From Dirinaria sp. TL-2023a (taxonomy: Eukaryota), in the NCBI GenBank assembly GCA_051941275.1, contig JAVEBF010000014.1, positions 1-56,336 of the forward strand: a stretch of DNA of 56,336 nt, given 5' to 3'. The notes under the pieces are model-generated. The model worked only from the letters and a program-made list of their open reading frames with translations. It did not search any database and was not told where the DNA came from. This document shows, in pieces, positions 1-56,336 of the stretch (position 1 is its first letter; the number at the start of each line of letters is the position of its first letter). Both the position numbers and the translations under genes were made by a program.

Positions 1-356
1 GGGTTAGAAAGAACTGGGAGGTGGTACGGGAGTATATATATATGTGCACAACATATAGGGGGAGTTTGGAAAGCTAGCTCTCATGTCAAGAAATGGGTGG
101 GAGGATGGATGATGTTCGCCAGGAGGGAGGTGGAAACTGTAAGAAAGAATGAGTGAGTGAATGAATGATATAGGTTTTAGCAGTACAGAGACTCATAGCT
201 ATCCCAGGCCTGGATGATTAAACTTCGACGACTCTCCCTCCTCCTCCATATGAAGGTTCTCTTTTGTGGCGGAAGCACGTGACGATATATCTTGTATCCA
301 TATATATCTATCGTGTATCCTTCGTTGCGCATCCCATCCAACAAGCACATGTGATT

Positions 357-3356
357 TCACTCCAAAAGCCCAGCCCCAACAGTCTCACCCCCGGATCTCA
401 GTACCACCCGGTTCCCCACTTCCAACGGCACGGCCTCATCCACCTCCACTACGACCCTAGCCACATTCCCCGGCTTCACGATCTTCACTTTCTTCTTCGC
501 GCCCGGAGCCGGCTGTCCCGTACTCTTCTCCAGCACGACGATCAATCTCGTGACTTTCCCCGGCGCATGCAGGCGTCCTCGGTGCACCTCCACCGCCATG
601 GGCAAGATATGTTCGAAGGCGAGGATTTTCATGGTGAAGCTTCGAATGGCGCGGATGGGTGCCGAGGGCGGGCACAGGATATCGCCTGTCCGGAGGTGCT
701 TCTGGTCGATGTCCGCCAAGTGCAGGATGACGTTCTGCCCCGCCACGGCCCAGTCCGCGGGTTCTGAATGGACTTCGAGGCCCTTGATGGAGGCGGTCTC
801 GCTCGAGGGTGTCACAGTCACGATGTCCCCGATCTGGACGCTGCCGGCGTCGAGCCGGCCCGAGACGGAGAGCGGGTTCTGCACGCCGCCGCGGAAGATA
901 TCGTCAATGGTCATGCGGAGGGGTTTCTCGAGCGCGCGGGTAAATGGTTCTGACGATTCGAGGAGGGTGACGAGAGGTGGGCCGGAGTACCACGAGGCCT
1001 CTGGCTGGGTGGCTTTGCGGACAATGTTATCGCCCGTCAAGCCGGAGCAAGGTAGGAAAGGGAGGTTCTTGAGCTGGAAGCCCGCTGCAGTAAGGAACCC
1101 GGAGACTTGCTGATGGATCTCGTCGAAACGATCCTTCGACCAGGAGAGGGTGTCGAGTTTGTTGACTGCGACGATGATACGCTGTACGCCCATGCTTCGT
1201 ACCAGCAGCGCATGCTCTTTGGTTTGCCCCTTGAGGCCGGATTCGAAGCTTCCCGTGCTGGCGTCAACGACCAGGACAGCGAAGTCGGCTTGACTTGCTC
1301 CTGCAATCATATTGGGGATGAAGTCTCTATGGCCGGGCGCGTCAAGAATTGTAAATGCAGTCTTGTCCGTTTCAAACTTGTTCATGCCTATGTCGATCGT
1401 GACGCCTGCATTTCGCTCATCGCTCCCTTGGTCCAAAACCCAAGCGAGTGCGAATGAAGACTTGCCGATACTCGCGGCTTCTTTGCGGTACTTGTCCAGC
1501 GTACGCCGGTCGACAACTTCCAGATCATAGAGAAGGCGGCCCATAAGGGTGCTTTTGCCAGCATCCACATGGCCTAGAAAGACACACCCAAATCAGTGCG
1601 ACTATTCAAGACTACACCGCTGGATATTTTGAGCAGCCTCTTAAGATGCTCAAAGACCTACCAATCACGACAAAATTGGCAGCAGGCTTCTGCTTGTTCT
1701 TCTCGAATTCTGCAATGACATCCAGATTCTTGCTTTTCGGTTTCGGAATATCGTTAATTGCAACGTTCTCTATACCCTTCGAAACGTCATTTACAGTCTT
1801 CGATTGTTCGGTTTTCTCTTTTTTAAATCCTAGAAGAATTTAGTGTCCTAGTTATGCCTTTCGCGCTCCTCGTGCCGTACCTTTCGAATTCTGCGCTTTC
1901 AGAACGATGTCATCTGGGCTGGGTTCTGCAAACGCAGCTAATTCAGCATTTGTCATTGCACGGGGTATCAGCGGAAAAAGAACAAGTTGCGAGCTAGTAA
2001 GATTGCAATCCAAGGAACGTCTTTCGTCGGTCTTTCGATGCGGAACAGGAAACGACGCAAATAGCGTCTGAGCGAAAGCCGAAGGCAAGGCAGCTGGAAT
2101 AACGGGAGGCTCCACATTCTCATTTGCTTCTAGATCAGCTGGGTTTGAAGATTCCTTATCTACTTTGATTGTCTCAGTCTGTTCGTCCAACGAGGGTTCT
2201 CGTCTTCGTAGCGGCAATTTCCACGTACGAGTATCCTGAATTGGCGAAGAGATTTCTGGCTCGGCTGGCTTTGAAGGTCCTATAATCCCTTCAATTCCCT
2301 CAGAGTGTCCGTCGATCAACGGTTCACGTTTTCGTAGCGGCATTTTCCGTATACGATATTCCTGAGTTAGCGCAGAGATTTCTCTACCAGCTGCACCTTC
2401 CTCGTTCAACGTACTCGAGGTGTCTTTCCGTCCTAACTTATCCAGGATTGCGACAGAGCTATTGGCACTGCTGGCGGGTTGCTTTTCGTTCTCTCTCTTC
2501 CTGCGGGCGGCAGCTAATGCAGCAAGTTTCGAAGGTTTGCCATCACCCTGTGAAGATGCGCCGCCCAAGAGCCCTCCACGAGGATGCAGTGGTTCGACCA
2601 GGATTTCCCCACGACGTTCTGGAGGAATATTGAGCCATGGGCAGTCCTTGAAGAACTCGCTCGCGGAGAGCTTGACGTCGCAATGTTCCTTATCCATTGA
2701 TGCTTTCTTTGATAATGCAGAGACTGCTAAAGAAACGTTAATGACTGATATGTGAAGCTCGTGAGTCTGCAGCATACCAGTAGAGTGGGCTCGAGTCTGT
2801 TCACGAGTATATATATAGGGTATGCATGAAAATATAGGTTTTGTTGGGAAATCAACGTGCGCAAAAAAATATCAAGGCTTACCAAGAACAGACTGCCCTT
2901 TTGAGGTATTTTTTGGTTTGTTTTGAGCTTTAGTGGTACTCCCACTCTTTTGACCTTGAGCATATTCAACGCTTGATGACTCACTGAGACATTGAAACAC
3001 GCACTTAGAAGGTAGTTGACAGATTTTTCGACATCATAGTAGTAATGCCATAAGGATTCTTCGATTTCTCTGTCGGAAAATTTCGTATCGGGACCAATAA
3101 TGCCTCGTACCTTCACGGTGCCCTGCCGTAGTTGCTCTGGATTGTTTGTTAGTACTCTGGGAGCACGTTGCCGGCGCTAGACAACCTTTATCCTCGGCGG
3201 TGAGTTCTGTAGATCCTTAGCTGAGCACCACATAACGACATGATTAGCCGCACGATCCGTATCATCGTCCTCGCAGTCCTCGTAGTCCCCGCCTCCGTCA
3301 TAGTCATCTAACTCCGCATCCAGATCCAAAGCCTTCACCAATTTGTGTCTGGACAT
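357..3356 (-). CDS. HBS1: Hbs1 translational GTPase (eRF3/EF1A-like ribosome rescue factor); alternatively spliced HBS1/SKI7 locus
   Basis: ATG 3356 (MSRHKLVKALDLD). Exons 3356-3254, 3206-3186, 3136-3005 (HBS1_N motif EIEESLWHYYYDVEKSVNYLL), 2954-2883, [2726-1881], 1829-1662, 1573-357, all joined by phase-1 GT-AG introns. GTPase motifs: G1 GHVDAGKST, G3 DAPGH, G4 NKLD, followed by beta-barrel domains II/III. Confidence 0.95.
1852..2726 (-). CDS. SKI7: Ski7-like alternative exon of HBS1 (Ski complex/exosome-binding motifs)
   Basis: Open exon with PSKLAALAAARRKR, ALPSAFAQTLF and AFAEPSPDDIVLKAQ, matching recalled Ski7/HBS1Lv3 motifs. Acceptor TTAG ends at 2727, donor GTACGG at 1880, in-frame TAA at 1852-1854 if the next intron is retained. 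Confidence 0.8.
2132..2383 (-). repeat. 126-bp (42-aa) degenerate tandem duplication inside the Ski7-like exon
   Basis: Anchors recur at a 126-bp offset: gctgg at 2138/2264, ttcgtagcggca at 2205/2331, agagatttct at 2248/2374. Confidence 0.85.
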
Positions 3357-3997
3357 CGCTGATGTTGGTATACTCTGGGTGGAACAGCAAGTACATGAAG
3401 AAGTATGGTCAAACAGCAGTGTATTAATTCAGAGAGACTAGTTCACTAATTGATTTTGTTGGCCGTTCCCGGAATGGACTTCTGTACACTATTATAAGGT
3501 ACCTCAGGCACCCTTGGTAGTTCATTCTAGGGCTAATCTAGGGCCAGAAAAACGTTATTGACCAGGTGAACGCGTGAAATCCTTCTACACAGCTGCTTGT
3601 CCCAAAGGCATCGTTGAATCATAGGTGCGTTCTGAAGAAAGCTTTCCCTGACTCGATAGAACTTCTCTCGATCTCGCAGGTGGGTTTGGACGGGAGGGGA
3701 CTCAAGTCAAAGTTGGAACGGTTAAGGCCGAGCGCCAGGTGATCCATTATAATAACACGGTGGTTGACTATTTTCCACCCTCAATCCAGGTAGGGGTCAG
3801 AATAACGTAGCATATAAACCCAGCAAGTAGTCTGCATGGGCAGAGTGTATATCGTATTCAATCGAGTTAACCTTAGATATTCACACATCCATGACCACCC
3901 TTGTATCAACCCCCGCAATGGTTATGAAGCTACATACATGCCGCTAATGATGGAACGGAACAAAAACAGCCGGTCTCACTTGGGTTTGCGCCGACCC

Positions 3998-6370
3998 CTA
4001 CAGCTCTATCAGGCTCTCTTCGACTGCTTTCGGCTGCGGCTCGTGCCGCGGCGCTGAAGGGAAAAGCTCCTGGTTGTATGGTACATTGTGTTGGTAAGGC
4101 TGGTTGGAAGGGTTTTGCGTTTGGAAAGGCTGTGCCGGCACCACGGACTGCTGCCAGTATCCTTGCTGTTGCTGTTGCTGTGGTTGTGAAGGGACATTAC
4201 TATAGGGTTTTCCGTGGGGAACTTGGTACGACATCGAAGTTTGCGTCTGTTCCGGAGATGGCAATGAGGGCGTCTGCATGCTGCCATGCCTTTGCTGAGG
4301 CGGCGGCTGCTGCTGCTGAGGAGAGACTTGCTCGTTGTTGCTGTGGTAGTACATCGCAGCCGGGTCTGCTGCCGGCGTAATTGTTGGTGTTTGGGGAGGT
4401 GCCATTGACGGTGTCGGTATCTGTGAATTGTTGAGATCACTCTGTTTTTGCTGGTAGCTCTGATTATTGACGGAGTAGGGTGCGCTGGGAGTATTATACT
4501 GTACGCTGTCTTCTTGTGTTGCTGGGTTGTAGGCTGACGACGATCGGTGTGGCGCGCGGTTATACTGTGCATATGGCGAATGCGGCTGGGACTGCTCTTG
4601 ATAACCAGCCGGTGGCTGCTGGTATGCATCAACATACGAGCTGGACTGCATGTTATAATAGCTCTCGGTCCCAGCTCGATCATGCTGTGGTTCCGAGGGT
4701 ATTGATGGGTACATGTTCGTCGTCACTGGAGTTCCATTAGGCCAATAGCCACCTAAAGTGTGCTGGCTATAGGTGTGTGACAAGCGTTCTTCTAACATTC
4801 GGTCGTAATATCGCACTACTGTAGCTAACTTTGAATGAAGGTCGAGCAGAGTATCTATGGTGATCAGCCTAAGCTTTAAGCAAGAAGACAGGGGCTGTTA
4901 CCGTGTTTGCTCATCGTCTCCCCATATGACCTAGCCAATTTTGGTCTAAGAGATCCGATGCTATCATAAAGTTCTTGGATCTGGGGTTCTCGTAACACTG
5001 TACCGGGCGGCTGATGCTGTAAACGATCGACTAGAGTCGAAAAGAGATTGATATTCTCGGCTTCAACAGGTGTGAGCTCATATTCGTTTCTAGGCTGGAC
5101 AAAGCTCGAGCTGGTCGGTGTTGCAGTACTTGAGGCTTGTTTCTTGAGATTTGCTGCATGCTTTTGTTTCTGTTCTTCCATGTCTTTGATCGATGCCGCA
5201 ATTGCCGCCTTCAACTCCGGATCGTCATCCTCTTCCAGAGGTCTTGATGCCTCGGTGTTGCCATTGGTAACCGTAGGTGAGCGTTGATGTTGCAGTTGCG
5301 ACTGCGGTACGTAACCTGAACCAGAATGGCCCTCAACTTCTTCAAGGCTCATCTTCAGGGCTCTCTTTAGATCATCGTCATATCTATCGTCTACTCGGGC
5401 ATCTCGGGGCTGCATTGAATTGCGGTGCCTCACGATGCTCGCGTTGCCCTTTGCCAGTGACCGCTCGAGCGGCAGAGGGGTGCCCCTTGACTTCTCCATT
5501 AATCTAGCATAGCAGCCATCATCCACCCTCACAGGTTGAATAATACCCAGGTGAGGCAGTGGCATTGACTTTGTCGAGCATTGGCCGTCGAACACATTGC
5601 CGCAGTTCCTGCAGTGGTGTTTTCGGTTTGTGAAGCTGAAAGCCGTCCTGCAGCGCATACAGACGTCGGAATCAACCCATTCTGGCGGCTCGGAGATTGT
5701 CAGTCAAGAGGTCCTCTCATTTTTGCTTAGCACTCACTGCGCTGCTGTCTAGCATACTACTAGACATTTCTGTCTTGGGTGGAAATCTGAAACCCTCTCG
5801 TTGCAGCGTCCTGTAGACCTCGCCGAGGTAAAACATGTCGCTTCGCCCTTCTGTTGCACCTGCCCATCCTTGTACGAGCTCGAGTATCTTGCTCTTGACT
5901 TCTTCGTTCGGCGCCGCTGCACCGTATGCTTTCAATAGCGATATCAGGTTGTCCAAGAATTCTTTCGAGGCGATCTCGGCTAGAAAATGAGAGCCACCGT
6001 TCTTGACGCAGGTATCTGTGAGCTATGCGACGAGGCAGCTTTAGTTCCCTGGAGCTTTCACCTCGAAAAGAGAGAATCGGAGGGCTGACCTTCAAAGTCG
6101 CTAATTGTACATTTGGGTTTTTGTGCCCTATGCGACGCTTCAGAGATCTCATAGCCTCCTTGGGTTGGACCGTTTTGGAGCGTATGATGTCCGAGATTTC
6201 GAGGTTCAACGCAATGTCCTCCCTGGATATGACCCGTCAACATCTCCTCCGAGGCGAAGGGCGCTTGGAAGCTTTTTTTAGCTGGGAAAGTGGCCAACTC
6301 ACAAGCTCGAAGAAGTAGCTCGCTCGATTTGCTCGTCGAGCGCGGAGTTGGAAGCGAACCAACCGGCCAT
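3998..6370 (-). CDS. VPS27: ESCRT-0 subunit Vps27 (VHS, FYVE, two UIMs, GAT, Q/P-rich tail)
   Basis: ATG 6370 ([23 protein letters not shown]). VHS ([12 protein letters not shown]), FYVE (RKHHCRNCG), UIMs ([24 protein letters not shown]), C-terminal clathrin-box-like SLIEL. Four introns. Confidence 0.95.
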
Positions 6371-7139
6371 GTTCAAGGCCATGAAAATCTCGATCCGGAG
6401 GACTGAAGTATAGTGTGCCTATTTACAGTATGGGAAGAAGTGCCCGAGGTATGAGCCAGGAGTGTCAGAAGATCTGATGATGGAGATATAGCACTTAGCT
6501 CCACGACCGTCTTGTAATCGTGCAGCTATCTTCATCAAATTCCTAGTAAGTCGAATGCACCCGAGTTTCCCACTTCTTTGGCTCCTGGTCTGTAAAAGAA
6601 TATATGTACTCGTACATGTATTTTACTTAGTCACTCCTGAAGCTTGTAAGGTACTCTCGTCCACAATGACGAAGGCGGAGCCCCACTAGCAGAATGCAGC
6701 TTACATAAGCTCCCGCGTCTTGCGCCACAGCGCGACTGCCAAGAAAGACCTGGAATTCACTCGTCCTTGTACTTGTGACAGTAATGTACTGTACCTTAGG
6801 TACCTTACCTTGATACAGTGCCTGAATACAGTACCGTAGCGCCTGGTGCCTAAGATATTAAGGTAAGTAGGTAAGGCATGTCTTCAACGACGAACTGCAA
6901 GTGTCACATATCTGTATCGCAAGCTTCGAGTTGATTGTCACAACCCCATAGCATCTTCACAGGCCGGCACACCATCTCATACATTGAAAATCGCTTCCAA
7001 GACACCGCAAACAATAGGGGACGGCATCATTCATTCCCTTCCCACATCATCTATGGGCGGATGCTGGAGATCATGTCCCCGATATCGCCTACAATACTTT
7101 GCATGAGCCTGGACTCCACAGTGCTTGTAAATTGCAGCG

Positions 7140-10100
7140 ATGTCAGCGAAGCTCCCTGATGGATTTTACGACGCTTGCTTGAACGATCAGACAATTATGG
7201 AAACGCGGACCATAACATATACATCAATTCAAGAAGGACGACCACCTGCTCCTTTTTACTCTCGCAATGGCGGAAACTCATCAGCGCAGACCCGATTTGC
7301 GCATATCAGAGACCTGCAAGCCAAAGCAGAGGCTGCCAATCGAGATCTGGGCGCCCACACACCGGTATGAAGTGCTCCCCACATTCTCAAGCCGTGCTCA
7401 TTCATGGCTTCGGTGTTTTAGCTACGAACGTTATTGAATCGTGCACAACAATCCGCAGCTCAGGCTAGCTCTCTTGTCGGCTTCAAGCAACCTGACCGCG
7501 CTTACGTCGAGCATCTTGCTAGCTCTGACATCCTGCTAAACATTATACCAAGACACAGAGACTACCCGTACATGAGCAGTGGCAATGGGGACTGGCACCG
7601 GTCGTATGCATTAACGTGCAAAGTCAGTAACTGATCCCATTTTTTGGTCAACTTGGCATACTTTTCCCCCGCGGCGACTTGCCACAAATTCGATGAATAC
7701 CATAGGGCTTCGTTTGTGGACCGCTAATGTAAAGCGTAGCAAGTCGACGGCCAGCACAGTATGTTCATGGAGATCTACAATATGATTACCGAGGATAATG
7801 CAAGAAGTGGCGTACGACCATCAAACTTCGTTTCCAATCGCAAATCCATGCTCAATAACCATAATGAATCTCTTGATCCATCGAACCGTGTTTCTCGGCC
7901 ACTATCCATGCCCGATGGGCCAGTGAATCCACATAACGGTTCAGATGAGCTCTTCTTGGACCAACATCACTCCGCGGAACCTCGAGCCGCAAATTCAAGT
8001 GCGTCAGCCAATGGTAAGACGATTTCCCAACGTACCATTTCAGCAGATGAGAGATCGGTCGTGCACGCGATGCCGGAGGCACCACGAAGGTCTCGTGGTG
8101 CTCAGACTGTTGAACGGGACTCAGCTCCGCCTAATTTAGCGCAACGGTTTTCGCAATTGCGGTTCCAAGGGAGAGATCCGCCCCGATTGGCAGCGAACGG
8201 AAGCGCGACTGGTCCAGTAGCTAGTTCGGTTCAGGTGATAATGCCTTTGCCAGCGGACTATACCCTATCTTCGCCGGAGTCATCCCCATCCTCCGCAAGC
8301 TATCAGACCTCCACATCAACTAATGGCTCAGCAAGCAGCAGGCCTTCGGGACCGAGGAATATGCCACCAACTTCTCGAACGCCGCCTCATCCCCCGAAGA
8401 TACCCCTTGACCCCAACCAGGCTGTCGTTCTACCTCGAGCTCCCAGTCCTGCTTATGATCCCGCAAAGAGCACTCTGCTAAATGGCCAGAATCCACCAAA
8501 TGCACATAGGCGTAGAAATCCTGATTCGCTTGGCACGACTCCACAGTATGTAGTTGGGGACCCAAGTACCCAAGCTCGGTCCTTGAATGGAACGGACTAC
8601 ATACAGAGACCCAGTGACTCCGATCGAGCTCTACGTCTCGTCAAACCGGAAAGCGGGGACGCTTCCCCAGCCAGTACCATCACTGTAGCACAGCTATACG
8701 AGGAGCTTCGCTCTTCCAGCGTATTGCTTATCGATGTTCGGAATCGGGAAGATTTTGATCAAGGGCACATCTTTGCCAAATCCATCATGTGCATTGAGCC
8801 CCTGGGGCTCAAGTCCGGCATCTCCGCCGAGGAGCTCGAGGATCGACTGGTCTTGTCGACTCAATCTGAGCAGACGCTCTTCGAGCGCCGCAACGAGTTC
8901 GATTTGGTAGTCTACTATGACCAGGAGACAACCTCAGATCGCTTTCTGAATGGCCCACCGACAAGCAGTGACGCTTCAGCATTGCGCGCAGTACATGATT
9001 GCCTCTATGAATTCAATTATTACAAACAACTACGGCGTCGCCCTGTTCTGCTGTTGGGAGGTCTTGAAGCTTGGGTCGACCTTGTGGGGTCACAAGGACT
9101 TGCTCCGTCTCATACAGCTGCTCAAATGGGTTCAGTACAAGCTCAGCTCGCAGCGAAGAAGCCAGGCAGACCAATCGGCCGGGTACCGATGGCCAGCGCA
9201 AACTCAAGCTTAGAGGTACGCAGGCGAAGACTGAGAGAGCACCATCCTTTGAATGCGGACGAAGAGAAGAGTTGGCTTGAGAAGGCTCGAAGGGAAGAAA
9301 TTCCATCAGCCGATTATTCTCATGCGCAAAGTGACAGTGATGCCGAATCATCGAATTCACAGCCAGAAGAACCGCCCTCTCCTTTCGTCCACAGTTATAA
9401 CGAGTTCTTGAGAAAATTTCCGGAGCCGTCAGGTATGCGACAGTCCATGATGACCTCAGTCCGTCTACTACCTCCGCCACCACCGACGAGAATGGCGCCG
9501 TCGATGCCGAGCGTTCCTTCTCGGCCTCCTCCTGCTGTACCCCGGCCTAGCTATAGTGGAGTTTCTGAACGGGAGGCTTTGCACTCGTCTCCTACGTCAA
9601 GACAATCGTCAGCTCAACTTCCATTGTACACCCCACGAGCGGTATCATACAACCGTAAGCTCCCTCGTACGGGTCTAGTCAATTTCAGCGTGACATGTTA
9701 CATGAATGCTACAATCCAGTGCCTCATGGCTACTCTGCCTTTGTCTCACTTCTTCCTCGACGATCGGTGGCACGGTTACATCCAGAAGAACTGGAAAGGC
9801 TCCAATGGTGTCATGCCTGAGATCTTCGCGAACCTCATTCGCAGCCTGTGGAAAAGCGATACGCAGTCAATCCGGCCAAGTTCTTTGCGAAACTTGTGCG
9901 CTCGACTCAATCGCGAATGGGGCGTGGACAGACAACAGGATGCGAAAGAATTCTTCGACTTCCTACTAGACTGCCTCCATGAGGACCTCAACTTCAACTG
10001 GAACAAGACGCCGCTCAATCCGCTCACTTTCGAACAAGAAATCACCCGAGAACGCATGCCTGTATCTCAAGCCTCATCAATAGAATGGCAGCGTTACACG

Positions 10101-10772
10101 CACCGCGAACAGTCGTTTATTGCTGATCTGTTTGCCGGCCAGCATGCGAGCCGTCTTCGCTGCACGACTTGTAAGAACACGTCGACGACATATGAAGCTT
10201 TCTACTCCATCAGTGTCGAGATTCCTCGCAAAGGTCGGGGAGACATCTACGACTGTCTCCACAGCTATTGTCAAGAAGAGAAGTTGAGCGGCGACGAAGT
10301 TTGGAAATGCCCTTACTGTAAATGCGAGCGCGAAGCTACGAAGAAAATCACTATTACTCGCGCACCGCAGATCCTAGTCATACATCTTAAGCGTTTCTCC
10401 GCTTCCAAATCGGAAACAGCGCGCAAAGTCCACACGCCAATCAATTTTCCCCTCCATCAGCTTAATATAGGACCCTACATGAGTCCACCCCCTCCACTCA
10501 ACAGCAAGGAGGCATTAATTGTGAGTGACAAAGGGGAACAAGCATGTACACCGCCGTATGTGTACGATTGCTACGCAGTGATGCGGCATTTAGGCTCAAC
10601 GTTGAGCTCGGGGCATTATATCGCGCTGGTAAAGGACGGTAACAGAGGCTGCTGGCGGAAATTCGATGACCAGCAATCTTCGGATTTCGATCCGGCGAAG
10701 TTAAGGCCTGAACAGAAATTGCAGAATGAGCAGGCGTACTTGTTGTTTTATGGGAGAGCTCAGGCAAGGTGA
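7140..10772 (+). CDS. DOA4: Ubiquitin C-terminal hydrolase, Doa4/Ubp5 (USP8) family, with rhodanese-like domain
   Basis: Exons ~7140-7363, 7422-7622, 7740-10772. Rhodanese-like domain (LLIDVRNREDFDQGHI), Cys box GLVNFSVTCYMNATIQC, QQDAKEF, His box SGHYIA...FDD. Confidence 0.9.
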
Positions 10773-11046
10773 AATGGGTACGCCTGGTGAATGATTGCAA
10801 TTCCACACCTAGATTTGGATTTGGATGGCGAGTAGGGTTCGATAAGATTTTACGCTCAAGCGAAGTGCATGGGTACGGAGAACGCATTGGGCGGTGTTCA
10901 AATTCGACATAACGTGTGAGATAGCGGCGTAAAGAACGAGTCATGGGCGGTGGCACTTTTGAATGCGTAGATAGTACACGATAGAAAACGGATTTTGAGA
11001 CCCTGGAAGACTTTTCGCGTCATTTGGTGAACTAAGCAAGGCATTC

Positions 11047-12357
11047 TCATCGTTGCCTTCCGCCTCCAATATCCTGCCCCAACTGCAATGGGTTAGCTAG
11101 CAGCTGCAAGACACGGAGCACCATCCTAGATGCTCTAGGGAATAGGGCAATCTTACCCTATATCCTCCCACCTTCTCCCACTCTACTTTCTGCCTTGTAA
11201 CTGGCAACTGCCTGCGTAGGCTCTTAAAACTGTTCTCGCTCAACGCCGCAAAACCCCTATTCAGCTCCTCCTGATACCTTTTCTCCACGGCTGCAACCTG
11301 CTTCATCACTTCGACTGCCAATGAGCCGGAGCTGCTTGCTATCGAAACGTTTGCCACAGGCTTCGAAGTCGTCAGCCGGACGTTGCCGTCCTCGTAGTAG
11401 TGCACATCGACTTTTATGGTGCCGGAGAGCGATGAGGATGAAGGATCGAAGGTATAGATGGAGCGCCAACGGCCGTTCCTGTGTGTGTGTTTATCAGTCC
11501 ATTTGGCTTTTCCCAGGAGGCTAAAGATGGGTATTGCTGTATGGAGGGTTTTGTACCAGAAATTCGAAGGCGAGTATTTGTTCGCCACGAGTAGGATCGC
11601 GAGCGTGGAGTCGTCGGCGGAGCTCGGAAAGACGGAGTAGGTGGAGGCGGGGAAATGTTCACGGGCATGGATTGAGAGGGTCTTGAGGAGCGATTTTCTG
11701 GGTTGTTGTTATCGGTCAGCTCTCACTGCTGCTCTCATGGATATATGTTGTGGATGGGTAACATGTCTTTCAGAAGAGAGCACACACATCAGATCTGTGT
11801 GTCGCGATTCAAGACTGTGCGATTGCACGGCTGATGCGGCCTGCGAACCGGTCAGCCCGCTCCAACACTCGGTATGCTTCAAAGAGTTCCGCCCGACCTG
11901 CGTGGTATGGTTGAAGGCGAACACGCTCTGGCTCTCGACGTCGTAGTACCGGGACCCGTCCAGGCTATTGTAGGAGCTCACCAACACCTTTTCTCTCCAT
12001 TTGTTCAGCAAATCCCAGCCATACTTATAGCATGATCCGAGAAGGGTGCACCAACATTCTGGCTGCTACCGGGAAGTTTGACCGTGGCCAGCTGCTCCTC
12101 GTTGTACTTTCTGAAGGCTGGTTGAGCAGACTCGAGGATCTTGGGATCGCTCGCCGTGAGCGCTTTGATATCTTCATTGCTGTGAGATCGTGGGCATAGT
12201 GATCAGATCGTTTTTTCAAGTTTACCTGCCACTACATCTGCGAGCTGTGTGATCAATGAGGTGGTGACCTGAACCGCCATTCGATGGAAGCACTCACCTC
12301 ACCAGGCGGGGCTCCGTCTATGAAAGCTGCCACCGCTGCAGCGGTACTCGAAGCCAT
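11047..12357 (-). CDS. CAP1: F-actin capping protein alpha subunit
   Basis: ATG 12357 (MASSTAAAVAAFIDGAPPGE). Motifs NFWNGRWRS, IKVDVHYYEDGNVRL, FKSLRRQLPVTRQKVEWEK; last exon LGQDIGGGRQR* with stop at 11047. Multiple short introns. Confidence 0.95.
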
Positions 12358-12711
12358 GCCACGTAGTGTCGAGTGTCACGGCACCTGAATGGGCCGCAAT
12401 CGGGTATGGCAAATATGTGGTGGTTGTACCGGACGGTAGGGCGAGTACTGACGACTTAATTTGTTCCCTTACCTGGTACTCGTACCTTCACATATCAGAC
12501 TTTGTATGATACTAGGAACTCTAACAACCTAATTTTTTACACCATTCCAATGCATACAGACCGCACCCATCAGATTATCTTAATTGGGTAAATGACCGGC
12601 CTACATATCTACTTTATACACCCGACCTGCAAAGGGGGTATCTTGCAAATAATTAACTGGCCAAAGCCGCCGACCAAAACTTCCTAGATAAACACTCAAG
12701 CTCCCTGGTTT

Positions 12712-14839
12712 CTACTCAATACTCATGTTCATGAATCCATCGTGAGTATCATTCATCCCTTGCAATCCGACTCGTTTCGGAGTCCCTCCCGTACCGCCCA
12801 CACTTGCAGAGCTTCCACCGCTGCACACCCTTTCCCCTAATACTTGCACATTCGGTGAATCTCGAGCAGTCTTCGGAGGTAGTCCCCACCATCCGCCTTG
12901 AGGCGATTGCGGTAAAACGGGGCTATTTTGCAAACTCACGCCAGGCGACACAGCTCGACGTTTGAAATAGTGTGGATCCAGTTCATCATCACGTATTCGC
13001 TTATTACTTTTCCGTGGCGGATCAACCAAGGTGGGCGCTTGTGGTGCAACCGCGCGAGAATCCGAATTTCGAGCTCGCTGATTAGGCATCTGATGTGTGG
13101 TTGATGAATGAACGGATGATAGGGGAGTGTCCATGTTGATATCGTCACTGATGCCAGAAGAGCTGCCTCTAGGTACTAGAAGTGGCGGAGGGGTCTTCAT
13201 GCTTCGATCGTCGAAATTGTTCCAAAATCCTAGACTTCCAGAGTTTCTCATAGCCGTATACGAGAAAGTACTGGAGGACCGCCGACTAGCGGACTCGCTT
13301 CCCATAGTGACGTCCTCAGGAATGTCTTCAAGGCTTTCAGGTGGACCGGTGCAGGCAAGAATGTTCGGCGAAGAGGCTGTAGTTGTTGGCTGAGACGGTG
13401 GTTGCAGAGACAAGTCGTCACCGTCACTCTCACGGACTTGACGAATCACTTCCGCTTCACGTTTGACTTCGGTATCTATAGGTGCGCCTTCTTCTTGCAG
13501 AAGAGCTTTGATGCGCGAGAAATTCTTTGACTTGGGCTGAAAGGTTTGGTCAGCGATTATATCACTTTAATGTTACTTTTATGCTCCTATTGGGGGTTAA
13601 ACTGACCAACAAGTTACCCCTCCGTGTAACAGCTCTTCGAATGACATTTCGCCTTTCGTCCATGGTGGGAGTAAGGGGTGTCGATGCGATTGCGCCTTCA
13701 TGGGGGCTGATCTTGTGTGCGCCGCACTCATCGCTTTCTTCACCATCAGAAATTTGAAGATCGGTTGTACCTAAGCTTAAACTCTCACGTCGAGATTTCA
13801 TTTCTTTCTTCGAAGGATCTTTGGCAAAGTAACCCGCATTCGGACCACTCTCGATACTTCTTAGGACTGGTGGAGACGATGGGCCTGGGCTGGGCATTGA
13901 GCTATGAGCACTGGCACTACTTGAGCTCTTCCGACTCCTGGCTTTGTGAAATCTAGCTCGCTGGTAACTCATAAGCCTTGCTGCTGGTATAGCGAAGTTA
14001 CCGACCACCTCACTGCTGGTACTAGGTACCAAGAGTCCGAATGGGTTCATCGACATATTGCTTATTCTGGAGGCGTGGGGGGTCGTATGGTTTGCGTCCT
14101 CTTCTTCTGCACCAGCCATCTCATCATCATCCGAGGACGAGGTTTCGGAGTGGTACTCCATCATATTCGTGCTGCCCAAGGAGCTCGATAGACTTTTCTC
14201 GGGATTTCCCGCTGTGGACCACAATGAGTTTGGTGCGTGGCCTGGTGAATCAGGAACGCTCGACGCGGATAAGGAGTTAAGAGGTCCTTTACGCGGCAGA
14301 ATCATCATGCCTCTTCCGCCAACGGTAGGCGAAGAGTCAGGCGAAGACTGCTCGGCAAGAGTGGAGTGGTGCAGATTCGTACAGGCTCTCGAGAAATCCA
14401 TTCCCCTTGAGCGGCGAGGAAGCGCAGAGGGCGCGTTGGTGTACGAGGTTGGCGATTCAAGTTTCGGAGATTGGGGGATGCGCTTTGTCAGATTTGCTGT
14501 GCTCGTGCTGCTAATATCTCGTGGTGGCATCTGAAGACTCAATCCTCGAGAGGCAAAAGTCGAACGTCTTGGAGTTGTTGGGCTGGGAATGGCATACGAG
14601 TCATCCTTGGAAATTGAGGAGCTCTCGATGAAGGCGGGAGATGGGGATAGCTTGGTTCTTGTTTCATGGGACGTCCACGGTCTCGGGAGAGTTGGTGTAG
14701 GAAGGAATAGTGACGGTGCAGGACCGACTTGGTCCTTTACGAGCTGGTTGGTTAATTGGCTTTGTGGCGGTGGGAAACTGTCGACTGGCTCGATGTCGAC
14801 TTGCGCCATTGGCGCATCGGACACGATGGGGGTCGTCAT
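12712..14839 (-). CDS. Ser/Pro-rich, largely disordered hypothetical protein with conserved-looking fungal motifs
   Basis: ATG 14839; one intron 13606-13537 joins the 433-aa and 245-aa ORFs in frame. Structured-looking islands RRSRGMDFSRACTNLHHSTL, RRAVTRRGNLLPKSKNFSRIKALL, FKRRAVSPG, NDTHDGFMNMSIE. Confidence 0.8.
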
Positions 14840-15271
14840 AGTACCGAGCGGTGGATGGACCACTTCAAAAGCAATTCACGCATTCATATTGCTAGATGGC
14901 CTGGATGACGACTTGGAGGGAAACCGCTTTTTTCGGGAAAGCCATGCGGATTGGGAGGTACTTGGCCCTCATGCGAGGCCGCTCATACAAAGTGGTATGA
15001 GGATTTGAAGTACCTCACAGGTACTAGAGGGATCTCAAGGCGCTCTTGAACTTTACCTGATTTGGACACGGAGCGGAATTACCTACGGCGAGCGAAGGTT
15101 CCCCACGGGTCACGGGAGCTGCGCCCGCTCAGCCTCGGCCCACTGACTCTTGCTCATCACGTGACATGTCGTTCCTACCAAATGTTCAACTCCCCATCAG
15201 CTATTGGAGCATTGTGGGGTTTCTTTTTCGTCTTTCTTTCTTTCAATTAAAGCAGAGGGGCCTGCAGAGAC

Positions 15272-16968
15272 ATGAAAGATCCAAAGGATACTCCATCCCT
15301 TGATCGTGCTTTGAAACACGTTTTGAACGTGTCGCTTAACGAAACCAAGGACCTGCTGCCGAGTCGAGCGCTCCTTCATGACATTGAGAGTCGATTACTC
15401 TCTAATTTGCCAGTCCAAGGTTACGGCGTAGATCATGCCACCACGCATATCCTCGACACTATCGTCCCCGGTCTCAACCGTTCGAGTCTTAGCCCTAATT
15501 ATTATGGGTTTGTAACAGGTGGTAGCACTCCGGCGGCAAGGATTGTCAGTATCTTGCCCCGAATACCTTCATACGAAGTAAACTGGCCTTGCGCCTCGAA
15601 AATCGTTCAGTGGCTTCGGTGTTTACCTGATCAGAAGTGTGCTGATTCCAGGATCTGTAGGCGGATGCCGTTGTCACTGCCTACGATCAAAATGTTCAGG
15701 TGCACTTACCAGACCAGGCTATTACAACTGTCGTAGAAGACCGAGCGCTCAGGCTGGTGTTGGACCTTTTGCGATTAGAGCATACTACTTGGAAGGGCAG
15801 AACTTTCACGACAGGAGCCACGGCCAGCAACGTCCTTGGCATACTCAGTGGACGTGAGTATGTTTTGGCAAAAGCGCAGGAACGTCAGACTGGGAATTCT
15901 GGAAATGAGAAGGTGACGGTCGCTCATCATGGGCTTGTCGCAGCATGCAGCGCGGCCCACATCGATAAGGTCCAAGTTCTCACTACTCTGCCCCACTCGT
16001 CTCTTCTGAAAGCTTGTAGTATAGCTGGTCTTGGCAGGTCTTCGGTGATTCAAGTAGGTATCCAAGGAGACGACATACAATTTGATTTCAATAAGCTCGA
16101 AGCCCACCTAGAACGCAGGAACACTGCATCAATTGTGGTTGTATCCTGTGGTGACGTAAATACCGGCCGTTTTACAACGAACAATATCGAGGACATGAGG
16201 AAGGTGAGGTCGCTCTGCAATATACACGGTGCTTGGCTCCACATTGATGGTGGTAGGTTTTGATGGGGTCACGTTTTGTGGCTGATCCACTGATGAGGTA
16301 AAGCTTTCGGTTTGTTCGCCAGAACGCTCGAAGACGTTCCAGAGTTTGAGTACGTTCGAGGCGGCGCTGAGGGTCTTCACATAGCGGACTCTATCACTGG
16401 TGATGCTCATAAGCTTCTAAATGTCCCATATGACTGCGGTTTCTTCTTCTGTCAAGACCCCAACATAGCTCAACAAGTCTGTCAGAACCCCAACGCGGCG
16501 TACCTGACCTCTTCATCTTCAAGCGCCGACACCATTACTTCACCGCTTAACATTGGTATAGAGAACTCCCGTCGTTTCAGAAGCCTACCAGTGTACGCGA
16601 CACTGATGGCGTACGGGCTCGAGGGGTACCGAGAGATGGTGACACGACAAGTTCGATTAGCTCGATCGGTAGCTTCGTTTTTGCACCGTCATTCGGCCTT
16701 TGAACTCTTGCCCAAGACGACGCTGCAACCGTTTGAAAGATCCATCTTTATCATCGTTTTATTTAGAGCCAAGGACGAAGCGTTGAACACAGAACTGGTC
16801 CAGCGGATCAACGCCAGTTCTCGAATGTACGTTTCAGGTACTGTTTGGCGAGGGCAACCGGCAAGTCGGATTGCTGTTGCTAATTGGCAGGTTGATGTCG
16901 AGCGAGATCTAGCAACTGTCAAGGCTGTCCTGCAGGACATTGCCAGCAGCTGGGGCTGTGTGCAATGA
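15272..16968 (+). CDS. Group II pyridoxal-phosphate-dependent amino acid decarboxylase (substrate unknown)
   Basis: Exons 15272-15544, 15661-~16252, ~16304-16968. Motifs YYGFVTGG, FTTGATASN, WLHIDGA and PLP-lysine motif SITGDAHKLLNVPYDCG. Confidence 0.9.
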
Positions 16969-17142
16969 TAAGCGGTTTGATGCTCATTCTGCTCAAGCAG
17001 TGGTATGGAGCCATCCTCCGCAGCCGTTTCCCACTTGCCGGTGGTCAAGACATAGAGTTAACCCGAGTGTCACCGATGTTTCAGTCAGCGCTCCTGCTGA
17101 GGCTCCATTACAGGCTCGAATTTCGAGCAACTCGCTAGTCTT

Positions 17143-19526
17143 TCAATGCCTCCTACTATCACTCCCCACTTCATTTCCTCGATCATTAATATTAATAACC
17201 TCACCAATTCCAGCCTCTTCTTGTTCATCTTCGAGTACCGTAATCTCTTCCCGGCATTCCCACCACTGTTTGTCCGCTAATTCAAAGGCATCTTTGCGCA
17301 ATTCTTTTATTGTCTTTTCCGGCTGAGACTCCTGCTGCAAGCCTTCTAGGAGGATTCGTTGCCATATACCGGATGTTCTTGTGAAAAAATCTCGTAGATT
17401 TTCAAACGGCCGTGGTTGTGGCCTTGTATCGACCATAACGCCGTCTGCTTCATCGTCGCTGTCCTCTTTCAGCGTTTCGGCTTTCAATCCGTTTTCAGTT
17501 TCAATGGGCGTTAAAGTGGCGCCCTGAGGATCTTCAACATCATGCTCATCTCCTGATTGTTCTCCTTCGCCGTCTGAGTCGCTAGCTTCATCCCCGCTTC
17601 CTTGCCAATCCTTGACCTCTCTACGGTATATCTCTTTGATTCCATCAAGCTTACCCAGATCAACGGCCCACATCTCATCAAATGTATATTCTGCGTCCCC
17701 GTGCTCGTAAGTGCCCCCAAAAATGTATATAACATCGTCTTGAACCGCTAGTTGAGCATTAAATCTTGGATGAGGCATGGTCATCAAGACGGGCTTCGTC
17801 GACTTTGCCATAATTTCTTCGCCAGGAACTTCCGTTTTTGATTTTTTGGACTCCAGCACGACCGTTGAGCTCTTCATATCCAATAACGCTAGGTTTTGTA
17901 ATAGCTCTGCTTCATCCGCTCTTCCTCGCTCTCTCTTCAGCAGCAAACGATCATCTGCTGGTCTTTTCGAAGCAAGTTTTCTTGGTCTCAACTTGAGCGG
18001 GTAAAACCGATTTTTCTCAATATTCCAGGCATAGAGCGCGTCGAAGAACTCGCTGTCAATACCTTCTTCGCTTTCCTCGATATCGTGAACCCCTCCAAAA
18101 AGTATACCGCGCCCTTTATGATATGCCATGGTAGCACCAGCACGTACTGGATATGGCATATTTGCTGGTTTCTTACGACGTTCCCAGCGAACAATTGGTT
18201 GAGTCGCGATTGAGCCATCTGCGGGCGGCTGAATGATACGTAGGAACCATGTATCTTGATGGATTATTGGCTTGTATACAGCGCGAACGTGTTGAATTCC
18301 ACCTCTAGTCTGTCTGCTAGCAGTCACTGTACATTTGGTTCGGGAATACCCTCCGCACATGACTGCCCCTGCATCATGAGGGAGGAATGAGAACGATGAG
18401 CGAGCATCTGGCCTCTGACTGGCTGACGGAAGCTCTGCGCCATACCAGACCAATGCCTGTGCCGGAAAATGAGCTACACAGTACAGGCAGAACTGAGATT
18501 CTTCCTCGGATACCAGCAGAGTAACGAAGACTTACTTGACAATCATAAATCCAAAGATCTTGTAGATATTTTGTAGACTGAGAGGTGTCTTGGAACCCTC
18601 CAAACAAAACAATGTAATTCTGCGTGCATTTAGCTCCTGAAGACGAAGCGAGCAGTCTGGTTTCGAGGACCTTGAAGTATGTCATTCGATGCCCACTGCG
18701 GGGAGGAGGCATCTTCCCTTTGCTTTCTAGCCTAGTCCATTCCCGTGAAGATGGCTCAAGCCGCCAGAAATCGCTGTAGTGATAGAAAGTACCTTGCTTC
18801 GGACTAGAAAATTCACCTGCACTATTCTCTAGCACGACTGTGCAGACTGAAGCAAAGGTGGCAGTCGAGAGGCTGCTTGGCCAAGCTCATAGGGTCACGA
18901 TTCGGAATTATGCTCACCTCCAAATAGATAAATAGCCCCACCATTTCCCCCTCTACACCAAGCATGGCCGCTTCTCGGAAGAGGACTGTTTGGGCTCTCT
19001 ACCTTACGCCACTCGTCCTTCTCGGTTTGATAAATGAAGAGATCGTTGAAAAATGTCGCAAAGGTACCATTGAAATATTCGCCTCCAAATAAAAATAGTT
19101 CCTTGCCTAAAGGAGAGGCGATGAACGTAGCCGAAGAGCGAGGCGATGGCGGTTCACATGTTGTTTCAGTCACTTTTAGGTATTGGGCTTGCTAAAACTT
19201 CATGAGCTCAGTGGTACTCGACAAGAAAATGCTAGAGAGAAGTAGACTGAGCAAAGTGATAGATATGACAAGATTCTGCTCTTAGGCGCAGGACAGGGTG
19301 AGAGAGCAGCAGAAGTTGCAGAGCTGGGTTGCACAAAGCCATATGCGATAAGTACCTGTTTTGAGTACTCTTGCAGAACAGACTCCAAATCAATATCTTC
19401 GGCATCGCTTTCGTCTGCTGTCTTCGATTTGGCCTTTTTCTCTTTCTGCGCAGCTTTCTTTGTTTGTTTCGCTGCCACGCGGGCCTTCTGCTCCGCAGAC
19501 TGCGACTTTTTGTGTTTTTTTACCAT
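17143..19526 (-). CDS. KEL3: Kelch-repeat protein Kel3/KLHDC4 family with acidic C-terminal domain
   Basis: Lys-rich N-terminus from ATG 19526. Kelch repeats (PSPRSSAT..LFLFGGE; PLPRSGH; PPPRSGHRM; PHPRFNAQL) and C-terminal PRPFENLRDFF..W. Confidence 0.9.
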
Positions 19527-19996
19527 GATGCGTCCTCAAACCGATTTCTATGGAATAGCATGCAGCCTGAGGGCTAGAGCGACTCATTTAACCACTTGTA
19601 AATTGAGACTTGGCACTTATAGCGTCAGCAGATAATAGCACATTTGCCATAGACAAATACTCAGATTGTCAATACAGTACGGCTCAGCAGCTATTCGCAT
19701 CCATTCGCAGCCGAGTTCTCTGAAAGTTTGATAGCTTTTTTAGCTATGATCCAGCGAATGTAAAATTAAAATAGCTTTTACCTCCCTTGTCGAGGTTTGT
19801 CAGAGAGGGACTCTAGGTGCGCAGGGCCTCGGGAAAAGTCCTTTTCTCAGAGACTTGCGTGATATGAGAAGCACACACGCCGTTGGTTTCAACAGTTGAC
19901 TTGCCAATGCCTCGGCCTCAATTCCCACCAATGTGTGATAGTGTTGTCTTGGAGGAGGGCCACTAAGGTGATAGCCAAGGAAAGCCAAGATATAAT

Positions 19997-20073
19997 CACG
20001 TGTTCGCGTGAAAAGCGTGTATCGCGCTTGCCGAGAAGTACCTTATTTAAAGTGTACGCGACTCTTAACGCGT
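19997..20073 (+). promoter_or_regulatory. Cluster of MCB-like elements upstream of SGS1
   Basis: TCGCGT 20004-20009, ACGCGA 20056-20061, ACGCGT 20068-20073 and CACGTG 19997-20002, all within ~155 bp of the SGS1 ATG; fits MBF control of a DNA-repair gene. Confidence 0.5.
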
Positions 20074-20150
20074 GCGGTATCGGCAACACTACTAGAATGG
20101 CATACAGTGCTCGATACTTTGAGGATTACTGTACGAATGGCTAAGGCTTA

Positions 20151-23100
20151 ATGACGAAGAACAATCTGAGAACCCACTTAAGTTGGCTGGTTGGCTCGAT
20201 TGGGTTCGCGACCCCATCCCCCGGGCTGATCCCTTCTTGGGTTGAATCGACCTCTGTATCAAGTAGTGGATCGGACGACCCCTTGCACGGAGATCCAGAT
20301 TCTCGAAGCGTCGTTTTACCCATTCAGGAACGAGAAAGACGAAATGTCGGTAGTGACAGATCAGCTCGGGACGTGCAGCATCTTCCACTAGAGCAAAATA
20401 TATTCCCCCAGAAGCAACCCACGACAATGGCGCGGCTTCAATCAGCGTCTAAGTCAAGTAGGAAAGTAAAACTTCTGACGCAGGATCCTTCAGCCCAACT
20501 GGAAACCCCAAATAACTACCGAAGTCGGCCGCACGGTACTTCGCTCAGAGACCAGTACAACGCTCCATACGACCGTAGCATAGGTAATTCTCTCTTTCCG
20601 CTGCTCATGCCTATTCCCCCTCTAACTTACAATTTGCAGCCTCGCCAAATGTGAGCAAGCATACCGAATGGAAGCCAAAGATACAAATTCCGGCTGCTAC
20701 TGTCTCTGCAAATCGCCTAGCCTACGTCGATTTTGGTGCAATCGATTTGACTGCTGACGGTGGAGATAATGCATCTTCTTCGAGTACTATTGAAGTCTTT
20801 GGCGAGCCTCGAGCAATATGGAGAGAAGATAGTGCTACGCGTAAAGAACCGCTCGTAAGGAAAGGGAAGAAAAGGAAAAGCCACGAGTTCGAATCTGACA
20901 TGCCCGAAACGGCTGGCAGGCTATCCCAGGATAGCTTTGTTGCAATCGATTCTTTCCTTGACGAGCCTCGCGCGTCCAAGTCAATTCGTGATCCAATGAA
21001 AGTATCTACTAGTCAGCAGCAACCGCACTCGCCGTCTCCCATGAAGGAGGAATCCCTTAGCACACCTTCATCACCCCAACTCGCAACTGAGTCATCGCCT
21101 CGAAAAGTCGGTAGACCAAAAAATAAGCTACAAGATAATCATGGAGGTGCTGTCGCGGATTCTGAAGGTGAAGATGAAGATGAAGATGAAGATGATGGTG
21201 GCATCAAAGTAGACCACGACACAAATGGTCTCTTGGAAGACCACAACTCAATCGGACTCCATGAACAATTCCAAGCAGCAGGAGAAAGGTCGCAGGACCG
21301 CTCAAAAAGGATCAAAGCCGGGAATATATCGCCTGAAAAGTCTGAAGTAGCAACGGATGTTCTTGTAAACTCTCATAGAGCTCTCCAGGATGAAGGACGT
21401 GAATGCTCTCCCTATCAATGCAATTCTCCGACCAAAGTACGATCACTTTCTAAAGCAATGCCGAAGCAAATGGCGCAAGTTGCGGAGCGGTCATTGCATG
21501 ACCCACAAAAGTCTACTGAGCTGTCTGAAAAGAACACAGTCCTCACGTTCCTTGGTCTACCGCCTCGTCAAGTCCGTGACTTCATAGAAAGTCTGGAAAA
21601 AGATAGAAACGCTGCAGCAGAGAAGTGGTATAACTGCTCTGTACAGGGATCGACAGAAACGGCCAGAAAATTCCAGCACGAAACTGAGTCTCTAAATATT
21701 AAGATCAATGCTATGAAAGATCTGCTTCGAAATCGAGACGATCACTTCAAACTTTGCACACGGAGAGATGAGCTCAAAAGCGGTCTGATAGAGGCAGTCG
21801 ACCAGAACAAAATGCCGTCGCTATACTCAAGAGACATTCAAGAATTGCAAGCGATCCTGGACCAGCTTTCGAAAATGGAGCTGGGTATGTCACAGCTTTT
21901 GTATAGAGCTGCAATTCCACCCAACAACGGCAATCCTCTTCTGTGTAATGGTCACATAGAAACTATGGTCAATTGCGACATGGACAGTGAACGGCCGAAG
22001 ACTCTGGTGCAGTCTACCCAAATGCATCCAGCAGTCAGAAGCCTAGAACCGGCAGATTCGAGCATGCCACTCTCGAATATGCCAAGGAACACCCAATACG
22101 TACAGCAGACGCAGGTTCCGTCTTTGGCACCTACGACTCCAATCAAACGAGTCAATTCTAGCAGTTTTCCTTGTCAAAGGAGTCCCATTCGTACTTATGC
22201 ATGTTCGCCTGGAGGCACTGATGTGAATGCGTACTTCTCCCCTGCCAGAAGTAAGATTGGGCAAGAGTCTCGGAACGTCAACACAGCGCTCCGGGATAGC
22301 CTGCGGTCCTCTACCCCGATGCAAATCTCTAAAGCTCCGACGATATCATATCACACGACGAAACTTGGAAAAGAAAAGGGAGAGCGCGAACAAGAAGGCC
22401 CGAAAATCGCGCATGATCAGTCGCCACCACTTCAGGATGAAAATGTGTGCAATGAAGTAGAAGATGAGTATGGGGAAAATGACGACGACGAAGAAATGCT
22501 TGAAGTGGCGGAAGAATTAGAAAACCGAAAGTCAGAGGCACGCAAGAACATATCTTCGACCCGGCGTAGCGTATTTGCAGAGACATCGGGTAATGTTATC
22601 AGGCCAGATCCACGTAGAATCGAGCTTCAAGCACACCAAGATCCTATCGAGGCTGATCAGATGCAGCATATATGGTCCAAAGATGTCAAAGCGGCGATGA
22701 GAGACAGATTTTTTCTCCGCGACTTCCGTCCTAATCAGCTTGAGGCGATAAACGCCACCTTGAGTGGCAAAGATACCTTTGTATTGATGCCAACTGGAGG
22801 AGGCAAGTCTCTATGTTACCAATTGCCGTCGATAGTTAGCTCAGGGCGGACTAGCGGGGTCACACTCGTTATATCTCCACTGCTTAGTCTAATGCAGGAC
22901 CAGATCGACCACTTGCAGAAGCTCAGAATCCAAGCATTCCTGCTGAATGGTGAAGTGACAGCAGAACATCGTCGTTCTGTTATGGACAAACTCGGGCACC
23001 CACAAGTCGAGAAAGTCGTCCAACTACTATACATCACCCCTGAGATGATCAGCAAGAACCAAAAAATCGTTGATGCATTTCATAATTTGCACCAGCGCAA

Positions 23101-25512
23101 AAAGCTGGCTAGGATTGTGATCGACGAAGCTCATTGCGTGAGTCAATGGGGTCACGACTTTCGGCCTGATTACAAATTGCTCGGGGAAGTGAGGCAGCAG
23201 TTTCGTGGCGTGCCTGTAATGGCGCTTACCGCGACTGCTACTGAAAACGTCAAAGTTGATGTTATTCATAACCTTGGTATCCAGAATTGCGAGGTCCTCA
23301 CACAAAGCTTCAATCGTCCAAATCTATTTTATGAAGTTCGGAGCAAAGCAAAGGGCGTCCTCGAGAGCATTGCATCCACAATCAAAGAGTCGTACCGTAA
23401 CCAATCCGGTATCGTCTATTGCTTGTCGAGGAAAAGTTGCGAAAGAATTGCTAAGAAGCTTCGAGAGCATTATGATATCAAAGCTGAGCATTATCACGCA
23501 GGTATGGATCCTCAAGCCAAACACCGAGTTCAGAAACAGTGGCAGAATGGAGTGCACCACGTAATTGTTGCGACAATTGCTTTCGGCATGGGTATTGACA
23601 AACCAGACGTGCGCTTTGTTATCCACCATACCATACCTAAGAGCCTTGAAGGCTATTACCAGGAGACAGGGCGCGCAGGACGTGATGGAGAACAATCGCA
23701 ATGCTATCTGTACTACGGCTACCACGACACAAATGCTCTCAGAAGAATGATTGACGACGGAGAAGGTAGCTGGGAACAGAAAGATCGCCAGCGTGAAATG
23801 TTGCGCAATGTGGTCGAATTTTGCGAAAACCGCAGTGATTGCAGAAGAGTGCAAATACTGGGCTATTTTAATGAGCCTTTCGATGCCCACAATTGCAACT
23901 CGACCTGCGACAATTGTAACTCCAAAAGTGCTTTCGAGACAGTAGACCTTACAAAGTATGCTGTCTCCGCTGTTGAACTGGTGGAGAATATCCAGGGGGC
24001 GAATGTTACCCTACTGCACTGCGTAGATGTCTTCCGTGGTGGCAAGAGCAAAAAAATATCCGACTTGAAACACTTCGAGCTGGCACAGTATGGTGCGGGA
24101 TCTGCCCTTGATAGAGGGGACGTCGAGCGACTCTTCCGGCGCCTTTTGAGCGAAAGCGCCTTGGCAGGACACAACAGAGTGAACAAAATGGGTTTCGTCA
24201 CGCAATATGTACATGTGAGTACTGGCGATCTCGACTTGTGCGTCGCCAGCAGCAACTAACTAAATCTAGCTTGGTGACAATTGGGAAGAATTCTTAAGTG
24301 GCCGTAGGAAGCTCAAGCTACACATACGAGTATCGCCAAGTGGGAAATCCAAGGAAGCTACCAAAGCTTCGCGATCTCGATCTACTGGCGTGGCTGCATC
24401 GCGGCAAGAGCATCCAATCTCGACGAATGTCTCCTCACCAGTTCAAGCGGCGACCAAGCGACGAAATTTGCCGCGAAGTAAAGCGCCTACTAAAATCGAT
24501 TTAGACTCGTATCACTATTCCCGCGATGATCTCGTAGCAAGCGGCAACGAGAGCGCTTACGTAGAGACAGATAATGAAGCAGGATCCGAAGTCGACCAGG
24601 TGCGCGGAGCAAGAAAGCGTCACAAGTTGCGGACACAGTCATTGGGACCTCGAATCGAGATCGATGAAAAGATAGGGGGCTTGAACGAAGCCCACCAAAC
24701 AGTGCTTGAAAATTTTATGGTCCATGCTGCCCAGCTCAGCGGAAAAGTAAGCCAAGTCGACGATTTGCAGGTGTCTGTGCTGATAAGGGACAGCTCGTTC
24801 TCGAAAACGGATTACATACTGGACCATTCAGTGACACGATACTTCGGGAAATGGTGATCAATTTCCCTCAAAGTCAGTCACGCGTTTGACGGATTCTACA
24901 CTATACTAACAAAATTTAGATGAAAGCCAATTACTCGAGATTCCAGGCATCAATCCCGAAAGAGTCAGACTGTATGGCAAACACTTTCTAAATCTTGTTC
25001 AGAACAGTGAGAGGCTTTATGAGGGCATGATGCAAAGCCTGGGAGATAGGTCACGCGATCCTAACCACCACATCGTCATTGATATCAGTAGCGATGAGGA
25101 CTACGGTGATGACGCCGATCTGGACGAACTCGCAAACGAAGATTCGCAGGATGGACGCAGTCAATATTTTCCAGGACCGGATGTGGAAGCGTTCAATGCT
25201 CGAGGTATGTGATCCCAATACGTCATTTCGGAATGACTAATGAAAATCCAAGTCTCTCAAGTCAAGACTTTGTCTAAGGTACCTTCCGCCCAGGTGCATG
25301 CCCAAAGTGACAGTAGCAATCGAGCGGATCCCCGAGGGCGTGCGCGCGGTGGGCCCAGGAAAGACAGTAGAAAAAGGTCGGGCAATAGCAACAAAAGAAA
25401 AGAGACAACCAAGAATAGGCCTAGGGTTGGCGGAAAAAAGCGAGGCAACTCCAACTCTGAAGCTTCGTCTAAGCGCGGGGGAGGCGGAGTGATTGCTGCA
25501 ATGCCGATCTAG
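20151..25512 (+). CDS. SGS1: RecQ family DNA helicase (Sgs1/Rqh1/BLM-like)
   Basis: N-terminal MTKNNLRTHLSWL; motif 0 FRPNQLEAI, MPTGGGKS, DEAH, SQWGHDFRPDY, ATIAFGMGIDK, YYQETGRAGRDG, RQC Zn cysteines (CRR...CDNC); HRDC-like region in 3' exons. About five introns. Confidence 0.95.
21170..21193 (+). repeat. (GAAGAT)4 coding microsatellite (acidic tract in Sgs1)
   Basis: gaagat repeated four times, encoding EDEDEDED. Confidence 0.8.
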
Positions 25513-27304
25513 CAATCGTATATCACACGCTTGTGTTCAATCTCGGCGCTGTGAGCATCAAGAATCGCAATTAATGTCCGTGACATCACGTAGCCACACC
25601 ATGACATGAGTATGAAAACGAGCAGGATACTTTTGATTAGAAAAGTTTGTGTGCTCATGCTCAAGAGCACTTTACCAGAAGAAGCAGCGTCTGAGGCTTT
25701 GTCTCTCCTCTCGGCCGTCGCTCCTAACGTTACTCTTGTGGGATCTTTGGCCTTGCGAGTTATTGCGCACTTTCCTGCAATTTGCTAATCCCCGATGACT
25801 GATGCGATACATTGGGCCAAGGTATATAAGGCTGCAGTGGCATAATCCGGGAGAGGTTTTGATGATCCGGAACGGAAATTGAACTAAAGGGTCATTTGAT
25901 GAACCAGCAAGAGTCAGCTGGGTGAAGTATGGGTATGGGCGCACTCTGGACCTGACTTTATAAGCGTCTATTAGCCAGATCACCCTGCGCGGGTTTAGCG
26001 ATTTAGCAGGGAGATCGCAAGCTGTCCAGGGAAAGTTATCGTATGATAACAGTAACACGGAGATACGTGGGCAAAGCGCTGTGATCTATGAGCTGCGTTC
26101 ATGAAAGCTTCGAGGAGACGCTCAATCAGTCGAAGGGGATTTCCTAGCCGTGGGGACCCAGTCTCGAAATTCCATGTTTGCGGTACGAGGTACTCGTAGC
26201 TTAAACTTTAAGATAGAGAATAAGATACATGTAAGCTATGAATATTTTGCGCCAAGCCTAGCCTAGCCAAGCCAACAAATAACCGCAGGAGCGCGGCTAT
26301 TGGTCAACCTAAAGCACCAAAGGCTCTTCACAATCGCAGATACTGCACTTCAGCTTACAGCTCACAGCTCAAAGGCATAGAAACATTCGAAACATGTAGT
26401 TCTGTCTGACACTATAGGCTTGGGCACGCTTTGAATGGCTCATGAAAAGCTACCTAGGTAAGGTTTATTTGGGGTAACGGAAAACATGGAAAGCAAAGTG
26501 GTGGGTTTCCATTTCCATTCTCAAGCTGAGGATTCGGCCGGTCCTCCCTCTGACGAAGTTTCATGACCCCCCTTTCTGGTCAAAGTTGTCTACCACGGCA
26601 CATGAGCGATTGGTTAGAATGGTTCCTACGAAACGATTAGTCGCAACCCAGAGAAAAGCAATGTCGGTGGTAGGTTCTGCATTGTTCAATCTTGTATAGA
26701 CTGTCGCATTGTAAGCTCGCACATTTCTATGAACGTGGCCGTCTCCCGCTCTTTTTTTGCGTTTCAAACTGCTGCCGCATCAATTTCATATGCCCCATCC
26801 AGATGTCATTTTGCCTACGTGTCAGCATTCCACGGTCGATCGACTCCAGCCTGGTGAGCTTTGTTTTCGCCAGGCCTCCAAAAACCATATCTATGAATTG
26901 CAACGAGTTCGTAGAGTTCATTTTATTCAGGGCATATGAGGAAGCGATCTTACCTTAAAGTAATCCTAATCTAGGTAATACAAATAACGAACTATCGTCC
27001 AAAGCCGGTCTTGGCGTCCGCTCGGCAGCAACATACTCCGAGCGTGCAGTCGCTCTGGACTTTGTCGCACTTTCCCTCGGCCATTTCAGCAAAATATCGA
27101 TTGTAAAGTACCTCCTTCACTTGCCCACATGTACTTTGGCACCTGGAAAGAGCATCTGGTCGTCCTACCAGGAGTACTATCTGTCCCTAATCCTGCTTCT
27201 GCTTCTCCTTCATCTCTCCTGTTTCCTCTGCAAGTTGCCTTATTCCCCCCTATTTGATGCTCTAAGTAGAGGGCTCGCCATCCTGAAGGCATGACTGCGT
27301 GGCC

Positions 27305-30300
27305 ATGGCTCTTGCGGAACTCTCTGTAAATAACGTAGCGAAAAATGGACGAGCTCCCGAAACCCCCCCCGGCAGCCTACCCGATGACAATCTCAACTCC
27401 CGAACACCGAACTATAGAGCCAAAGCTGGGCTGCTACCAACTCCTTCGTCTATTCAGAGCATGCTAAAGACAACTACCGAGATAGGAGATGTTGGTCTTC
27501 TTGCATCCAAGCACGCCCGTCCCAAGAAACCAAGAGTGAACGAAAGCATCACTCGCCCAGCCTACCAAACGCCACTTTCGCAAGCTTCGAGCTCAGTTCG
27601 TTCAGTAACAGGTACGCCACGCCAATATGGATATTCATATCAGCAGGCAGGTCGAGGGACTCCGTACAGCGCTACGCATTCTCAGAAAGGCACCGTTAGT
27701 GGCGCTTCCAGCATCTACTCCATGTATCGCAATCGCAGTGAGACATCTTTTCGCAGCCAGCCTCCAGTACTATTTCGCGGTCCTTCTCGCGGTCCAGTGG
27801 GGATCGAAGACAAGTCTTACTTTACCATACAAGATTCCAGCGTTAATCGCAGTCTTGCCACCAACATGACACAGATGAGTTCTCATTTCCAAGGTCATCC
27901 TGATCTACGTAGCCTGAGACCGAGGTCACCGCTCGTTTATCCTACACGCCTCAAACGCCCCACGTACAGGCCTTCATCACCGGCCTTGGGTGAAGTCTAC
28001 CAATCTGTGGCGGGGTCACCACATGCCTCGAAGCGAGCCCCTAGTCTTGGTACAAACTCGCCTTTGTCTTCTGAGAGCATAACTACGGGCTGGCAGCGGA
28101 GTGGCAATGGATTAGATCCAATGCTAAGCCGCCCTCACATGTACCCGAATCACCATTACACTAAAAAGCAGTATTTCCTAAATGGACAACATAGCAGAAT
28201 AAACAACCCCAGGGTCTATGATGCAATCCCAACACCATCGCCAATCAGTGTCTATCCAAATACGCAGTATATTTCAGATATCGAGAACCAAGCTCAACCC
28301 TTTTTCTACGACTATTCTGAAGGCTTCCAACAACAACCGTATCGTCATACTTCGAGCTTGGTGCCTGATGGTTACCAGACACATTTTGAAGACTCTGGCC
28401 GATATTTCGACGAGCTCAGTACCGGTGGTAAGGATGAGTCTGATCCGCAAATCTTCGAATCGCCAGCGGACGATCCACTGTCTGTGACAATAGCGCCTGG
28501 GACGTCCCAAAAGAATCATGAAGAAGTCGGCTTAGAAAGTCCAAAATCAGTCTCGAAAAGGTTTTCTTATGCTGTGTCGGCCAGGAGATCTGCAGTAGTA
28601 CCCAATCCAGGTCCAGAGAAGGCCAGCATGGATTACAAGCGAACTTCGCAAGCTGCATCTGCTAGAGATACTCTGAAACACGCATCAAATCCAGTTGCCT
28701 ACGACGTGGAGAGCGTGGATGATCACACAAGGGTGCCCTTCACCGAGGCATCACATAAAAAGAGCAACGTTGAGGAAAGTATGCAGCAACCAGATAGCGC
28801 ACAACACCGTCCTTTCGTTCGACATACAGTGGAACACAGTACGCTCTCGTCCTACAAAAAAAGCCAGGAAATCCTGGCAGAGGGGCCTAACTATATGACA
28901 GGTAGTGCAAACGCATCTTTGTATTCCAGAGGCAGTCACTCGCCTTCCTTATCCAATGGATCTATGTACTCCACCCAGTCGGCTTCAAATCCCCCATCTG
29001 AACGATTACAGTGTCACAATAAGCCATATAGAGATACTGCTCTGATGGAGTCTTCATCTCGACAGCAAAATCAACATTCTCCGCCGGTGATTCTGCGAAA
29101 TCCATCACCTGAGGCAAGGAGGGCTTCCAGAACTGAAGAAGCTGACACGGAGATATATTCTCCAATACCCAAGCGTTCGATGTCTTCACGCGGTAATCGA
29201 GAAAGGTTTAGCAGTATCCTATCAATTGACGAAGGTATCCCTGAACTGGGCACCGTTGCTCAGGTTTCTAAGCGCCAGGCAAGACCCAGCGTAGCCAACA
29301 TCGTCAGCCAAGAGGATCGTACAAGCGGGAAGATCGATTTGCCCCATCGTGTACTTGAAGAGAGCTATTCACCTCGAGAGCTCCAGGAAACCTCCAGAGC
29401 GCAAGCGGCTGTTGTACGGAATGATCAGCAGCGCTTACCGACGGTATCATCCCACCAGAGCTATGTTGATCAAGCATACCAAATTGGAAGGGAAACAGAA
29501 GCTCGTGACGCAATTAATCTTGCCGAAATGCCGAGTCATCCTTTTCGCTACTCGAGCGCAAGCACCTCAAGGTCCATGTCTATGCCGCAGAGATCTGCTA
29601 TCAATCTCCTGGATCCTCCAACAAAAACAGGTTCTGCGTCTCAAATTCAAGAAAATAGGGCTCCCTCTGACACGGCATCAATTCAACCTGCCGGGCAAGA
29701 GGACCTGAATGAGCCTCAGACTCTCGACACGCGTCCTCCACGGCCTAGAAGCTCTATAGTATCATTCGCACCTCCTCCACGGCGAGATTTCGCTCCTCTA
29801 CCTTTCTCATTTACACCTCTTCGACCAGAGGAACGGGAGGAGGGTGAATCAGTCACTGAGCTGGGAAAGCTGGCAGCATCCTATTTGAACCAGCCTGATC
29901 GATACGATTCAGAGCCTTCTGATACGCCGCCTAGACCTAAAGAGACGAACGTTGCTGATCGAGCTTCCGTGATTGCTTCCATATCATCCAAGGGAAGGAC
30001 TATCAATAGCGAAAATTGTGAGCTGGAGTCAGCGCCAGCATTTGAGATAACAATTCCAGAGTCTATGCCGCATTCGCGCCAGGCGCAGCCCCAAAGCCCA
30101 TCGCGATTCAAGATCAAAGTGCAGGGAACTTCGACATCGGTAAGGGGGGCCCTGAGAAAAAAACCTCGACCGTCGGCGGAGAACGAGCGGGCCGGCAAAG
30201 AGAGCTGCAAGGTTAGCGGAGTGACACTGTTTTCTTCTCTGGTGCTCGTACTAAGCAAGCATATTAGCGACGTCTCAGCACCTCACAAAATCCCGTCAAC

Positions 30301-30819
30301 TCCAAATCTACCAGCACAAAAAGACCAAACCTATTCTCAATCCCAGGCCAAAACAACAGCAGTAGGCCAAACCCGGCACAGACTCGTTTTGTGGAGTCTT
30401 TCGAGCTGCAATGCCAGAGCCATCCTACAATCACGCTTGTTCCTCCTTCGCCAGGCCTAAATCTGGAAGCGCAAAGCTTCTTCTCCGATGACAGCTCACA
30501 ACTGCCCCCAAAAGGCTCCCTCAGGAAACGGATTTCGCAGATGCGAGCCATGGCGTCCCGAGCCAGTACTTCGGAAGATGTCAGAGCACCAGACCGTGCA
30601 TTGCTTCATTCCGCTATGAGTAGGTCGCGGGCTAGTCGGCGTACTAGTGGACACAGCGAGCGTAGTCGCCGCAGTGGGCGCTCTGCAAGAGAGCTCCGCC
30701 GTGCCCAAGATACCAGTTGGCGGATCGTAAAAAACCTCAAAAAATGGCTACGTCGTATCAAAAATAGATGGAGCGACAATAATCACCACTCATCCTCCAA
30801 GTCGTGCGCTGGCGTTTGA
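27305..30819 (+). CDS. Large Ser/Pro/Arg-rich disordered hypothetical protein
   Basis: ATG 27305 (ccATGg); ~970-codon exon, phase-0 intron 30212-30267, last exon to TGA 30819. Short motifs SIQSMLKTTTEIGDVG, RPRSPLVYPTRLKRP.YRPSSP, FFYDYSE. Confidence 0.75.
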
Positions 30820-33237
30820 TTGCAGAGAAAATCGTTACAAGAGGATCGCTTTTGTGATTCACGGCTCACACGCATACATATCATGCTCTTAATTATTTTT
30901 CCACCTGAGCTCCTCCTCTGAAGCTCAACGATCACCTTTTCAGGCCCACACTATGATTGCTTGAGCATACCACACATATAGGGAGGCAGCGTTATTTATT
31001 TTCGCGAAGTCATCTGTTAGACAACCACATTCGTATTTGCTCAGTTTTGGCATTCGAAGCCTGCTTTTGCTATCAACCACATACATGTATGCTAATTGCA
31101 ATTGCCCTCGGGCATGCGAGTGACATAGCGAGGTAGACAGTTCTGCGTACAGCTTCAGTTTTAATGTGAGAGATTTAAGGAGAACGACATCTCCTATATT
31201 GCTCTATGATGTCCAACAACTCGATCGTTACTTCTTTCCCTGTAGCTGCTCATGCCTCACAATTCTGGAATGCGATACGGGTCCCTAGTGCGAGTACGCA
31301 GTCGAGTCGTCCAAATTGACACTTCCAGCAACTAAACAGCTAGTCCCGCAGTGATGCCCGATGTCCAAAACTATCCTACTATGCACAAATGAATCTAACC
31401 GAACCCTCGAAATCGAAATTGAGATTGATGTGTTGTAAGCAGTAAAAAAAATGTGCGACAATCCAAATGAAAATGGTCTGGCACGGAAGAGGTTGGGAAA
31501 ACCGTTGAATTCCAAGATCATATGCAGCTAAGCGGAGAAGCATCAAGATGAAGATTCAATCGCCGAATCCGGGTGCTGGATTGGAGAAGAGGTTTTGTTG
31601 AGAGGTGAGTCATCTTTCTGTAACTCTCTCAACGCCGAGTTTTTCACAAGAACGAGCTGAATTAGGGAAAACGTCGGGGATCATAAGGTACGGGGCTGTG
31701 GGGAGAGAACCGTGGCGCGCTTTGCCAGTGGGAGGATTTGAGCAAATATTGCTGCGGTGAAATTCACTCAACGTATTCGGGTTTCATGTGGTTTTGAGCG
31801 ATTTTGTGCGCCGTTGCTGTATAAAAAAGGAGGACCTCCCTTGAAGCTCTTCAACCTGGCAGCCTTTTTTGAACATCTTTTATGAGCAACTTGAAATCTG
31901 AATATACCGTACAAACCCGTACTGAAGTGACGAAATTCTTTTCATACACACAAATTTCTATAGCTGAAACCTTACTCCTCACATACCAAACTGGATGATA
32001 GAGACGTTGGCGCTCATCATCGAAGAAATTATCATAGATATACCTTACCCCATCTCCTGGTCCATATATTAAATGGCTCGCTTCCCGTGGCGTCGTCATG
32101 CCTCCGGCATCGAGGCTCTTGAGGCCCAATATGCGGTGCGCCATAGCCGCTTCCCTATCTTAAGGCGTGCTTTGTGCTGGCTACAGTTGCTAAGGCGACG
32201 CGACGACGATGACACGATCTCAGACGAGGAACGAGAGTTTTGCCGGCCTCGGAGTGGTGAATATACAAACTGGAGATTTGATATATCAGAGTTCGACGAC
32301 CATGCTGTCGACGACGTTGAAGCTCTGAGACTATAATAGGAGGAAACATGGGCAGACTCATGCGCTATTTGCGTCCAAACAGCGGGCTCATGGGAACATT
32401 GGCAGCGAAAGACCGCAGTACCTCAACACCTCGAGAGAATATGCCGTCGGCAGCTTACGAGAAGCTCGGTAGGTTCGATCCTTTGCGAAAATAGTGTTTG
32501 GATGGCACGCGCTATCCATCGGATTTGTCGTTGACCAGAGATACAGGTGGAGCGAACCCGGTGTATCTTCTTCTAGCCGCAGCGATAGCGGCATTGGTTT
32601 TCAAAGCAAGCAGTAAACGTAGGACGACAAGCCTTTACTGCAGAACATCACTTCGGGGCTGCGAGCGTCAAACCGGAAGTATTGATTCAGTAGCCTCCAC
32701 AAGAAACCTTTTCATGGCGCTGCCAGTTAAAATTTGCACTCCTAGGACGCCCGAAGGCCCCAAGAAGACCTGTTGCCATTGCATGGTTGGCAAGGGTCCA
32801 AGCCTTGCTGTCGAAATGGGACGAATTATAAACGTACGATACGTACTCCAGCTGCGCGAACCCACTAAACTCAGCAAACATAGCTTCTGTTATTCCGAAA
32901 GCTTTCCCCGACTTTCTCAACCGAATGGCGGTGTATCGACAGTTACATTGATCTCAGGAAAACCCTAGAGGCAACATTGCCTTACTTTCTGTGCTGGAAC
33001 CCTGTTGACAGATCAAAGACAGTATGAAGAATGGTCACAGAAGCAGCGAAGAAGATAATGGCGAGAGTGGACAGCCTTGCCATACACACGATAAAGGAAG
33101 CGGCAGCAAACATCAAGCCTCAAATGAGAGGCTTCAAGCTTTCCAAAGAAACCTAGACCTTGGTTCAAAGAATGAACTGACTTCGTTCAACCTACGATCA
33201 CGAGAATCATCAAGTGCGTGTCCAAAAGTTACGCCCA

Positions 33238-35459
33238 TCAGAACACCTGGTTGTTTGTAAGCCATCTTTCGTCCACTCGTCAGGGGCTAGGGGCAATGGG
33301 ACGATAAGAATACTCACAGCACCGCCAATAATGAAGACTCTTTCTTCTTCCCTCCGGACCCACTGAATAACTTTGTTGGCACTTTGGGCAAGCGCGTTAC
33401 GGCTAGTGTTTGGGCCGGCCACACAGTACATCTCGAATTGTGGAGTTACCCACGCCAAAGATACGGCACTGCGACTGATGAAATGGTGCACTTTGAGGTG
33501 TGCATTCTTGGCATGCACATTACCGTGCAGATTTTGGTATAATGAAAGCAGCCTGCGAATCGAATGAGAGCTGCGGCTGCTGTAAAAATATATGTTGTGT
33601 CCTACCTTCTTCGGGCGACCATGCTAGCAAAGTAGGGTTCATAGGAGGGCATAACAAATTGAACATTGGCTCGAGATTTAAATAGAAAATGTCTCAGAAC
33701 TGTACCTGGGACAATGTCTGTGGCCTTTAGACGTCCTTCAAGTACAGCTGATCGTATGATCTCCAGGCTGCCATTATCATTGAGGCTCTTGCGTGAGCTC
33801 GAATTAGCTTGATAGTGATTGAGCATGGGGGGTCAGATCTAACCTTTACTAGGGAATCTCGCATTTCTCTAAGTTCATAAAAGCTTTCCTTCTTTGCGCT
33901 AATGAGGAGTATGACTACTTCATCCTCCCGCGCAGACTTGTGGTCCCAGTGATCGCCATGTTTACCATGTGCGTCTATACCACCCGCGCAATGATTTTCG
34001 ACCCAACTAACGTACATGTATAGGTAGCCAGTCTTGTTGAAGCCAGGTAAACATAACGGGATCCAGTTCTCCCCACCACCAGCTTTGACACCATCCGCTT
34101 CAAAAAGCATGTTGAATATCAGCTGCAAATCACCAGGGTGTAGGGAGTGTCTCCGGGGCCTAACGACACTAACGAGCCTTCCTCTGGCAACGATCATACC
34201 GTATAGTAGACTGTCGCATCTTGACTGCAGCATAGTGTTATTGATTGACTGGCGGTGCGATTTGCGAAGCTTAAGACATTCCACGGCAGAAAGCAATGAG
34301 GATGATGAGCCCCGCGTGAACTCGTCAGCTAGAGCAGAAAGCAATGGCTCTGTTCCTTGCAACGGACGTCTCAGATCAGTTGAAGGACGATTTGAGAACA
34401 AGTGATTCAGGGTTGGTAACGTCAGAGTCGACAGTATCTGCATATATAAGGCTTCCAACTGCAGACGGAGCTGGTTATCGTTTTCTCCAAGCCGACTGAT
34501 GGCGGCTAGATACAAAGGTCCTTGAGACATAACCACAAACCTGGAACCGCCGGCTGTGAACCCTCTCAACTGATCATGAGCGCCCTCAAAGAAAGAGATG
34601 ATAGTCTGAATGATACCAATGAAAGACGATATTAGATTGTCATCTCCGTGACGGTTGTAGACAGGCTTTCCAGCGGAAGAAAGAATGAGGAAGTGTTTTC
34701 TTTTTGCTTTCCATTGCCTCAAGAGCTGCTCTAAGTCAATCCTTTAGTAGCCTGCCAGCAGCTACCTTGGTGACTCTCACCTTCGCTGCCAGCAGTTGCG
34801 CTCAACTGCTCTATCTCGTCGAACTCGTGATCAAAATTACGCATCATTTCTTCGTCCTCATTTTCAAGAAAACCAAGGTTACCCAATTCTTCGGTTTGAG
34901 TTCCCTGTAGTCTCCACGCGGTGCCTTCTGATGATCTTCCGATTATCTCACCGAGTAAACTTTCTACGTCTGCACCAGCTTCAAGCGTGGGAGCATAACT
35001 TCTGACACTAGATGAGTCGGCTTGACGTTCTTTATGATCCTTCAGATTGCGGATGCTATCGAAGCCCTTAAAGTACTTGCCAGAAGTTGCTGGCTCAGCT
35101 TGTGCAGCGAAAGTCTCTCTTGAGCCATCCTGATATGACTGCGTGTGGATATCGGTAAGAGATAGGGCAATGGTAGCTGATGATTGGAGGGGTGGTCTTG
35201 ACGACTTCGGTACTCTCAGATTGCTTCCTGCGGCAGGTCTTGGTGGCAGCGGTGGTCGTGCTTCACGTTCAGTCTCGTCCTCTTGTGACATTGTGCCGAG
35301 TCTTGCCGAACGATGGCGCAATGGTTGCATTTCACCTTCATCCGATGCGCGGTCTGGCAGTCCGAGTGCCAGGCCATAGTCACCTCTGGTTTGCGGAAGG
35401 GCAGTCTTGTCGGGACGTGCATCATTGGCTTGGATGGATGCAGATTCTGGAGGAGTCAT
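33238..35459 (-). CDS. MON1: Vacuolar fusion protein Mon1 (Ypt7/Rab7 GEF subunit)
   Basis: ATG 35459. Longin-domain motifs [48 protein letters not shown]; ends [13 protein letters not shown] through a tiny terminal exon (stop 33238). Confidence 0.93.
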
Positions 35460-35935
35460 TGGCAAGCCTTGTCGGCTCTTCAGGATGACCGCGCGATAGA
35501 TAATGCTACGGTCATGCCTCGGCCCAGCTTGAGAAGCAGTTGGATACGAATACGTTAAGAGAGTACCTAGATAAGTCGCGCGGCTAAAGTAAAGTACGAC
35601 TCATGTACAGCGAAACCGGTAATCTATACACACGATGTAAAGTACAGGTTTCTGATAAGATAAGATCTCCACTGTACGAGTACCTACGAGCCAAGGGAGC
35701 CTCGGAGCCTCGGAGCCTACATGCAAGGCATGTTCGTACGTAGAGCAAGATTGGCAGGTATCTGCTTCAAGCTCTTGTTGCCTGCTACCAACAGCAAGCT
35801 CTCTATAGTCAGTGATTTGATACATGAATCGGCTTACTGCTTTAGCGGTCTGTGATTTTACTTCAAAAAACATATCAGAAATAATGCTACCCCATCATCT
35901 TGATCTGTCTCTGCTTAGTGTGGCCTTTCAACATT

Positions 35936-38900
35936 ATGTCTCTCGAACCCTCCCATCTGCAAAAGTCTAGCTCGCCGGCAACATTAGATAAGTCTTCGCG
36001 TGCGGCATTCAAAAGGAGAATAAAGATAGACGATGGTTGAGAATTCCCACAGCTCTTCTGCATGCACTTAGAAACGCTGATTGCGGCCAGAACCAACCAA
36101 GAAAGACAGGAATTATCGTAGATATGCATCAGCCGTCGAACGAGCACTATCTCTGTTCGATACAACCCTGCAAGAATGGGCGGATTATATCTCGTTTCTC
36201 AGCCGCTTGCTCAAGGTACGCCTTATGCAATGCGCGGTTGTCGAAAATGTGACGCTTACTTCCTGTCCCATAGGCTCTGCAGTCCAGACCAACCGGAGTC
36301 GCTGAAATTCCCCATAAATCTCTTGTAACAAATCGTCTAGCGCAGTGCTTAAATCCGTCGTTGCCATCTGGAGTCCATCAGAAGACTATCGAGATCTACA
36401 CGTACATATTCGGTTTGTTGGGCGTAAGACAAGCAAAATTCTATCAGACGAAGTAGCAGCTCGCTAAACTTTGCTGGTAGAAAGATGGCCTCCAAAGAGA
36501 CTTGCCGCTATATTTGCCAGGATTGTCCTCCACGTTAACCTTTGCATCACTTTCGATAAGACCAGCCCTACTGTCCTTGTTCGAGAACTATATCCTAGCA
36601 CTCGATGGCTTCGTCTTGCGGCCAGCTTTGAAAGCGATCATCTTGGCCTTGCTTCCAGGACTTGAGGACGAGACCAGTGAAGAGTTCGAGCACGTCCATG
36701 CATTGTTGGCCAAATTCAAAAGTGTGGGCGCCAGCGCTCATGGTATGACTACAACGGGTGTAAAGGCTGCAACTGAGCAGTTCTTTTGGCAATGCTTTTT
36801 CCTGGCTTCGATCACAAGCTCGAGCCGTCGACAGGGCGCCTTAGCCTTCCTTTCCCGACATCTACCGAAACTGGGACATGGGTTGGCCTTACCTCAAACA
36901 GACAGCTATGAAAGTTCGAGGAAAGTAGACCAGGACTCTAATGAAGCATCTCATCGAACTACCTCGGCAGTCATAACGCCAGAACCGGGCCTCCTAATTC
37001 GATGCTTTGAAAGTGGTCTACGTGATGAGCAGCTCCTTATACAAAGGGGCTTTCTTGACCTTCTAGTCACCCACTTACCCTTGGATTCGATTTTACTTCG
37101 CGGCAAGGTCACTCGTGAAGATACAGAGAGAATCGTGGCTGCTGCTGTCTCAGTGGTGAGCCGACGCGATATAAGTCTAAATAGAAGGCTTTGGACGTGG
37201 CTTCTTGGTCCCGCACATTTCACTGAGTCACAAAATGGGATACCTACCTCTCCCGAATCTTCAATGAGCGTTGGTGAAACAAAAAAAATGCCTCTCCAAA
37301 CTTATGATCAACCGAGCTATTTCCGCCAATTCGCTCTTGATCCTTTAGAGCGCAGTATACTGAAGATGATCAAAACACGATCTACAGCACCCTTAGACAA
37401 AATCCGTCCTTTCCGCATATGTTTGTCCATAATGGATAGATCGGAAATTGGCGAGATCGTTGTGCCTCGGGTCATTCTCCCTCTACTGGACAGTGCTTAT
37501 CAGTATCAAGATTTGGCCCCATCGCAAGAATGCTTTGAGGAAGTTTTGCGTAGTGCAAAAGTCTTCTTTGATAGTGTGGAGAGTGGGCTTATCTGGGGTC
37601 AAGTGTTCAAGCTCCTGCAAAGTAGCTTCAATGAAGGTGTGGCTTCGGAAGACGCTCAAAGTCGTATCGACCTTGTTCTATTCTTAATCATTCGATTCAA
37701 TGTCAGGGACGAGGAGATGCAAACAATCCACATGCCTTTAATAACTTTGATGCTTGTGATATGCCTGAGGGAAAGCATGCCAGCGCCGACGAGTCACCGG
37801 ATTGCAGAGCAAACAGAGATCTATTCTACCGCCCTTCGCATCGCTCTCGTCCTTCAAGATTTCATTCCGAAGCGAGCCTATGCCGCCAGTCTGGCCTCCG
37901 AAAACCCGGTTTTCCCTGAGGAGAGTAGTGACTTGATCCATATGAACCAGACACTACTTGACAAGATTCACGATTTCTATATTGAACATCATGGGAGCGT
38001 CAAGCTAGCCCATCATCTTACAAATTCGCCGATCATTGGTGAAACAATATTAAACAACACAATTTTACTCATCCTTCAGAACCTCAAAAACGAGTTCTAC
38101 GTGAAACACATCGATTTAGCATTATCTCTTTTTGACAAAGTCATTCGAAAGATTCCCGGCCCAAAACACTTAGGAGAAGACGAAATATTATCCGTCCTCT
38201 GCGAAGCTTCTGTAAGCACGAATCTTGTTGACAACGATGGGTTTTCCATGACACCTATCACAGCAATCATATCAGTCTTGGAGACCTTTTCTACTGCCTT
38301 TCCTTCGTTCTGGCTTTCAAATTACAAGACGCGGCAATTGATTCCTAATATCATGTCCAAGTCATGGTCTGGGCTATCTCCTTCGAAACCACAAGTTAAT
38401 GTTGAAGCAGCTCGCTGCATTTGGCGACTTCACGTCGTTCTGTCATGCAATAAGACGGTTGAAGGAGCACTTGCGACTATGCTGAGCAGCAACTCCAAGA
38501 AACCCCTCGTCGAATCTCAGCTGGAGAGTACCCGCCGATTCGTGGTCCTGTGGACACACAGCATTAGCTCGTCAGGCAGTTTGCAAAGTCCCCGATCAAA
38601 TGTTTCTCGGAGACGAAGTCAGAAATTGGAGAACCGAACCGAGAAATGCGTGTCGGCAATGGATTTTCTCGGTCGGCCGTTACTGCTGCTATTAGACTCT
38701 CTGCTCGGTGCGAAGACAGACGTGTCCATCTTCGTAAGTAGCTGGCTTCGGTCTTTAGCGAACATTCGGGAGTGCGCACAAATCTCTCTCTACAAACTGT
38801 AAAGATTGAGAGCTCACAATGTATTCCAGGGTTATCGAGCTCCTCCTAAGCCGTACAATCATGAACAAGCGCTTGAAGTCGCAATTCATGACGAATCCCT

Positions 38901-41893
38901 CAGCTTTCATCTCTTCACCACTTTGTGGACCGAATGAGGTTGAGGAATGCTTACATTACTTAAAGCTTGTTGCAGAGGTAATTAAATGCTCACCTAGCAA
39001 CTCATGGGCTGCACTAGCGACCACTATGGAAAACTCCAATGTGGAACAAGGCAGCAAAGACACCACAAAAGCTGAATCGAGCAGCATCAGTAGCCACGGC
39101 TTCCCCGTTCATGACCTTCTAGCGCACTTATGCTTGAATATACTTGGAAAACAATATTCTGAGACACCTAGCAACAGTAAACACAATTCAAGGTTAAGAC
39201 AGGTCGCGACCAGCATATTGCAGCAAATGCTTCTTGGACCCTCCCCGGTGTCAGTTCTCCCACCACAAAGTGAGGACATCATCGTCCAGGCGCTGAACCA
39301 ATCCATTGAACTTTCTGATAACCTATTGCAAATTGCTCTCATGGATCTTATAACATCATATCTACGAGCGCGTCATACTAATACTGATCCTGTGCCTGTA
39401 TCATCGCACGAAAGGCTTAAGTCAAGCGATACGCTCAAACCTCTGCCCCGCCTTTCTTTTACCGCAGAGGCAAGCGATAGAGAAAGTTCAGCAGCATATG
39501 TACCACCACTACCGCCGCCAACACTGTTTGATTGTTTGCTTTCGGGCCTTAGCTCGCCAAAGGCTTACCCTGTGCTTGATCATTGGGTGCAATTTCTTGA
39601 TAGGTGTCTACCTTTCTACTCCAGCACTATATTTCAAATTCTCATGCCACTTATTGATGGCTTGAGCCGGGCCATAAGATCTGTTTTCTTGGTTATACAG
39701 GCTTCATTGAACCCCTCTCCTCGTGCTTCCATTTTGCAAGAACCTCTGGCCTCTCTCATTTCCTTGCTCAACGGTCTGGAACGCGTGCTTGCTGGAGCTC
39801 ACGAACGGCTTGTGCGAAGTGAAACCGGCATTACGTTGATCAAGACGCCAGAGCAGAGTCAAGGCTTTTTTGGGAACATGGTTTCAGGAGTTTTCCCGGT
39901 CGAGACTAGCAAAACCCGAAGCACCTCTGGAAACAACCGTTTAACAGTCCTTTTGTGTATCAAAGACGCGGTGCGTGTTTGTCTTGAAATATGGACATGG
40001 GGCGGATTTGAAATGAGCACGTCCTTCAAAGACTCTGGACTTTCAGCGTCGATCAACTACACGTCGATACGTATCAAGAATCGAACCAGGCGGATTCTAG
40101 AACAGCTCTTCGCTGCAGAAACCCTTGAGTGTCTCGAAAGTTTTGTCGAAATATGGCAACAGCCTGAACCTCCAAGCGCTGTCTCTCAGACGAGCACAGT
40201 CCTCGATCTTCTCCATGTACTGGATGGATCAAAGCCAAAAAATACCATCCCTGCTATTTTCAATGCGATGTACAGCCGGACCAATCCTGCCGCGCTCGAC
40301 GCTGCTCGGAAGTCAAGTCTGACATCTGACCTGTCCGACATCACCTTGGCGGCCTTCCTTGTCGCATACGTGCGGTCACTGGAGGATGATACCATGGACG
40401 AGATCTGGAGTGATTGCATGACTTTTTTGAGAGATGTCTTGGCGAACCCATTACCACACAGGCAGACTGTACCCCGGTTACTTGAGTTCACTGCCATTTT
40501 GGGACAAAAAGTTGACAACACGAATTTTGGAGAACGCCGTAGGATGCGGCGTGACCTAGGGGTATTGAAATCTGACGTGATGTTTGATCATGCTGACAAA
40601 GTCCAGGACCTTTTTGTACGATTGCTCGCTGCCACTTTCACACTGAAGCCGTTGAATTTCGTTTCGGAGAACTCGCAGCTTCCCCCAAATACTAAAACTA
40701 ATCCTGAAGCCTCCTTGAATGAGAGTGCGCATACACTCAAAGAAGAACATGACGACATTATCGCCATTCTCGCTGCGATAATTCCCAATATCTCCAAAAC
40801 GCTGATAGACAGCGATCGGATAGCTGCAGCGTGCGCAACTATCTCAACGCAGGTCCTCGCCCCCACGTTCCGCTCTAAGGTTTTCCCGAAAAACGTCACT
40901 ACCCGAACACTTGAGCTACTCTACGGACTATCAATGGTACCAGAAGCGTCTAAGAGTTGGCGCAAAGATGTAACTGAAGCTTTCAACGACACAAAATTCT
41001 TCAGTGAAAGCTCTGTGGCTTTGGTAGAGCATGGCTGGTTACCTATTTTACGGCAGTGGGAGTTGATGGACAAGGACAGAGTGCCAGAGATCCTTTCTCG
41101 AATCCCACTGCCGTCATCAGCCGGCATTGTATTTGGTGTTGGAGCATCCTCGGCTCGGTCAGAAGCGGATCGTAAGACACAATTGAATCTCAAGAGACTC
41201 GGTTTACTCCTACTCGCAGCGGCCGAAGACAGTTCTGTTGTCAATCTAAGCGCCTTCCAAGGAAAAATTTCGGAACTTCTGACAGCGACCGCAACTTCTT
41301 CGCCATCGTCCAGTACTCGAGCTGAGGTCTACATGCTTATCCGAGCACTGGTTTTGAAGACAACTCCTATACATTTGGCGTCCTTCTGGCCAATCATCAA
41401 CTCGGAATTATATGATACAATCTCCTCTCTCTTTCTCAAAGAACAGCACGAATCCCACAATAGCTATTGCATTCTACAAGCCTGCAAGCTGCTTGATACA
41501 CTCATAGTTCTTGCTCCGGACGAATTCCAACAGCGTGAGTGGCTGTTCATCACTGATACGATCGATGCTGTTTACCGTCCACCGGGCTGGGAGCCGTTGG
41601 CTCTAATTGACGAACTCGTAGAAGATCTCGACTCAAAAGCCGGACTAGGAAATAGTATCCCCACCCCGACTACTGGCAGCCTGGCACAAAATGGGAAAAG
41701 GCGGCCTTTATTGAACCAAAACACTCTCGGTGATGTTCACACCACGGAAGCAGTCGATCGTGTTCTTCGCCAATTTTTCCGGCAGCTGAGTATCAGTGCA
41801 TTCGAAAGCACGTATAGTATGGAGGTACCAGACTGGAAAGCTTGTTATGGTGAGCTTCTGCATGATTTTTTTGACGATTCTACGATTGCATAA
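35936..41893 (+). CDS. DOP1: Dopey family protein (DopA/Dop1), endosome-Golgi traffic
   Basis: ATG 35936. Dopey_N: KDRNYRRYASAVERALSLFD..EWADYISFLSRLLK, RLAQCLNPSLPSGVHQK, RRDISLNRRLWTWLLG; C-terminal FQQREWLFITDT. About five introns including 40562-40606. Confidence 0.93.
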
Positions 41894-42634
41894 CGCGCAT
41901 CGAACCGGCGTTGTTCTGAGGAGATGATACCCTAAGTCAGAAGGCTTCTGTATCTGTCATGGCATTTTCTCCATGGCACAGCACAAGGTACTAGCATAAT
42001 GGATCGTGAGATTTCTTGCTTTGCTTCGCAATAAGACATACGAGGCTTTCTCCTTTATCTCCCCCTTTGCCCAACCCTTTTACTACTTAGGTTTTCAGCT
42101 GAGTGAAAGCCAGACTATGTTGGCTCGAATAACCTGTGGATGCCAATATCTCGTGGCCGATATCTATTCACATTGACATCCAAGAGCCTCCAATTCAAGC
42201 GAATGAATGGCGTTTGGGATCGGGTGGGAAACTTCTTATCACGGATGGAGGTAACAAGAACTTGAACATGATCTCTCGAGGCAGTACTTGTAGAAGATCT
42301 TGCGAACGGTGTAAACGAAGCTAAAGCGGTATCTTGTCTATCTGTGAATGAGAACGCTTAGGGTTTTCCTAGGGCTTGGACCACAGCAGGGTACTTAAGG
42401 TCGAGGCGGGTAATGTGAAGAATTTGTAGGGGGCCTCCTTTTCACGATAGCTTTTGTCGTTCTGAAATGCGAGACCGCTCCTAGACTCTAATTGGCGTTA
42501 CTTACTACTCATCACCACTCACCACCACTCCTCATCCACTCCTCTTTCCCAAGTCTTCGTCCACTTTGCCCGCAAAGCCGACTCGTACTTCGTATATGTG
42601 CTGCTGAGGCGACGCAGCTTCAAAGCCAGCATTA

Positions 42635-43333
42635 ATGGCATCTCGATTGCTCAACCCCTGCCTTCGGGCGTCACAGCGGCCAGTACTGCCTGCTCTCCGG
42701 CGATGCTTCCAGTCCTCCGTTCCTCGACTCGATCAGCCTGTGCATACAACGGTGGTGAGAAAGCCTGTTGGAGCATTCCGAGCCGCGTAAGTAAGCTATC
42801 AGACGCTGAATGCTATTGGAATTGGAATTCGAGCTATCAATTGTTCCGGTGCGCCAATGCGCTAAACTTCCTCCAGGATGTTTGGCTTTCTTTTTGGGTC
42901 GACACTGGCCGGCGCTGGCACCTACTATTATATTCTCGAAGAATACAGAACCTCCAACGAACTGTTAACGGAAGATATCTATGTACGTATGTGCATTTGA
43001 GTCACCGTCTCCCTGATTTCAGCACGCATTTAGCCCTTTCATCCACCGCGTTCGAGCGATTGGCGCATGTCGCATTAGAAAAGCGTATGGAGCATCAAGG
43101 ATAGAACATAGAGCTGGGGGGTTGGATTACACATAATCACGATTCAGATTCGGGGTTGATCATAGATGATGTATCAGAAGAGTGTTACCGATGAGACGCC
43201 GCGAATTTCTCCTCTTTCGCCCACAGCGCTGATAGAAGCAATCCAGGCTCTACAAGCGGCCGTACAGCGGATCCATTCCTACGTAACATCCCTAGAAGAC
43301 AAGGTGGCTGTTATGGAAAAACGGAACAAGTAA
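42635..43333 (+). CDS. Small (114 aa) predicted mitochondrial single-pass membrane protein with C-terminal coiled coil
   Basis: Exons 42635-42786, 42877-42982, 43247-43333 (345 nt, frame-consistent; donors GTAAGT/GTACGT, branches GCTAAA/GCTGAT). Arg/Leu/Ser-rich presequence, KPVGAFRA, TM segment MFGFLFGSTLAGAGTYYYI, then LEEYRTSNELLTEDIYALQAAVQRI. Confidence 0.85.
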
Positions 43334-43653
43334 CAATGGAAATTGAATGACGTCAGTTACGGCATATTTGGTCAAAGAGGACCCAAAGGGAAGTCCAGCA
43401 AACCTATTTCTATGCATCTCGTCCGATGTGGGTTCCAGGGGGCGTCAAGTCGGTCAGTATCTGAAGCCAAAAAGGACCATATATGTATGATTGCGAAGTC
43501 ATGCTCGTTCTTGAAAGAAGTGTGCTTTCAAAAGGGCATAGCTCTTACTGGAGAACGTAGAATCGAGAGCAACGGAGCTCGCTAAGCAGCGAAATGATAT
43601 GCGCATTCTAGGAATCATCTCTTTGTCCCTTGACGTACTCTCTAGACTGTCCT

Positions 43654-44086
43654 TCATCTCGCCTCGAAAAAACTTTCGCCTTCCTTAGCTTCGGTCTCCG
43701 ACTTCTCCACCTTTACCACGTGAGCAGCTGACGGCCCTTGATTGATATCTTTGAGCAGCTTCTGGATAGATTCCTCATCTCCCTGTGCTTCGCCTTTGAC
43801 CTGAATGGAAGCTTCAATTAACAACATTCCACAGCGATGCTTCAGCGGAAATGCTTACCTCCCCTCCGGCAGTGTTGCTCACGAAGCCCGTCAAACCATA
43901 TCCGGAAGCCTTCTTTTGGGTAAAGGAGCTTCAGGTGGCCTTATTAGTGAAGATGATCCAGTCAAGGGGGCGATGGTTGTACCGGAAATTGACGCCTGGA
44001 AAGAAGTGAGCATGTTGATACCAAAATTACGAAATGCTCGAACCTTGAACTTGGCCGTGTACCGTGAACGCGATACGTTTCGTCAT
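43654..44086 (-). CDS. Acylphosphatase (90 aa)
   Basis: Exons 44086-44044, 43995-43983 (13-nt micro-exon), 43928-43859, 43800-43654. Signature VHGQVQGVNFR (catalytic Arg), GLTGFVSN (catalytic Asn), QGPSAAHV. Confidence 0.92.
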
Positions 44087-44355
44087 AGTGTCGGGTGCGG
44101 ATGCAAACCTGAGCCTCTCACTAAATTGAAAAGATGGCAAGGCTGCGTGACGTAGCCAGGAAACAGTGTATTTGATGTGGACTTTTTGCAAGTCAGGAGC
44201 ACTTGCGGACTTGTTGCGAGGACTCTGTACGAGTATTAGCATCACCATGACGTAGAACCTTAGCGAGCCCGGAGAGCCCAGCGAGCCTAGGACCCGAGGC
44301 CGAGGGACCCTTCAGGGCCTTCACCCTTCGGAGTTTTGGGCAACAGCGCTAGGGC

Positions 44356-44367
44356 CTTATCGATAAG
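44356..44367. promoter_or_regulatory. Palindromic CTTATCGATAAG (double GATAAG) in the divergent acylphosphatase/RQC2 promoter
   Basis: Perfect 12-bp palindrome roughly midway between the two ATGs. Confidence 0.35.
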
Positions 44368-44623
44368 AGCTCAACTAGGTACCTTACCTAGAAGCCGAGG
44401 TTGGATTAAATATGAGCCCTCGGAAGTACAGCTGAATTATTGCTCTCATGATAGAAGACCCAAATGTTCCCATTTCAAGTCTCCCTTCCCTTATTCTTGA
44501 CTCCGTTAAGATATTTCGGTACCTAGGGACCTTATCTTCAAAGCCTTCGTCTGTTCTTCTTCCCCGCCATTGCTAAGCCCTCCTTGAAAGTTGTGGCGTT
44601 CCCTTTATCTAAGGTCGCTCAGA

Positions 44624-47600
44624 ATGAAGCAGCGTTTTTCCTCTTTAGATGTCAAGGTCTGCTTTTCGCATCAGCTCTTTGAGCATTAGTGCTGATCATT
44701 TTGGCGCGTAGGTCATCGCATACGAGCTCGCTAATTCCTTGATCTCGCTGCGGCTGGCAAATGTCTATGATCTCTCTTCCGTAAGCCGAAGTCAGTTGCT
44801 CTTTGTCGATTATCCTCTCATCCTGATGCCGCAGCGTATCTTCCTCTTGAAATTTGCAAAGCCAGACCAGCGCCGACAAGTAGTGGTCGAATCAGGATTC
44901 CGATGTCATCTAACCAATTTCACCCGGGAAACGGCTGCCGCCCCCTCCCTCTTCGTCGGCCGCTTGCGCAAATACCTCAGGAGCAGAAGAGTGACATCGG
45001 TATCTCAGGTCGGTACCGATCGTGTCATCGACTTCCAATTCAGCGACGGACAATACCGACTTTTCCTTGAGTTCTACGCTGGTGGAAACATTGTGCTGAC
45101 GGACCAAGATCTTACCATCCTCGGCTTGCTCCGAGTCGTATCTGAAGGCACCGATCAGGAGGAGCTTCGTGTTGGACTCAAGTATTCACTAAACAGCAGA
45201 CAAAATTATCGTGGAGTTCCCCCAATCACGAAGGAACGCATTAGACGGGCTGTACAGACTGCTGCCGACCAAACGGGTGAGGATGCAACCACCGCAAAGA
45301 GGAAGTCCCACAAAAGATCAGGCAATGTGTTGCGGAAGGCATTGACAAATTCTTTGAGCGAGTTTCCACCAATGCTTATCGATCATGCTTTGCGACTAAA
45401 GAGATTCGATGCGGACACACCACTTGAAGACATTTTGAACGATGATGCGAACCTTGACCGGCTGTTGCGTGTCCTAGAGGGGGCTCAGGAGATTATTAAT
45501 GATATCACAAGCGTTCCAGCAATTAAAGGCTTCATCGTTGCTAAGAAGAAGGCCTCGACATCAACTGGGAGTGATATTGAGCCACCTGCGCATCCAGGTC
45601 TCGTATACGAAGACTTTCATTCTTTCAGGCCCGCGCAGTTCGAAGGAGTTCCGGAAATCGATATATTGGAGATAGAGGGATACAATAAAACAGTGGACGA
45701 GTTTTTTTCTTCCATTGAGTCACAGAAGCTTGAATCTCGACTCACAGAGCGGGAAGAGCATGCTCAGAGGAAACTCGATGCAGCGAGGCAAGATCATGAG
45801 AGGCGCATTGGTGGCTTGAAGCACGAGCAAGAATTGAACGTGAGGAAGGCCCAAGCTATTGAAGCCAATCTGCAAAAGGTTCAAGAAGCCATTGCTGCGG
45901 TGAATGGATTAGTTAGCCAGGGTATGGACTGGGTGGCAATTGCACGTTTAATTGAAATGGAGCAAACGAGACATAATCCCGTAGCGGAGATGATAAAGCT
46001 ACCACTTAAGCTCTACGAAAATACCGTGACGCTATTATTAACCGAAACAAGCTCTGAAGATGATGAAGATTATGATGGAGACGAGACATGCAGCGACGTA
46101 TCCGAATCGCAAGAGGAAGGGATTGCGGACATTAAAACACCGAAGCAGACGAAGGCTAGGGATGAACGACTTGCGGTAGACATCGATCTGGCGTCGTCAC
46201 CTTGGTCCAATGCGCGCCAATATTACGATCAAAAGAGATCCGCGGCTATCAAGCAGCGGAAAACTTTGCAAGCGTCGTCCAAAGCGCTGAGAAGCACGGA
46301 GAAGAAGGTCAACGCAGATCTGCAGAAAGGTCTAAAACAGGAGAAGCAGGTGATGAGACCGGTGCGTACGCAATTATGGTTTGAAAAGTTTCTGTACTTC
46401 ATATCTTCGGAAGGGTACCTGGTTTTAGGTGGTCGGGACGTCCAACAGAACGAAACACTTTATCGAAGATATCTCAGTAGGGGAGATGCTTATGTTCATG
46501 CCGATCTACAAGGGGCGGCGTCGATCATCGTCAAGAACAAACCCAGCATGCTCGATAGCCCCATACCTCCGTACACTCTGTCGCAAGCTGGCTCACTAGC
46601 AGTTGCAACATCGAACGCCTGGGAATCTAAGGCAGTGATGTCAGCGTGGTGGGTTCACCCCAATCAGGTCTCGAAAACCGCGCCTACAGGTGAGTACCTC
46701 CCGACCGGTAGTTTTGCAATTCGTGGGCAAAAGGAGTATCTCCCACCGGCTCAACCATTACTTGGGTTTGGGGTGATATTCCGAGTCTCCGAAGAAAGTA
46801 AGGCACGACATCTCAGACATCGGGTTGTGGAAGAGCCCTTACTAGAGAAGACAAATCCAATCCAGAACCGTAGTGAAGGGGAGCGGGACCAAGAGCATAA
46901 GTGCGCAGGTGCATCAGAAGTAATAGCGGCCCATTCCCAAGCTGCTAACCAATCCAATGTTGACGAACGAGATAATCTTGAACATAATAAGGCCATGAAT
47001 GATGAAGATCAGCGGACATCAAAGGACGCCTCAAGTGGTAGTGAGGAAGAAGACATCAATAGCGAAGACCTAGAGGCAGGGCAAGTGGACCAACAAAACG
47101 AGTACGATCCACCTTCTACATACTATGGATTCAATCCTCTTCAACCCCATCTAAACGGACAGCGAGAGGAAGATGAGTCAAGCGTAGACTCGGATCAAAT
47201 GTCACAAAGCGTAAAAAATAATGGCGATGATGAGCCATCATCTACAGGAGCAGCTGAGTCGAAAGACACCAGAGTACGGTCACGTCAGGAACAGAATCTA
47301 CCGCCTCCAGTCAATGACGAAAGAGCGGCATTGGGAATCCGTCACCTTTCAGCAAAGGAACGGCGGATTCTTAGACAAAACCGACCTGGTGCGGGTGATG
47401 AATCCGGTAGCGACAATTGGCTCACTAGTCGGAATATACAGAATCAAGACTCAACCCATGGTGCCATGCCAAATCGTACAGAAAAGCCCAACACAAAAAC
47501 CTCTGTCAAGACGGGAACTCCCCAAGTTCGCGGGAAACACGGTAAGCGGCACAAGTTGAAAACGAAGTACGCCGACCAAGACGAGGAAGATCGAGTACTT

Positions 47601-48233
47601 GCTCTTCAAATCCTGGGGTCTGCTGCTAGCCAGCAGCTGGCTGCTGAAAACGCCACGGTGAAAGCAATCAAGGAACAGGAATTGGCCACTCAGAAGGACC
47701 GAAGACGGAAGCAGCATGCAGCTGCAGCGGAGAAGGATAAGCAGGCAGAGGAGATGCGAAGAACAAATTTAGAGGAGGGAGTTGAGACGGTCGATGCCAA
47801 CGAATCAGAAAGTTTAGGCGACCTGGAAAACTTCATTGGTACCCCACTGCCGGGAGATGAGATTTTGGATGCACTGGTAGTATGTGGACCCTGGGATGCT
47901 GTAGGTGCTCGATGTCGATGGAGAGCCAAACTAAGCCCCGGAGCGACCAAAAAAGGAAAAGCGGTCCGAGAGATTCTGTCGGTATGGATGGCGGGAATCG
48001 CCGACAACGAGAAAAAGATGAGACTGCCAAAAGCGGGAGAAGAGACAGGGTTAGCGGACGACGCGAAGACGAAGTTCCGAGAAGGGGAGCTTATCAAAGC
48101 CATTCGGGAGCAAGAGGTTATTGGGCTACTCCCCGTTGGCAAATGCCGTGTGATCATGGGAGGTGGAAATTCGAGTAACAGGAGAGGAGGTGCTGGTGCT
48201 GCAAGGGGGAAACGCGGTGAGAAAGGGAAGTAA
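44624..48233 (+). CDS. RQC2: Ribosome quality control subunit Rqc2/Tae2 (NEMF)
   Basis: MKQRFSSLDVK; introns 44657-44711 and 44781-44834. NFACT-N (QVGTDRVIDF), NFACT-R (WFEKFLYFISSEGYLVLGGRD; SKTAPTGEYLPTGSF), NFACT-C (KLSPGATKKGKA). Confidence 0.95.
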
Positions 48234-48298
48234 GAAATAGAGATAGCGTGCAGGACCTTCTGCTGAACACGTCCAAAGTTCGTTAGCTGCACGGATTT

Positions 48299-49732
48299 CT
48301 ATGTTTCGATTCGCAGTTCTGCTGCCTTGCGAAGCCTGTTCATGACTGCTGCAGCGGCGTCGCCTTCACCGTCGTCAATGCTCTCTACGAATATTGCATC
48401 AACATTTTTTTGGTCGAGTTCGCGTAGAGCAAAGAATAGGCCCCGAGCGACGGCTCCCGTATCCTTTCCAAGTTCGACCATCCATACGTGCATTAGCGCA
48501 TCTGGTGAGCTACCTTGAGACGGAACTTGCAAGAGCTTCACAGTCGGCACTGGGGCGATCTCAGCTGTGAACAGGCTGATGTTCGCTGCGTTTGTCTCTT
48601 TTCCAGTTTTTGGCCTATTGGGTGTCATGCCGTTAGAAGGGTAGCTGCTGTGCTCTATAGTCACTTGGGATGCATCGCCCCTGGAGGAGCTCGTTTTCTC
48701 TAGCCCCGCTGCCTGCCACGTCTTGGTGGCCAACACACCAATACTGCCACCGGGACAATAGCTGTTCATTATTCCCGTATCTAGATCGCCCTGGACAAGA
48801 ATGACCTTCGCCTTAGGAGAATAATGTTTGTACTTCATCCCCGGCGCCCGAGGTATTCCATTTTCAGCCCCGTCCTTGTATCCTATCATGACCTTTTCCC
48901 AGCCCGGGCATTGCCTTAACATGTTGATGGAAACACCCCCAGGGCGAAGTATAACTGGCGGATTTGACAGCCCGTCAACAACCGTGCTTTCGACACCAAC
49001 TTCGCAGGGTCCGCCATCGAGAATCAGATCAATCCTTCCCGAAAGATCGTTCAACACATGATTGGCGGTCGTGGGCGAAGGCTTCGTGGATGCATTGGCC
49101 GACGGAGCGGCCAATGGGACGTCGGCCAGGTGAATGAGTATCAAGGCGAGTAAGGAGGAGGGCATTCGGACGGCGAAGGTAGGGAGAGACGCGGTGACTT
49201 GAGGAGCGAGTGGTGACGGACGTGGTAGGGGCAGGAGGATGGTTAGCGGACCGGGCCAAAAGCGGGAGATCAAAGGGTGGTATATGGGAGGTATCGGGTC
49301 TGGACTCCTATCATCTGCTTCGAGATCTTGACAGGATGAAGAAAGAAGCCGTCGCAACTGGGCAAGTGAGCTGACGTGTACGATGAGGGGGTTATCCGAG
49401 GGCCGTTGTTTCGCTGCGTAGATGCTCAGGACCGCCGAGCTGCGTGTAGCATCGGCACCAAGTCCATAGACCGTCTCTGTAGGAAACGCGACAGGCCTAT
49501 TCCCCTGTCGAAGCTGCGACGCTGCTTCGTATAGACGGGCAGCATCCGGGCCCGCTGAGGAGAGCTCAAAAGTCCAAGGTTCTAGATAGGACATGTTGGG
49601 GCTGCTGAAATGTACTCGGCCGGCTTTAGACACATCGATCGGAATGATCTGTGTGCTACGAACACTGCGCGGTCGATGCGCACTTGCATCATGATCTTGA
49701 TTCTGGTTTTTAGCGACCACAGTTGGAGGCAT
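48299..49732 (-). CDS. SUA5: Threonylcarbamoyl-AMP synthase Sua5 (t6A biosynthesis)
   Basis: VAFPTETVYGLGA, AAKQRPSDNPLIVH, FWPGPLT, AAPSANAS, APGMKYKHYSP and Sua5 C-domain (AVMNRLRKAA). Start uncertain: ATG 49732 or upstream in-frame ATG 49828. Confidence 0.95.
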   Translation of the reverse strand: MPPTVVAKNQNQDHDASAHRPRSVRSTQIIPIDVSKAGRVHFSSPNMSYLEPWTFELSSAGPDAARLYEAASQLRQGNRPVAFPTETVYGLGADATRSSAVLSIYAAKQRPSDNPLIVHVSSLAQLRRLLSSSCQDLEADDRSPDPIPPIYHPLISRFWPGPLTILLPLPRPSPLAPQVTASLPTFAVRMPSSLLALILIHLADVPLAAPSANASTKPSPTTANHVLNDLSGRIDLILDGGPCEVGVESTVVDGLSNPPVILRPGGVSINMLRQCPGWEKVMIGYKDGAENGIPRAPGMKYKHYSPKAKVILVQGDLDTGIMNSYCPGGSIGVLATKTWQAAGLEKTSSSRGDASQVTIEHSSYPSNGMTPNRPKTGKETNAANISLFTAEIAPVPTVKLLQVPSQGSSPDALMHVWMVELGKDTGAVARGLFFALRELDQKNVDAIFVESIDDGEGDAAAAVMNRLRKAAELRIET

Positions 49733-50326
49733 GTTATTTTGATGAGCGCAAGTATCTAGTACTCGTAGATAAAGGTAATTCAGGTCATTATTACGGAGAT
49801 AGACGACATAAGTCCTGGCTAGCGTCATGTACGCCAAGACCAGTCGTCCAGGTGACTACAGGTAGACTTTGTAGAGCCTGGGTAGCAAGTTGGAACGCTC
49901 GGGTGATAATATTAGGTGGTCCCCTAGTTGACCCCACCTGTAGCATTGACCGCGCTAGCCAGGACTTATGGCGCAGACCTCCGTACCTTGTTTGCCTAAG
50001 GTTGCATGTGCATTATGTAGAGATTGATCATAAGCAACTCATTTCAGCCACACAAGGCCGACCGAAGGGGCTGCAACTCGGCAATGCATTTACGCCTTTG
50101 AGAAGCGGCAAGCGGAAGCGCCACTCACAAAGCGCCCTGACTACAGTGGAAGATGGAATCCATAGACTCCTGAGCTTGACTGATGCTCCTTTTTCATAGT
50201 AATGGAGTAAATTGTTTCTGAGGAGGTTATGCAGCGAAGGGAGCGCGGTCATACGATTCAAAGGCTACGAGAAAGAGGTAGCTAAAGCTAGGTCCATTAT
50301 TCTATTGCCAATCTGCGCTCTCATTA

Positions 50327-53300
50327 TTAGCAGCTCCGACCGCGCTCTTCGTCGCTGACAGAAAAGCGTGGTCGGCGGTATGTGTAGCCAATGAAAGCCC
50401 CTTTCTTACGCAGCTCCAGCGCCTGCCGGCCCACGGCCTTGTCCCGGAGCACCCGGTCACGCGGTCGTTTCTTTTGCTTCCCTTTCCCGACCTTTCTCAT
50501 TGCGCCTATAGCCCCCTGCTCGTTCTGTTGTCCCAAGGCTCCATCCACCTGCGTCGTTTGGCCTGCAGCATCAGTCTCTTCCGATCGATTGTCGTCTGGT
50601 ACACTGCTAGAACTAGAGGCGTCATCGACATCGCTAATTGGCTCTTCGTCGTCAAAGTATTTAGTGTCCTCCCGACTCTTCACATCAGGAACGAACGGCG
50701 GTCGGGAAAGATGGAGACGATCCCAGGAGAGGCCGTGGAAGAACGGATGTGCTTTGATATCAGTGGCATCATCTGGATACACGTAGTAGCCTTGGTAGTC
50801 TCGCGACTGCTTGTCCGCTCGGCTGGTCATCAGGTGGCCGGGCATGCGCTTTGAGTGCTGATGGTCGTTGAACTTGTATTTCTTGGAGCAGATTCGGTGC
50901 TCCTTCTCCTGAAGCAGACTGTTGATGAGTTCCATAGCTTCGAAGGATACCCTCTCCCTCTTGTCTGTAGGCTCTGGAGACGGAAACTTTAAAGATGTGG
51001 CGTTGTTCTATGACATCCGTTAGCCAACGTTTTGAGTACCCTATGATTCGTCCCATAAGCACAGCAGGCACCTGCAAGTTCAGGTGCTTGGAAGCTCGTG
51101 CCATCCGCTACCTGGAGAAGCCCATGGATACTCACCAGGATTTTGATTTTGGTGTCTTGTCTATTTTCGCAGACGAAGGGTGTGTATCCGTACAAGCACT
51201 GCCCGAAAGATTGTAAGTCGAAGGAGCAACCATTGCTGTAAGTCGAGGCGACGGCGGTTTCGCACTTATAGTGGAAAGACAAACCTCATAAAGTATGATC
51301 CCGATGCTCCACCAGTCACATCTACCATCGTATAATTCTCCACGAATGACTTCTGGAGCCATATATTGACTGGTGCCCACCACACTTCTGGCTAGCTTTC
51401 TTTTCCCTACACGGTTTCGCCACTGCAGAATGGTCTCGTTCTCACCAGGGGTGTCCTCTATATGAATCCTGTCCCGGCGCTTGCCAGGGCTCACAGCATC
51501 CGCGAGTGCCGTACCAGCTGCGACAGCAGCCCCTTCCTTGCGGTCAAGCGAGTCTCCCTCCACCTCGATGCCTAACTTGTCCATCAGAGAAAGCCTATGA
51601 TTGGTAAAGAAGTTCTGGTCATGCGCCCAGTGCCCATCAAACGCCAGACCAAAGTCAGAGATCTTCAGGTGGCCCGATGCTGAGATCAAGAAATTGTCTG
51701 GTTTGACGTCTCGGTGGATCCATCGAAGTCGGTGTGCTTCCTCTACGCATAGTATCATCTCGGCGATATACCACCGTGCTTTTTTCTCTTTTAGGATGTC
51801 TTTACGAAACAGTAGCCCCAAGAAATCACCACCAACCATGTAGTCCATTACGAGATATAGGTTTGTTGAGTCCTGGAAGCTAGCTATCAGTGGCACAACC
51901 CAACGGGATTTCTCTGATGCGACAAGAAAGTCCCTTTCTGCGCGGAGATGGCCTTCTTGGGAATTCCGGAGCATGTCGGATTTTCGTATAACCTTCATAG
52001 CGTACACTTCTCTTTTGGCTTTCCGTGCCTCTCTACTAATGATACTTTGACTCTCAAACGTCGACCGCCAAATACTTGGGGATGATGGTTTCGATTCGAC
52101 TATTGTACGTGCATCATCCTTCTCACGAACCAGGCGAACAACACCAAAGCTACCCTTACCTAGTATTCGGACAACTTGATAGCCTGCGAGATCAAACCCA
52201 GAACTTCCAGTCATTTGATTGGTCTTGCTCTTTAAAACTCGATTCTGCCGCAAATGATCTGACTCACGAAGTGCCCATGCGTAACGTTCTTGCTGACGCT
52301 GCTCGGGTGACAACCACTCTGCCAGTAGCCTAGATTCTAATTCCCTTCGCCTCAATGAGCGTGGGCTCGTTTGCCCCGAAAGAAGAGTATTGAAGTATGT
52401 CTCAAAGAAGATTTTGGCATTGGCAGTGGTTTCGACCGTGGTAACGGTGGGTTTATTGGATGGGCGAGGTGTCGGAGAGCTATTAACTCGGTCCACCGGC
52501 ATTTCTTCAATGGGTGTCAGTGGCTTCTCTCGTATAGACTCTTCAGCCTTCCCATGTGATCGTCCAGGGGCGGCCACCGAATCGAGAGATGTCTTTCCGG
52601 TCGACCAATCACCTGCAGACACGGATCCACTGTTGAAGTAGCTTGATGGGTCTGTGTCATCCTGTGGGCCCAGGTATTGCTCCTGTATTGGTGACTTGTT
52701 CGGAGAAATAGGACTACTTGCTGCAGACTGGATACCGTGACTGTTTAAGAGCTTTGGGTCACCGCTCAGAGAGGCTATACTGGGGCGTGTCCGCAGCTTG
52801 GGCCTGTGGACTACCGTTGGGTTGCTGAAAGCCGTGGAGAGCTTATGCGAAAGCTGGTGAGTAAGGCTCGGTTGGGCTACAGTGTTGCTATTCGACGTAG
52901 GCGGCACACAATTTGTGATGACATCAACCTCCTGAATGACTTGAAGAGAAGAGTGAGGAGACGCAGACGGACTTTTACAGAGACCGATGACCGGTTTCAC
53001 GTGGCGATTGGTCTGAACGTTGTCTTGCGTAGGGTTTCTTGTGGCATCTTTAACGATCGCAGTTGCAAGATCACGATCACCTGGGGTGCTTGAGGATGCA
53101 CTCGCTACATATTTACCTGGCTGGGTGTTAGATACTTAGTCGGGATGGCACTCCACAAGAGGTCATACTCATATCTCTTTGCAGACCAACGAGCGACAAC
53201 ACTTTAGAGCCGTTGCGTCGTATTCTTGCTACGGTCGTCGTAGAAACATTGCTATCTTCAGTACTGCTCCGATCCAATGGGACAACATCATTGTCTTCGG

Positions 53301-53400
53301 AAACACTTTTGCCTCCAACGACAAGCTTCTTATTTCCAGTCACGGCGCGGAGAATGCCTTTAGAGCTCCACCGATTCTTTCTTTTCCGAGACTCTGCCAT
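50327..53400 (-). CDS. AGC/NDR-family Ser/Thr protein kinase (Cbk1/Cot1-related, divergent paralog)
   Basis: Exon 1 53400-53169, exon 2 from 53116, two further introns. LGKGSFGVV, YAMKVIRK, AERDFL, HRDVKPDN, DFG, long activation-segment insert, VGTSQYMAPE, hydrophobic motif AFIGYTYRR. Confidence 0.9.
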
Positions 53401-53733
53401 GGTCCGAGGGCAGCTGCTTAAGTATAAGTATAAGACAGGGAACGAGAAGCACGAAGTGTGCTAATAATGAAATGTTGATGACTATGTATGGTAATGAGCT
53501 GATCCACTGCCTGCAACGCGACTAGCCCTCTCTCGTGCAAATGGTACTGGCAAGGGTAAGTCTAATGAATGTATGCCTTGGAAACTGGCGGTGTTGAGGC
53601 TGCGAAGACGAAGAGGCATTGTGCAGAGTAACATACACCAAGGGTCGCTTGTTGGCCGCTCAATTAGCGTCACTGCCAACCTGTGAAGCGTCCTTTAAGA
53701 GCAAGAGCTACCAAAGTAGATATCCTCTTTCGC

Positions 53734-54943
<1,210 letters not shown>

Positions 54944-55178
54944 TATCACCTAACCAGTCCAAAGGACCGCTCTTGAAGGTTATTGTAATTATCCTGCGCC
55001 GCCGCTGACCTATTTTCTTGGCTTGGGCTGCAGAGACGAATGTGGTTGAGGAGCAAGATGGGGAAAACGAATCACGGCAGACATTAGCTAGAAAAGGAAC
55101 AATCTTCCCGGATAGCAGGCAATCAAGTTGCTTTCTAGCCTTCACACCAAATACTGTGTCACATCAATGCATTCGTGA

Positions 55179-55552
55179 TTACCTTACCTTGCCTGCCTAC
55201 CTTAGGTCTAGTAATTTTTTTTGCACATACCTAAGGTACCTTAAGGTACCTTACCTAAGGTAGGTAAAGTAAAGATACGTACAGGACCTTACCTGCAGTG
55301 AGGTAAGGTACATGTAAGTCGGCCAAGATACCGAGGTGTGTAGGTACCTCACGGCTACCTTGCTTACTAGGTAGCTCGTACCTACCATATAGTACTGAGA
55401 CACCTCAAGCATACCTTACAAAGAGCAGGGAATAATGTGGAAGTCGAGGTAGGTAAGGTAAGGTCAGTAGCTAAGGTAAGTTAGGTCAGTTAGGTAAGGT
55501 AGGTAAGGTAATTGAAATTTACTCTGATCGATAAGGTACGGTAAGGTAAGGT
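55179..55552. repeat. Low-complexity AGGTA/TACCT array with a 22-bp perfect palindrome
   Basis: Many aggta/ggtaa and tacct/ttacc units in both orientations; taaggtaccttaaggtacctta at 55232-55253 is a perfect palindrome. Confidence 0.8.
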
Positions 55553-55928
55553 CACCACCACTACCTAGCTTTGACTTTCCCGCAACTCTCACCCAGCTTG
55601 GCAAGAGAATTCTTTTTCTGCATCACGATGGAAACTCGTACTATTTCCCCATCAAACACTCCGGACTTCTCCAAGAAGCTTCAACGGCTTCTTTTGCATC
55701 AATATTAATGAATTATTGCGAATGCAAGTTCTGACTGTTTGGGTTCCAGGTCCAAAATCGTGATGCTAGATCTTGGATTCTTTATTAAATCCCCGATCTT
55801 TCAAAGCTCGTGCCTTCCACTATACTTTGTAGAGTTTGCAGACATCATTTATAATGTTGGGACTGCAGAGACACGATTTCGCCAAGGCATTACGAACTCT
55901 AGATTTTAGCGTTTCCGAAACCGTTGCG

Positions 55929-56336
55929 ACAGCTTGGCATTGGAAAAACAAAAAAACACGCGGACCTCCCGTCCCATAGAACTTATACGAGTATGTAGGA
56001 CTTTAAAAACGCCCGAATTAACTCACAACGCCACGGATCATCTTTATTGCGCATCGTAGCGTTATTTTTGAAGCCGCAAATCGTCAGTATACCGACTGGT
56101 GCTGCAAGACCCTCGTCGTGGCTATGTCCTACCGCAAAATCGATTCCGCCATCAAATCCAAATCTTCATGTCTTCTTGACGGTCACTGAAAGCCTATCGA
56201 CTTCAAAAATGATGCTACGGAGCGCAATAAGCGTAATTGGTGACTTTGTGGGTCAAACGAAGAGTTTTTACAGGTTCTACATCAAATTCTATGGGAGGCC
56301 TGTGTGTGTTTTTGTGTTTTTCCAATGCCAAGCTGT
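55929..56336. mobile_element. Putative non-autonomous long-TIR element (MITE/foldback-like), ending at the window edge
   Basis: Perfect 22-bp inverted match ACAGCTTGGCATTGGAAAAACA (55929-55950) with 56315-56336; imperfect inverted similarity continues ~160 bp inward; no ORF. Confidence 0.6.

Follow-up and report, generated by a model that had tools for sequence, protein, structure and literature searches.

That one gene can yield two surveillance factors through the choice of splice acceptor has been known since 2013, when Marshall et al. (PMC3597508) described a two-isoform SKI7/HBS1 gene with alternative 3′ splice sites in Aspergillus nidulans, Lachancea kluyveri and Saitoella complicata. 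In this ascomycete design, which includes a Pezizomycotina species, one intron of a single gene can end at either of two 3′ splice sites, proximal or distal, the distal one lying just upstream of motif S3. Motifs S1 and S2 are placed between the two sites, S3 follows just past the distal one, and the GTPase is part of both forms. The locus of a lichen-type fungus described here has the same layout. It differs from the A. nidulans gene, which has four introns, in having six, and it further carries a 126-nt duplication and an additional donor at 2777. Our RNA contigs show the distal junction, but not the proximal one from the shared donor.

Further relatives of this design are known outside these species. 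Human HBS1L isoform 3 (HBS1LV3 or HBS1L3; PMC5389692, PMC4942675; structure 9g8m) has its N-terminus in common with Hbs1, as predicted here, and both systems carry an A+PShFAxxL-type motif and a ..SPDDIV..Q motif. However, the human form arises from an alternative last exon without the GTPase, whereas a GTPase-less product of our locus would need intron retention, and SPDDIV is absent from canonical HBS1L but present here in both forms. In Arabidopsis HBS1/SKI7 (At5g10630; Brunkard and Baker 2018, PMC6143672), a patch 4-like motif also stands right after the alternative segment and occurs in both forms. In the plant this segment is a cassette exon that encodes only ~25 aa, compared with the 267 codons governed by an alternative acceptor here; the poison intron retained at the 3′ end of the plant Ski7 exon precedes patch 4, whereas the retained intron follows it here. 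Candida albicans SKI7/HBS1 (PMC3597508) likewise has Ski7-type sequence upstream of the distal acceptor. It lacks a proximal acceptor and S1 starts with Met, whereas in our locus a good proximal acceptor is present and an in-frame Met lies 54 codons before S1. A separate Ski7 5′ end resembling that of C. albicans is a possibility suggested by the 2778>2726 joint discussed below.

The gene is located on the minus strand of Dirinaria sp. TL-2023a contig JAVEBF010000014.1 (assembly GCA_051941275.1, positions 1-56,336); this whole stretch of 56,336 nt is referred to as the window. Its features are collected in Table 1. Pfam places HBS1_N and an eEF1A/Hbs1-type GTPase in one gene, the matches in the GTPase exon being GTP_EFTU (2.6e-48), D2 (2.3e-09) and D3 (2e-07), and no Pfam family matched the long exon or the linker exon. 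The N-terminus encoded by exon 1 aligns with MSRHKLV of homologues. In an RNA contig joint 3138>3254, the 19 letters in between correspond to the relative's version of micro-exon 2. A first-pass annotation had recognised HBS1 exons, GTPase exons and a Ski7-motif exon in one locus, which agrees with our results (HBS1_N and an EF-Tu-type GTPase together with a Ski7-type insert). From its domains and motifs the gene is predicted to provide Hbs1, which acts in ribosome rescue, as well as Ski7, an adaptor of the exosome.

The RNA evidence consists of assembled contigs from four runs (X1-X4) of one lichen metatranscriptome sample in one study, and it derives from a relative that is ~97% identical to the window (about 3% diverged). 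Being contigs and not raw reads, these data give no junction counts, no phasing and no transcript ends. Contig cover is missing for most of 2761-2867 in all runs and for most of the gene in X4, and such holes prove nothing. At least two transcript forms are found in the RNA contigs of the locus, as expected from the earlier proposal that it makes more than one.

Table 1. Features of the SKI7/HBS1 locus, in window positions
Feature	Position	Strand	Basis
Exon 1 (103 nt), ATG 3356-3354, encodes MSRHKLVKALDLD...	3254..3356	-	sequence; contig piece stops at 3254
Exon 2, 21-nt micro-exon (..LTAEDK..)	3186..3206	-	sequence/frame
Exon 3, HBS1_N domain	3005..3136	-	Pfam PF08938, E 9.8e-15; RNA joints fix both ends
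Exon 4 (72 nt), phase-1 end, donor gtaagc at 2882	2883..2954	-	RNA joints and frames
Piece of at least 30 nt within intron 4, joined to 2726	2778..2807	-	one contig, run X2 (1/4 runs), 30-nt side
Ski7-specific region (801 nt, 267 codons)	1926..2726	-	open frame, RNA contigs, invariant columns, PDB profile matches
FFxDxPWLN..LLGG block	2658-2560	-	invariant columns
S1 PSKLAALAAARRK	2535-2497	-	open frame and invariant columns
S2 ALPSAFAQTLF	2091-2059	-	open frame and invariant columns
PSPDDIV-bearing stretch AFAEPSPDDIVLKAQ	1935-1891	-	open frame
45-nt stretch shared by the two isoforms, encodes EPSPDDIVLKAQNSK (motif S3 / patch 4)	1881..1925	-	joint 2883>1925; in frame
51-nt phase-1 intron gtacgg...ttctag, in-frame TAA 1854-1852	1830..1880	-	RNA contigs, spliced and retained
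Linker exon GFKKEK...KSKNLDV...NFVVIG	1662..1829	-	RNA contigs, alignment, frame
88-nt intron at NFVVIG/H	1574..1661	-	joint 1572>1661 (cut +1) in X1, X2, X3
Last exon, with EF-Tu-type GTPase plus domains 2 and 3; stop codon TGA 359-357	357..1573	-	Pfam, RNA (contig spans 302-1572)

In three of the four runs (X1, X2, X3), the exon 4 donor at 2883 is joined to 1925, by which 957 nt with GT..AG borders are removed. The distal acceptor, whose use is seen in the RNA contigs, is the AG at 1927-1926 and lies inside the 846-nt segment that had been taken for an exon; the proximal acceptor is the AG at 2728-2727, upstream of 2726. We take the switch to be a choice between 3′ splice sites, with AG 1927-1926 as the inner one, and not the skipping of a whole exon. 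The product of the distal splice is in frame, a 585-aa Hbs1 form that keeps EPSPDDIVLKAQNSK.

In the first-pass annotation, 2726-1881 figures as a genuine cassette exon; when skipped whole (2883>1829), it would leave a 570-aa Hbs1 without PSPDDIV. Its description of the segment is accurate. The splice signals are present in the sequence (TTCTTG/gtaagc after 2883, tttag/CAGTCT before 2726, CGAAAG/gtacgg after 1881 and ttctag/GATTTA before 1829), the 846 nt are open solely in the frame fitting the phase-1 junction, and the exon sums are correct: the joint 2883>1829 would give 570 aa, inclusion of the segment 852 aa, and inclusion with the 51-nt intron kept a chain of 400 aa that terminates in ...GTARGARKA. 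Moreover, the matching phases and the open 570-aa product speak for skipping, and exon skipping is known for SKI7/HBS1 of basidiomycetes (PMC3597508) and plants (PMC6143672). However, the joint 2883>1829 occurs in none of the RNA contigs of the four runs of this one sample, whereas 2883>1925 occurs in three of the runs, 28 of the 40 clusters of orthologous loci retain the inner AG, and in the Pezizomycotina species described earlier the two forms arise from alternative 3′ splice sites (PMC3597508). We therefore regard the skipping of a true cassette exon as highly improbable; a minor 2883>1829 skip may still take place, since contigs drop rare variants. As to the junctions named for a check by the annotation, splicing of the 51-nt intron (X1, X2) and read-through of it (X3) were both found, and 2883>1829 was not. 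The observation of the 846-nt exon, its signals, its motifs and its sums is real and the cassette behaviour is not, so that the observation is partly confirmed and the interpretation built on it partly supported.

The conservation of the distal acceptor was followed in metagenome loci orthologous to the gene, clustered at 90% identity. Of 40 sequence clusters, 28 have an AG at the corresponding position and 12 do not, which means that the distal site is not found throughout. The codon before it has A as its third base in 29 of 40; these counts take no account of shared ancestry. In many cluster rows an ACTRA-type branch-like word is visible ~20 nt upstream of the distal AG. A strict CTRAY branch motif was rejected as a description of this element: it was found upstream of the distal AG in only 11 of the 28 AG-bearing clusters, where the words are mostly ACTGAA or ACTAAA.

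The joint 2883>2726 was likewise found in none of the RNA contigs of the four runs of the sample. The long region is continuously covered by RNA contigs (1897-2727), and its translation is compatible with this joint. We infer that 2883>2726 is used and that the isoforms divide the labour between them. Use of the distal acceptor removes the 957 nt and gives a 585-aa Hbs1 composed of HBS1_N, 15 residues with PSPDDIV, the linker and the GTPase; use of the proximal acceptor would add 801 nt with Ski7-type motifs and give an 852-aa Ski7-like adaptor still bearing the GTPase. It is probable that we deal with a single SKI7/HBS1 gene of a lichen-type ascomycete, in which the donor at 2883 pairs with two acceptors and the 51-nt intron is a poison intron.

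The assignment of the long region to Ski7 is based on its motifs. As the earlier annotation had claimed, PSKLAALAAARRK, ALPSAFAQTLF and AFAEPSPDDIVLKAQ are encoded in the 846-nt segment; the acceptors AG 2728-2727 and AG 1927-1926 flank S1 and S2, and S3 begins 3 nt past the distal AG. The motifs are conserved, with invariant columns in 19 and in 14 aligned Pezizomycotina sequences, and are not a product of chance. With the long exon as query, 152 longer proteins matched at E<=1e-3 among 7999 candidates scored. The Ski7 region also contains a diverged 126-nt in-frame tandem duplication, revealed by a repeat search; Tandem Repeats Finder detected nothing over 1800-2900. In yeast, patch 4 (S3) contacts Csl4.

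An alignment of the exon to known Ski7 motifs had been suggested, and a profile of the exon region (A2) indeed matches PDB chains of yeast Ski7 and human HBS1L3. Five of its seven PDB matches are Ski7 or HBS1L, although the E-values are marginal and the motifs short. Chain 9g8m_E (human HBS1L3, E 0.0017) aligns with PSAFA.TL and SPDDIV, chain 8qcf_L (E 0.0023) with S1 and PSPDDI, and weaker Ski7/HBS1L matches are 8qca_E (0.035), 5jea_K (0.19) and 5g06_P (1.4). As a single sequence, the exon gave two unrelated PDB matches, both with E above 1. The profile alignment puts the human RxxxFxxxL on ALPSAFAQTL of the window, and on this alignment S2 (PSxFAxTL) is the putative counterpart of RxxxFxxxL. 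By Kalisiak et al. (PMC5389692), RxxxFxxxL is described as the crucial exosome-binding motif of HBS1LV3 and PFDFxxxSPDDIVKxNQ as having a minor role in exosome binding. The first-pass annotation had treated PSPDDIV as the Ski7 exosome motif. Its presence stands, but it is neither specific for Ski7, being part of both isoforms, nor, going by the human protein, the main binder. Because the distal acceptor leaves PSPDDIV in both isoforms, this motif cannot separate Ski7 from Hbs1. The discriminating part would be S1 (SKLAALAAAR) and S2, with PSPDDIV (S3, patch 4) common to both forms.

In the RNA contigs, the sole upstream partner of 2726 is 2778. The corresponding donor ctg/gtatgc at 2777 defines a nested 51-nt intron 2777-2727 (RNA joint 2726>2778). 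The piece at 2778..2807 may stem from a second donor or from an internal start. It cannot be an internal cassette exon, because there is no AG between 2879 and 2798. That the Ski7 form is a separate transcript with its start in intron 4, whose 5′ exon runs to 2778 and is joined to 2726, appears unlikely to us, and the same low probability is given to translation from ATG 2697 into 733 aa without HBS1_N, as with the alternative promoter of Candida albicans. Besides 2778 being the only partner observed and the missing AG, an internal start is favoured by this ATG being the first in-frame one and beginning just ahead of the conserved block, and by the precedent in C. albicans (PMC3597508). However, the joint comes from one contig of one of the four runs with a 30-nt side, an out-of-frame ATG upstream at 2826 would open a short ORF, and a Met at the equivalent place is not conserved in aligned homologues, most of which, as annotated, keep the link between exon 4 and the long region (110 of the 120 listed carry HBS1_N). 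A second donor at 2777 in ordinary transcripts explains the joint equally well and would leave the stop after ..GKP, which is also reached when the exon 4 donor is read through (..SVLGKP and stop, by translation).

The 51-nt intron 1880-1830 behind S3 is spliced in the contigs of X1 and X2 (joint 1880>1828) and retained in a contig of X3. In 29 of 29 orthologous models the S3-adjacent intron contains an in-frame stop, 1-12 codons in, compared with 18 of 26 for the neighbouring intron of the same genes (Fisher p 0.0013, with shared ancestry ignored). The donors differ as well: a purine at +3 is found in 4 of 29 S3-adjacent donors versus 24 of 26 in the next intron, and the mean matches to GTRAGT are 3.1 versus 4.8; an inherited weak donor would inflate such p-values for donor and stop, as the cluster statistics ignore shared ancestry. 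Most S3-adjacent donors are off consensus (GTTCGA or GTTTGR types), and the four with a purine at +3 include gtacgg, the donor of the window itself. The intron is missing at this site in 3 of 40 orthologous clusters.

From these sequence features, we read the 51-nt intron as a conserved, weakly spliced poison intron; we do not read it as giving rise to a functional third protein. If it is kept, translation would stop 9 codons later and the output would be tuned, probably through NMD. NMD of the intron-retaining mRNA is to be expected because the stop precedes another intron and ~1.4 kb of downstream sequence.

It had been proposed that by retaining this intron the locus makes a functional Ski7 without the GTPase, comparable to human HBS1L3, so that three or more proteins would come from it. 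We consider this doubtful, and equally doubtful as functional products are the GTPase-less chains it would imply, 400 aa with the long region and 133 aa (HBS1_N and S3) with the distal acceptor. In its favour are the different state of the intron in the runs (kept in the contig of one, spliced in those of two), the stop 9 codons past the donor here and within 1-12 codons in all 29 models, and the donor, which is conserved yet weak. Human HBS1LV3 ends 7 residues past SPDDIV (aa 609-625 of 632; PMC5389692), and for basidiomycetes a truncated form lacking the GTPase has been brought up by Marshall et al. (PMC3597508). On the other hand, such a form is represented in our RNA data by one intron-retaining contig, and contigs show no translation; nor can they phase retention with the long region, the two sites being 45 nt apart, beyond the contig word. 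Among fungal splicing variants, retained introns are the most frequent and for the most part unproductive (PMC3597508), the plant counterpart has been interpreted as a poison intron (PMC6143672), NMD would be expected from the position of the stop, and the three clusters without the intron also speak against such a form.

A profile search against 1.84 billion representatives delivered 679 matches at E<=1e-3, and among the best 150 of these most are proteins of 207-416 aa ending just past S3. These were rejected as GTPase-less isoforms: they are ORF calls on genomic contigs that halt at the stop codon of the intron. The 12 short proteins examined include the intron read-through, and the 10 looked up are single-member clusters on contigs of 1.3-122 kb from metagenome, Logan or other assemblies.

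The main point of our study is a corrective one. The annotation had expected gene callers to give one model, and this is the long one, with 110 of the 120 matches listed carrying HBS1_N and GTPase at ~800 aa. The gene models of lichen fungi and of most Pezizomycotina list only this long form, and the organism's real Hbs1 is consequently missing from the annotations. If the short form were modelled by exon skipping, it would lose the patch-4 motif that is kept in the RNA.

Beyond the poison intron favoured here, there is a slim chance that the S3-adjacent intron is a conserved, deliberately weak switch across Pezizomycotina, which may release GTPase-less products or throttle expression via NMD. 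If it is regulated, the locus would also release a 400-aa HBS1L3-like Ski7 and a 133-aa peptide of HBS1_N plus S3; alternatively, retention would lower the output of Hbs1 and Ski7 alike by way of NMD. Either of these would trace what is seen in fungi and in humans back to one ancestral design. In the accessible parts of the literature searched, we found no description of retention of this intron in ascomycetes. Since it combines a conserved weak donor with an obligatory early stop, the S3-adjacent intron is a testable candidate for control at the level of splicing. As one new, comparative lead, it concerns the capacity of the cytoplasmic exosome and of ribosome rescue in filamentous fungi.

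The HBS1 gene of Dirinaria sp. TL-2023a encodes HBS1_N (E 9.8e-15, Pfam) in a frame spanning exon 3, and GTP_EFTU (2.6e-48) with EF-Tu domains 2 and 3 at 357-1592; for the long open segment between them and the linker exon no Pfam family was found. The first-pass annotation had described this segment as a cassette exon with Ski7 motifs. Its 846 nt, its phase-1 frame, the flanking splice signals and the motifs are all present in the sequence: 2726-1881 is open in one frame only, the one matching the phase-1 junction, and its translation contains PSKLAALAAARRK, ALPSAFAQTLF and AFAEPSPDDIVLKAQ. With splice sites fixed by RNA, the proposed protein lengths were reproduced by computation as well, with 570 aa for a 2883>1829 junction, 852 aa on inclusion of the segment and 400 aa, ending GTARGARKA before TAA 1854-1852, if the intron 1880-1830 is also kept.

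Features of the SKI7/HBS1 gene (a slash marks the splice site)
Feature	Coordinates	Strand	Basis or remark
Fungal gene with introns	357-3356	minus	window sequence
Intron	3253-3207	minus	RNA contig joint; 5' of 21-nt micro-exon
Intron	3185-3137	minus	RNA contig joint; 3' of 21-nt micro-exon
Intron	3004-2955	minus	RNA contig joint
Long segment, 846 nt	2726-1881	minus	flanks tttag/CAG, AAAG/gtacgg
Intron	1661-1574	minus	RNA contig joint

Four RNA runs from one lichen-metagenome sample of one study, available as assembled contigs, hold part of the window. Contigs aligned on 300-3500 are 95-99% identical to it (for example 38 differences in 1271 nt), so the RNA comes from a close relative with another genome. 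Neither 2883>1829, the proposed exon skipping, nor 2883>2726 is found in any contig of the four runs of this one sample; assembled contigs carry no counts, strand, ends or phasing and lose rare variants, and a missing joint is therefore weak evidence. Instead, contigs of three runs (X1, X2, X3) join 2883, the last base of exon 4, to 1925, removing 957 nt with GT..AG borders. The acceptor used, tgcag/AACCC, lies inside the proposed exon, in frame and 45 nt ahead of its donor. The last G of exon 4 and AA form a Glu codon followed by PSPDDIVLKAQNSK, and the short form thus has 585 aa and retains PSPDDIV. The alternative part is 1926-2726 (801 nt, 267 codons). Contig cover of the long segment is unbroken over 1897-2727, and the contig break at 1897-1926 is an overlap of exactly one word-length, the pattern expected of an assembly graph at a point where two real continuations diverge. 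The locus is an alternative-3'-splice-site design rather than a cassette exon; the outline of one gene giving more than one surveillance protein stands, while exon skipping as its mechanism does not.

This design is shared with Lachancea kluyveri, Aspergillus nidulans (Pezizomycotina) and Saitoella complicata, for which Marshall et al. 2013 (PMC3597508) report, by RT-PCR, that a single SKI7/HBS1 intron can end at either of two 3' splice sites, with the Ski7 motifs S1 and S2 between them, the long form doing the Ski7 job and the short form the Hbs1 job. In basidiomycetes, according to the same paper, the exon is skipped, and a truncated form lacking the GTPase may exist. According to Hurtig et al. 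2020 (PMC7491326), the splicing event is conserved in A. fumigatus too. The Dirinaria locus is a further member of this already published kind.

The exon translation matches 152 longer proteins at E<=1e-3 (7999 candidates scored), the highest identity across the exon being only about 40%. Those listed measure about 690-950 aa and are of Pezizomycotina origin: lichen fungi, Aspergillus, Penicillium, Exophiala, Fusarium, Blumeria and Tuber. HBS1_N and GTPase domains occur together in 110 of the 120 homologues among the matches listed; the usual single annotation is therefore the long form, in line with the expectation that gene callers give one model. Motif conservation was confirmed in 19 full proteins and 14 trimmed segments, where S1 (SKL.ALA..R), S2 (PS.FA), S3 (F..PSPDD.V...Q) and FF.D.PW..P..R...P...LLGG are invariant. 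Within the Ski7-specific region, 126 nt (42 codons) are duplicated in tandem and in frame (2128-2379, minus strand; copies 72% identical), which doubles an R.(R/W)K.PLR(K/R)REP..D stretch (2355-2320, 2229-2194). Homologues have a single RKYP.R-type stretch, and the duplication explains why the Dirinaria insert is about 45 residues longer than theirs. The upstream neighbour on the minus strand, at 3998-5703 and beyond, is a Vps27/Hrs-type gene with FYVE (5.5e-19), Vps27 GAT-like (5.5e-11) and UIM (5.1e-08) domains at 4876-5703 (Pfam) and a Q/P-rich tail at 3998-4897 that matched no Pfam family.

Searched against PDB, the single exon sequence gave no Ski7 or HBS1L match and a profile was needed: the trimmed alignment against all PDB chains gave seven matches, five of them Ski7 or HBS1L. 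In 9g8m_E (human 'Isoform 2 of HBS1-like protein', E 0.0017) aaRPSAFAsTL and fdFksaSPDDIV are aligned, and in yeast Ski7 (8qcf_L, 0.0023; 8qca_E, 0.035) MSLLEQLARKR falls on S1 and FNRPSPDDII on S3; the others are 5jea_K (0.19) and 5g06_P (1.4). Kalisiak et al. (PMC5389692) report RxxxFxxxL, to which human RPSAFASTL corresponds, as necessary and sufficient for exosome binding, with a minor role for PFDFxxxSPDDIVKxNQ; the yeast PSPDD residues belong to patch 4 on Csl4 (PMC4942675). The first-pass annotation had taken PSPDDIV as the mark of the Ski7 form. Since both forms carry PSPDDIV and RxxxFxxxL is the key element in human, the predicted discriminator of the long form is S1/S2.

A metagenome contig scan with the trimmed alignment gave 433 pattern-matching stretches; tblastn confirmed 160, of which the best 80 were retained as orthologous loci. 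PSPDD[IVL][IVL] is present in 70 of 81 sources (best 80 of 160 loci plus the window). Sources with full context form 40 clusters at 90% identity; among these (best 80 of 160 loci), 28 have an AG at the equivalent codon-straddling site, NCAG/GN before PSPDD, and in 29 A is the third base of the preceding codon. The AG is missing in 12 of the 40, including a clade with ..TGAFAGPSPDDIVRAAQAKG. In this clade (L028, L033, L035, L043, L052, L053, L057) GCT GGN replaces GCA GGN, so that the usual distal-acceptor AG is absent, and the donor after S3 is displaced (CAG/gtggcg). Many rows have ACTGAA, ACTAAA or ACTAAC about 20 nt upstream, within coding sequence; strict CTRAY counts only 11, and the branch-like word is therefore an impression, not a statistic.

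The only upstream partner of the long segment seen in contigs is 2778, in one X2 contig, where 30 nt on that side are joined to 2726 and 51 nt with the donor gtatgc at 2777 are removed. No AG occurs in 2879-2798, and the 30 nt cannot therefore be a small internal exon. The removed stretch, 2727-2777, is a well-formed intron (gtatgc...cattaac...tttag) nested in intron 4; the 30 nt are 2778-2807, and an upstream ORF of 8 codons starts nearby at ATG 2826. One possibility is a second donor at 2777 in ordinary transcripts, in which exon 4 would read on into ..GKP and a stop. Another possibility is a transcript starting within intron 4, by analogy with Candida albicans, which uses an alternative promoter (PMC3597508); ATG 2697 would then give a 733-aa Ski7 lacking HBS1_N, although this Met is unconserved in the alignment of 19 full proteins. 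A single contig from one run does not suffice to choose between second donor and internal start.

The 51-nt intron directly after S3 (1880-1830) is removed in X1 and X2 contigs and kept in an X3 contig that also bears 2883>1925. An equivalent intron, at AQxxK/G, was modelled in 29 of 40 clusters (best 80 of 160 loci), in phase 1 in 28 of the 29; three clusters lack it and eight were left out (six with no downstream anchor, two with no single-intron solution). The next intron of the same genes, NFVVIG/H (median 51 nt), served as comparison in 26 of 40 clusters, the other 14 being intronless (5), without a clean model (2) or without an anchor (7). Retention brings an in-frame stop in 29/29 S3-adjacent introns, 1-12 codons in, versus 18/26 (Fisher p 0.0013), a purine at donor +3 is found in 4/29 versus 24/26 (p 2e-9) and mean GTRAGT matches are 3.1 versus 4.8 (Mann-Whitney p 1e-8), p-values that overstate independence because clusters share ancestry. 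The remaining two frames of the S3-adjacent intron have stops in 22/29 and 18/29. Donor positions +3 to +6 played no part in choosing the models behind the donor counts. GTTCGA (8) and GTTCGC (3) are the most frequent donors of the S3-adjacent intron, and gtacgg of the window belongs to the group of four that have a purine at +3. Lichen-type orthologues L011, L015, L016, L018 and L062 are intronless after S3, L011 up to the gene end with a 496-aa open tail, which means that some lineages have lost the intron.

Donor and stop statistics together with the RNA contigs point to an intron kept weak and always terminating. Retention as a source of a 400-aa Ski7 lacking the GTPase, the earlier proposal, is a possible but less likely reading. 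Databases list hundreds of 'proteins', about 210-400 aa long, that comprise the Ski7 region up to a stop within the next intron and can be mistaken for such products; P0121-P0267 were rejected as ORF calls on fungal genomic contigs. The ordinary reading would be a poison intron that acts through NMD, which is what has been proposed for Arabidopsis: in the plant gene described by Brunkard and Baker 2018 (PMC6143672), a patch 4-like motif directly follows the alternative segment, and a minor form keeps a 'poison intron' with in-frame stops. In the accessible portions of the literature we found no description of retention of this intron in ascomycetes. Measured against these portions, the intron that follows S3, with its weak donor and its stop both conserved, is the one lead of this locus that goes beyond published work.
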